Below, in pieces: positions 1 through 47,140 of a stretch of DNA of 47,140 nt. The stretch lies in sequence record DRR723986_21860. The stretch is one strand, 5' to 3'. Each line of letters opens with the position of its first letter. Position 1 is the stretch's first letter. Under the pieces are notes generated by a model, which saw only the letters and a list, made by a program, of their open reading frames with translations, had not been told where the DNA came from and did no database searches. The translations under genes and the position numbers were made by a program.

Positions 1-633
1 ATTGGCAAAACTCCAAGAAATTATGGATTTACTGAGCCTGAAAAGAAACTGAAAGAAAAAGATTTATTTGTAGAGTTTCTGTATGAGACTTTTTACAAAC
101 CTCTGGGCATGAATCGTACACGTTACAAACCATTAAAACATTTTAATGTCAACAGTATCGTTCCAACTGAAGATGAATCCTATTGGCGAAAACAATTGTT
201 GCAGGGACATGTACATGACCCAAATGCAGCGCTAATGGGAGGTGTAGGAGGTAATGCAGGAATGTTCTCGACAACAAATGATCTAGCAAAATTGTGTCAA
301 ATGTTGTTGAATTTAGGAGTGTATGATGACCAAAGATACTTGAAGGCAGAAACGGTTAGAAAGTTTACGTCAGCCCAAGAGAATTCGAGCAGAGGATTAG
401 GGTTCAATAAACGCACCATTTCCACCACCGGATACGGAATGGCTGATTCATCTTCGTTAATGACTTATGGCCATACAGGATTTACTGGTACTTGTTTTTG
501 GGTCGATCCAGAAGAGGATCTGATTTATATCTTTTTATCTAACCGAGTTCACCCTAAAGTCAATAATAGAATTTATCAATACGGCATCAGAAAACGTATT
601 CACAATGCGGCCTACGAAGCAAGGTTGAATTGA
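1..633 (+). CDS. Serine hydrolase / beta-lactamase-family domain, C-terminal part (5'-truncated by window edge; possibly a GH3 beta-N-acetylglucosaminidase fusion)
   Basis: Frame is open from base 1 (IGKTPRNYGF...KPLGMNRT). Contains KPLGM, GxVHDPNA, GNAGMFS and GHTGFTGT...DPEEDL..IFLSNRVHP motifs typical of the family. Confidence 0.85.
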   Translation: MGKTPRNYGFTEPEKKLKEKDLFVEFLYETFYKPLGMNRTRYKPLKHFNVNSIVPTEDESYWRKQLLQGHVHDPNAALMGGVGGNAGMFSTTNDLAKLCQMLLNLGVYDDQRYLKAETVRKFTSAQENSSRGLGFNKRTISTTGYGMADSSSLMTYGHTGFTGTCFWVDPEEDLIYIFLSNRVHPKVNNRIYQYGIRKRIHNAAYEARLN

Positions 634-643
634 CTTCAAGGCT

Positions 644-687
644 TGTTTGAGTGATCCTTACGGATAGTCAGGATAGTATCGAGAACA
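644..687. repeat. REP-like palindromic element
   Basis: tgtttgagtg-atcct...aggat-agtatcgagaaca: imperfect outer arms and an inner atcct/aggat inverted repeat, between convergent genes. Resembles intergenic repeats I recall from Flavobacteriia. Confidence 0.45.
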
Positions 688-768
688 CATTGAAATCAGT
701 GGTGCTTTAATTTGTTTTCAGTTAATAAGCGCCAGTTAACTTATTTGTTTCCAGGTTGGAGCCCTTAA

Positions 769-856
769 AATTTTCGGTCACCGAACGGAGTCCTTTCAAT
801 TTTTGATCACCAAGTGTAGTCTTTTTAATTTTTGGTCACCGAGCGGAGCCGAGGTG
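769..856. repeat. Three degenerate 29-bp tandem units ending in a REP-like element
   Basis: 769-797 aattttcggtcaccgaacggagtcctttc; 798-826 aatttttgatcaccaagtgtagtcttttt; 827-856 aatttttggtcaccgagcggagccgaggtg. Confidence 0.7.
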
Positions 857-862
857 CAAAAA

Positions 863-1648
863 TTATAAACTTTTTGTTCTACCACCATCAACAGGAATAT
901 TAATTCCATTGATGTAGCTAGCAGCTGGAGAAGCTAAAAATGCAATAGCATTAGCAACTTCATCAGGTTGAGCAATTCGCTTCATAGGTGATGCGTTACT
1001 CATTTCATTTAGGATTTCATCATACGAACGTCCTGTTTTTGCTGCTTTATTTTCGATTATGGATTTTAATCGAACAGTATTTGTTGCACCCGGAAGAACG
1101 TTGTTTACAGTAATGTTAAATTCACCTAATTCATTTGCCAATGTTTTGCTCCAGTTGGCAACAGCACCTCTAATCGTGTTTGAAACTCCTAAGTTCGGAA
1201 GTGGTTGCTTCACAGAGGTTGAAATAACATTAATTATTCGTCCGTATCCAGACGCCTTCATACTTTCCTTAACCGACTGCACCAAAATTTGATTACAAAT
1301 CAGGTGCATATTAAAGGCAATTCTGAACTCATCAATACTAGCTTCATTTGCTGGTCCTCCAGCTGGCCCTCCAGTATTGTTAATTAAAACATGTATATTC
1401 TTACCAGGCAAAAATTCATCTAATTTAGATTTCAATTCATCTGCTTTCGAGAAATCAGCAACCAAGTATTCGTGATGTTGATTTTCAGGAGTCGGTAACT
1501 CAGCTTGAACAGCTTTTAACTTCTCCTCATTTCGGGCAATTAGAATAATTGTTGCCCCCATAGAAGCCAATTCCATAGCTGTTGCTTTACCAATTCCTTG
1601 TGTACTTCCACAAACAATAGCAGTTTTATCTCCTAAATCTAAATTCAT
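863..1648 (-). CDS. SDR family NAD(P)-dependent oxidoreductase (FabG-like)
   Basis: CGSTQGIG Rossmann motif, NNTGGP, NNVLPG, YINGINIPVDGG. The catalytic YxxxK is replaced by SNTIR, as in an atypical SDR subgroup. Confidence 0.9.
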   Translation of the reverse strand: MNLDLGDKTAIVCGSTQGIGKATAMELASMGATIILIARNEEKLKAVQAELPTPENQHHEYLVADFSKADELKSKLDEFLPGKNIHVLINNTGGPAGGPANEASIDEFRIAFNMHLICNQILVQSVKESMKASGYGRIINVISTSVKQPLPNLGVSNTIRGAVANWSKTLANELGEFNITVNNVLPGATNTVRLKSIIENKAAKTGRSYDEILNEMSNASPMKRIAQPDEVANAIAFLASPAASYINGINIPVDGGRTKSL

Positions 1649-1664
1649 GCTGTTTAATTTGTTT

Positions 1665-1672
1665 CAAAAGTA
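1665..1672 (-). promoter_or_regulatory. Bacteroidota sigma70 -7 element (TACTTTTG) for the SDR gene
   Basis: Matches TAnnTTTG, 16 nt upstream of the ATG. Confidence 0.6.
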
Positions 1673-1723
1673 ATAACATCCGTGAATATGACATGGCTCA
1701 ATTAAGAATCAGTTCAATTGTTG

Positions 1724-1731
1724 TATTTTTG
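1724..1731 (+). promoter_or_regulatory. Bacteroidota sigma70 -7 element (TATTTTTG)
   Basis: Matches TAnnTTTG, 18 nt upstream of the ATG at 1750. Confidence 0.55.
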
Positions 1732-1749
1732 AAATCAAATTAGAAGATT

Positions 1750-4700
1750 ATGAAAAGATTTTTTGCTGGCGTTATAACGGTATTGCTTTTCTCTTGTGGA
1801 GAGGAAAAAGGGAGTAGTGGAGTTGTCGAAGAAGTTGAAGAATCTATTATGTATTTTACTGAATTAAGTGCCAATGAAACAGGTATTTCTTTTTCCAATG
1901 ACATTACAGAAACTGATTCCTTTAATTATTTCAATTATGAGTATATGTATAATGGAGGAGGGGTTGCAGTTGGTGATGTGAATAATGATGGGCTTGAAGA
2001 CCTTTATTTTACGGGTAATCAGGTTTCTGATAAATTGTATCTTAACAAAGGTGATATGAAATTTGAAGATGTTACCGAAAATGCTATTGGCCCTTTAGCT
2101 GAAAGAGGTTGGCATACAGGGGTTGTAATGCATGACATTAATGATGATGGTTGGTTAGATATTTATGTTTCTCGATCTGGGCCGGAATCTTTCAAAGCAG
2201 AGCTCTCTAATTTATTATTCGTAAATAGAGGTGATGGCACATTCGAAGAAAAGTCAAAAGAATTTGGTGTGGATGTTCAAAAACCTACTACCCAATCAGT
2301 ATTTTTTGACAAAGATAATGACGGTGATATGGATCTCTACGTAATGAATCATCCATACAATGATGATAAAACCGGTAATTTATCAGATAAAATCAAACAA
2401 ATAAACCGTTTACTTGAATCGGGGAGCCCATATTCGGATGTTTTACTTGAAAATAACAATGGTTTTTTTACTGATGTTACTTCTGAAGCAAATTTAAGTA
2501 ATCATGGATTTGGATTGGGGGTAGCTGCTGCAGATATAAATAGAGATGGCTATACAGATTTGTATATTTCAAATGATTACATTACTCCAGATTTTTTATA
2601 CATCAACAATGGAGATGGGACATTTGAAGATAGATCACAAAATCAGCTGTTGCACATGTCAAATTTTTCCATGGGAAATGATGTTGCTGATTTTAATAAT
2701 GACGGTTATTTAGATATCATGACTGTCGATATGGTATCTGAATTTCACGTAAGATCAAAAAAAAATATGGGCGGTATGAGCACAGATCGCTTCTGGAACG
2801 TTGTTGGACTCGGATATCATTATCAATATATGTTTAATTCGCTCCAGTTAAATAATGGAAACGGAACTTTTTCAGAAATCGCGCAAATGGCAGGTGTTTC
2901 CAAAACAGATTGGTCTTGGGCTCCCTTATTTGCCGATTTCAACAACGACGGGTTTAAAGATCTTTTTATAACAAATGGATATAGACGAGATGCCAGAGAT
3001 AATGATTATGCCAAGGGTTTAATCCCAGAAGTCGACCAAGCTAAAAGTTTAGAAGAAAAGCTAGAGTTGATGCCTAAAACGAAAATAGAGAACTATATGT
3101 ATATGAATAATGGCGATTTGACTTTTTCAAAAATGAATGCTGACTGGAATTGTGATCAATTGGTAAATACGAACGGCGCAGTTTATGCTGATTTAGACAA
3201 TGACGGTGATTTAGATCTTGTTTTAAATAATATGGATGAAAACTCATACATATTGAGGAATGACCAAAATGTTAACAATTACGTAAAATTTTCATTTGAA
3301 GAAAAAAACTTTGAAGGGGTTCTTATCCATGTTAAATCTGGCGAAAATGAGCAAACACAGGAGTTCAGGACGGTAAGAGGCTACCAAAGCGGGGTCAGTC
3401 GAATTCTACATTTCGGTCTAGGTAGAAACTCAGAAATAGATGAAGTCGAAATTTGTTGGCCAAATGGAAAAATTGAAATTCTTGAAGATCTCGGTGTAAA
3501 CAAAACTTACAGTATTTCTCCAAAAAACGCTAAGACTGTTGATTCACCTGATGATGAACCAGGGGGTATCTTTTCTGAATTGAATCATATTGATATAAAA
3601 CACAATGAGTCATTCGTGAATGATTTTGAAAAAGAAGTCTTACTACCCCATAAAATGTCTCAATTAGGTCCCTTTATTTCAAAAGGGGATGTGAATTCTG
3701 ATGGGTTAGAAGATTTCTATTTGTCAGGCTCCAGAGGTTATTCGGGTCAGCTTTATTTGGGGGCGTTGAATGGGTTTAAGAAACAAAATGGGCCTTGGTC
3801 GCAACAAAAAGATCGTGAGGAACTAGGTTCTGTGTTCTTTGATATTGAGGGGGACGGAGATTTAGATTTATATGTTGTTTCTGGATCTAACGAGTATAAT
3901 TATGATAGCCCTTTGTTGAATGACCAACTATATATAAATAATGGTCTTGGAGAATTTAGCAATAAATCTGCGGATTTACCTTCAATGACAACGTCTGGGC
4001 AAAAGGTAATAACAGGCGATTATGACAATGACGGAGATTTAGATTTGTTTATTGCAGGTAGACAAACTCCTGGATATTATCCATTCTCTCCAAGAAGTTA
4101 TTTGTTGGAGAATGATAAAGGTAAATTAACTGATGTCACAGAAAAAACCGAGACTCTGATGGGGCCAGGTATGATAACTGATGCTGAATTTGTGGATTTG
4201 GACGGAGATTTAGATCTGGATTTGGTTGTAGTTGGAGAATGGATGTCACCATCATTCTATAGAAACGACAATGGAAAATTTGTGGATATTTCTGTTCAAT
4301 TTGGTACAGAAAACTTTACAGGATGGTGGACTTCGGTTTCTGTTGGAGATTTAAATTCTGACGGTAAGCCTGATTTTGTGTTAGGAAATATTGGAATGAA
4401 CAATAAGTTTCATCCTTCTTTTGACGATCCGCTTGAGATTTATGTAGCCGATTTTGACGCTAATGGTACTTATGATATTGTCCTTGGAGAGTACGAGAAT
4501 GGTACTTGTTACCCAGTAAGAGGTAAACAATGTTCCTCAGAACAGATGCCTTTTGTTTCTGAAAAATTTCCAACATACAATGAATTTGCTACTGCAGATT
4601 TGACGAATATTTATGGCGAGAATAATTTAGAAAATGCATTGCACTTTTCTGCAACTGACTTTAAGAGCAAAATATTAATATCATCTGGTGACGAGTATAG

Positions 4701-5007
4701 AATAGTTTCTTTGATTAATGAAGCGCAAACGGGTCCATTGAATGCTGTTCTGATTGAAGATTTAAACAATGATGGCAATCTAGATATTTTAGGTTGTGGT
4801 AATAATTATGGTGCTGAAGTTGAGACCCCTCGATATGATGGAGGAAGAGGGTTCTGTTTGTTCGGTGATGGTAAAGGTGGATTTCAATTTGTTTCCACGG
4901 TAGAATCTGGCTTTTTTGTTAATTCTGATGCAAAAGATATGTTAAGAGTGAACGATATCTATGTAATAGTATCTAACAACTCTAAAGCGTTGTTTTTTAA
5001 ACGGTGA
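1750..5007 (+). CDS. FG-GAP/VCBS-repeat lipoprotein with ASPIC/UnbV domain (CRTAC1-like)
   Basis: Lipobox LLFSC, many DxDxDGxxD Ca-binding repeats in two blocks, and an ASPIC/UnbV signature GYQS...LHFGLG...EICWPNG. Confidence 0.9.
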   Translation: MKRFFAGVITVLLFSCGEEKGSSGVVEEVEESIMYFTELSANETGISFSNDITETDSFNYFNYEYMYNGGGVAVGDVNNDGLEDLYFTGNQVSDKLYLNKGDMKFEDVTENAIGPLAERGWHTGVVMHDINDDGWLDIYVSRSGPESFKAELSNLLFVNRGDGTFEEKSKEFGVDVQKPTTQSVFFDKDNDGDMDLYVMNHPYNDDKTGNLSDKIKQINRLLESGSPYSDVLLENNNGFFTDVTSEANLSNHGFGLGVAAADINRDGYTDLYISNDYITPDFLYINNGDGTFEDRSQNQLLHMSNFSMGNDVADFNNDGYLDIMTVDMVSEFHVRSKKNMGGMSTDRFWNVVGLGYHYQYMFNSLQLNNGNGTFSEIAQMAGVSKTDWSWAPLFADFNNDGFKDLFITNGYRRDARDNDYAKGLIPEVDQAKSLEEKLELMPKTKIENYMYMNNGDLTFSKMNADWNCDQLVNTNGAVYADLDNDGDLDLVLNNMDENSYILRNDQNVNNYVKFSFEEKNFEGVLIHVKSGENEQTQEFRTVRGYQSGVSRILHFGLGRNSEIDEVEICWPNGKIEILEDLGVNKTYSISPKNAKTVDSPDDEPGGIFSELNHIDIKHNESFVNDFEKEVLLPHKMSQLGPFISKGDVNSDGLEDFYLSGSRGYSGQLYLGALNGFKKQNGPWSQQKDREELGSVFFDIEGDGDLDLYVVSGSNEYNYDSPLLNDQLYINNGLGEFSNKSADLPSMTTSGQKVITGDYDNDGDLDLFIAGRQTPGYYPFSPRSYLLENDKGKLTDVTEKTETLMGPGMITDAEFVDLDGDLDLDLVVVGEWMSPSFYRNDNGKFVDISVQFGTENFTGWWTSVSVGDLNSDGKPDFVLGNIGMNNKFHPSFDDPLEIYVADFDANGTYDIVLGEYENGTCYPVRGKQCSSEQMPFVSEKFPTYNEFATADLTNIYGENNLENALHFSATDFKSKILISSGDEYRIVSLINEAQTGPLNAVLIEDLNNDGNLDILGCGNNYGAEVETPRYDGGRGFCLFGDGKGGFQFVSTVESGFFVNSDAKDMLRVNDIYVIVSNNSKALFFKR

Positions 5008-5058
5008 AATCCAAAAAGCTATTAATTTTTTAATTACTTTATAATTAATCATTTAATG

Positions 5059-5090
5059 TTTGTTTCTCAACTTAAGTTGTCTTAACTTTG
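5059..5090 (+). promoter_or_regulatory. Full Bacteroidota sigma70 promoter TTTG-N20-TAACTTTG
   Basis: TTTG at 5059-5062 and TAACTTTG at 5083-5090, canonical -33/-7 spacing, 30 nt before the ATG. Confidence 0.75.
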
Positions 5091-5120
5091 TTCCTTAAAT
5101 AAAAATTAAACGATTTAATT

Positions 5121-8100
5121 ATGAGAAAAATTTACCTAACTTTTGGGTTATTGGTAGGGATTACCTCCTTGTCTATCGCCCAGGATGATTGTGCTACAGC
5201 AACACCAGTTGTCGTTGGAGCGCAGCCAGCAATTCCAACGAATGCTGGAACCTTCGGAGGTGTCGGGGGAGGAGCTGGGAACAATAGTGCTCAATGGTAT
5301 TCTTTTGCCGTACCTTGTAATGGTACCTTAGATGTTGATGCATGCGGTGGAGGCGTTGATACTCGACTTTTTATTCATGACGGTTCAAGCGGATGCCCAA
5401 CTGCTGGTTCTACATTTTCAAATGATGATTTTTGTGCTGATGGTGCGACTGGATTTAACTGGGCTTCATCTTTGTCTGTTGCCGTGAATGGTGGAACGAC
5501 CTATTACATTGAGTGGGATGATACTTATGATGCTTCTGGTTTTCCATGGACACTGAATTATACACCTTTGGGTGGTCCTTCCAATATCACTTCCGCACCA
5601 ACTAATGTGTCAGCAGCAATTGATTGGGACAACACGAGTGGTACTTCATGGACTATCGAGTATGGTCTTGCAGGTTTCACTCAAGGAACTGGTACCAGTG
5701 TTACAGTTGGAAGTTCTGATTACAATATAACTGGTTTAAATCCTTTGACTGCATACGATTTTTATGTAACAGTTGATGATGGACCTTGCGCGGGTACTTC
5801 AGGTGCGAACCAATTTACAACTTTACCTCTTTGTCCAGAACCAACAGGTTTAACTACTACGCCAGGTGCAACAAATGCAATGTTTGATTGGACTCCAGGT
5901 GGTACAGAAGTTGTTTGGGACGTTGAATATGGTCAATCAGGTGTTTTATTAGGATCAGGAACACAAGCATATGATATTATTTTAGGTTCAGATACTACAG
6001 TGACTGGTTTAATGGGGTCTACGGGTTATGATTGGTATGTAAGAGCGGTGTGTGATTTAGTGGCTCCTAAAGATACCTTCTCTTTATGGGTTGGTCCTGA
6101 AGCGTTTACAACTGACCCTCTTTGCCCAGCTCCAACCGCTTTGGATACTGCCGGAGGCGATTCGTTTACTGCTGGCTTAAACTGGACACCAGGTGGTCTT
6201 GAAGGAATGTGGAACTACGAATGGGATACTACAGGATTTACTCCTGGAACAGGAACCATGGTGAATGGTACTATTTCTCCACTAGGACCTAATAATATCA
6301 TTACGGGATTAGTTCCTGGAGCGACATATGATTTTTACGTTCAAGCAGATTGTGGTGGAGGTGTTGGTACTTCTACTTGGGCTGGACCATTTACCTGGAC
6401 TCAACCTGAGTATTGTACAGATCCTTCAGCAGGAACATTTTCTAACATAACTACTACGTCTATGGACTTTTCTTGGACACCAGGTGGTCTTGAAAGCAAT
6501 TGGACAATCGAGTACGGAGTTAATGGATTTACTTTAGGTTCAGGAACTCAAATGCAAACTACAAATACGACTGAGTCAATCACAGGTTTAATGGTAGATA
6601 CTGATTATTGTTTCTATGTTCAAGCGAATTGTGGAGCAACACCAGATTCATCTTCGGGATGGGTTGGACCTTTCTGTCAAACTACTGATTTTACTTGTGG
6701 CGTTCCAACTAACCTTAATGCAATTAATATTACAACAACTGCTGCCAATTTAACGTGGATAGCTGGTGGTACTGAAACGGCATGGGCAGTTGAATGGGGA
6801 GCACCTGGATTTACTCCTGGATCAGGAACAGGTTCTGCAAACCCTACGACAACAAATCCTCATTATGCGACTGGTTTAACACCTGGTGGTTCTTATGATT
6901 TCTACGTGCAAGCAATTTGCGGTGCTGGAGACTCTTCACAGTGGGCTGGACCTTATACCTTCACTACCTTGTGTGCACCTGTGATTACAGCACCATATAC
7001 TCAAAATTTTGATGGAAGCACTTCAACTCCGGCTTGTTGGTCTAACCCTAATATCGGAGAAACATGGAAATTCCTCGCATCCGGTGGATTCGGACCTGAT
7101 TATGGTGTTGCTGGATCTGTAGATCATACCACAGGTTCTGGAAACTTTACATGGATTGATGCTTCTGGAGGAATCGGCGCAAATGAATTGATTTCACCTA
7201 TGATTGATATCTCGGGATTAACTACGCCAGGAGCTGGTTTCTGGATTTTGAGTAATAATATTGATGATATTGCTCAAAACACGGTTTCAATTGAAGCTTG
7301 GAATGGCACTGACTGGGTGCTTATGGGTACTTATGGTGCTAATGATTCGAATTGGGTTGAGGTTCAATTTTTAGTTCCTGCAGGAATTCCTGACACGACT
7401 CAATTCAGAATGGTTCAAACTGCATCTGTTGTCGGTGGTAGTTCATTTTTCAATGATTTATTAATTGATGACTTCTGGGTTGATGAAGGAACACCATGTC
7501 CTCCATTAACTGCGGGTACTGCTGTTACAGGTCCTTTTTGTACTGACGGGACGACTGATATTTTTGCTGCCGTAACTGGAGCTACTGATGATAGTGGAAC
7601 ATTCTGGTTCCCATCTGCAGCACCAGGAAATCAAAATTTCCAAGCTACAGCTGGATCGTTAGTTTTAACAGGGTTAGCTCCAGATACTGATTACACATTT
7701 GATTATGTTGTAAACAACGGATGTAGCCAAGATACTTTGTCTCTTATTTACAACTGGCATCTGGCTCCAAATGCAGGATCCAATGGTGCTGTAACAACAT
7801 GTGTTAACAATGATGTAATTCTTGTAAATGAATTAATGGGTGCTGTTGATAACGGAGGTACTTGGTCAGATGACAATGGTGCCGGAGGAATGGTTAATGG
7901 AATCTTTACTCCATTATTAGTTGCTCCTGGTAACTACGACTTCACTTACACAGTTGATGATGGAACATGTCAGTCATCTGCAACAGTTACTGTAACGGTA
8001 GATGGATGTGCAGGTGTTGAGGAAAATGCAATCGTTATGAGTGTATATCCTAACCCAGTTATCGATAACTTAACTGTTAACTTATCAAATGTTGATGCTA

Positions 8101-8267
8101 ACGCTATCGTTGAATTGTTCACAGTTCAAGGTCAGTCAGTAATGGCACCAACTGCTATTAATAACTCAACTATCAATGTAGATATGTCGAAAGTTGCTGA
8201 TGGGGTTTATATCCTTAAAGTAACTGCTAACGGTTCTACTGAAGAAGTAAGAGTAGTTAAGAAGTAA
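5121..8267 (+). CDS. T9SS type-A CTD secreted protein: PPC-like domain, 5 FN3 repeats, MAM-like domain
   Basis: Signal peptide; five W..GG.E..W..EYG..GF..G.GT...YDFYV.A.C repeats; MAM-like DHTTGSGNFTWID...LISPMID...IDDF; CTD VYPNP...GVYILKV...RVVKK. Confidence 0.85.
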   Translation: MRKIYLTFGLLVGITSLSIAQDDCATATPVVVGAQPAIPTNAGTFGGVGGGAGNNSAQWYSFAVPCNGTLDVDACGGGVDTRLFIHDGSSGCPTAGSTFSNDDFCADGATGFNWASSLSVAVNGGTTYYIEWDDTYDASGFPWTLNYTPLGGPSNITSAPTNVSAAIDWDNTSGTSWTIEYGLAGFTQGTGTSVTVGSSDYNITGLNPLTAYDFYVTVDDGPCAGTSGANQFTTLPLCPEPTGLTTTPGATNAMFDWTPGGTEVVWDVEYGQSGVLLGSGTQAYDIILGSDTTVTGLMGSTGYDWYVRAVCDLVAPKDTFSLWVGPEAFTTDPLCPAPTALDTAGGDSFTAGLNWTPGGLEGMWNYEWDTTGFTPGTGTMVNGTISPLGPNNIITGLVPGATYDFYVQADCGGGVGTSTWAGPFTWTQPEYCTDPSAGTFSNITTTSMDFSWTPGGLESNWTIEYGVNGFTLGSGTQMQTTNTTESITGLMVDTDYCFYVQANCGATPDSSSGWVGPFCQTTDFTCGVPTNLNAINITTTAANLTWIAGGTETAWAVEWGAPGFTPGSGTGSANPTTTNPHYATGLTPGGSYDFYVQAICGAGDSSQWAGPYTFTTLCAPVITAPYTQNFDGSTSTPACWSNPNIGETWKFLASGGFGPDYGVAGSVDHTTGSGNFTWIDASGGIGANELISPMIDISGLTTPGAGFWILSNNIDDIAQNTVSIEAWNGTDWVLMGTYGANDSNWVEVQFLVPAGIPDTTQFRMVQTASVVGGSSFFNDLLIDDFWVDEGTPCPPLTAGTAVTGPFCTDGTTDIFAAVTGATDDSGTFWFPSAAPGNQNFQATAGSLVLTGLAPDTDYTFDYVVNNGCSQDTLSLIYNWHLAPNAGSNGAVTTCVNNDVILVNELMGAVDNGGTWSDDNGAGGMVNGIFTPLLVAPGNYDFTYTVDDGTCQSSATVTVTVDGCAGVEENAIVMSVYPNPVIDNLTVNLSNVDANAIVELFTVQGQSVMAPTAINNSTINVDMSKVADGVYILKVTANGSTEEVRVVKK

Positions 8268-8286
8268 GTTTAATACTTTATATATC

Positions 8287-8320
8287 AAAGCCCTCTCGTG
8301 AAAACGAGAGGGCTTTTTTT
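8287..8320 (+). terminator. Intrinsic terminator
   Basis: aaagccctctcgt-gaaa-acgagagggcttt followed by a T tract. Confidence 0.9.
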
Positions 8321-8400
8321 GTGCCTTATAAACTTCTGTCGGTGCGTATTTAAGGCCAGCCAAGTTTCATAGCTTGAAAAAAATCGTTAATTTCATGATT

Positions 8401-11400
8401 ATGAAAAAAATCTACCTACTTTTTTTATTCTCGATAATTCTTAGTTTTTCTTCTTCGGCTGCAGTGTGCACAGTAAGTGATACTCAAACCGGAACAGATC
8501 AATCTGGATTTTCCGCAACAGTTACCAATTTTAATTGTTCGGCGCCCAACGCATTACTTTCTGTTACAATGGATGCATCAATCGGCACCAATTGTACCAC
8601 TGGTGGAGGTGGATTATATTATTATGATATTTATGTAAATGGAGCACTCGTGGCATCAGCGCAATGTGATCAATTAGGATTCGATTTAACGCCTTATTTG
8701 CCATTAACGTCAGTTTCTATTGTCGCAGTTGATGATCCAGCTGACGGCAACTTAGATGCTGTTACACTCGACTTAAATGTTCACATGACTTATAATTTGC
8801 CTTATCCAGAGCCTGCTGGTGTAACTTGCGGGAGCGGATCACCTTCAATCGTCTTTACAGATGATTTTGAAACTGGAATAGGATGGACTGGGGATATTGG
8901 AACGTCATTTGGAACCTGGAGATTACCAAATGCAAATCCAGGAGGAAACTCTGGAAATACCGGACCAAATGGCCCTCATAGTGGAACTACCTACGCAGAA
9001 TTTGAGGCAAGTGGTGCGGCATTTGGAACTTATAGTATCGTTTCACCGGCGGTGGACCTATCTTCTGCGACTGATGCCGCTGAATTGTCATTTTGGATGT
9101 ATGCTTATGGATCCAATATGGGAACTTTAAACGTAGGTGTTAGTACTTCTCCAACAGGACCATTTATTAATGAGTATACTTGGTCGGGTCAACATCAAAC
9201 AACAGATGCACAACCTTGGGCGAATATTGGTGTAGATATCAGTGCATATCTAGGTCAGGTTGTTTATATAGAATATTCATTAAGCCATGATGGCTCAGGA
9301 ATTTTAGGAGATATGGCAATTGATCTGATGGAGGTAACTTCATGTGCCTCATGTCCAACTCCCAATGCGCTTTTTGCTACTAATATTTTGGGTAGCTCTA
9401 TCCAATTGAATTGGACTGAAAATGGATCTGCTTCAAATTGGGTAATCGAGTACGGTTCTGTAGGATTTACTCCAGGGACTGGCACTTCTGTTCCGGCTGG
9501 ATCCAATCCTTATACTTTGAATGGGTTAAATCCAACAACTTCTTACGATATTTACGTAAGATCGAATTGTATTGGAGATACCTCATTGTATCATGGGCCA
9601 TTGCAAGTTAACACCTTAATCGATAATCTGAATTGTGGTTCAGGTTTGCCTTCTGCGATATACCATGCAGATTTTGAATCTGGATTTCCTACTGATTGGT
9701 CGCAAAGTGCGTTTACTTTGCCTCAATGGACTTATAATACAGGAGCGACTTCGACACCAGGTACTGGCCCAAACTCGGCCTCGCTTAATTCAGGCTATTT
9801 ATATTTTGAAACATCAGGAGGGGTATTTGGAGACACAGACACTTTATATTCCCCGATTGTTGACTTATCGACAGTCATTGCGAACGCAAGACTTGTCTTT
9901 TATTATCACATGTTCGGCGCATCTATTGGTGATTTAGAAGTGGAGGCTTCTTCTGATCAAATGTCTTGGGTAAACGTATTCTCTCAATCCGGACAAGTCC
10001 AAACAAGTTCTACTGATGAGTGGATACCCGCAAATGCAGATTTGTCAGCTTTTGCTGGCGGCCAGGTATATCTTAGATTAATCGCAACGCGCGGTTCAAG
10101 CTTTACAGGAGATATGGCAATAGATGATTTCTCTGTAGAAGGATGTGTAGCTTGTCCTTCACCAACCTTAATTTCAGTAACAGATTCAACTGAAACGACT
10201 GTGGAATTGAGTTGGACCGCTGGAGGAAGTGAAGCTAATTGGGTAATTGAATACGGTGCACCAGGATTCACACCTGGAACTGGTACTAGCGTGAATGTTG
10301 CTTCCAATCCTGCATCTGTAACGGGTTTAACTGATAATACTACTTACGACTTTTATATTTATGCTAATTGCGGAGGTGGAAACTTTAGTTTAGAGGCTGG
10401 ACCAGTTACTGGTTCTACAGGGGTTTATTGTGCGGCACCTCAGTTTTTTGGATTTGAGTATGCCTCAAATGATACCGTTTCAATGCAATGGATTGCTGGA
10501 GGTTCTGAAACTTCGTGGAATATTGAGTGGGGTCCAACGGGATTCACGCCTGGATCTGGGACTACTTATTCTACAAGCACAATTCCAGATTCACTATTCG
10601 GTTTAGCAGCGGGAGGAATTTTTGATTTTTATGTGCAGGCAGATTGTGGAATGGGGGCAAACAATCCTTGGACTGGTCCAATTACTTATGCTTCTCCTGC
10701 TTTAAACGATTTATCATGTGATTTTATTCCCATTCCTGTTGATGGTTCAACAACAATTTTTTCTAATGTCGGAGCCACTACATCTGTAGGAGAGCCGTCA
10801 ACTGGTTTTAATACGGTTTGGTTTACTTTTGTTGCCCCACCTTCCGGATATGTGGAGATTACCACTTGTGGTGCAGATTTCAATAATTATCTTGAAATTT
10901 TTGAATCTTCTGATTGTGCGAATTACGGACTTTATACTTTTATAGACTTGGCTCTTGGAAATCCATTCCCAACTTGTACTGATGCCAACGCGGCAGGGAT
11001 TAATGTCTGTTATTTCACACCTGGTAAAACCTATTATTTAGCTGTAGGTTCTGAAAACGCCTCAGATGAAGGTATTTTTCCGTTAACGATTACAGAAATT
11101 AATCAAGTGTCTGCTGGATCCGCGTCAACCGTAATGCTCTGTGAGAGCATGACTTCTTATTCACTTTTCAGTGCGATTTCAGGAAACAATACAACTGATG
11201 GTCAGTGGTATTCGCCAACGGTCGGCGCAGGGAATGGGGTTAGTGAAATTATCAATCCGAGTTTATTAACGGCTGGTACGAATGATTTTCATTATGTAGA
11301 GGTGAACGCTTGTACATCTGACACCGTTCATGTTCCAATTGAGATCGTTGAATATCCTAATACAGGTACTGGGCAAATATTATCTCAGATTTGTAATTTT

Positions 11401-11859
11401 GGAGACTTAGATCTTTTTGCGAGTTTGATCGGTTCCTATGATGCAGGAGGAGATTGGAAAGACGGATCATCAACATCAATTGGAGGTTCAATTGTTTCTT
11501 TCAGTGGTGAAGCTCCAGGAACTTATAACTATTATTATGTTGTAGATAATGGCGTATGCCCTGCCGACTCATCAACGATAACTGTCCAATTGATAGATTG
11601 TGCTGATCTATCAGAAAATTCCATTGTGTCCAAAGTTTATCCTAATCCAGTTAAAGACCATTTAACAATTGAATTGGCTCAACTAGGTGAAAATTTGACG
11701 ATTGACTTATTTTCAATTGATGGTCAGTTAATTAATTCACAAGTAAATCAAAACGAACCAATTTACTCTGTTGACTTTAGCCAAGTGCCAGCCGGGGTTT
11801 ATGTATTAAGACTATCATCTGGTTCAGTTAATGAAGAGATAAGAATAATAAAACAATAA
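8401..11859 (+). CDS. T9SS type-A CTD secreted protein: 2 MAM domains, 3 FN3 repeats, PPC-like domain
   Basis: Start reassigned to ATG 8401 (MKKIYLLFLF signal peptide). MAM motifs TGP...GYLYFETS...LYSP..DLS...FYYHMFG..IG.L...DMAIDD; CTD VYPNP...GVYVLRL...IIKQ. Confidence 0.85.
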   Translation: MKKIYLLFLFSIILSFSSSAAVCTVSDTQTGTDQSGFSATVTNFNCSAPNALLSVTMDASIGTNCTTGGGGLYYYDIYVNGALVASAQCDQLGFDLTPYLPLTSVSIVAVDDPADGNLDAVTLDLNVHMTYNLPYPEPAGVTCGSGSPSIVFTDDFETGIGWTGDIGTSFGTWRLPNANPGGNSGNTGPNGPHSGTTYAEFEASGAAFGTYSIVSPAVDLSSATDAAELSFWMYAYGSNMGTLNVGVSTSPTGPFINEYTWSGQHQTTDAQPWANIGVDISAYLGQVVYIEYSLSHDGSGILGDMAIDLMEVTSCASCPTPNALFATNILGSSIQLNWTENGSASNWVIEYGSVGFTPGTGTSVPAGSNPYTLNGLNPTTSYDIYVRSNCIGDTSLYHGPLQVNTLIDNLNCGSGLPSAIYHADFESGFPTDWSQSAFTLPQWTYNTGATSTPGTGPNSASLNSGYLYFETSGGVFGDTDTLYSPIVDLSTVIANARLVFYYHMFGASIGDLEVEASSDQMSWVNVFSQSGQVQTSSTDEWIPANADLSAFAGGQVYLRLIATRGSSFTGDMAIDDFSVEGCVACPSPTLISVTDSTETTVELSWTAGGSEANWVIEYGAPGFTPGTGTSVNVASNPASVTGLTDNTTYDFYIYANCGGGNFSLEAGPVTGSTGVYCAAPQFFGFEYASNDTVSMQWIAGGSETSWNIEWGPTGFTPGSGTTYSTSTIPDSLFGLAAGGIFDFYVQADCGMGANNPWTGPITYASPALNDLSCDFIPIPVDGSTTIFSNVGATTSVGEPSTGFNTVWFTFVAPPSGYVEITTCGADFNNYLEIFESSDCANYGLYTFIDLALGNPFPTCTDANAAGINVCYFTPGKTYYLAVGSENASDEGIFPLTITEINQVSAGSASTVMLCESMTSYSLFSAISGNNTTDGQWYSPTVGAGNGVSEIINPSLLTAGTNDFHYVEVNACTSDTVHVPIEIVEYPNTGTGQILSQICNFGDLDLFASLIGSYDAGGDWKDGSSTSIGGSIVSFSGEAPGTYNYYYVVDNGVCPADSSTITVQLIDCADLSENSIVSKVYPNPVKDHLTIELAQLGENLTIDLFSIDGQLINSQVNQNEPIYSVDFSQVPAGVYVLRLSSGSVNEEIRIIKQ

Positions 11860-11877
11860 AAACCAAATTTTAAATCT

Positions 11878-11908
11878 AAGCTCGCTTTAATCAAAGTGGG
11901 CTTTTTTT
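11878..11908 (+). terminator. Intrinsic terminator
   Basis: aagctcgcttt-aatc-aaagtgggctt (with G-U pairs) followed by a T tract. Confidence 0.75.
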
Positions 11909-12017
11909 ATGTAAAAAATATAGTGTTTAAGCTCATATTTGTTTGAGCTTAAACTATTTATTGCATTCTTTAAAAAAAGTAGATACATTAGTACGAGAAC
12001 TACTTAACCAATTTTTT

Positions 12018-14306
12018 ATGAAGAAAATTTACTTTTTAGCATTATGTTTAATTCAATTTAGTGTACATGGTCAATTAACCTGTGCAACTGGATTGCCGTC
12101 AATATTATATGCTCAAGATTTTGAAGGAGGATTTCCTTCAGACTGGAATCAAATCTCCACAGGAATACCTCAGTGGCAGTATACAACTAATCAAACGAGC
12201 TCATCTGGAACAGGACCTTTGAATGCGCAAAGCAACACTGGATACGTTTATTTAGAAACATCAGGTGGAGTTCAAGGAGCCACCGATACCTTATATTCCC
12301 CTTTAATCGACTTATCCTCAACCGTTGATGCTGCTAGAATGGTGTTTTATTATCACATGTTTGGAGCAACTATGGGTGAATTAAAGGTTGATGTGACGTC
12401 AGATCAAGTCAATTGGACAAATGTCTTTTCACAATCAGGTCAAGTGCAAACTGCATTGGGAGACCCATGGATTGAGGTAGATGTTGATTTAACTTCCTTT
12501 GCTGGTGGTCCAATTTGGGTTAGATTCGTTGGTGTTAGAGGGTCTAGTTTTACAAGTGATATGTCTATCGATAATTTTTTCGTTGAAGCATGTATTTCTT
12601 GTCCAGCTCCTACTGCTGTAACGGTTTCTAATATTACCCAAACATCTGTTGATTTGGCCTGGACAAATGGAGGTACTGAAACGGTTTGGATAGTTGAATA
12701 TGGTCCTGCAGGGTTTATACCTGGAACAGGAACTACAGTGCCAGCTGCAAGTAATCCAACAACTGTTTCAGGATTAATTGATAATACTAATTATGATTTT
12801 TACGTTTATGCCAATTGTGGACCTGGAGATGAAAGTAATGCCGCAGGTCCTGTGAATGCATCAACTACAGTGTATTGTATTGCACCATCAGGGTTTAATT
12901 TTACTTACACTTCTAATGATACGGCCGCGTATACTTGGACACCAAACGGCCTCGAATCACAATGGATAATTGAATATGGTCCAGCAGGTTATACACCTGG
13001 GACAGGAACAAGCACAACCGTGTTTAATATTCCTGATACTACTTTCAATTTACCTTTAGGTAATGTTTATGATTTTTATGTTCAGGCTTCATGTGGTTTT
13101 GGTGTAAATAATCCTTGGACAGGTCCTATAACTTATGCAACACCAGCAACGAATGATGAACCATGCACAGCGATTAATGTACCTGTTGATGGATCTACGA
13201 CCTTGTTTTCAAATTTCGGTGCAACTGAGGCACCAGGATCTCCGGTTACAGGATTCAATACCGTTTGGTTTACCTTTACAGCTCCAACAACTGGAAACGT
13301 TGAGGTGAATACTTGCGGAAATGATTTCAATAATTTTATTGAGGTGTATTCATTTGGCAATTGTGCAAATATAGCTGCACTCCCCTTCTATGATGGTTCA
13401 ACTGGTAATCCATTTACAACATGTCCTGGTACATTTGACCCTGCTGGAATAAATCTTTGTGGTCTGGTTCCTGGTAATACCTATTATATATGTGTTGGAT
13501 CAGAGGTTTCAATGGATGTAGGAATATTTCCGCTCACATTAACCGAAATCGTTCCTATTACCGCTGGTGTGGCAACTCCTGGTGGAGTTTGTGATGATAA
13601 CGCATCTTTTGATTTATTCTCTCTAATTTCTGGGAATTCAACTACAAACGGAACATGGTATAATCCAACAGTTGCATCTGGTAATATATTTACGAGTCCA
13701 TTGAGTTTTGTAGGTACTCCTGAAGGAGTATATACGTTCTTTTATGTGGATAGTGATGCTTGCGGGGATCATACTGTTCAAACTTCAGTTGAAGTTGGAA
13801 CACCGCATAATGTGGGAAGTGGAGGTTCTCTTCCATTAACATGTAATTATGGCTATGTGAATTTGTTTGACGGATTGAGTGGTACAATTGATCTTGACGG
13901 GGAATGGCATGATAGCAATGGGAATGTTGTATCTTCCTTGTTAAATTTCAATGGAGAACCTTCCGGTTCATATAATTATTATTATGTAATTGATGATGGT
14001 CTATGTCCTGCTGATTCTTCAGGGGTTGGAATCGCGTTAATTGATTGCGCAAGTTTGAATGAAAATGACATAGTAATTGATGCTTATCCTAATCCAGTTA
14101 ATAACATATTAACGGTTCAAGTGATAAATGCAGATGCACAAACTACTGTTGCCTTGTTTGATATAAGAGGTCAGCAAGTTGTAGCCCCAATTAACTTTAA
14201 TGGAAAATCTGTTAAAGTTGAAATGGCTGACCTTGCTGATGGCATTTACTTTTTGAAAGTAAATGCCAACGGCAATGCTAAAGAGTTAAGGATTGTTAAA
14301 CAGTAA
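12018..14306 (+). CDS. T9SS type-A CTD secreted protein: MAM, 2 FN3, PPC-like domain; paralog of the C-terminal two-thirds of 8401-11859
   Basis: Start reassigned to ATG 12018 (MKKIYFLALC signal peptide). Collinear similarity to the previous gene; CTD AYPNP...GIYFLKV...IVKQ. Confidence 0.85.
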   Translation: MKKIYFLALCLIQFSVHGQLTCATGLPSILYAQDFEGGFPSDWNQISTGIPQWQYTTNQTSSSGTGPLNAQSNTGYVYLETSGGVQGATDTLYSPLIDLSSTVDAARMVFYYHMFGATMGELKVDVTSDQVNWTNVFSQSGQVQTALGDPWIEVDVDLTSFAGGPIWVRFVGVRGSSFTSDMSIDNFFVEACISCPAPTAVTVSNITQTSVDLAWTNGGTETVWIVEYGPAGFIPGTGTTVPAASNPTTVSGLIDNTNYDFYVYANCGPGDESNAAGPVNASTTVYCIAPSGFNFTYTSNDTAAYTWTPNGLESQWIIEYGPAGYTPGTGTSTTVFNIPDTTFNLPLGNVYDFYVQASCGFGVNNPWTGPITYATPATNDEPCTAINVPVDGSTTLFSNFGATEAPGSPVTGFNTVWFTFTAPTTGNVEVNTCGNDFNNFIEVYSFGNCANIAALPFYDGSTGNPFTTCPGTFDPAGINLCGLVPGNTYYICVGSEVSMDVGIFPLTLTEIVPITAGVATPGGVCDDNASFDLFSLISGNSTTNGTWYNPTVASGNIFTSPLSFVGTPEGVYTFFYVDSDACGDHTVQTSVEVGTPHNVGSGGSLPLTCNYGYVNLFDGLSGTIDLDGEWHDSNGNVVSSLLNFNGEPSGSYNYYYVIDDGLCPADSSGVGIALIDCASLNENDIVIDAYPNPVNNILTVQVINADAQTTVALFDIRGQQVVAPINFNGKSVKVEMADLADGIYFLKVNANGNAKELRIVKQ

Positions 14307-14323
14307 GGATCTAAAATAGTTTT

Positions 14324-14363
14324 AAAAAATGTCCTTCGGTTTTATCTGAAGGACATTTTTTTT
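14324..14363 (+). terminator. Intrinsic terminator
   Basis: aaaaaatgtccttcgg-tttta-t-ctgaaggacattttttt. Confidence 0.85.
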
Positions 14364-14427
14364 ATCAATAATCTCTTAGATAAATACCAACTAAAATCTT
14401 TTCGTATTTTTAGTTAAAATTTCAATT

Positions 14428-14961
14428 ATGGCAATTCAAGCACCTTTTAATTTACAAAACTGGATTAAAGAGAATCGAGATTTATTAAAACCTCCGGTTT
14501 CGAATAAAAATCTTTATGTTCAATCTGGTGATTATATTGTTATGATTGTCGGTGGGCCAAATGCTCGTAAAGACTATCACTATAATGAAACGGAAGAATT
14601 GTTTTATCAATTAGAAGGTGATATTGTTGTTACGATTCAAGAAGAAGGAGTTGCCCGAAAAGTAGAAATTAAGGCGGGCGACATGTTTTTGCTTCCTGCT
14701 AAAATACCCCATAACCCAGTTCGACCAGCGAACTCAGTTGGACTAGTAATAGAGCGAGTAAGAATGGGAACTGAAAATAGAGACGGTTTAATGTGGTTCT
14801 GCGATAATTGTAACAATCAACTGCACGCAACTTATTTTACCTTAGAAAATGTGGAGAAAGATTTTCAACCAAGATTTAAGGAGTTTTATTCTTCTGAAGA
14901 TCTTAGAACCTGTTCTAAGTGTAATCATGTAATGGAAGTTGACGAAAGGTTTGTGGATTAA
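14428..14961 (+). CDS. nbaC: 3-hydroxyanthranilate 3,4-dioxygenase
   Basis: VGGPNARKDYHYNETEELFYQLEG cupin motif, PHNP, and rubredoxin-like CDNC...CSKC site. Confidence 0.95.
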   Translation: MAIQAPFNLQNWIKENRDLLKPPVSNKNLYVQSGDYIVMIVGGPNARKDYHYNETEELFYQLEGDIVVTIQEEGVARKVEIKAGDMFLLPAKIPHNPVRPANSVGLVIERVRMGTENRDGLMWFCDNCNNQLHATYFTLENVEKDFQPRFKEFYSSEDLRTCSKCNHVMEVDERFVD

Positions 14962-17900
14962 TTACTTCAAGACAGTTACATGACCTCTTAAGGTATGAGC
15001 ATCCTCTTTTAGGTCAACATATCTGACCTGCCATATATAAACATCATCCTTAACCATGCTGCCATTGTAAGATCCATCCCAAGAATCTTCTAATGAGGTC
15101 ATTGTTTTAATCAATTCTCCCCAACGGTTAAAGATGAGCATTTCAAATTCTAAAATATTGACTCCCTGAGCAAAAAAGGTGTTGTTAAATCGGTCTCCAT
15201 TTGGAGTAAAGGTGTTTGGAATATAGAGTAAAGGATCTAGATAGATTGGAACTATTCCTGAGTTTTTACATCCGTTGTCATCTGTTACTGTTGCGGTATA
15301 AATATATTCTTGCTCTGGCCATACTGTTGTTTGATCACACATGATACAACCAATATTATAAACTGGCGACCATTCAATTGAACCATTTGCTTGAGCCCAA
15401 ATTGATGTTGTATCCCCAGCAACTGCATAAACAGCTGGTGAAACAATTATTTGAGGAGTATCATAGAGGAATACATTCGTATAGAGCGTTTGTTCACATC
15501 CATATTCATCAATAATCAATACAGAATATTGAGTGTCAGAATGAGGATTAGCATTAGTGATTGAGTCATTTTTATCAGATAGGTGTAAACTAGGTGACCA
15601 TAGGTACGAAACACCACCCGTTGCAGATAAAACAGCTGTTCCCTCTGGGCAAATAGTTGTATCAGGAGAAATAGTTCCATAAATCTCAATCACATCTACG
15701 TATACCGTGTCGTAAGATGATCCGCAGGCGTTTGTAAAAGTTACTGCATAAGAAGTATCAACTAAAGGAGATACATAAGGATTGTAGACAGTTGTTGATG
15801 AAATGTTATAATCCGGAGACCAAAGGTAGGAGGTTGCTCCGCCAGCAGCAATTTGAATCGATTCGCCATAGCAAACGTGTACTAAATCGGCCAGGTTAGG
15901 ATATGGAATATCTTGATCAACATGCACTTTTGTGGTGTCAGTAATAAGGCAGCCTTCAGGAGTAGTAATATCGACAAAATAATAAGTCGTTGTGGATGGA
16001 GTTGCAATAGGCGTGGCGCTATTTGGGTCATCCAATGAACCTGCCGGAGTCCATACATAAGTATCTCCCCCTGTCGCTGAGAGTTGGGCAGAGCCCCCGA
16101 CACAGATTGCGGTATCTAAGCCAGCATTGGCATTAGAGCCATAAACATAAACAGTTACATCCACCTGATTTACTCCGCAAACACTTGTAATATCCACAGT
16201 AAAAGTAGTTTCCTCGGTAATGGTAGCAATTGGATTAGAACTTGAAGGGTTATCCAATAAGTTTGGTGGCCCCCACAAATAGGTGTCTCCTCCAATCACA
16301 TAGAGTTCAACTGAAGATCCGGGACAAATAGTATCTGATAATGCACCAGCAATTGGTTCGAACAATTGAATTTCAACATCAATGTATGCTGTGTCTGGCG
16401 TATAGCAACCAGCATCATCCGAAACAATTAGCGTAACCGTATAAATTCCTGGATTTGCATAAAAGTGACTTGGTTCGAAATCAGTTGATGTGGGAGATCC
16501 ATCTCCGAAATCCCATAAATACGAATTACCGTTTTGCGAATCATTTTGAAAATCTACTGGATCAGGAATGCAGACAACAGGTGAAGGTGTGCTTAAAGTT
16601 GCATCAATTTTTGATAATTCAAAAACGAAGGCCGCCATGTTGCAATTGGTAGAATTATTGTTCGGTCCATATACTCCTGATGTGGTTGGAAAGACACCTC
16701 CCGAACTTGCACAGGCAGCACATACCGCATGATAAATATTCCCAGCTTTATCAAATCTGCTTGTACCACCATCAACATGATCTCCGGCGCTTGATGGGTC
16801 GCCCATGTAAGTTCCATATTTCAAAGCGCCCATATCTGCACTGAAAACTCCTAAGTAAAAATTAGATCCACTTGTTGTGCTTTGGTAGGCATCTGTACTT
16901 ATCGGCATGCCGCTGCTTGAGCTGTTTGGGGCGGACCCTGTATTGGTGTTTCCACCCCATCCAGCGACATAAATCTCGTAACAATCTGATACTAAAAACG
17001 CAGTCGGAGATAATTCTTCATTACCACTTGAAGCACCGAAAGTTGAAGACCATTCAGATGTTGTTAAATCATTGGATATTTTATGGATGAACTGTCCACT
17101 ATTTGAGTTATTGTAAACTCCAGATGAAATGGTGTACCCCCCTCTAGTTTGTCCATAGAGATAGACATAGTCGTCAATATCCAGTTGAACGAAATATGCT
17201 TGGTCGTAATCGTTGGTTCCAACATAGGTAGAAATTGGGTTTCCATATCCTGGAGCCGGAAATTTAGTGACATAGCCATCAGCACTTCCTCCCAAAAATC
17301 CAGAATTTAATCGACCAGCTGTATTCGGAAAATCAGTGCTTATTGTACCACCTGCAACCAAAATATCACCGTTTGTTGCAATTTGAACTGAATTTCCGGA
17401 TTCGTAATTTGAGCCACCTAAATAGGTGCTCCATAATAAATTAGTCAATCCAGAGTTAAATTTGGCAACAACCGCATCTTGAGCACCAGACAATGTTACG
17501 TCAAATCCACCCACTATAGGGATATCACTTGATTTCGTAGTAGTGGTGATATAAACATTAGAATTATCGTCAACCGTAATCTCACCTCTTAAGTCATCAC
17601 CGTAATTGAACTGAACTGCGCTTCCATTATTAATCCCGTCATTTGCAGATCCACCATAAAATGTACAACCTTGATTCGTAGTTCCTGAAGCATTCAATTT
17701 AAAAATAAAAATATCAGCTCCATTGGAATAAGTAATACCATTTGCAGCAGTGGACGAACCTCCGTTAAATGATTGATCGTATGCTGATCCGGTAGTTGGA
17801 AAATTCGAAGAAGAGGTTGTACCAAGAATGTATAAGTCATTTTGATCATTAACAATAATACTATGTGGTGTATCCCCTTGAGAGCCACCTATAAATGTTG

Positions 17901-18828
17901 AATAGATATAATTTGATCCAGTAGCATTGAATTTTGTTATCGCGATATCAGTTGTTCCTCCTGCAAAAGACGAACTATAAGCACCGGTTGAGGTAGGATA
18001 GCCGGAACCAAATACGATTCCACCCGCAATTAGATTTTTGTTTACATCTGGACAGGCCGTCATTCCCCAGTTGTCAGATGTAGCTCCTGTGAATGTAGAA
18101 AAAGCCAATTGGGGATCTATTACCAGTGGTAGGGTTTGGTCGTATCCCTCCGGAAATTCAAATGACATAACGGTTTCATTCAATACAAAGTCACAAGCCA
18201 CTTCTTGCTTTATTCCATTGATTAATTGGTAAGCATATGGTTTCCTTTCAACCAAAGTGCCTAAGTTGGTAGCTACCCATAATTCCCCATCATCTGTAAT
18301 GGATATTTTGTTTTGACCTTCGTAATTCACTTTGAATTGATTTGGGTCAGCTCCAGGTGAAACTAAAATGTCATATTTCAATGAATTCAGAGATTCGTAG
18401 AATTCTAAGTTAATACCGTTGTATAAATTCAAATAGTTGACCTGGTTGACAGGATAGACTTTCTGCGCCCATTTGGTACTATCATTTGATAGAAAGTAAT
18501 TTTCATAAAATACTGCCGGATTCAGTTCTTCAAACATGGGATCTGGATTGGCACCTAGAAAGGTTGTTTTCACCACATGCCCTTCAAACTCATCAGAGCC
18601 ATGATCGTGATCATCATGTTCATGGGCATGGTCGTATAATTCCCTTTGATTATTAAAATCATAGGTAAAACCACCTTTTTCCAAATAAAGATTACCTGAA
18701 GGAATGCCTATTTTATATTGAATATTTTCATGCCATTGTCCACGATTGGGATGCATCCAAATTTCTTCTTGACCAAAAGTGATATTGGCAAGGCAAATCA
18801 ATGATATAAAGACGAGTAGTCTGTTCAT
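14962..18828 (-). CDS. T9SS type-B CTD (gliding motility-associated C-terminal domain) protein with SBBP-like propeller, PKD and Ig-like repeats
   Basis: N-terminal ...LPLVIDP region, STF.GG/YST.LGG repeats, PKD WDFGDG...H.Y..PG.YTV, C-terminal IPNTFTPNGD..N...IFNRWGE...WDG...GHVTVLK. Confidence 0.9.
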   Translation of the reverse strand: MNRLLVFISLICLANITFGQEEIWMHPNRGQWHENIQYKIGIPSGNLYLEKGGFTYDFNNQRELYDHAHEHDDHDHGSDEFEGHVVKTTFLGANPDPMFEELNPAVFYENYFLSNDSTKWAQKVYPVNQVNYLNLYNGINLEFYESLNSLKYDILVSPGADPNQFKVNYEGQNKISITDDGELWVATNLGTLVERKPYAYQLINGIKQEVACDFVLNETVMSFEFPEGYDQTLPLVIDPQLAFSTFTGATSDNWGMTACPDVNKNLIAGGIVFGSGYPTSTGAYSSSFAGGTTDIAITKFNATGSNYIYSTFIGGSQGDTPHSIIVNDQNDLYILGTTSSSNFPTTGSAYDQSFNGGSSTAANGITYSNGADIFIFKLNASGTTNQGCTFYGGSANDGINNGSAVQFNYGDDLRGEITVDDNSNVYITTTTKSSDIPIVGGFDVTLSGAQDAVVAKFNSGLTNLLWSTYLGGSNYESGNSVQIATNGDILVAGGTISTDFPNTAGRLNSGFLGGSADGYVTKFPAPGYGNPISTYVGTNDYDQAYFVQLDIDDYVYLYGQTRGGYTISSGVYNNSNSGQFIHKISNDLTTSEWSSTFGASSGNEELSPTAFLVSDCYEIYVAGWGGNTNTGSAPNSSSSGMPISTDAYQSTTSGSNFYLGVFSADMGALKYGTYMGDPSSAGDHVDGGTSRFDKAGNIYHAVCAACASSGGVFPTTSGVYGPNNNSTNCNMAAFVFELSKIDATLSTPSPVVCIPDPVDFQNDSQNGNSYLWDFGDGSPTSTDFEPSHFYANPGIYTVTLIVSDDAGCYTPDTAYIDVEIQLFEPIAGALSDTICPGSSVELYVIGGDTYLWGPPNLLDNPSSSNPIATITEETTFTVDITSVCGVNQVDVTVYVYGSNANAGLDTAICVGGSAQLSATGGDTYVWTPAGSLDDPNSATPIATPSTTTYYFVDITTPEGCLITDTTKVHVDQDIPYPNLADLVHVCYGESIQIAAGGATSYLWSPDYNISSTTVYNPYVSPLVDTSYAVTFTNACGSSYDTVYVDVIEIYGTISPDTTICPEGTAVLSATGGVSYLWSPSLHLSDKNDSITNANPHSDTQYSVLIIDEYGCEQTLYTNVFLYDTPQIIVSPAVYAVAGDTTSIWAQANGSIEWSPVYNIGCIMCDQTTVWPEQEYIYTATVTDDNGCKNSGIVPIYLDPLLYIPNTFTPNGDRFNNTFFAQGVNILEFEMLIFNRWGELIKTMTSLEDSWDGSYNGSMVKDDVYIWQVRYVDLKEDAHTLRGHVTVLK

Positions 18829-19014
18829 TTCGTGGTTTGAGCAGAAAATCTAAAGTAAATCAGGTTTTCTACTTTTTTCATTAACAACTTTCAGGCCAGA
18901 TTATTGCAAATAAATATACTAAAAATCAGCCAGTTAACTACGTATATGTTTTATACGGTAGTTTTCAGTTATTGTTTGGTCTTAAACAGACGACCAAAAG
19001 CCATGAATAGTTTG

Positions 19015-19449
19015 CTATTTCTGGAATTTTTCTTCACTAGTTAATTTCCCAGTTTCGTCATAAAATTTCCAGGTTCCAACGCGTTCGTCATTTTTATACT
19101 CTCCAACGTAGCGAATGGTACCTGAAGGGAAGAAGGTTACAGAATGACCAGATTTAATTCCATTTGAATAATAGGTTTCACTCCATTTTGTCCCGTCTTC
19201 ATAATAAGCAACCCAGAGTCCTTCTCGATTTCCGTACATATTGTTTAATCCTTCAATCTTTAATTGCCCATTGGGATGAAACTCTTCATATTTCCCTGGA
19301 GCTTTGGTGTTTACCTTTTCACTTACAGTGTCAGTTTCTACTTCTTCATTCACAACAACGTTTGAATCAGATTCTATTTCAATTGATTGTTCCTCAGATC
19401 CATTACAAGACAGAAGAAATATGAGGCTACAAAAGGCTAAATATTTCAT
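19015..19449 (-). CDS. MORN-variant repeat lipoprotein (YwqK-like)
   Basis: Lipobox LLSC; repeats G.W..YYEDG, G....FFPSG, GTWKFYDETG. Confidence 0.75.
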   Translation of the reverse strand: MKYLAFCSLIFLLSCNGSEEQSIEIESDSNVVVNEEVETDTVSEKVNTKAPGKYEEFHPNGQLKIEGLNNMYGNREGLWVAYYEDGTKWSETYYSNGIKSGHSVTFFPSGTIRYVGEYKNDERVGTWKFYDETGKLTSEEKFQK

Positions 19450-20427
19450 TTATTTTTCTCGATTTACGGTGTATTCAACTAATCCAATCAATGCCTCTTT
19501 GGCTTGATTATTTTCAATATCACTAATTAATGCTAAGGCCTCATCCTTCAATTCTATCATGCGATCATGAGCATATTTTACTCCTCCAGCTGCAATTACT
19601 TTTTTAATAGCAATTTTTACAAATTTGGGTTCTTCATTGTGATTTTTTACAATGTTTATGAGCTCTTTTCTGTCTGATTTATTAGAGGTGTTTAACGCAT
19701 AAATCAGAGGTAAGGTCATTTTTCTCTCACGGATATCATTACCAGTTGGTTTGCCAATTTTATCGCCGGATCCGTAATCAAAAATGTCATCCTTAATTTG
19801 AAATGCAAGACCAACCAATTCACCAAATTTTTTCATTTTAGCAATGAGGTCTTGATCTTCAGTAACAGAAGCTGCTCCAGCCGCACAACAGGATGCAATT
19901 AGTGAAGCAGTTTTTTGTCGAATGATTTCAAAGTATACATCTTCAGTAATATCTAGTTTTCTAGCTTTTTCAATTTGTAACAATTCACCCTCAGACATTT
20001 CTCGTACAGATGTTGAAACAATTTCTAATAACTGATATTCCTTATTATCTACGGACATTAATAATCCGCGAGATAAAAGATAATCACCCACCAAAACGGC
20101 AATTTTATTTTTCCAGAGTGCATTTACTGAGAAAAAACCTCTTCGCTCATTTGCATCATCAACTACGTCATCATGTACCAAGGTTGCCGTATGCAATAAT
20201 TCAATCAGAGAAGCGGCAGTATAGGTAGATTCTTCGACTTTAGTATTAAGGGTTTTAGCAGTCAAAAACACGAACATTGGTCGCATTTGCTTGCCTTTTC
20301 TTTTAATGATGTAATGTGTGATTTTATCCAACAAGGCTACATCTGATTTCATGGACTCTTTGAATTTTTGCTCAAAAAGTTGCATTTCTTCCTCAACGCA
20401 GGCTTTTATGTCTTTGACTGTTACCAC
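19450..20427 (-). CDS. Polyprenyl diphosphate synthase (IspB/HepT-like)
   Basis: GKQMRP, LVHDDVVD...RRG (FARM), KTA, FQIKDD (SARM); GTG start. Confidence 0.93.
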   Translation of the reverse strand: MVTVKDIKACVEEEMQLFEQKFKESMKSDVALLDKITHYIIKRKGKQMRPMFVFLTAKTLNTKVEESTYTAASLIELLHTATLVHDDVVDDANERRGFFSVNALWKNKIAVLVGDYLLSRGLLMSVDNKEYQLLEIVSTSVREMSEGELLQIEKARKLDITEDVYFEIIRQKTASLIASCCAAGAASVTEDQDLIAKMKKFGELVGLAFQIKDDIFDYGSGDKIGKPTGNDIRERKMTLPLIYALNTSNKSDRKELINIVKNHNEEPKFVKIAIKKVIAAGGVKYAHDRMIELKDEALALISDIENNQAKEALIGLVEYTVNREK

Positions 20428-20474
20428 TGATTACAAAGATAAGTGGTTCAGCCAATAATAATCGAGAAAACGAC

Positions 20475-21194
20475 TTAAATATCTTCAATATTAGACAAAT
20501 CTGATTCGGCAATTAAAGTGATCCACTCGTCAAGAGAATGTGCGTTTTTTAGGTCAAATTCTCCAATTTTCTCTCTGCGAAGGGAGGTTAAGTGGCCGCC
20601 AGAATTCAATAATTGACCGTAGTCGTAGGCGATTGAACGAATATATGTACCCTTTGAACAACGAATGATGAAATGAACATCATTCTCTACAATTTTGGTG
20701 ATTTCAAATTTAGAAATGTGAATTCGTTTCGGATTTAGTTTTACTTCTTCACCTTTTCTAGCGAGATCATAAGCTTTTTTCCCTTTTATCTTTTTAGCAG
20801 AAAATATTGGCGGCATTTGATCACTTTCACCGATCATTTTTTGAGCCGTTTCTTTTATCAAAGATTCGGTGATATGCTCCGTTTCAAATCGTTTGTCAAT
20901 TTCAGTCTCTAAATCGTAAGACGGTGTTGTAGCTCCTAAAGTAATTGTACCTGAATATTCTTTTTCTAATCCCATATAGGATTCGATAGATTTGGTTTGT
21001 TTACCGGTACAAATAATCAAAAGCCCATCTGCAAGAGGGTCTAAAGTTCCAGCATGACCAACTTTGATTTTTTTAACCTTGAGTCTGTTTCTGATTTGAT
21101 ATCGTAATTTGTTAACTACATCAAATGAAGACCAATTAAGAGGTTTGTTTACCAATAACACTTCGCCGCCTTTAAAGTCGAAAGATTTAGGCAT
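20475..21194 (-). CDS. truB: tRNA pseudouridine(55) synthase
   Basis: KVGHAGTLDPLADG, PPIFSAKK, CSKGTYIRS. Confidence 0.97.
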   Translation of the reverse strand: MPKSFDFKGGEVLLVNKPLNWSSFDVVNKLRYQIRNRLKVKKIKVGHAGTLDPLADGLLIICTGKQTKSIESYMGLEKEYSGTITLGATTPSYDLETEIDKRFETEHITESLIKETAQKMIGESDQMPPIFSAKKIKGKKAYDLARKGEEVKLNPKRIHISKFEITKIVENDVHFIIRCSKGTYIRSIAYDYGQLLNSGGHLTSLRREKIGEFDLKNAHSLDEWITLIAESDLSNIEDI

Positions 21195-21984
21195 AAATAA
21201 AAGCGTAAGAAATAGCTATTAAGCCTACAATGAAACAGTAAAACGAGAAATATTTAAGTTTCGCTTTTTTCACTAGAGCAATCATCCAAGTACAGGCAAC
21301 TAGACCTGTTATGAGCGCTACAATAAATCCAATAATTAACGGAAGCGCATCAACTGAAGCAGCTGTGAACTCATCACTCATTAAGTCTTTGGCCATCTTG
21401 CCAAAAATTAACGGAACTACCATTAAAAATGAAAATCTAGCAGATTTTTCACGATCAATTCCTAGAATTACGGCGGTGGAAATGGTAGCACCCGAACGTG
21501 ATATACCTGGTAAGATGGCAATTGCTTGAGAAATCCCGATTAAAATTGAATTCATGAAACTGACATCTTTGTCAGTTTTTTTAGATCGATCTGCTAAAAA
21601 CAGAAGTCCGCCAGTAAGCAATAACATGAATCCAACCAACATTACCTGACCTCCAAAAAATTGCTCAATCTCTTCATTAAACAAAACGCCAACCGCTGCG
21701 GCAGGAATCATTGACAAAATAATCTTCACCGAAAATTTCATCTCATCATTCCATTTAAACTGAAAAAGGCCTTTGAGTATTTGTAAAAGTTCTTTCCTAA
21801 AGACGATAACGGTACTCAACGCTGTAGCGAAGTGAAGGACTACAGTCATCATCATACTCCCTTCAGGGTCTAAATCTGAATTCAATATGGTGTTCGCAAG
21901 CTCTAGATGTCCGCTGCTGCTAACGGGTAAAAACTCGGTGAGTCCTTGGATTATTCCAAAAACAATTGCTTCAAGAATTGACAT
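21187..21984 (-). CDS. uppP: Undecaprenyl-diphosphate phosphatase
   Basis: QGLTEFLPVSSSGHL and PGISRSGAT motifs. Confidence 0.97.
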   Translation of the reverse strand: MSILEAIVFGIIQGLTEFLPVSSSGHLELANTILNSDLDPEGSMMMTVVLHFATALSTVIVFRKELLQILKGLFQFKWNDEMKFSVKIILSMIPAAAVGVLFNEEIEQFFGGQVMLVGFMLLLTGGLLFLADRSKKTDKDVSFMNSILIGISQAIAILPGISRSGATISTAVILGIDREKSARFSFLMVVPLIFGKMAKDLMSDEFTAASVDALPLIIGFIVALITGLVACTWMIALVKKAKLKYFSFYCFIVGLIAISYAFIYA

Positions 21985-21993
21985 TTAATTCGC

Positions 21994-22227
21994 TTAGGCT
22001 TTGTTTTTTTTCATGATGCCATAAATTACGACACCGTATCCACCTATAACCAATAATGGGGCTAGCGTTATTCTAGTAAAACTAAATATTTCTTCTTCTT
22101 TAAAGACGTTAGGGTCTTCAGAACCTCCACCAATCATTAAAACGAAACCTATTAATGTCACAACAATTCCTGCAATGATCAATACTATATTTTGTTTACT
22201 AAAAACGAAGTTGTTATTTGAACTCAT
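21994..22227 (-). CDS. DUF3098 small membrane protein
   Basis: F.K.N...GF.LM.GGGS.DPNVF..EIFSF.RITLAP; the ftsX-DUF3098-uppP-truB order is typical of Bacteroidota. Confidence 0.85.
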   Translation of the reverse strand: MSSNNNFVFSKQNIVLIIAGIVVTLIGFVLMIGGGSEDPNVFKEEEIFSFTRITLAPLLVIGGYGVVIYGIMKKNKA

Positions 22228-22240
22228 AATTCAAAGTTAA

Positions 22241-23122
22241 TTAATATAAATTATCCAGGTTCAACCTGAGGTATTTTCTCAAAGCCAAAAAGGTTGAGAA
22301 CACGGTAATTAGCACACCAAAAACAATAATGCCTGCCATTACAATTAGAAAAATAGACACATCCGTCATTTCCAAAAACAAAGGATTTGTTCTTTCTAAT
22401 AAAACAATTAATCCGAGTACCATAGAACCAGCAATTAATCCAGATATTATTCCTTGACCAACTGCACTTAAAATAAAAGGTCGTCTTATAAATTTGGGTG
22501 TTGCACCAACCAACTGCATAGTTTTAATTAAGAATCGTTTTGAAAATAAGGCAAGTCGAATGGTGTTGTTTATCATTCCAATAGCAATGAATAACAACAT
22601 TACGGCAATCAATAATATAAAATAAATGAGCTTTTGAAGGTTGGTACTGAAGTCAGCAAAAATATCTTCACGATAACTGACTTCAACTAATCTTCCCTCG
22701 TATTCTGCGATTAAATCATTTTCAATTTTTTTAACACTGTCTAAAAAGAAATATTCCTTTTTAAGTGTCATAATTACGTGTTGTTTCAACGGATTTTCAT
22801 CATCAATAATCGAAATGTCTGCTTCGGGATCAACTTCTTCTAAATAGCTTTCCCAAGCTTCGTCCGCTGTTCTGTAAAATGCGCTAGAGGTGTATTTTTT
22901 ATCGGCAATTTCTGTTTCAATCAAACTCAATTCTAGGTCGTTTACTGAGTCATCAAAGAATAAATCAATTTCGTAGCTCTCAATTTTTGAGTCTTTCAAA
23001 TGATTTAATCCTAACCCGAACCATGCAACCACACCAATAATGAACAAAACCATTACAATCCCGACTATTGTGGAGATATATGCAGTTTGCAATCCTTTTT
23101 TGGTTTGACCTCTTTTTGCCAT
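22241..23122 (-). CDS. ftsX: Cell division permease-like protein FtsX
   Basis: INNTIRLALFSKRFLIKTMQLVGAT..FIRRPF signature and four TM segments. Confidence 0.9.
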   Translation of the reverse strand: MAKRGQTKKGLQTAYISTIVGIVMVLFIIGVVAWFGLGLNHLKDSKIESYEIDLFFDDSVNDLELSLIETEIADKKYTSSAFYRTADEAWESYLEEVDPEADISIIDDENPLKQHVIMTLKKEYFFLDSVKKIENDLIAEYEGRLVEVSYREDIFADFSTNLQKLIYFILLIAVMLLFIAIGMINNTIRLALFSKRFLIKTMQLVGATPKFIRRPFILSAVGQGIISGLIAGSMVLGLIVLLERTNPLFLEMTDVSIFLIVMAGIIVFGVLITVFSTFLALRKYLRLNLDNLY

Positions 23123-23195
23123 GGGTTAAAAGTAGGAAAATAACCGATTAGAAAAAATATTTGTTTAAACATGTAAATTTATTTTAGGGTTTTTT

Positions 23196-23203
23196 TAGAT
23201 TTG
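23196..23203 (+). promoter_or_regulatory. Sigma70 -7 element (TAGATTTG)
   Basis: Matches TAnnTTTG, 24 nt before ATG 23228; supports that start over the TTG at 23201. Confidence 0.55.
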
Positions 23204-23227
23204 TCAAAAATTAAAAAGAAACAAGTA

Positions 23228-23845
23228 ATGAAAAAGAAATTATTTTTTGGTGTGAGCATAGCAGCTTTTATGTTAGCATCTTGTGGTGGAGCTGAAGAAA
23301 CTACAGAAGAAACAACTAATGAAACTGTGGACACAACAGCTGAGGAAGTGATTGAAGCGGTAACATCTGAAATTGATACAGAAGCATCTGTTATCAATTG
23401 GTTCAATATGAATGGAGAAGAAAAGGATCATTTTGGTACGGTGAAAGTATTGTCAGGATCTTTTACGACTGAAGGAGATGTTATTACAGCTGCATCTTTA
23501 ACTGCAGATATGAACACTATTACTTCTGATGATGAAATGGGAGGAGAAAAATTAGCAGGTCATTTAATGGCTCCTGATTTCTTTGATGTGAACCAATTCG
23601 CTAGTGCAGAATTTACTTTTGATCGTCATGAAGAAGGTACGGTTTATGGAACACTAGCTGCCGCAGGAAAAGAATTCGCAGTTGAGGCACCTGCAACGGT
23701 TTCAGAAGGAACAGTTGAAATAGGTGAATTCAAAGTGGACATGTCTACATTGCCTTTCTTTGTTATGGAGAAAGAAAAAGAAGCAGACGTAACTAAGCAT
23801 CATGATGCTATGATTGGATTCTCGGCAACAATCGTTGGGAAGTAG
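23228..23845 (+). CDS. YceI-family lipoprotein
   Basis: Lipobox LASC; S.INW, HFGTV, KLAGHL..PDFFDV..F motifs. Confidence 0.8.
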   Translation: MKKKLFFGVSIAAFMLASCGGAEETTEETTNETVDTTAEEVIEAVTSEIDTEASVINWFNMNGEEKDHFGTVKVLSGSFTTEGDVITAASLTADMNTITSDDEMGGEKLAGHLMAPDFFDVNQFASAEFTFDRHEEGTVYGTLAAAGKEFAVEAPATVSEGTVEIGEFKVDMSTLPFFVMEKEKEADVTKHHDAMIGFSATIVGK

Positions 23846-23865
23846 TTAACTAATTGATTTAACGC

Positions 23866-23898
23866 AAAAAAGGTCACGTGAATCACGTGACCTTTTTT
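23866..23898. terminator. Bidirectional intrinsic terminator
   Basis: aaaaaaggtcacgtg-aat-cacgtgacctttttt between convergent genes. Confidence 0.9.
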
Positions 23899-23916
23899 AT
23901 TTAATGTTAACCTATT

Positions 23917-25086
23917 TTACAGCGTACCTCTTTTCGCTTGTTCTCTTTCTATTGATTCAAACAATGCTTTAAAGTTACCAGCTCCAAAACCACGTGCTCC
24001 CATTCTTTGAATAATTTCAAAAAATAATGTTGGTCTATCTTCAACCGGTTTGGTAAAAATTTGAAGTAAATATCCTTCTTCATCCGCGTCAATCATAATC
24101 CCAAGACTTTTCAAAGTCTCAATATCCTCTCTTAACTCATGGCTGTGTTCCTCTAATCTACCTGGAACTGCTCTGTAGTATTCTTCTGGCGGCGTTGATA
24201 AAAACTCAACTCCTCTTGAACGTAACTTTGAAACGGTATCAATAATATCGTCCGTAGCTACTGCAATGTGTTGTACCCCTGATCCTTCATAGAAATCTAA
24301 GTACTCTTCAATTTGTGACTTTTTCTTTCCTTCTGCCGGTTCGTTGATAGGGAATTTAATTCTACCATTGCCGTTACTCATTACCTTACTCATAAGGGCC
24401 GAATACTCGGTATGGATTTGCTTATCGTCAAAAGATAAAAAGTTTACAAACCCCATTACATCTTCATACCATTTTACCCAAGTATTCATTTCGTTCCAAC
24501 CGACATTTCCAACCATATGGTCAATAAACTTTAGGCCAACAGGTTCAGGATTGTAATCTGACTCCCATTTTTCATAACCTGGCAGAAAAGTCCCTTTGTA
24601 ATTTTTACGCTCCACAAACATATGCACGGTTTCTCCATATGTGTAAATTCCAGCACGAACGACTTCACCAAACTCGTCAGTTTCAACAGTTGGTTCCATG
24701 TAAGATTTTGCTCCTCTTTTTGTTGTTTCTTCCCAAGATTTTCTAGCGTCATCAACCCATAGAGCCGTTACTTTTACACCATCACCATGTTTTACAATGT
24801 GGTCATTTATTGGTGATTTGGAATTTAATGGAGTTGTTAGTACGATTCTGATTTTGTCTTGTTTTAATACATAAGACGCATACTCTGAACAACCAGTCTC
24901 TAATCCTTTATAAGCAAAAGATTGAAAACCAAAAGCTGTTTTATAAAAGTGAGCAGCTTGTTTTGCATTTCCTACATAAAATTCTACATAGTCAGTTCCT
25001 AATAATGGCAAGAAATCTTGCGCATCTTCAAATATTTTTTCCAATCCGTAATCTACCGATTTAAGATCTTTCTTTGTATCACTCAT
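23917..25086 (-). CDS. hppD: 4-hydroxyphenylpyruvate dioxygenase
   Basis: DHMVGNV, KFPINEP, SQIEEYL, GVQHIA, LLQIFT, FFEIIQR.G..GFGAGNFKALFESIE. Confidence 0.97.
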   Translation of the reverse strand: MSDTKKDLKSVDYGLEKIFEDAQDFLPLLGTDYVEFYVGNAKQAAHFYKTAFGFQSFAYKGLETGCSEYASYVLKQDKIRIVLTTPLNSKSPINDHIVKHGDGVKVTALWVDDARKSWEETTKRGAKSYMEPTVETDEFGEVVRAGIYTYGETVHMFVERKNYKGTFLPGYEKWESDYNPEPVGLKFIDHMVGNVGWNEMNTWVKWYEDVMGFVNFLSFDDKQIHTEYSALMSKVMSNGNGRIKFPINEPAEGKKKSQIEEYLDFYEGSGVQHIAVATDDIIDTVSKLRSRGVEFLSTPPEEYYRAVPGRLEEHSHELREDIETLKSLGIMIDADEEGYLLQIFTKPVEDRPTLFFEIIQRMGARGFGAGNFKALFESIEREQAKRGTL

Positions 25087-25107
25087 TTTAAATATTTTTT
25101 AAATGGA

Positions 25108-26265
25108 TTAATGAATCCACGATTTATAATAACCTTCTTGCTCAATGTTCATGGCTGCCTCGGTCAACTGTAGAGGCTTAAAAGTATCAACCATTACAGC
25201 TAATTCTAACGTTTCTTTTTTTCCGATACTCCCTTCGTAGGTTCCAGGATGAGGGCCATGTGGTATTCCTCCAGGATGCAGGGTAATTTGACCTTTTTCC
25301 ACGTTATTTCTGCTCATGAAGTCGCCATCAACATAATATAACACTTCATCAGAGTCAATGTTAGAATGATTGTAAGGTGCCGGGATTGCCTCAGGATGAT
25401 AATCATATAACCTCGGCACAAACGAGCAAATTACAAAAGCTGGAGTTTCAAAAGTTTGATGAACTGGAGGTGGTTGATGTACTCGACCAGTAATTGGTTC
25501 AAAATCATGAATTGAGAAGGCATATGGATAATTGAACCCATCCCATCCCACTACATCAAAAGGATGAGATGCATAAGTGTAATCGTATAAAACATCCTCC
25601 TTTTTAATCATGATTTTAAATTCACCTTTTTCATCAAAACATTCAAGCTGTTCAGGAACACGTAAATCTCTCTCGCAAAATGGTGAATGTTCAAGTAACT
25701 GGCCGAACCAATTTCGATATCGCTTAGGTGTATAAATCGGGTGTGTGGATTCAACAATAAATAATTTGTTGTCTTCATCATCAAAGTGAAGCTGGTAAAT
25801 CATTCCACGAGGGATTACCAAATAATCTCCATAACTGAATGGGATATTTCCTAACTGTGTTTTAAGTGTTCCATTTCCTTTATGAATAAAAATAACTTCG
25901 TCCGCATCCGTATTCTTATAAAAGTAATCAGTCATTGATTTTTTAGGCGCGGAGAGCACAATTTTACAATCTGAATTAACAAGAACTGGCACACGACTCT
26001 CTAAGAAATCGTCAGCTGGCTTTACTGCGAATCCTGAAAAACTTCTTGATTGCAAACTTTTTTCATGCGCAATTTTCGGAGCAACATCTTTAGATCCGTT
26101 AACAGCTAATACTTGGGTTGGCGGATAATTATGATATAATAATGACGACATTCCGTCAAAGCCTATAGTCCCAAATAATTGTTCGTGGTATAAGCTGCCG
26201 TCTTCTTTTTTAAATACTGTATGTCTTTTGTGGGGAATATTTCCCAATTTATGATATCTAGGCAT
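25108..26265 (-). CDS. hmgA: Homogentisate 1,2-dioxygenase
   Basis: HPFDVVGWDG, HQPPPVH, PYNHSNIDSDE, HPGGIPHGP, AVMVDT; adjacent to hppD. Confidence 0.93.
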   Translation of the reverse strand: MPRYHKLGNIPHKRHTVFKKEDGSLYHEQLFGTIGFDGMSSLLYHNYPPTQVLAVNGSKDVAPKIAHEKSLQSRSFSGFAVKPADDFLESRVPVLVNSDCKIVLSAPKKSMTDYFYKNTDADEVIFIHKGNGTLKTQLGNIPFSYGDYLVIPRGMIYQLHFDDEDNKLFIVESTHPIYTPKRYRNWFGQLLEHSPFCERDLRVPEQLECFDEKGEFKIMIKKEDVLYDYTYASHPFDVVGWDGFNYPYAFSIHDFEPITGRVHQPPPVHQTFETPAFVICSFVPRLYDYHPEAIPAPYNHSNIDSDEVLYYVDGDFMSRNNVEKGQITLHPGGIPHGPHPGTYEGSIGKKETLELAVMVDTFKPLQLTEAAMNIEQEGYYKSWIH

Positions 26266-26313
26266 AATTTAAATGTGTTGATGAATAAATTCGATTTTAA
26301 TGTTCGAATTCGC

Positions 26314-26379
26314 TCACTCTGGGTTCCTTTTGATAAGAAACTTAAGCAATATCAATAAGTAATCGAAAGTCATAGACAT
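26314..26379 (-). CDS. Putative leader peptide (uORF) MSMTFDYLLILLKFLIKRNPE upstream of hmgA
   Basis: ATG at 26377-26379 with A at -3; TGA at 26314-26316; lies between the TATCTTTG promoter element and hmgA. Translation is inferred, not shown. Confidence 0.5.
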   Translation of the reverse strand: MSMTFDYLLILLKFLIKRNPE

Positions 26380-26403
26380 AATATCGCTAAATATGCTTTA
26401 AAA

Positions 26404-26411
26404 CAAAGATA
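26404..26411 (-). promoter_or_regulatory. Sigma70 -7 element (TATCTTTG) for the leader-hmgA-hppD transcript
   Basis: Matches TAnnTTTG; 24 nt upstream of the uORF ATG and 138 nt upstream of the hmgA ATG. Confidence 0.65.
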
Positions 26412-26527
26412 AGGAAACAATCGAATTTTTTTACTGACAGAAATCATAGTGCTATGAAATAAAATTTATTTTTGTTCACCTTTCTCAAATTAAACACATT
26501 TAGTTTGAGTACTCAAAAATCTGACAA

Positions 26528-27460
26528 ATGAAGAAAATATTAGTAGTGGGCTCATCAGGGCAAATCGGTACTGAGTTAGTACTTGAACTTAGAAATAGAT
26601 TTGGAACTCAAAACGTAGTCGCTTCTGATATTCGAAAACCTGAATCACTTCCTGAAGGACCCTTTGAAGAATTAGATATTATGAATGCGGAAGCCTTGTC
26701 TGCAGTAGTTTCAAAACACGGCATTAATGAGGTTTATCTGTTGGCCGCACTGTTATCCGCTACAGCTGAAAAGAATCCAGAATTTGCATGGAAACTGAAT
26801 ATGGAAGGTTTATTTAATGTGTTGAATTTGGCTAAGGATAAAGTAATTAAAAAGGTTTTTTGGCCCAGTTCAATTGCTGTTTTCGGTCCAACAACTCCCC
26901 GTGTTAATACGCCACAATTTACGGTAATGGAACCATCTACAGTTTATGGTATAAGTAAGTTAGCTGGTGAGAGATGGTGTGAGTATTATGCCAAGCAATA
27001 TGGAGTAGATGTGCGCAGTATCAGGTATCCAGGATTAATTTCTTACACATCATTACCGGGAGGAGGAACAACTGATTATGCCGTAGACATTTTCTATTCG
27101 GCAAAGAAAAAAGAGAAATTCGCATGTTTTCTTAAAGAAGATACACCATTACCGATGATGTACATGGAAGATGCTATTCGCGCTACAATTGATATTATGG
27201 AGGCTCCAGAAGAGCAGATTAAAATTAAATCCTCTTATAACCTTGCTGGAATTTCATTTACTCCTGAAGAGATCTATAATGAAGTTAGAAAGTTATCACC
27301 GGATTTTGAAATTGAATATAAACCTGATTTTAGACAGGCGATTGCTGACTCTTGGCCTGGAAGTATTGATGATTCTAGAGCTCAAGAAGATTGGGGCTGG
27401 AAATCGAGGTATAATTTGTCAGATTTGGCACAGATTATGTTTAACAATGTCCAAGTTTAA
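26528..27460 (+). CDS. L-threonine 3-dehydrogenase, extended SDR/GalE-like type
   Basis: GSSGQIG, LAALLSA..E, PSSIAVFG, YGISK, RYPGLIS...PGGGTTDYA, RQAIADSWP. Confidence 0.88.
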   Translation: MKKILVVGSSGQIGTELVLELRNRFGTQNVVASDIRKPESLPEGPFEELDIMNAEALSAVVSKHGINEVYLLAALLSATAEKNPEFAWKLNMEGLFNVLNLAKDKVIKKVFWPSSIAVFGPTTPRVNTPQFTVMEPSTVYGISKLAGERWCEYYAKQYGVDVRSIRYPGLISYTSLPGGGTTDYAVDIFYSAKKKEKFACFLKEDTPLPMMYMEDAIRATIDIMEAPEEQIKIKSSYNLAGISFTPEEIYNEVRKLSPDFEIEYKPDFRQAIADSWPGSIDDSRAQEDWGWKSRYNLSDLAQIMFNNVQV

Positions 27461-27603
27461 CCGTTAAATAATTATCAATTCAACGTGTAGTCGCTGTTAA
27501 AGTTTTTTTTATCTTTAAAATCTAGTGGTTTATCGAAAAGATATTGATGAAGAAGAATTAATTTGTAAATTGCTACTTAGAACAAGTAAATAACCCCCGC
27601 ATT

Positions 27604-28515
27604 ATGAAAAGAATTTTATCCCTATTAGTTTTCGTAATTCCAGTAATTGGATTTAGTGCAGAGAAAGAAAAAGTATCTGCGGTTTCAGTTGACATTGAAC
27701 AAGAAGGAGTTGATCCTGAAGGATATCCTAATGAAACAGATGAGAATGGCCTTAAGCAAGGTATGTGGACGATTTGGGGTCATATGAAACCAGACAAGGG
27801 GTATCCGAATGATGGTAAAATTGAAGAGGGTCCTTACAAGGACGATAGAAAAAATGGTGAGTGGATAAAGTATCACAAAGATGGTAAAACACCTAGACTA
27901 ATCGGAGTTTACGTTAATAACCGACCGAATGGTGCCTATAAGAAATTCTACGAGCACGGTGGTGTAATGGAAGAAGGGACATTCTCTGGAGGAAAACAAA
28001 AAGAAGTTTACAAGAGATATCATGAAAATGGAATAGTTTCGCAAGAGAAGACATTTAATGAAAATGGTAAAGAAGATGGAAAAGTAGCTTTTTACTATGA
28101 AGATGGAACTCCAGAATTCGTATTCAATAAGAAAGACGGTGTTACAGTTGGAACAGGTACTAGATACTATCCAAACGGAGATGTGAAAGAAGTGATTAAT
28201 TATAATGATGATGGATCTGTGGCTTCAAAAACTCCTAAAGAAAGAGTGAATCCGCCAAAAGGAGAAACTTCAAGTAATGACGCAGCAGGTTCTGGCGGTC
28301 CAAGAGGAGACAAATTTAAAACGAAGAACGGTGAGAAATTCAACCGTGATGGATATAACAAATTATACAACAAAGATGATGAGTTAGAAATGGATGGTGA
28401 TTTCAAAGGTGGAAAACTTTGGAATGGTAAACTATACAAATATGATTCAGACGGTATTTTATTAAAAATTGAAATCTGGAAAAAAGGTAAATACCATTCA
28501 GACGGACAACTTTAA
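27604..28515 (+). CDS. Exported MORN-variant repeat protein (YwqK-like)
   Basis: Signal peptide; repeated G....Y(H/Y)..G units and a G/S-rich linker. Confidence 0.75.
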   Translation: MKRILSLLVFVIPVIGFSAEKEKVSAVSVDIEQEGVDPEGYPNETDENGLKQGMWTIWGHMKPDKGYPNDGKIEEGPYKDDRKNGEWIKYHKDGKTPRLIGVYVNNRPNGAYKKFYEHGGVMEEGTFSGGKQKEVYKRYHENGIVSQEKTFNENGKEDGKVAFYYEDGTPEFVFNKKDGVTVGTGTRYYPNGDVKEVINYNDDGSVASKTPKERVNPPKGETSSNDAAGSGGPRGDKFKTKNGEKFNRDGYNKLYNKDDELEMDGDFKGGKLWNGKLYKYDSDGILLKIEIWKKGKYHSDGQL

Positions 28516-28536
28516 TAAATAAAAAACTATAAATTT

Positions 28537-28578
28537 AAACCCTGACTCTCGGCTGAGCTGAGACGTCAGGGTTTTTTT
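28537..28578 (+). terminator. Intrinsic terminator
   Basis: aaaccctgac-tctc...gagac-gtcagggttt followed by a T tract. Confidence 0.8.
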
Positions 28579-28591
28579 ATATCAAATTTCA

Positions 28592-30034
28592 ATGAACAAT
28601 CAGATTTACATACACAATACACTTAAAGGAGAAAAAGAATTATTTAAACCGATACATGAGGGTCAAATAGGAATGTATGTTTGTGGCCCCACTGTTTATA
28701 GTGACGTACATCTTGGAAATTGTAGAACGTTTATTTCGTTCGATATGATTTATCGTTATTTAATTCATGCTGGATATAAAGTTCGTTATGTAAGAAATAT
28801 TACTGATGCTGGGCATTTGGAGGCAAGTCTTGCTGGGAAGAATCGCTTAGATCAGCTTGAGCCTATGGAGATCGTTCAAAAATATACCGTTGGTTTTCAT
28901 GATATCATGGCTTTATTCAATAATCATCCGCCTTCAATAGAGCCGGCAGCAACTGGTCATATCATTGAACAAATTGAAATTGTCAAAACAATTCTGGATA
29001 AAGGATTGGCTTATGAAAGCAATGGATCAGTCTACTTTGACGTAGAGAAGTTTGATAAAACTGAGAATTATGGAGAGCTTTCTGGCAGAAAGATAGAAGA
29101 CTTGATTTCTGGAACTAGAGATTTAGATGGGCAAGATGAAAAAAGAAGCCCGCTTGATTTTGCACTATGGAAAAAAGCCTCTCCTTCACATATTATGCGT
29201 TGGCCGTCTCCATGGGGAGAAGGCTTTCCTGGCTGGCATTTAGAGTGCACGGCCATGTCTACGAAGTATTTGGGTGATAACTTCGATATTCACGGAGGAG
29301 GTATGGATTTAAAGTTTCCTCATCATGAATGTGAAGTAGCTCAGGGTAAGGCTTCAACTGGAAAAGCTCCTGTGAATTATTGGTTGCATGCGAACATGTT
29401 AACTTTGAATGGTCAAAAAATGAGCAAATCCACTGGCAACACTATTTTACCTGGTGAGCTATTCTCTGGTGATAATGATATCATGGATAAAGCATATCAT
29501 CCAATGGTGGTGCGTTTCTTTATGATGCAAGCACATTATCGATCAATATTAGACTTTTCTTCTGCAGCTCTTTCAGCTTCAGAAAAAGGTTTTAATAAAT
29601 TAATGACTGCTATTAGTGATTTGGATAAATTGCAAGCTGGTGAATCGAGTAGTGCTAATATTAAGGAAATTGTAGAAGGGTTTTATAGCGCCATGAATGA
29701 TGATTTCAATACACCGGTTTTAGTGGCAAGAATGTTTGAAGCAGCTACAGAGATTAATAAGATCAAAGCAGGCTCTGCGTCTATTAGTAAAACTGACTTA
29801 GATTTATTGAATAAAGAATTAAAGGCCTTTGCCTTTGATGTCTTAGGTCTTAAGCCTGTGAAGAGTGGAGGTGGAAATGAGTTGGATGCAGCAATGGATA
29901 TCGTTTTAGAGCTCAGAAAAAATGCTAGAGAACAAAAAGATTGGACCACTTCAGATTTAATTCGAGATAAATTATCGGAGGCAGGAATAGTGGTTAAGGA
30001 TAGTGCAGAGGGAACCAACTGGTCTATCAATTAA
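28592..30034 (+). CDS. cysS: Cysteine--tRNA ligase
   Basis: [12 protein letters not shown] (HIGH motif), PGWHLEC, DIHGGG.DL.FPHHE, KMSKS. Confidence 0.97.
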
Positions 30035-30051
30035 TACGAACTTTAATAAAT

Positions 30052-30090
30052 AAAAAAAGCCTGTCTCAGTTTTACTGGACAGGCTTTTTT
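30052..30090. terminator. Bidirectional intrinsic terminator
   Basis: aaaaaaagcctgtc...gacaggctttttt between convergent cysS and hppA. Confidence 0.88.
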
Positions 30091-30107
30091 AGTTTTATAT
30101 TATCTCT

Positions 30108-32381
30108 TTATTCAGCTTCGTACTGAATAGTAGTTTCATCAACAACTTGAGTTAACTCTGAAGAAACTTCGATTTGATTCGTTGTGTGCTCTTCAGTTGC
30201 ATCTCCGTCATGCCCACCTAAGATTGGAGCAATTACCAATCCAATTAGACAAGTCAACTTAATTAAGATGTTCATTGAAGGTCCTGAAGTATCTTTAAAC
30301 GGATCACCAACTGTATCTCCAGTAACTGCTGCTTTGTGAGCATCAGAACCTTTATAAGTCATTTCTCCGTTAATCTCAACACCCGCTTCAAATGATTTTT
30401 TAGCATTATCCCAAGCACCACCGGCGTTATTTTGGAAGATTGCCCAAAGAACACCTGATACTGTAACACCAGCCATGTATCCTCCTAACATCTCAGCTAC
30501 AAGCTTCGCGTTTTCAGGGTAGATTAATAATCCAGCTAATACGATCACTATAGGGAATCCAATAGTTAAGATTCCTGGTAATAACATTTGTTTTAATGAT
30601 GCCTTAGTAGAAATATCAACACATTTATCATACTCAGGTTTACCAGTTCCTTCCATAATTCCTGGAATTTCTTTGAACTGACGTCTTACCTCATAAACCA
30701 TTTCCATTGCAGCTTTACCTACAGCTTTCATTGCTAACGCAGAGAATACTACCGGTACCATTCCACCAATAAATAACATAGCCAATACAGGAGCTTTAAA
30801 GATGTTAATTCCATTAATTCCCGTGAATGTTACATAAGCAGCAAACAATGCTAACGCAGTTAACGCAGCAGAAGCAATAGCAAATCCTTTTCCAGTTGCC
30901 GCAGTTGTGTTACCAACTGAATCTAAGATATCTGTTCTCTCACGAACCTCATCAGGTAATTCACTCATTTCAGCAATACCACCAGCGTTGTCAGCAATTG
31001 GTCCGAAAGCGTCAATTGCTAATTGCATAGCAGTGGTTGCCATCATTGCAGAAGCAGCCATTGCAACACCGTAGAATCCAGCGAAGGCATAAGATGCCCA
31101 AATAGCAATAGCAAATAATAAAACTGATGAGAAGGTAGATATCATTCCTGTCGCTAAACCGGCAATGATGTTTGTACCTGCTCCAGTACTTGATTGTTGT
31201 ACAATATTTAAAATCGGTTTTTTACCTAAACCAGTATAATACTCAGTAAATGATGAAATTGCTCCACCAACAACTAATCCAACCAAACAAGCATAAAATA
31301 CGCTCATTGAGGTTACATCCTGCAAACCTTCACCAAAGTAGTTCATTTGCATTGTTTCAGGCAACATATAAATACACAATCCGAAACAAGCAACTCCTAC
31401 TAAAGCAATCGATACCCAGTTTCCAATGTTTAACGCTTTTTGAACTTGAGCTTCTTTTGCATCATTGGATGCTATTCTTACTAAGAAAGTTCCAATGATA
31501 GAAATAATGATTCCTACACCAGCGATAGCCATTGGTAATAAGATTGGTCCAATTCCGCCAAAAGCATCTGAAATAGCACCACCCATATCCTTAATGATGT
31601 AGTTACCCAATACCATTGCAGCTAATACGGTTGCAACATAAGATCCAAATAAATCGGCTCCCATTCCCGCAACATCACCTACATTATCACCAACGTTATC
31701 AGCAATAGTAGCAGGGTTTCTTGGATCATCTTCAGGAATTCCAGCCTCAACCTTTCCAACTAAATCTGCTCCAACGTCTGCTGCTTTTGTATAAATACCT
31801 CCACCAACTCTCGCAAATAACGCGATTGATTCAGCACCTAATGAAAATCCAGCTAAAGTTTCAAGAACTAAAGTCATGTCGTCTGTAGAAGTCCATTGTC
31901 CTCCCATAAATAATTGAAAGAAAATGATGAAGAAGGCTGTTAAACCTAATACCGCTAATCCAGCAACTCCTAGTCCCATTACAGTTCCACCTCCAAAAGA
32001 GATGTTTAAAGCTTTAGGTAGAGATGTTCTTGCCGCTTGTGTAGTTCTAACGTTTGTTTTAGTTGCAATTCTCATCCCGATATTTCCTGCAACTGCAGAG
32101 AATATTGCTCCGATAACGAAAGCAAGAATAATTAAATAACTTGTAGTTTCTACAATACTCGCTACACCTGCAAGTACTAAACTAGCTCCAATTACGAAAA
32201 AGGTAAGTAATTTATATTCAGCTTTTAAGAAAGCCAAAGCACCCTCGTAAATGTGATCTGAAATTTCTTTCATCTTTCCATCTCCAGCGTCTTGCTTCAT
32301 TACTGATCCTCTTTTTACAAGCATGTATAAAAGACCTACAACTGCTAGGACGATTGGTAAGTAAATCATGAATTCTCCCAT
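30108..32381 (-). CDS. hppA: Membrane-bound ion-translocating pyrophosphatase, K+-dependent type
   Basis: GGGIYTKAADVGADLVGKVE, DNVGDNVGD, GNTTAA (Ala form), GDTVGDPFKDTSGP. Start set at ATG 32381, consistent with the promoter position. Confidence 0.95.
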   Translation of the reverse strand: MGEFMIYLPIVLAVVGLLYMLVKRGSVMKQDAGDGKMKEISDHIYEGALAFLKAEYKLLTFFVIGASLVLAGVASIVETTSYLIILAFVIGAIFSAVAGNIGMRIATKTNVRTTQAARTSLPKALNISFGGGTVMGLGVAGLAVLGLTAFFIIFFQLFMGGQWTSTDDMTLVLETLAGFSLGAESIALFARVGGGIYTKAADVGADLVGKVEAGIPEDDPRNPATIADNVGDNVGDVAGMGADLFGSYVATVLAAMVLGNYIIKDMGGAISDAFGGIGPILLPMAIAGVGIIISIIGTFLVRIASNDAKEAQVQKALNIGNWVSIALVGVACFGLCIYMLPETMQMNYFGEGLQDVTSMSVFYACLVGLVVGGAISSFTEYYTGLGKKPILNIVQQSSTGAGTNIIAGLATGMISTFSSVLLFAIAIWASYAFAGFYGVAMAASAMMATTAMQLAIDAFGPIADNAGGIAEMSELPDEVRERTDILDSVGNTTAATGKGFAIASAALTALALFAAYVTFTGINGINIFKAPVLAMLFIGGMVPVVFSALAMKAVGKAAMEMVYEVRRQFKEIPGIMEGTGKPEYDKCVDISTKASLKQMLLPGILTIGFPIVIVLAGLLIYPENAKLVAEMLGGYMAGVTVSGVLWAIFQNNAGGAWDNAKKSFEAGVEINGEMTYKGSDAHKAAVTGDTVGDPFKDTSGPSMNILIKLTCLIGLVIAPILGGHDGDATEEHTTNQIEVSSELTQVVDETTIQYEAE

Positions 32382-32405
32382 TGTGTGTTTTTTAATTTTA
32401 GAGGG

Positions 32406-32437
32406 CAAAAGTAGATGTTTAAATTTGATTGTCCAAA
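32406..32437 (-). promoter_or_regulatory. Full sigma70 promoter TTTG-N20-TACTTTTG for hppA
   Basis: caaaagta at 32406-32413 and caaa at 32434-32437 as read on the + strand. Confidence 0.7.
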
Positions 32438-32599
32438 TTTGTTTGAATTTAGATGATAAAAGCTCTGTAAATCAGGGAAGGTAGGCCTTTCAATTATGCA
32501 GGCATAATTAATGGCAAAATAGTTGCCTAAATACTCAACCTTTTCAAATAATCAACGTTTAAAAGGTTATAAAATGGGCATTTTGAATATTTTTTTAAC

Positions 32600-32607
32600 T
32601 ATTTTTG
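32600..32607 (+). promoter_or_regulatory. Sigma70 -7 element (TATTTTTG)
   Basis: Matches TAnnTTTG, 27 nt before ATG 32635. Confidence 0.55.
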
Positions 32608-32634
32608 TGAAGCCCATCCTGAAAATACATTAGA

Positions 32635-35112
32635 ATGAAAAAACAATTACTCTTTTCTGCCCTCGCTATTTTATTTAGTTGTGCTGCGTTTTCGCAGACG
32701 GTGTTATGGACTGAAGATTTTGGTACTTCTCCAGCAAATACATTAGCTAACGGATTAGTAACTGCTAACGGGGCCTGGACAGTAACGAATACTGGTGCTA
32801 ACGGTGCTGATGCAAATGTTTGGTACGTGAGTGGTGAAGAATGTGGAAACGCTGCTGGGGCTTGTGGCTCGGTTTGTTCTGGAGGTGACGCTTCATTGCA
32901 CCTAAGTTCATCACCAACATTAGCGGGAGATGCAGGAGCAGCTTATGCTGCCGGAGGATTAGGTTTTTTCTTTGTTGAAACTGACAAGAGAGTTGAGTCA
33001 CCTGTGATCGATTTAACAGGTCAAACTGGAATGACATTAACTTTTAATTATTTGGAAGATTACACGGGACAAGGAGGTTATGATCCAGGAGATGATGCCA
33101 CATTATGGTATTTTGATGGTGCAGTTTGGGCACAAATCGATCCATTAAATGTTACTCCTGCAGGTTGTGCGCCTCAAGGGACATGGACGGCATTTTCTAT
33201 AGCTTTACCGGCAAGTGCCAATAATAATGCAAATGTTCGAATAGGTTTTCATTGGTTTAATAATGATGACAATGTAGGAACAGATCCCTCTTTTGCCGTA
33301 GATGATATTCAAATTACAATTCCAACGGCTGGAGCTATTAATGCAGATTTCAATACACCGATCACAACCATTTGTGAAGGTGACTGCATTGATTTCACAG
33401 ATGCAACAACTGGTCAAGGAGCAAATCCTACTTGGAACTGGACCTTTACTGGTGCAGCTACAGCAACATCTTCAGTTCAAAATCCTACCGGTATTTGCTA
33501 CAACACGGCTGGAACATATGATGTGGCATTAACTTCAGGTGATGATACGAACCCTGATGATACCGAAACGAAAGTCGGATACATTACTGTAGTTGCTGCT
33601 CCTAATGCGGGTGTAAGTCAGGCTGCAAACATTTGTAATAATAATACCATGGACTTGAACACCATGATACCTGGAGCAGATCCCGGAACTTGGATGGAAA
33701 CTTCTGGAACACCAAGTGGACAGTTTACAGCTGGTACTGGTGTGTTGGATGGGAATGGATTGCCTGTTGGAAATGTTTACACCTTTGATTATACAGTAAC
33801 GGGAACCGCACCTTGTGCTGATGCAGTAGCTACAATGACAATTACAGTAATTGATTGTTCGGCCGGAGCACCTCCAACAGCTGATTTCTCAACACCATTG
33901 ACACAGATTTGTAGAGGTGATTGTATTGATTTCACGGATTTAAGTGTAGTAGGAACCAACCCAGTATGGTCGTGGACATTTACAGGTGCGGCTACGACAA
34001 CTTCTAACGTTCAAAATCCAACTGGAATTTGCTACAATGTTGCTGGAATTTATGATGTTTCTTTAAGTGTAACAGATGATAACGGAAATGATGTTGAAAC
34101 TAAAATAGGTTATATTGAAGTATTGGATGCTCCAGTTGTTACGGCAACCGCTGCTCCTAATGATACAATATGCGAAGGTGATCAAATCACTTTAACTGGT
34201 GGAGGAGCTACTAATTACGTTTGGGATAACGGAGTTACAGATGGTGTGGCATTTACGCCACCTTTAGGTAATACTACTTATACAGTAACGGGTGATGATG
34301 GATCTGCTTGTACAGCTCAGGCAACAGTTGATGTGGTAGTCCAAAATTGTGCTCCATTGGTAGCTGGATTCTCTTATCCTGATAATATTTGTTCTGGTCA
34401 ATGCATTACGTTAACAGACACTTCATCTGGAAATATTACAGATTGGGCCTGGGATTTCGGTGGTGGAGCTGTACCAAACACTTCAACAGATCAGGATCCC
34501 GAAGTTTGTTTCTTAACTGCTGGTGTTTATGACATCCAATTAACATTGACGGATTTAGCAGGGGATAACGCATCTGTTGTGAATCAAATTACTGTAGTAG
34601 ACGGACCAAGTATCACTGCTTTAAGAGATACTATAATTGAATTAGGTGGTCAAGCAGATTTAATTGCATTGTCTCCTACCCCTGGGGCTTACTTATGGAC
34701 TCCAGATGATAATATTGATTGTGATACTTGTTCTACTACTTGGGCAGATCCTTGGCAAGATCAACAGTACATTGTGACAATAACAGATGTTAATGGCTGC
34801 AGTGCGGAAGATACTGTTGATGTTTATGTGAATTTTATTGTCGCAATTGACGTTCCAACTGCATTCTCACCAAATGGTGATGGTAATAATGATGTGCTAT
34901 ATGTAAAAGGATTCGGAATTAATGGATTGACCTTCTCTATCTATAATAGATATGGAGAAAAGGTATTTGAAACATTAGATCAGAAAATTGGTTGGGATGG
35001 AACTTATCTAGGAAAAGATGAAAACTCTGGAGTATTCACTTGGGTACTAGAGTATAATCTAGTCAATGGTGGTTCAGGTAGAAGAAGTGGAAATACAACC
35101 TTGGTACGCTAA
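32635..35112 (+). CDS. T9SS type-B CTD protein with three PKD domains
   Basis: Signal peptide; three ADF...IC.G.CI.FTD...W.W.F.G...S..QNP..ICY..AG.YDV.L-type repeats; C-terminal VPTAFSPNGDGNND...IYNRYGE...WDG...GNTTLVR. Confidence 0.9.
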   Translation: MKKQLLFSALAILFSCAAFSQTVLWTEDFGTSPANTLANGLVTANGAWTVTNTGANGADANVWYVSGEECGNAAGACGSVCSGGDASLHLSSSPTLAGDAGAAYAAGGLGFFFVETDKRVESPVIDLTGQTGMTLTFNYLEDYTGQGGYDPGDDATLWYFDGAVWAQIDPLNVTPAGCAPQGTWTAFSIALPASANNNANVRIGFHWFNNDDNVGTDPSFAVDDIQITIPTAGAINADFNTPITTICEGDCIDFTDATTGQGANPTWNWTFTGAATATSSVQNPTGICYNTAGTYDVALTSGDDTNPDDTETKVGYITVVAAPNAGVSQAANICNNNTMDLNTMIPGADPGTWMETSGTPSGQFTAGTGVLDGNGLPVGNVYTFDYTVTGTAPCADAVATMTITVIDCSAGAPPTADFSTPLTQICRGDCIDFTDLSVVGTNPVWSWTFTGAATTTSNVQNPTGICYNVAGIYDVSLSVTDDNGNDVETKIGYIEVLDAPVVTATAAPNDTICEGDQITLTGGGATNYVWDNGVTDGVAFTPPLGNTTYTVTGDDGSACTAQATVDVVVQNCAPLVAGFSYPDNICSGQCITLTDTSSGNITDWAWDFGGGAVPNTSTDQDPEVCFLTAGVYDIQLTLTDLAGDNASVVNQITVVDGPSITALRDTIIELGGQADLIALSPTPGAYLWTPDDNIDCDTCSTTWADPWQDQQYIVTITDVNGCSAEDTVDVYVNFIVAIDVPTAFSPNGDGNNDVLYVKGFGINGLTFSIYNRYGEKVFETLDQKIGWDGTYLGKDENSGVFTWVLEYNLVNGGSGRRSGNTTLVR

Positions 35113-35140
35113 CCCCTTAGCCTGACCAAAAATAAAAAGA

Positions 35141-36157
35141 ATGAAAAAAGTACAATTACTCATACTTTCAATAGGAATTGCCTGCGGTGTAAATGCGCAA
35201 CAGGATAAGCATTTTTCAATGTTTGCTGAGTCTCCTGTGTATATTAATCCCGCAACTGCTGGGTTTGCTCCAGGAGCACTTCAGTTATTTACGAATTTTA
35301 GAATGCAATGGCTGACAGCTTCGGACAATCCATACCGTACAATTTCTGCATCCGCCGATTGGAGAATGTTTGATAATGGCAACTTTATGGGAGCCGGTAT
35401 TAACTTCTATAATGATTTAGCTGGAGATGGACAATACTCGATTAATGAGGTAACGATTCCAATTAACTATGCTATTCAAGTTGGTAAAGATGGACATATC
35501 GCGCTAGGCTTGCAGCCAGGGTGGTATTCAAGAACGTTGTTAAGCTCCGATTTGTTATGGGATAACCAATGGACTGGGGTAGCATTTGATCAAAATATTG
35601 CAAGCAACGAAGCTATTTTTGGTCAGAATTTGACCTTAAATAAATTCGATATCTCTGCTGGTTTTCATTATCATGCCTACTTGAACAAACGTATGAAAAT
35701 TAGTTTAGGTTTGGCAGGTCATCATCTTACGAAGCAAAGAATAAACTTCTTCGGAGAAGATGATAAGTTATTCAGAAAACTATCACTTCATGGTCAGTTT
35801 GATTACAAGCAAGATAATTCTAACCTAACGATTTCCCCAGCGATTTACGGGTTCCTGCAAGGACCAAATAAATCTTTAACAATAGGTTCAAACTTTAAGT
35901 ATTTACTAAGACAAGCATCAATTCATACGGGATATTTTAATGAAATTACAGCCTCGCTTGGTGCTTACTACAGATTCGGAGATGCTTTGATCTTCAACAT
36001 GATTTTTGATATTTCAGGTATTGCGATAGGAGCAGCTTATGACCTGAACGTTTCAAGCTTAAATGCAGCAACTAATGGCGTTGGTGGATTTGAAGTGTTC
36101 TTAAGATACCGAATGAACTTCGGAGGAAGAAGCTTGGCAAATCCATCTATTCATTAA
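35141..36157 (+). CDS. PorP/SprF family T9SS outer-membrane protein
   Basis: QQDKHFSMF...INPATAG, R.QW, ND.AG, GAYYR..DA, AYDLN.S.L...GGFEV; directly follows a type-B CTD gene. Confidence 0.9.
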   Translation: MKKVQLLILSIGIACGVNAQQDKHFSMFAESPVYINPATAGFAPGALQLFTNFRMQWLTASDNPYRTISASADWRMFDNGNFMGAGINFYNDLAGDGQYSINEVTIPINYAIQVGKDGHIALGLQPGWYSRTLLSSDLLWDNQWTGVAFDQNIASNEAIFGQNLTLNKFDISAGFHYHAYLNKRMKISLGLAGHHLTKQRINFFGEDDKLFRKLSLHGQFDYKQDNSNLTISPAIYGFLQGPNKSLTIGSNFKYLLRQASIHTGYFNEITASLGAYYRFGDALIFNMIFDISGIAIGAAYDLNVSSLNAATNGVGGFEVFLRYRMNFGGRSLANPSIH

Positions 36158-36174
36158 TTGAAATAAAATTTTGG

Positions 36175-36211
36175 AAAATCCCGTATTGGCTATGTCGATA
36201 CGGGATTTTTT
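36175..36211 (+). terminator. Intrinsic terminator
   Basis: aaaatcccgtattggc-tat-gtcgatacgggatttttt (with G-U pairs). Confidence 0.85.
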
Positions 36212-36222
36212 ATTTAAAGCCC

Positions 36223-36230
36223 TATCTTTG
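36223..36230 (+). promoter_or_regulatory. Sigma70 -7 element (TATCTTTG) for dusB
   Basis: Matches TAnnTTTG, 10 nt before the ATG. Confidence 0.65.
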
Positions 36231-36240
36231 CACCAAATTT

Positions 36241-37242
36241 ATGGGAGTTAAAATCAGAGATATAGATTTGGGAGATTTCCCTTTGTTGCTTGCCCCAATG
36301 GAAGATGTGAGTGACCCGCCTTTCAGAGCCTTGTGTAAGCGCTACGGTGCTGACATGATGTATACTGAATTTATCTCTTCTGAAGGATTAATTAGGGACG
36401 CGGCTAAATCGGTCATGAAGCTGGATATCTACGAGTATGAGCGACCAATCGGAATCCAAATTTTTGGCAATAACATTGAAAGTATGCGGCAAACAACAGA
36501 AATTGTTGAACGCACCAACCCAGATGTGATCGATATCAATTATGGCTGCCCTGTAAAAAAAGTTGCCTGTAAAGGTGCAGGAGCAGGGATTTTGCAAGAT
36601 ATTCCCAAAATGGTTGAAATGACCAAGGAGATTGTAAACACCACAAAACTCCCCGTAACCGTTAAAACAAGATTAGGTTGGGATGACAATACTAAATACA
36701 TTGTTGATGCGGCAGAACGACTTCAGGATATCGGAATAGAAGCAATTGCTATTCATGGTAGAACCAGAAAACAAATGTATAAAGGTGATGCAGATTGGAG
36801 CTTAATAGCTGAGGTCAAGAATAATCCAAGAATGAAAATTCCTGTTTTTGGAAATGGAGATATCAATTCACCAGAAAAAGCGGTAGAATATAAAAATAGA
36901 TTTGGAGTTGATGGTGTGATGATTGGAAGAGCAGCTATAGGTAATCCGTGGTTTTTTAATGAGGTGAAGCAATTCATTAAGGATGGTACACATAAGGCAC
37001 CTCCAACAATTTCTGAACGAGTGGCAGTGACCAAAGAACATTTGGATATGTCGGTTGAATGGAAAGGGGAAATTTTAGGAATCAATGAAATGAAACGGCA
37101 TTATTCTAATTATTTTAGAGGAATCGCCAATTTCAAGCCCTTTAGAACCAAGTTGGTAACATCTATGGATTTGCAAGAAGTGTACGATACGCTTGCTGAG
37201 GTAGATGAAAAATTCAAGAGCGGTTATTTTTCTGAAGACTGA
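36241..37242 (+). CDS. dusB: tRNA-dihydrouridine synthase
   Basis: LAPME, YTEFIS, DINYGCP, PVTVKTRLG, HGRTR, GNGDI, MIGRAAIGNPW. Confidence 0.93.
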   Translation: MGVKIRDIDLGDFPLLLAPMEDVSDPPFRALCKRYGADMMYTEFISSEGLIRDAAKSVMKLDIYEYERPIGIQIFGNNIESMRQTTEIVERTNPDVIDINYGCPVKKVACKGAGAGILQDIPKMVEMTKEIVNTTKLPVTVKTRLGWDDNTKYIVDAAERLQDIGIEAIAIHGRTRKQMYKGDADWSLIAEVKNNPRMKIPVFGNGDINSPEKAVEYKNRFGVDGVMIGRAAIGNPWFFNEVKQFIKDGTHKAPPTISERVAVTKEHLDMSVEWKGEILGINEMKRHYSNYFRGIANFKPFRTKLVTSMDLQEVYDTLAEVDEKFKSGYFSED

Positions 37243-37283
37243 ACCTCTTGATAAAATGGTTGTACAGGGATAAAAACACAATC

Positions 37284-37721
37284 ATGAAAAATATTTTCAC
37301 CCTTCTATTTATTACAATTACAAGTTTCTCATTTACTCAAAGCAGAGATGCAGTTGATTATGAACGAATAGAGTTAGCTGGCTTGACTTATAAATCTACT
37401 TACAACGTATTTTCAGAAGAGGATAGAAACCAATATATTTTGGAGGATTTTGTGAAGTTAAAATCGGGATATTCTTGGGGGAATTTTATAAGCTTTACAG
37501 AAAAATCTTTTCATACCTATTACAGCGCACCATGTGGTAATGATTGTTTTACTTCAGTGGATGGCACGTACAAGTTTGTAGGGGAAAATCGCATTCAAGT
37601 ATTCGTAGAAACAATTAATAGAAGTGGGTTTTGCCAATTAAAATCTGAGGAGCCGCAAAAAAGTTTTGGAATCTATGAAATCAAACTAACTAAATCAGGA
37701 TTGACTTTAACCAAAGAGTAG
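37284..37721 (+). CDS. Hypothetical exported protein
   Basis: Start reassigned to ATG 37284 (MKNIFTLLF signal peptide); YSAPCGNDCF motif. Confidence 0.7.
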   Translation: MKNIFTLLFITITSFSFTQSRDAVDYERIELAGLTYKSTYNVFSEEDRNQYILEDFVKLKSGYSWGNFISFTEKSFHTYYSAPCGNDCFTSVDGTYKFVGENRIQVFVETINRSGFCQLKSEEPQKSFGIYEIKLTKSGLTLTKE

Positions 37722-38633
37722 TTAAAAATAAAAAGGCCTAAAGCCTAATTTCCCCTGAGAAAGTTCTAAAGCTGGAAACGGGATTTTGATAAAATTTAGT
37801 CCTCTAAACACCAACTTTAAAAAGCGAGATTTTGTTGGTATGGCTTCAAAATTAATGTCGAGAGATAAAAAATACTGGCGGTAAGGTGTAAAGGAGGTGC
37901 TGTTCATTCCGTCCGTGTACACGAACGTTCCACCATCACCAATTAATTGATTATTCGTACTGTATCCTAGAGACAAATTTATCCATTCCGGTACTTTAGA
38001 TTCTTTTTTAAACCAGTAAATAGGATTGAAACTCATCCAATACGTTTGGCCATTGTAATCTTTCAATAATCTAGAAGTGAAATCTGAACCCAAAACTTCT
38101 GGTCGATATTGTGTCAATTTTGAATCGTGAAAAGAGAATTTGAAATGAGCGTATTGTTTATCCCACAAATATTCTTGAGCAAAATAGGTTCCTGCTCCAA
38201 TTGTGTTGAAGGCAACGTCAGACCAAGAAAATCCCCATTTGACATTCGTAGCATCTAGTAATTCGAAAGTTGTCATATATCCGAAACTGTAAGCTGCGCC
38301 AATAATTGCTGATTTCTTATGATCTAATCCGGACCATTCAAATAAGTCACCAACTGACCTCCCAAATTGCCAAGAAGTATACATGTGGCCCAGCTTATCC
38401 ATTTGGTTCCACTCACGGCTGTCATCAAAAGTGTGGAATTTACTTTTTTCAAAATCTTTGTACCAAACAAAATGTAGGGCGGATATTGATCCTGCCCAGG
38501 CTAATCCGCCGGTAATACTTACAGCAATTAACCTTTTTTTATTTAGGCTGTCGGCAGGTTCTAGGAACTTTTGTCCCTTTGACTGAAAAGCCAAAAGAAA
38601 AACTAGAATTAGCGAGCCGAGCAAATTTTTCAC
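37722..38633 (-). CDS. DUF2279 (YfiM-like) domain protein
   Basis: WY....SKFH.FDD..EW.QMDKLGH, WGFSWSD, LKDYNGQTYW.S, YRQYFLSLD; GTG start. Confidence 0.85.
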   Translation of the reverse strand: MKNLLGSLILVFLLAFQSKGQKFLEPADSLNKKRLIAVSITGGLAWAGSISALHFVWYKDFEKSKFHTFDDSREWNQMDKLGHMYTSWQFGRSVGDLFEWSGLDHKKSAIIGAAYSFGYMTTFELLDATNVKWGFSWSDVAFNTIGAGTYFAQEYLWDKQYAHFKFSFHDSKLTQYRPEVLGSDFTSRLLKDYNGQTYWMSFNPIYWFKKESKVPEWINLSLGYSTNNQLIGDGGTFVYTDGMNSTSFTPYRQYFLSLDINFEAIPTKSRFLKLVFRGLNFIKIPFPALELSQGKLGFRPFYF

Positions 38634-38678
38634 TTAGCTAAATTACTGTTAATTCATTAGAATCGGTAATTTAGGCTT

Positions 38679-38984
38679 ATGTCAAAAAAATCAACCATTG
38701 TTCTTTGTGCTATGTTTATTCTAGCGGCCTGCGGAACTTCTAAAGAAACTGCTGTTGCACCAAAAGATTATGAAGCAGTTGCTGCTGAAAAGGGTTGCGA
38801 CTGTGTCAGTAATGCAGGGAAATCATTGATTGAAGTAGGAGACAGTTGTCTTGCTAACGGCATGGTTGAAGCCAGCAAAGAAATCCACGGGGACGAAAAC
38901 GTTATGCCGTACAATGGACTTACAGATATGCAAGAAGGAATAAAAATAATTCAATCTAAAATGATCGAAAGCTGCAATAATTAG
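38679..38984 (+). CDS. Small Cys-rich lipoprotein
   Basis: Lipobox LAAC; mature part has CDC...C...C. Confidence 0.7.
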   Translation: MSKKSTIVLCAMFILAACGTSKETAVAPKDYEAVAAEKGCDCVSNAGKSLIEVGDSCLANGMVEASKEIHGDENVMPYNGLTDMQEGIKIIQSKMIESCNN

Positions 38985-39802
38985 TTGATAACTAGTTTGC
39001 GAACAATATTTTTGCTCAGAGAATTGAAATGGATGAAGTAAGATCCAGCATGGAAAGATGAAACATCAATGGAATTTTCGTTGATGTTTACTTCCTTGAT
39101 TTTTCTACTCGAATTATCATAGATATTGATTGAAATAAGATCATTTCTAAACTTAGGCATGAGATCGATATTGACAATTTTGCTAGTTGGGTTAGGATAA
39201 ATCGCAATATCATCAGCAAAATCAATATCGTTGATTGAAGCATTACTGAATGAGGTCACAAATAAGTTGTCAAATTTAACATCCAACCAATTGTTTGTTG
39301 TGTAGTATCTGAATGCCAAGTACGAATTTCCAGCATGAGTCCCAACAGGAATCATCAATTCTTCATACCATGTATTGTCAGGGTTATAAGTTGAGTCAGA
39401 AAAGCTGTACAAAACGGTTTTAGTTGCTAAATCTGGGTCTGATGATCCGTTCAACAAATACAGCATAATGGTATCTCCTGCCATTGGAGTTCCAAAGCCG
39501 TTATAGTTATGCCATAAGGTGTCAATCCACCCGCCAGCACTAAAATCAAAAACCGGTGAAACGTACCAATCATCTGTCGCAACAGATCCACCAACTGGAT
39601 AGTAATGTGCTAAACATGAGTCTGGGCTAACAGAAGTTGAGCCATCTTTTACCCATTCATAAAATCCTGTGTCGCCTTTTTTAATTTGTGTCCATCCTGC
39701 TGATTCTGAGGTATTATCCCAACCCGTATAATACGTGGTTTGGGCGAATGAAGTTTGAACAAGAATAAGAGCTGTAATAAGGAGGAAGGTAGATTTTAAC
39801 AT
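38981..39802 (-). CDS. Small T9SS type-A CTD protein with one beta-sandwich (cleaved-adhesin/choice-of-anchor-J-like) domain
   Basis: Signal peptide from ATG 39802; DDWYVSP...YLAFRY...FDN; CTD IYPNP...GSYFI...KLVIN. Confidence 0.8.
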   Translation of the reverse strand: MLKSTFLLITALILVQTSFAQTTYYTGWDNTSESAGWTQIKKGDTGFYEWVKDGSTSVSPDSCLAHYYPVGGSVATDDWYVSPVFDFSAGGWIDTLWHNYNGFGTPMAGDTIMLYLLNGSSDPDLATKTVLYSFSDSTYNPDNTWYEELMIPVGTHAGNSYLAFRYYTTNNWLDVKFDNLFVTSFSNASINDIDFADDIAIYPNPTSKIVNIDLMPKFRNDLISINIYDNSSRKIKEVNINENSIDVSSFHAGSYFIHFNSLSKNIVRKLVIN

Positions 39803-39848
39803 AACATCATTTTCTTTCAATGATGCGGTTTGCTTTAAAAAGGTTGCA

Positions 39849-40916
39849 TCATGTCATATCGAATCCACTCAGGTATTTTTTAGATTGTTTGATTTGATCA
39901 ATTTCTGAACTTGAATAATCAATAAATTTTGCCACAATATTGATGCTGTTATTTTCTTTTGTTTTTTGGATGAACCCCCAATTGACAGAGATTTGCTCGA
40001 GCATATTATTGTGCTGATCGGTCCAAATTAATAATGAATGTTTACCACTTAGGTGAAGTACGGCCTCCAGTAATTCTTCAACGCGATTCTCATAACCAGG
40101 TTTCCAATACAATCCTTCCGTTGCCAAGAACTCGTGATGTTTAGGATTGATTAATTTTCTGAGCCTTGGAATTCGGTGCGCATATTTTACTAAGAATTTT
40201 CCTTTTGCACCGGGTAAACTTTTTATTTTCCATGCAACTGGGTTGGCTTGGATTCCGGCCACTATTTCATCTCCATCTTTTAAAATGTAGAAGTTGTTGT
40301 CTTCAAACAAGTGGCAATCAGAGAAAAAATGAAAATCCTTATAAAAGTCGCTAAGATCTGATAGAACCTTGTCTTCATCAGAAGAGCCAAGTGCGGTTAC
40401 ATTGGGGCTTGATTTGGGGTTTACTCTTGAAAAAGCAGTGGTGGTAAAGCTTCCTATGTCTTGGAATCCGAAGCGTTCATTCATATTGAAAGACCGGAGG
40501 TTTTGTGGGTCAATAAATGCCCAATAAATACAACGATTCTTTTCTGGTTTAACAGGATTTAAATTACTGGTTTCAAAAAGTGCTTTGAAATATTGGTGAA
40601 ACTGTGAAGTTGCGTTACCTTTTTGCTGTCCACCTTGAAAAACTTGATCAAAGGCAAAATACCTGATGTATAATCCTTCTTCGTTTTTGCCGTTTAAGGT
40701 AATTGATCGATTACAAATTGTAATGTTGCCAATTGCCTTATTATTCCGTTCTAAATAAATGAAGTTAGGATGGTTTAGGGCATGAATTTTACGCTCGGTA
40801 TCTAACAATTGGTAGAGCGAACCATTAGTTCCAATGGTGGTTTGTTTCAGTAATTCAAGAACAGAGTTTGGAGCGGAGTTTGAGCGTTGAACCAAATTAT
40901 GGATTCTCTCAAACAT
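39849..40916 (-). CDS. Hypothetical protein, possible GNAT-like fold
   Basis: 355-aa ORF; YIRYFAF...GG and AFIDPQNLRSFNMNERFGF resemble GNAT motifs A and B. Confidence 0.6.
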   Translation of the reverse strand: MFERIHNLVQRSNSAPNSVLELLKQTTIGTNGSLYQLLDTERKIHALNHPNFIYLERNNKAIGNITICNRSITLNGKNEEGLYIRYFAFDQVFQGGQQKGNATSQFHQYFKALFETSNLNPVKPEKNRCIYWAFIDPQNLRSFNMNERFGFQDIGSFTTTAFSRVNPKSSPNVTALGSSDEDKVLSDLSDFYKDFHFFSDCHLFEDNNFYILKDGDEIVAGIQANPVAWKIKSLPGAKGKFLVKYAHRIPRLRKLINPKHHEFLATEGLYWKPGYENRVEELLEAVLHLSGKHSLLIWTDQHNNMLEQISVNWGFIQKTKENNSINIVAKFIDYSSSEIDQIKQSKKYLSGFDMT

Positions 40917-40925
40917 GCTACAAAT

Positions 40926-41903
40926 CTATTTATACATCACAGATTTAACTGCAGCAATAACTCTTGCTGGGTTAGGAAGTGCTTCAGCCATTAAAGATGG
41001 GCTAAAAGGGAAAGGTGTATCTGATTGCATCACTCTTTTTACTGGTGCGTCTAAGTAATCAAACGCATAGTTTTGCAGGTGATAAGCAATTTCAGAAGCG
41101 ATCGAAGCCAATGGCCAAGATTCTTCAACAACTACACAACGATTTGTTTTCTTAACTGATTCAACCACTGCTGGATAATCAATCGGTCTGATTGTTCTCA
41201 AATCAATGATTTCACAAGAAATACCATCCTTCGCTAATTCTTCAGCAGCTGCATGACATTCTTTGATGATTTTTCCAAATGAAACTAAAGTAACATCAGT
41301 TCCGGCTCTTTTTACATCAGCAACACCAATAGGAATAATGTATTCACCTTCAGGAATTTCACCTTTGTCTCCATACATTTTTTCAGATTCTAAGAAAACC
41401 ACTGGATCGTTATCACGAATTGCCGCTTTTAATAATCCTTTTGCATCATAAGGAGTTGAAGGAGTGATTACTTTCAGTCCTGGAACGTGTGCATAAAAGG
41501 CTTCAAAACTTTGTGAGTGAGTTGCTCCTAACTGCCCCGCAGTACCATTTCCACCTCTAAATACTATCGGGCAACCAATTTGACCACCTGACATTTGTAA
41601 AATCTTAGCGGCTTCATTAATAATTTGGTCAGCAGCTAAAATCGCAAAATTCCAAGTCATGAATTCAACAATTGGACGCAATCCGTTCATTGCTGCGCCT
41701 ACAGCAATACCTGTGAAACCAAGCTCAGCAATAGGGGTGTCAATTACTCGTTTTTCTCCAAATTCGTCAAGCATCCCTTGAGATACTTTATAAGCTCCAT
41801 TATACTCAGCAACTTCTTCTCCTAAAAGAAAAACGCTGTTATCGGTTCTCATTTCTTCTGACATTGCCTCTCTTAAGGCTTCTCTGAATTGTACGGTTTT
41901 CAT
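40926..41903 (-). CDS. pdhB: Pyruvate dehydrogenase E1 beta subunit
   Basis: GEEVAEYNGAYKV, DTPIAE.GF, EFMTWNF, ATHSQ, DLRTIRP, YLDAPV. Confidence 0.95.
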   Translation of the reverse strand: MKTVQFREALREAMSEEMRTDNSVFLLGEEVAEYNGAYKVSQGMLDEFGEKRVIDTPIAELGFTGIAVGAAMNGLRPIVEFMTWNFAILAADQIINEAAKILQMSGGQIGCPIVFRGGNGTAGQLGATHSQSFEAFYAHVPGLKVITPSTPYDAKGLLKAAIRDNDPVVFLESEKMYGDKGEIPEGEYIIPIGVADVKRAGTDVTLVSFGKIIKECHAAAEELAKDGISCEIIDLRTIRPIDYPAVVESVKKTNRCVVVEESWPLASIASEIAYHLQNYAFDYLDAPVKRVMQSDTPFPFSPSLMAEALPNPARVIAAVKSVMYK

Positions 41904-42126
41904 CTCACAAAAAATTTGCGCCAGCTTCTGCGCTAAAGCAAAATGCTAGACATTCGCGGCGGCGCAAAGCTACAAATTATTGCATTTATTGTTGAAATTA
42001 ATAGCGACTTTTTATTGCCGCTTTTTTTTTAATGAAAATTTAGCCTTTAGAGGCTTTTATTTTTCGGTGATTAGGGTTATATTCGCAGCCCGTAAATTAT
42101 ATGCGGAATATTAAATAGAAAAAGAA

Positions 42127-44337
42127 ATGGCATTAATTGGACAAATACAGAAAAACTCAGTGCTTTTGCTAATCGTTATTGGTGGAGCAATGCTAGCTTT
42201 TATCTTCACAGATTTTATGAAAGGTGGAGGCAGTGATGTAGAGTTTTTACCAACAGCTACCGTATACGGTGAGGAAATTGATGAAGAAGAATATTCTGAA
42301 TTGAGAGATGTTTATGTAAACAGAGAAGAAAACAATGCGTTACAGCAAGGAACTGAGTTTACTGACCAGGCTGCTCAACAAGCAGAAGACCAAGCTTTCA
42401 ACGAAGCGATCAGAAGAAATCTAATGAATCGTGAATTTGAGAAAGTTGGTTTGACTTGTACAAAAGATGAATTGAATGACATGATTCACGGAAATCATAT
42501 CCATCCGTGGGTAGAGACAATTCCAATTTTTATTGGAGCTGATGGTCAATTCTCAAGAGATTCAGTTAGAACCTTCATCAACAACTTAGAGGTTGAGCCA
42601 GAAACAGATGAAGCTCGAGTTCAATGGTTAGAAGCACGTTCTCAGTGGAAAGCTTTTGAAGAAGAGTTAAAAGACACAAGAAAAGCGGATAAATACGTTG
42701 CATTGATTAAAAAAGGATTGTTCGTGAATTCTTTAGAGGCTAAGCATCAGTATTATGCAAGTAACGAAATTAGATCGGTAAGATTTGTGATTCAACGATA
42801 CAATGAAATTCCTGAAGATGAGGTGTCAGTTACTGATGAAGAAATCAAAGCTTATTATGAAGAGCACAAGTCTGAGAAGATGTATGAGATGGAAGAGGCT
42901 AGAGATATTGATTATATCTTGATTCCAATTAAACCTACAAAAGCTGATTTAGAAGAATTACAAACTTCTATGGAAGGTTTAAAAACTAAGTTTGAAAAAA
43001 CAGAGGATAATTTAGCTTTTATTACGTCTAATTCTGATTTGGTGGCTTCAACCGATACAGTTGAGTTCAGCATGGGAACTGCAGGAATTTCTTTACCTGA
43101 AAACCAGTTCTTCCCAACAGGGCAATACCCTGAATCAATTGATGAGGCTGTTCAAAATTCTAAAGTTGGTGATGTAATTGGACCTTTTGCTTCAACAACA
43201 GGACAAAATGAAACACCAGTTTCATTTATTGCTAAAATCACTGGACAAAGAGTTGAAAATCAAGCTTGGGTAAGACATATCTTAATTAAAGTAGATGCAA
43301 CTAGAGATGAGCAAACTGCAAAAGCAATGTCTGATTCTATCATTGACGTGATTAAAGCTAACGATAACTTCGTTGAAATGGTAAATGCTGTAACAGAAGA
43401 TCCTGGATCTATAGCTACTAATGGTGAATATAAATGGTTCCCAGAAGGGAGAATGGTGACAGAGTTTAATGATGCTTCTTTTAACGGAGCAATCGGACAA
43501 TTGCAGTTGGTAAAAACTACCTACGGTTACCACATTGTTGAGGTGTTAGGAAGAGCAGAAAGAGTTGTTCCTAAAATGGCTGTAGTTGCCAAAAATGTGA
43601 AACCAACAGATAACACATTGAAATTTACAGAAGAGTCTGTTTATGATTTTATCTACAATGTAAATGAATCAGAAGATGATTCTGCATTCTGGAATATTTC
43701 TGCTGATAGTAATTATGCAGTTTATAATTCAAGAATTTTTATCAATCAAGGATACATTAATGGAGTAACTAAACCAAAGAAAGTAATGAAATTTGCTTTT
43801 GGTAAAAACGCTTTAGAAGGTGACATCTCCGATCCAATTTTAGATGGAGATAGCTATATTGTTGCTTTCTTATCTAACATTATTGAAGAAGGAGAGCCTA
43901 AATTTGAGGATGTAAAAGAGCAAATGAGATTCCCTGCATTGAAAGATAAACAAGCGCAAGTTTACATTGAGAAAATGTCAAACAAATCGTCTTTAGAAGA
44001 AGTAGCAAGTACTATTACAAACGGAACGGTATTGAACGCACAAATAACTTTTGGTGCTAATGCAATTTCTGGTGGTGGTGGAAATGAGCCGGAAGTGATC
44101 GGAAAATTATTTACTAAAATTCCTGAAGGGGCTATGACTAAGCCTATTCAAGGAAGATCGGGTGTTTATGTTTGTATTGTAGATAATATTACAGAAGCTC
44201 CTGAAACAACAGATTACACACAAGAAAGAGATTATTTAAGAACAGCACGTCAAGGCTCATCTGATAACTTGGTGATAAGAGCGCTAAGAGAAAAAGCAGA
44301 CGTTGTTGATAATAGAAGAAAACGAGAATATCAATAG
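42127..44337 (+). CDS. PpiD-like periplasmic chaperone / parvulin peptidyl-prolyl isomerase
   Basis: N-terminal TM anchor, SurA-like N domain, rotamase motif VRHILI...EDPGS...MVTEFND...TTYGYHIVEV. Confidence 0.88.
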   Translation: MALIGQIQKNSVLLLIVIGGAMLAFIFTDFMKGGGSDVEFLPTATVYGEEIDEEEYSELRDVYVNREENNALQQGTEFTDQAAQQAEDQAFNEAIRRNLMNREFEKVGLTCTKDELNDMIHGNHIHPWVETIPIFIGADGQFSRDSVRTFINNLEVEPETDEARVQWLEARSQWKAFEEELKDTRKADKYVALIKKGLFVNSLEAKHQYYASNEIRSVRFVIQRYNEIPEDEVSVTDEEIKAYYEEHKSEKMYEMEEARDIDYILIPIKPTKADLEELQTSMEGLKTKFEKTEDNLAFITSNSDLVASTDTVEFSMGTAGISLPENQFFPTGQYPESIDEAVQNSKVGDVIGPFASTTGQNETPVSFIAKITGQRVENQAWVRHILIKVDATRDEQTAKAMSDSIIDVIKANDNFVEMVNAVTEDPGSIATNGEYKWFPEGRMVTEFNDASFNGAIGQLQLVKTTYGYHIVEVLGRAERVVPKMAVVAKNVKPTDNTLKFTEESVYDFIYNVNESEDDSAFWNISADSNYAVYNSRIFINQGYINGVTKPKKVMKFAFGKNALEGDISDPILDGDSYIVAFLSNIIEEGEPKFEDVKEQMRFPALKDKQAQVYIEKMSNKSSLEEVASTITNGTVLNAQITFGANAISGGGGNEPEVIGKLFTKIPEGAMTKPIQGRSGVYVCIVDNITEAPETTDYTQERDYLRTARQGSSDNLVIRALREKADVVDNRRKREYQ

Positions 44338-44354
44338 TCTAATTCGATATTTTG

Positions 44355-44393
44355 AAATCCTCTCCTGGTTCTGCCTCGAGAGGATTTTTTTTT
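44355..44393 (+). terminator. Intrinsic terminator
   Basis: aaatcctctc...gagaggattt followed by a long T tract. Confidence 0.8.
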
Positions 44394-44427
44394 CTCCTAA
44401 GTTTTTTAAATTAGATAACTTTGAAGT

Positions 44428-44937
44428 ATGAAAAGTAAAACTGCAAAAGAAACATTAGCGATTACAACCAAAGTTGTATTGCCACATGAGACAAATTCTT
44501 TAGGGAAATTATTCGGTGGGGCTTTGTTGGCTTGGATGGATGAAATTGCCGCAGTTTCTGCGCACCGCCACTCAAAAAGAGTTGTAGTCACGGCATCAAT
44601 AAATAACGTGTCATTTGGACAGCCCATTGATTTGGGTGCTATAGTTACCTTAGAAGCTAAAGTGTCAAGAGCCTATACATCATCAATGGAAGTAATGATT
44701 GACGTTTTTGTAGAAGATCGTTTAACAGCTGAAAAGAAAAAGTCAAATGAAGCTATTTATACCTTTGTGGCGGTTGATCAAAACGGAGGGGCAATTACAG
44801 TTCCTGAACTGATTCCTGAAACTGACGAAGAAAAAGAACGCTATGAAGCAGCGTTAAGACGAAGACAATTGAGCTTGGTGTTGGCAGGAAAAATGAAACC
44901 AAGTGAAGCAACAGAATTAAAATCAATATTTAGTTAA
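44428..44937 (+). CDS. Acyl-CoA thioesterase (hotdog fold, YciA-like)
   Basis: TN..G.LFGG.LLAWMDE, VVTAS, SSMEV, YTFVAVD. Confidence 0.92.
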   Translation: MKSKTAKETLAITTKVVLPHETNSLGKLFGGALLAWMDEIAAVSAHRHSKRVVVTASINNVSFGQPIDLGAIVTLEAKVSRAYTSSMEVMIDVFVEDRLTAEKKKSNEAIYTFVAVDQNGGAITVPELIPETDEEKERYEAALRRRQLSLVLAGKMKPSEATELKSIFS

Positions 44938-44938
44938 G

Positions 44939-45646
44939 ATGAAAAAGTACAGTGCAATATTATTAAGTTTAATTTTAGTGGCCTGCGGAGGTGCTAACGA
45001 ACAAAACGAAACTGAAGAAACAGTTGAAGAAAATTTAGTTGATACCGTTCAAGTTGATACGTTAGTTGAAGTTGTTGAAGAAGAAATGGCCTATAATTAT
45101 TTTGAAGACTATGCCCAATTCGAGACAAAAGAAGAGATTTATGAGGCTTTTGGAGAAGAGAACCTAAAGGATGCAACAGAGTGGTATGCAGAAGGGACAG
45201 TGCAGCTTGAATGTACAACATTGAAAAATCCAGATAACGGCCATGAGATCAAGTTTGTTTTTGATGAAGAGAATCCAAAAAAACTAAGTTCAATTGAGGC
45301 AAGATACTATACTTCTGCCGGAGACAGCGAAAATCCCGTAACTCAAAAAATTGAAACGAAATGTGGTACTTATACAGGAATGACGTTTAATGAACTCAGA
45401 GATTGGAATGAGGAAGAGTTTGAATTCAGTGGATTTGGATGGGACTTTGGTGGAGGAATCATGCCTTCAACAGGTTCAAAAATTGAACAATGTAAAGTAA
45501 TGATGATGCTGGACTACGATTACAATGATTCGGATCAGGAACTGTTCACATCCTTATTAGGAGACCAAATTTTTAAATCTGATAATGAAAATGCGGTTAA
45601 GGCACCAATTTTCATTGGGTTCTTAACTTATTACTTAGCTCAGTAA
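44939..45646 (+). CDS. Hypothetical acidic lipoprotein
   Basis: Lipobox LVAC; FSGFGWDFGG motif. Confidence 0.7.
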   Translation: MKKYSAILLSLILVACGGANEQNETEETVEENLVDTVQVDTLVEVVEEEMAYNYFEDYAQFETKEEIYEAFGEENLKDATEWYAEGTVQLECTTLKNPDNGHEIKFVFDEENPKKLSSIEARYYTSAGDSENPVTQKIETKCGTYTGMTFNELRDWNEEEFEFSGFGWDFGGGIMPSTGSKIEQCKVMMMLDYDYNDSDQELFTSLLGDQIFKSDNENAVKAPIFIGFLTYYLAQ

Positions 45647-45648
45647 AT

Positions 45649-46614
45649 TTAGCTGTTTACCGCCCTTAGAATTTCTTGGATATCTTGATTTTCCATGCAC
45701 TTAAAATGCTTTTTGGGGCATTTTTGATAGCCGATTTTTGAGCATGGACGGCAGTTGATATCAACTTCATGTATGGAGTAGTTATCTTCGTTTTGAGGCT
45801 GATAAGGATACATGCCGAGTAAAGGTGTTGTATTGCCCCAAACAGATACGATTGATTTATTAAATGCGCTGGCAATATGCATTAATCCCGTGTCATGGGT
45901 GATGACTTTCACAGCTTGTCGAACTACTGAAGCAGATTGATTGAGATTAATTTTACCCACCATATTAATAACTTGTGGGCAGCGCTCTAAAATTTGTGCT
46001 GAGGCCTCAATGTCATCAGGTCCTCCAAGGATAACAACTGGCAGCTCACATCCTTGAATGATTTCAATTATTTTATTGGCTGGTAAGCGTTTTGTAGCGA
46101 ATTGGGCACCAATAGAAAAGGCAATAAATTTGGCTGGAATTTCAAATTGCGTTAATTCAATTTCATCTTTCTTAGGGATAAAATAGTCCAGTCCCTTTCG
46201 GTCGTTTTTAACTCCAATAGGTTTTACCGATTCAAAATATCGATCAACAATGTGGATATCTGGCATTACATCCCATTTGAATGTCGTTAACAAGAATTTT
46301 TGCCTATTCAATTTTGGAAAAGCGGCCGACTTCACTTTTAATGCCCTTTTTAAGCGGGTAGATCTTAAATTGTGATGTAAGTCTACGACAAAATCATACT
46401 GCTCATTTTTCAATTCAGTTATGGTTTCGGTAAATTCATGTTCAAAGAAAAATACCTTATCTACATTGGGATTTGTTGAAACGATTCCCGAATAGGCCTT
46501 TTTAGTAATAAAATGGACTTCTGCTTTCAATTGTTCCTTAATACATCTAACAACGGGAGATGTAAGAACGATATCCCCAATTGAACTAAAGCGTATGACT
46601 AGGATTTTTTGCAT
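45649..46614 (-). CDS. Glycosyltransferase family 9 (heptosyltransferase-like)
   Basis: IRFSSIGDIVL, DLH, THDTGLMHIA, WGNT, CRPCS...C....FKCM. Confidence 0.92.
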   Translation of the reverse strand: MQKILVIRFSSIGDIVLTSPVVRCIKEQLKAEVHFITKKAYSGIVSTNPNVDKVFFFEHEFTETITELKNEQYDFVVDLHHNLRSTRLKRALKVKSAAFPKLNRQKFLLTTFKWDVMPDIHIVDRYFESVKPIGVKNDRKGLDYFIPKKDEIELTQFEIPAKFIAFSIGAQFATKRLPANKIIEIIQGCELPVVILGGPDDIEASAQILERCPQVINMVGKINLNQSASVVRQAVKVITHDTGLMHIASAFNKSIVSVWGNTTPLLGMYPYQPQNEDNYSIHEVDINCRPCSKIGYQKCPKKHFKCMENQDIQEILRAVNS

Positions 46615-46643
46615 TCAATCAAATGTACTGATTATAGCTTGAC

Positions 46644-47096
46644 TTATTTTTTGTCTTTGGTGTCAATTATTATTGTAACGGGTCCGTCATTAACGAGAGA
46701 TACTTGCATATTCGCGCCAAATTCACCCGTTTCAACTTTTTTCCCTAATAAGGAAGTGAGTTGCTGCTCGAACTTCTCATATAAAGGAATGGCCACCTCA
46801 GGTTTCGCTGCGTGAATATAAGAAGGCCTGTTCCCTTTTTTAGTTTTGGCGTGCAAAGTAAACTGTGAGATCAACAAAATATTACCTTGAACATCTGCTA
46901 AATTCAGATTCATAAGGCCTTGATCATCTGAAAAAATTCGGAGATTAATTATTTTATTTGCCAACCATTCTATGTCCGTTTCATCATCCTCATGACCAAT
47001 GCCCAACAGAATTAAATAGCCTTTGTTAATTGCAGCTTTTTCTTTACCCTCAATGGATACAGACGCAGCACTAACTCTTTGTATTACGGCTTTCAT
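46644..47096 (-). CDS. dtd: D-aminoacyl-tRNA deacylase
   Basis: MKAVIQRV, SQFTL, KGNRPS, FGANMQVSLVNDGPVT. Confidence 0.97.
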   Translation of the reverse strand: MKAVIQRVSAASVSIEGKEKAAINKGYLILLGIGHEDDETDIEWLANKIINLRIFSDDQGLMNLNLADVQGNILLISQFTLHAKTKKGNRPSYIHAAKPEVAIPLYEKFEQQLTSLLGKKVETGEFGANMQVSLVNDGPVTIIIDTKDKK

Positions 47097-47111
47097 TATC
47101 GTCCCTTGTTA

Positions 47112-47140
47112 TTCGATTTTCGATTTTCGATTTTCGATTT
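47112..47140. repeat. Heptanucleotide tandem repeat (TTCGATT) x4+, running off the window end
   Basis: Four perfect copies at 47112-47139 plus one further base. Confidence 0.9.

Follow-up and report, generated by a model that had tools for sequence, protein, structure and literature searches.

In the 47,140-nucleotide stretch of sequence record DRR723986_21860 that was analysed here (the window), a short open reading frame (ORF) lies between the promoter and the first gene of the hmgA-hppD operon, and the question that this locus raises is whether the ORF is there by chance or encodes a peptide, and what such a peptide would do in front of genes for aromatic amino-acid breakdown via homogentisate. 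An earlier note, made from the letters of the sequence, had proposed a leader or arrest peptide, and its minus-strand layout agrees with the sequence in every coordinate. In the direction of transcription, the features are:

26435..26446, minus strand: palindrome TGATTTCTGTCA (TGA-N6-TCA), candidate Crp/Fnr-type activator site
26404..26411, minus strand: -7 promoter element (Bacteroidota) TATCTTTG, from sequence
26314..26379, minus strand: leader ORF, 21 codons and TGA, MSMTFDYLLILLKFLIKRNPE, from sequence and orthologues in relatives
26314..26331, minus strand: C-terminal block Lys-Arg-Asn-Pro-Glu-stop, conserved in relatives; proposed site of stalling, stop codon in A site
26281..26317, minus strand: predicted stem-loop from the final base of the Glu codon onwards, stop codon included; from folding, MFE -10.1 kcal/mol
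26266..26280, minus strand: hmgA translation initiation region, unstructured, A/U-rich and G-poor; from folding and 117 leaders
25108..26265, minus strand: hmgA-like gene, 385 aa, short homogentisate-1,2-dioxygenase-like cupin with a partial Pfam HgmA_N match
23917..25086, minus strand: hppD, 4-hydroxyphenylpyruvate dioxygenase, second gene of the operon; TIGR01263 and Pfam Glyoxalase domains

Promoter and genes of the locus

The leader ORF begins with the ATG at 26379, 24 nt after the box TATCTTTG, and ends with the TGA at 26316-26314, with a second in-frame ATG at 26373 as alternative start. The A at -3 of the leader ATG that had been pointed out is present in the window, and no more than 58 of 116 uORFs share it; the distance of 48 nt between the leader stop and the hmgA ATG at 26265 had also been given correctly. 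The box at 26411-26404 fits the Bacteroidota sigma-A -7 consensus TAnnTTTG. According to Baez et al. (2019, PMC6847099), this element, revised there to TAHHTTTG, is located 4-5 nt before the transcription start, and from this box-to-start spacing we infer a start near 26399-26398. TAnnTTTG has 61 matches in the AT-rich window, where 57.8 would be expected and where a count of 61 is reached in 35 of 100 shuffles; the box of the leader is meaningful only because its place before the short ORF recurs in relatives. The earlier note held that most other matches lie within about 30 nt of a start codon, which is true of only about half of them (11 of 22, counting TAnnTTTG up to 200 nt upstream of the ATG of ORFs of at least 120 aa). 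With 138 nt, the gap before hmgA ranks second in size among the 22. Most uORF-bearing loci have a TAnnTTTG or GAnnTTTG box upstream of the uORF ATG, and in most of them there is no further box between the ORF and hmgA; in uORF-less loci, the box is mostly found 22-30 nt from the hmgA ATG. The sole recognisable promoter is upstream of the leader ORF, and the short ORF, which is placed between promoter box and hmgA in every locus that has it, would thereby belong to the 5' leader, as do arrest peptides.

The palindrome TGATTTCTGTCA is centred about 42 nt upstream of the predicted transcription start. TGA-N6-TCA occurs in 23 of 58 uORF-positive and in 32 of 81 uORF-negative hmgA upstream regions (about 2-3 in shuffles), and for 16 of 22 of these palindromes the centre is located 28-31 nt upstream of the -7 box. 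Going by the consensus of such sites, it may be of the Crp/Fnr type, and this candidate site probably adds a separate layer of transcriptional control upstream of the promoter.

As to the genes, the hppD product scores 443.9 bits with TIGR01263 (cut-off 277), and the hmgA-like product reaches 65.3 bits with the TIGR01015 equivalog, which is under the curated cut-off of 510.75; judged by this comparison, the hmgA-like gene is a distant, shorter relative of homogentisate 1,2-dioxygenase. The name hmgA is thus a working name, owing to the distant family match and to the operon with a full-length 4-hydroxyphenylpyruvate dioxygenase. Both hmgA and hppD are tied to pigment (pyomelanin) formation in other bacteria. 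In one metatranscriptome run, assembled contigs span hppD and hmgA up to 26295 and leave 26296-26511 uncovered; as contigs cannot show RNA ends and the gap proves nothing, nothing is concluded from them on leader transcription or its start.

Conservation and distribution of the leader ORF

The earlier note had suggested a comparison at the amino-acid level upstream of hmgA, and such conservation was indeed found, with synonymous changes and across families. Orthologous ORFs precede hmgA in 22 of 30 loci of relatives, in 4 of 29 class-level loci, and in 32 of 80 named loci, where they belong to Crocinitomicaceae and many Flavobacteriaceae. Pro-Glu-stop is present in 58 of 139 hmgA upstream regions and is always preceded by K/I, R/K and N/D/K, with a chance expectation of about 0.02 per 260 nt by simple arithmetic. 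The word KR[ND]PE-TGA occurs once per genome, at hmgA, in five of five carrier genomes with no control matches, and in none of five genomes with an ORF-less hmgA, where one match had TGG (non-stop) in its place. In the species collection, 74 of 80 and 149 of 155 motif matches, among the matches listed, are located 45-300 nt upstream of hmgA, and in the order of the window's organism the motif is found in 89 of 401 genomes (about 8 with the reversed pattern). At a minimum, considerably more than a hundred named species have the leader, and numerous related genomes have hmgA without it. Variant peptide ends were looked for in the ORF-less hmgA loci and none were found. In some of these loci hmgA is downstream of hppD, and in others a seemingly conserved "peptide" turned out to be the terminator hairpin of the upstream gene.

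The length of the ORF is confined to a narrow range, with 21 aa in 63 of 117 cases, 18 aa in 16, 20 aa in 11, and 19 aa and 22 aa in 9 each. Codon and residue statistics were taken from 57 non-redundant loci that had been selected by Pro-Glu-stop alone. Counted back from the stop, Asn or Asp stands at -3 in 56 of these 57 (N 50, D 6), Arg at -4 in 55 (AGA 24, AGG 8, CGC 8, CGT 6, CGA 5, CGG 4), Lys at -5 in 54, and Leu, for which five different codons are used, at -7 in 39. Aromatic residues recur at -8 (F 28, Y 12) and at -17, 16 residues before the last Glu, where Trp or Phe is found in 44 loci (W 30, F 14). In codons whose first two positions have almost no entropy (near 0), the third position still has 0.9-1.9 bits, and directly after the stop the entropy rises to about 1.8-1.9 bits at all positions. 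In the 139 upstream regions without pre-selection, the two residues that follow K-R-[ND] before a stop are P-E in 54 of 54 cases, K-R-[ND]-P-E is followed by a stop in 54 of 54, and the reading frame is maintained in 58 of 58 ORF-bearing loci. Such a substitution pattern demonstrates that the leader ORF is a conserved coding sequence selected at the amino-acid level.

Conservation is focused on the C-terminal L-I-K-R-N-P-E-stop and the N-terminus varies freely, so that peptide-level conservation is strongest at the proposed stall site, as is characteristic of arrest peptides; this C-terminal focus fits a stalling at the Pro-Glu-stop end. The Phe-Asp-Tyr codons, which had been named as an alternative stall site, are not supported, since of these only the aromatic W/F position is conserved and the Tyr is not. 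The stop codon itself is not fixed (TGA 78, TAA 36, TAG 3 of 117), and as TAA and TAG are also used, an arrest that is specific for release factor 2 and UGA is excluded.

With E values up to 10, Pfam and NCBIfam contain no family for the window peptide and its relatives, the PDB holds no relative of it, and an exact look-up of five peptide variants in a collection of 15 billion proteins found none of them. The ORF is thus missing from the queried protein collection and from the family libraries, and therefore hmgA/hppD regulation is currently read without the leader; also in the literature searched, no description of this leader was found.

The leader ORF as a candidate arrest peptide

We lean towards the explanation that the ORF 26379-26314 encodes a cis-acting leader peptide of the hmgA-hppD mRNA that would stall the ribosome at the end of the ORF. 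When the stop codon enters the A site, the entire peptide of 18-22 aa would not yet have left the ribosomal exit tunnel. From there it may hinder release, which probably requires that a small molecule from the pathway has bound. By analogy, L-tyrosine or L-phenylalanine would be the most likely signal, with 4-hydroxyphenylpyruvate and homogentisate as alternatives. More tentatively, the leader might be the first metabolite-sensing arrest peptide of the Bacteroidota and represent a new family, W/F-x15-P-E-stop with the ending K-R-N-P-E, whose ligand in the tunnel would be free L-tyrosine or a different intermediate of homogentisate metabolism. Both release factors would in this case be blocked at the stop, by which tyrosine catabolism would be turned on. 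The mRNA that encodes the sensor would be leaderless in many Flavobacteriaceae, and the phylum initiates without Shine-Dalgarno sequences.

To our knowledge, only a handful of metabolite-sensing nascent peptides are known, in bacteria TnaC and SpeFL, and each of them is informative on the exit tunnel and on peptide release. The candidate described here is unrelated in sequence to both, belongs to another pathway, the breakdown of aromatic amino acids via homogentisate, and is found in a phylum with an unusual translation initiation. The idea could be tested in Flavobacterium johnsoniae, which is genetically tractable and for which ribosome profiling has been published. Many congeners of F. johnsoniae carry the leader, and F. 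johnsoniae itself is not among the matches listed.

TnaC resembles the hmgA leader in being encoded by a short ORF before a catabolic operon for an aromatic amino acid, and its function depends on the peptide sequence. Near its C-terminus it has a Pro, and 12 residues from the end a conserved Trp. The hmgA leader, however, ends with Pro-Glu-stop and not with Pro-stop, its Trp/Phe is 16 and not 12 residues away from the end, it makes use of three stop codons, and its spacer of only 42-242 nt has no clear Rho loading site. Its organisms, moreover, initiate without Shine-Dalgarno sequences (abstract of PMC6847099). A sequence relationship between the two was also not detected by Pfam and NCBIfam with E values up to 10, and as the downstream genes are hmgA-like and hppD and include no tryptophanase, the leader does not belong to the TnaC family. 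SpeFL, the ornithine-sensing leader of speF, blocks release at its stop and turns on a catabolic/decarboxylase operon; it is proteobacterial, Rho-dependent, with 34 aa longer than the hmgA leader, and unrelated to it in sequence. The introduction of PMC11890864 describes that TnaC is arrested at termination, with the stop codon in the A site, only at high tryptophan, which controls tryptophanase expression, and counts SpeFL among the arrest peptides whose structures revealed metabolite and antibiotic sensing and release-factor inhibition. The same paper reports that PepNL and NanCL of E. coli are uORF peptides of 14 aa that are arrested at the stop codon, with the release factor being kept from the catalytic centre. 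PepNL needs no inducer, is tied to UGA and RF2, and is relieved by Trp-tRNA readthrough. The likeness of these two to the hmgA leader consists in the very short uORF peptide and in their arrest at the stop codon; the hmgA leader differs from PepNL by its use of TGA, TAA and TAG, and shows no sequence likeness to it. In eukaryotes, the fungal arginine attenuator peptide and similar uORFs encode conserved peptides of about 20-25 aa that stall at their own stop on a free amino acid, but this is an analogy only, as the fungal system is eukaryotic, scanning-dependent and without homology to the hmgA leader.

It is unlikely, but has to be considered, that the ORF encodes a small protein that acts in trans after its release, for example as an amphipathic peptide that acts at the membrane, or that attaches to HmgA or HppD or tunes them, and that is merely co-transcribed. 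Amino-acid-level conservation suits any functional peptide, the core L-L-x-L-L-K-F-L-I-K-R could form an amphipathic helix, and the predicted joint transcription with the enzyme genes is conserved, but the ORF occurs nowhere except in the 5' leader of hmgA (in five of five carrier genomes and in nearly all matches of the collection), it is missing from the entire genome in cases where hmgA comes after hppD or lacks a leader, and its conservation climbs towards the last residue and the stop with a free N-terminus. A membrane helix can be dismissed, because the hydrophobic stretch is too short and broken by Lys. There is also no Pfam, NCBIfam or PDB relative that could suggest such a protein, and the spacer that follows the ORF is structured (57 spacers, mean z -1.1).

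Quite unlikely is an arrest or pause peptide that senses no metabolite at all, but rather reports on translation capacity, release-factor activity or transcription-translation coupling, or else loads ribosomes or protects the 5' end of the mRNA. The strict tie to one catabolic operon is hard to square with a general translation signal, although the anatomy would be identical to that of the metabolite-sensing peptide that we favour. A weak hint at a second, sensor-like contact site comes from the aromatic and acidic residues that are conserved at a distance of 15-16 positions from the end. That an inducer-free arrest at a stop codon is possible in principle is exemplified by PepNL (PMC11890864). 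Many of the Flavobacteriaceae ORFs seem to begin no more than 3 nt from the mRNA 5' end, and a ribosome parked near that end could shield it.

Classical attenuation, in which regulatory codons read the supply of charged tRNA (Phe, Tyr) and alternative hairpins decide on termination, is very improbable. Leaders of the pheL, trpL and hisL type have runs of regulatory codons, little constraint at the peptide level, and belong to biosynthetic operons. What they have in common with the hmgA leader is the short ORF followed by RNA structure before amino-acid metabolism genes, and the single conserved aromatic codons at -8 and -17 could be seen in this light, but the hmgA leader has an invariant peptide end (K-R-N-P-E), lacks runs of Phe or Tyr codons beyond these single positions, and precedes a catabolic operon, for which the logic would be inverted. 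A terminator/antiterminator pair was not found in the window leader or in 18 near relatives, and codon-supply sensing needs no specific peptide end or stop position. A chance ORF, or a motif that is conserved as RNA or DNA and whose reading frame is incidental, is practically negligible: short ORFs are frequent in AT-rich leaders and the -7 box word has chance frequency in the window, but all six Arg codons of both codon families are used with free third positions, the frame (58 of 58) and the stop position are invariant, conservation is gone one base past the stop, and Rfam gives only four noise matches with E values up to 10, so that the caution of the earlier note that a short ORF may arise by chance does not apply to an ORF that is conserved far beyond chance.

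RNA structure between the leader stop and hmgA

The least certain part of the proposed arrest mechanism is its coupling to hmgA-hppD expression. A stalled ribosome would occupy the stop codon and about 10 of the following nucleotides, which in the window is the 5' arm of the predicted stem-loop, and the stem-loop could therefore not form. This stem-loop (26281-26317) is predicted to consist of an outer stem GUGAG/UUCAU and an inner stem GAAUUCGA/UCGAAUUU, and its 3' arm carries the box TTATTCAT (26288-26281), also present in near relatives. The z value of the window spacer is -3.2 (100 dinucleotide shuffles), and its stop region is paired to 0.81 versus 0.54. In the genus of the window's organism, z values of -3.7, -4.2, -4.2, -0.2, -1.3, -1.1, -2.1, -1.8 and -3.6 were obtained, and z averages -1.1 over 57 spacers, 15 of which are below -2. 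RNAalifold found no consensus structure in 18 near relatives, as their hairpins are too different to be aligned, and in long-spacer Flavobacteriaceae the stop region has no preferential pairing. In a Flavobacterium clade, the spacer hairpin covaries, with double changes in 5 of 10 pairs and a score that none of 500 shuffles reached, and is followed by AAATTTT. The structure behind the stop thus differs between clades and is not conserved.

The first candidate for the coupling may be that transcription no longer terminates prematurely, whether this termination depends on a hairpin or, as in tnaC and speFL, on Rho; a stabilisation of the mRNA would come second. Hairpins with a T-rich tail are found in 30 of 117 spacers versus 45 of 585 shuffles, and the window leader (26266-26411) has no canonical intrinsic terminator. 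The spacers are A/U-rich, 42-242 nt long (median 69 nt), with C exceeding G in 73% of them, and since the median C/G ratio is only 1.4, they do not clearly resemble Rho loading sites; such a composition is compatible with Rho action as well as with its absence.

An unmasking of the hmgA start would be the third and last candidate, and the folding tests do not support it. At the hmgA start of 117 leaders, A is found at -3 in 84 and at -13, -12 and -11 in 87, 85 and 83, and G is almost missing from -20 to -1. The initiation region is already open, with an unpaired fraction of 0.64 versus 0.58 in shuffles, and masking of the stalled-ribosome footprint changes the openness by +0.04 versus +0.02 in shuffles (p = 0.31), in the window from 0.60 to 0.59. 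As masking did no better than in shuffles in these in silico foldings, unmasking was rejected as a general mechanism. In about nine long-spacer loci, footprint masking gains 0.13-0.43 in openness.

The leader ORF and the conservation of its peptide

The short ORF upstream of hmgA was re-read on the minus strand, and the coordinates given in the earlier note for the box, the ORF, its stop and the hmgA start all proved correct. The features, as read from the window sequence, are:

26411-26404, minus strand: -7 box TATCTTTG
26379 (ATG) to 26316-26314 (TGA), minus strand: leader ORF of 21 codons, MSMTFDYLLILLKFLIKRNPE, its ATG 24 nt after the -7 box and with an A at -3
25108-26265, minus strand: hmgA-like gene (385 aa) with a partial Pfam HgmA_N match, its ATG (26265) 48 nt after the leader stop

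The second gene of the operon encodes a full-length 4-hydroxyphenylpyruvate dioxygenase (hppD; 444 bits, TIGR01263 cut-off 277). The hmgA-like cupin reaches only 65 bits, far below the TIGR01015 cut-off of 511, so that "hmgA" is a working name only, and it is the operon partnership with hppD that suggests homogentisate as the substrate. Shortness and a large distance to the curated model of homogentisate dioxygenase mark the "hmgA" of this group.

In 41 related genomes, which yielded 30 hmgA loci with 400 nt read upstream of each, a short ORF ending in K/I-R/N-N/D/K-P-E-stop lies 42-97 nt 5' of hmgA at 22 loci. The earlier note had proposed looking for amino-acid conservation with synonymous change in this place, and this is what the comparison gave: the peptide is kept and the codons vary. 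For 57 non-redundant leaders, selected solely by Pro-Glu-stop and counted back from the stop (Glu = -1), Arg at -4, present in 55, is encoded by six codons of both families (AGA 24, AGG 8, CGC 8, CGT 6, CGA 5, CGG 4), and Leu at -7 (39/57) uses five codons. Further conserved positions are Asn/Asp at -3 (56/57), Lys at -5 (54/57), Ile/Leu/Val at -6 (48/57), Phe/Tyr at -8 (40/57), Lys at -9 (46/57) and Trp/Phe at -17 (44/57). Third codon positions have an entropy of 0.9-1.9 bits where the first two have almost none, and directly 3' of the stop it rises to about 1.8-1.9 bits at all three positions. Among 139 hmgA upstream regions taken without pre-selection, K-R-[N/D]-x-x-stop has P-E in the open positions in 54/54 cases, and the codon after K-R-[N/D]-P-E is likewise a stop in 54/54. 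Judged from these comparisons, selection is acting on the translated peptide and on the exact site at which translation ends, because six Arg codons are used, third positions are free and P-E-stop is invariant. The codon data contradict a chance ORF as well as a pure RNA or DNA motif.

The peptides are of rather uniform length (among 117 non-redundant leaders, 21 aa in 63, 18 aa in 16, 20 aa in 11, 19 aa in 9 and 22 aa in 9), and the stop-anchored alignment of the 57 is free of gaps across the last 17 residues. Given the known length of the exit tunnel, the whole peptide should still be inside it when the stop codon is decoded. A small protein acting in trans is possible, though it fits poorly with an ORF that is strictly confined to the 5'-leader position, is most conserved at its last residue and stop, and has no hydrophobic run of membrane length.

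Distribution and relation to known leader peptides

The word K-R-[N/D]-P-E-TGA has a single match per genome, at hmgA, in 5/5 carriers, and the reversed control has none. It has no match in five genomes whose hmgA lacks the leader ORF (Allomuricauda, two Flagellimonas, Zobellia, Galbibacter), where the sole near-match ends in TGG, which is not a stop. The longer word [L/F]-I-K-R-N-P-E-stop, scanned in one genome per species, gave at least 120 matches; among the 80 loci listed, hmgA follows 45-242 nt downstream in 74, three of the remaining six run into the end of a contig or locus, and three resemble chance C-termini. In 155 further listed loci from two scans, 149 matches lie within 300 nt 5' of hmgA.

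The leader ORF was found in 32 of 80 named loci, with carriers labelled Crocinitomicaceae (the window's closest named relatives), Flavobacterium, Tenacibaculum, Bizionia, Myroides, Paenimyroides, Kordia, Winogradskyella, Olleya, Tamlana and others. A class-wide sample added it in only 4 of 29 additional loci, and most of those without it have an ordinary short leader, with the -7 box just 22-30 nt from the hmgA ATG. In 401 genomes of the window's order the motif occurs in 89, where the reversed pattern gives about 8; by clade, it is carried by 6/6 genomes of the window's genus, 7/7 and 6/6 of two others, and 6/60 and 2/22 of two more. From this clade-wise presence and absence, the leader is widespread but patchy; many lineages have clearly lost it or never had it.

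In Allomuricauda, Flagellimonas and Croceivirga-type genomes (hmgA loci L097, L125, L128, L130, L133), the gene order is reversed, hppD directly preceding hmgA; in the three of these five that were searched whole (L097, L125, L130), the motif is absent genome-wide. The apparent peptide MKGFP.WEAFF in Eudoraea-like loci (L101, L103, L108, L119, L121, L131) is not a leader ORF, but a translated GC-rich terminator hairpin and T-run belonging to the gene upstream.

Rfam has no family for the leader region, Pfam and NCBIfam gave none (E up to 10) when six variants of the peptide were searched, the PDB has no chain matching the peptide, and five variants have no exact entry among 15 billion proteins. 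No description of the leader was found in the full-text literature searched on Bacteroidota leader or arrest peptides and on hmgA/homogentisate, a coverage outside which most subscription journals lie, and the main text of Baez et al. 2019 (PMC6847099) contains none of "hmgA", "homogentisate" and "uORF". The leader peptide of the hmgA-hppD operon is real and widespread, and apparently unannotated.

Proposed arrest at the stop codon and possible coupling to hmgA

The anatomy fits the small group of leader peptides whose own stop codon is where they halt the ribosome. We therefore propose that the hmgA leader is a cis-acting arrest peptide that works at termination, one of the options in the earlier note, and the trigger would probably be tyrosine, phenylalanine or a pathway intermediate. 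TnaC arrests only at high tryptophan and in this way regulates how much tryptophanase is made, SpeFL is named in connection with metabolite sensing and the inhibition of release factors, and for PepNL the arrest at UGA needs no inducer (PMC11890864). With these the hmgA leader would share the short peptide and the proposed stop-codon arrest, so by anatomy it belongs with the sensory or regulatory arrest peptides; it is outside every described family of them, and its stalling, signal and output are predictions. An inducer-free pause, or a shielding of the mRNA 5' end, is possible as well. The absence of codon runs and the catabolic role of the operon are at odds with classical codon-supply attenuation. 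The leaders use all three stop codons (of 117, TGA 78, TAA 36, TAG 3), which excludes any mechanism bound to a single release factor.

Coupling to hmgA is the weakest element of the proposal. Unmasking of the erm/secM type, where a helix covering the next start would be opened by the ribosome stalled ahead of it, fails in folding tests: the region around the hmgA start is more accessible than in shuffles to begin with (0.64 vs 0.58), masking the footprint of the stalled ribosome brings no gain over shuffles (p = 0.31), and in full-leader folds with the footprint masked the window's openness goes from 0.60 to 0.59. The initiation region of hmgA is open, rich in A/U and poor in G (A at -3 in 84/117, at -13 to -11 in 83-87/117), features tied to efficient initiation in this phylum (Baez et al., PMC6847099). 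A transcriptional coupling is possible on thin support; the stall would block the formation of a terminator-like or pause hairpin or, alternatively, shut out Rho, as at tnaC. A canonical terminator was not found in the window's leader; a hairpin with a T-rich tail occurs in 30/117 spacers between leader stop and hmgA ATG, vs 45/585 shuffles, and the spacer C/G ratio is 1.4 (117 leaders).

The window's spacer is predicted to fold directly at the stop:

26317-26281, minus strand: predicted stem-loop containing the stop, its first base being the third of the Glu codon (MFE -10.1 kcal/mol)

Its z is -3.2, with a stop-region pairing of 0.81 vs 0.54 in shuffles. Six of ten genus-level spacers, the window counted, have z < -2, their stems differ wholly in sequence, and a TTATTCAT-like box able to pair with GA(A/G)-UGA recurs at the end of their 3' arms. 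Averaged over 57 spacers, z is -1.1 (15 lie below -2), and the Wilcoxon p of 1e-6 is overstated because the loci are related. Alignment-based folding of 18 near relatives gave no consensus structure. In a Flavobacterium johnsoniae-like clade (73 alignable spacers, 50 folded; e.g. L148:2082-2208), the spacer consists of an invariant GAATTG/CAATTC helix enclosing a hairpin, then AAATTTT, then two invariant direct repeats AATTATCTAATT immediately 5' of the hmgA ATG. The enclosed hairpin covaries (double changes in 5/10 pairs, 33 cells; score reached by 0/500 shuffles). The repeats may be a protein-binding site, as their conservation exceeds what a hairpin would need.

The promoter region and upstream sites

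As a word, TAnnTTTG turns up in the window about as often as by chance (61 observed vs 57.8 expected). The earlier claim that most of these boxes have a start codon no more than about 30 nt away is true of only half, 11 of 22. Leader-bearing loci have two promoter layouts, which differ in the gap between box and ATG. In the layout shared by the window's group, 15-30 nt separate the end of the -7 box from the leader ATG; with the window's 24 nt and the box-to-start spacing of 4-5 nt in this phylum (PMC6847099, section 14), the predicted leader 5' UTR is about 19-20 nt. In the other (64/117 leaders, mainly Flavobacteriaceae; e.g. L094, L100, L110, L122, L137, L143, L148-L225), the box, mostly GATATTTG, ends only 4-7 nt 5' of the leader ATG. 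There the leader ORF may be on a leaderless or nearly leaderless mRNA, which we only infer because GATATTTG has a G for the usual, nearly invariant T at -12.

Further upstream are:

26435-26446, minus strand: palindrome TGATTTCTGTCA (TGA-N6-TCA), about 30 nt 5' of the first base of the -7 box
26448-26475, minus strand: A/T block CAAAAATA...ATTTTATTT, 5' of the palindrome
26467-26474, plus strand: promoter element TATTTTTG of the divergent gene
26528-27460, plus strand: divergent neighbour, an NAD-dependent epimerase/dehydratase-family gene

TGA-N6-TCA occurs in 23/58 hmgA upstream regions with the leader ORF and in 32/81 without it (shuffles about 2-3), at the same distance from the box in many Bacteroidia, whether or not the ORF is there. 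It is probably a separate site for a transcriptional activator, and looks like a Crp/Fnr-type site in class II position. The A/T block is conserved across the window's genus (L002-L008, L026, L030, L068) and lies inside the 262-nt intergenic region common to the hmgA side and the divergent gene, to whose promoter it may belong.
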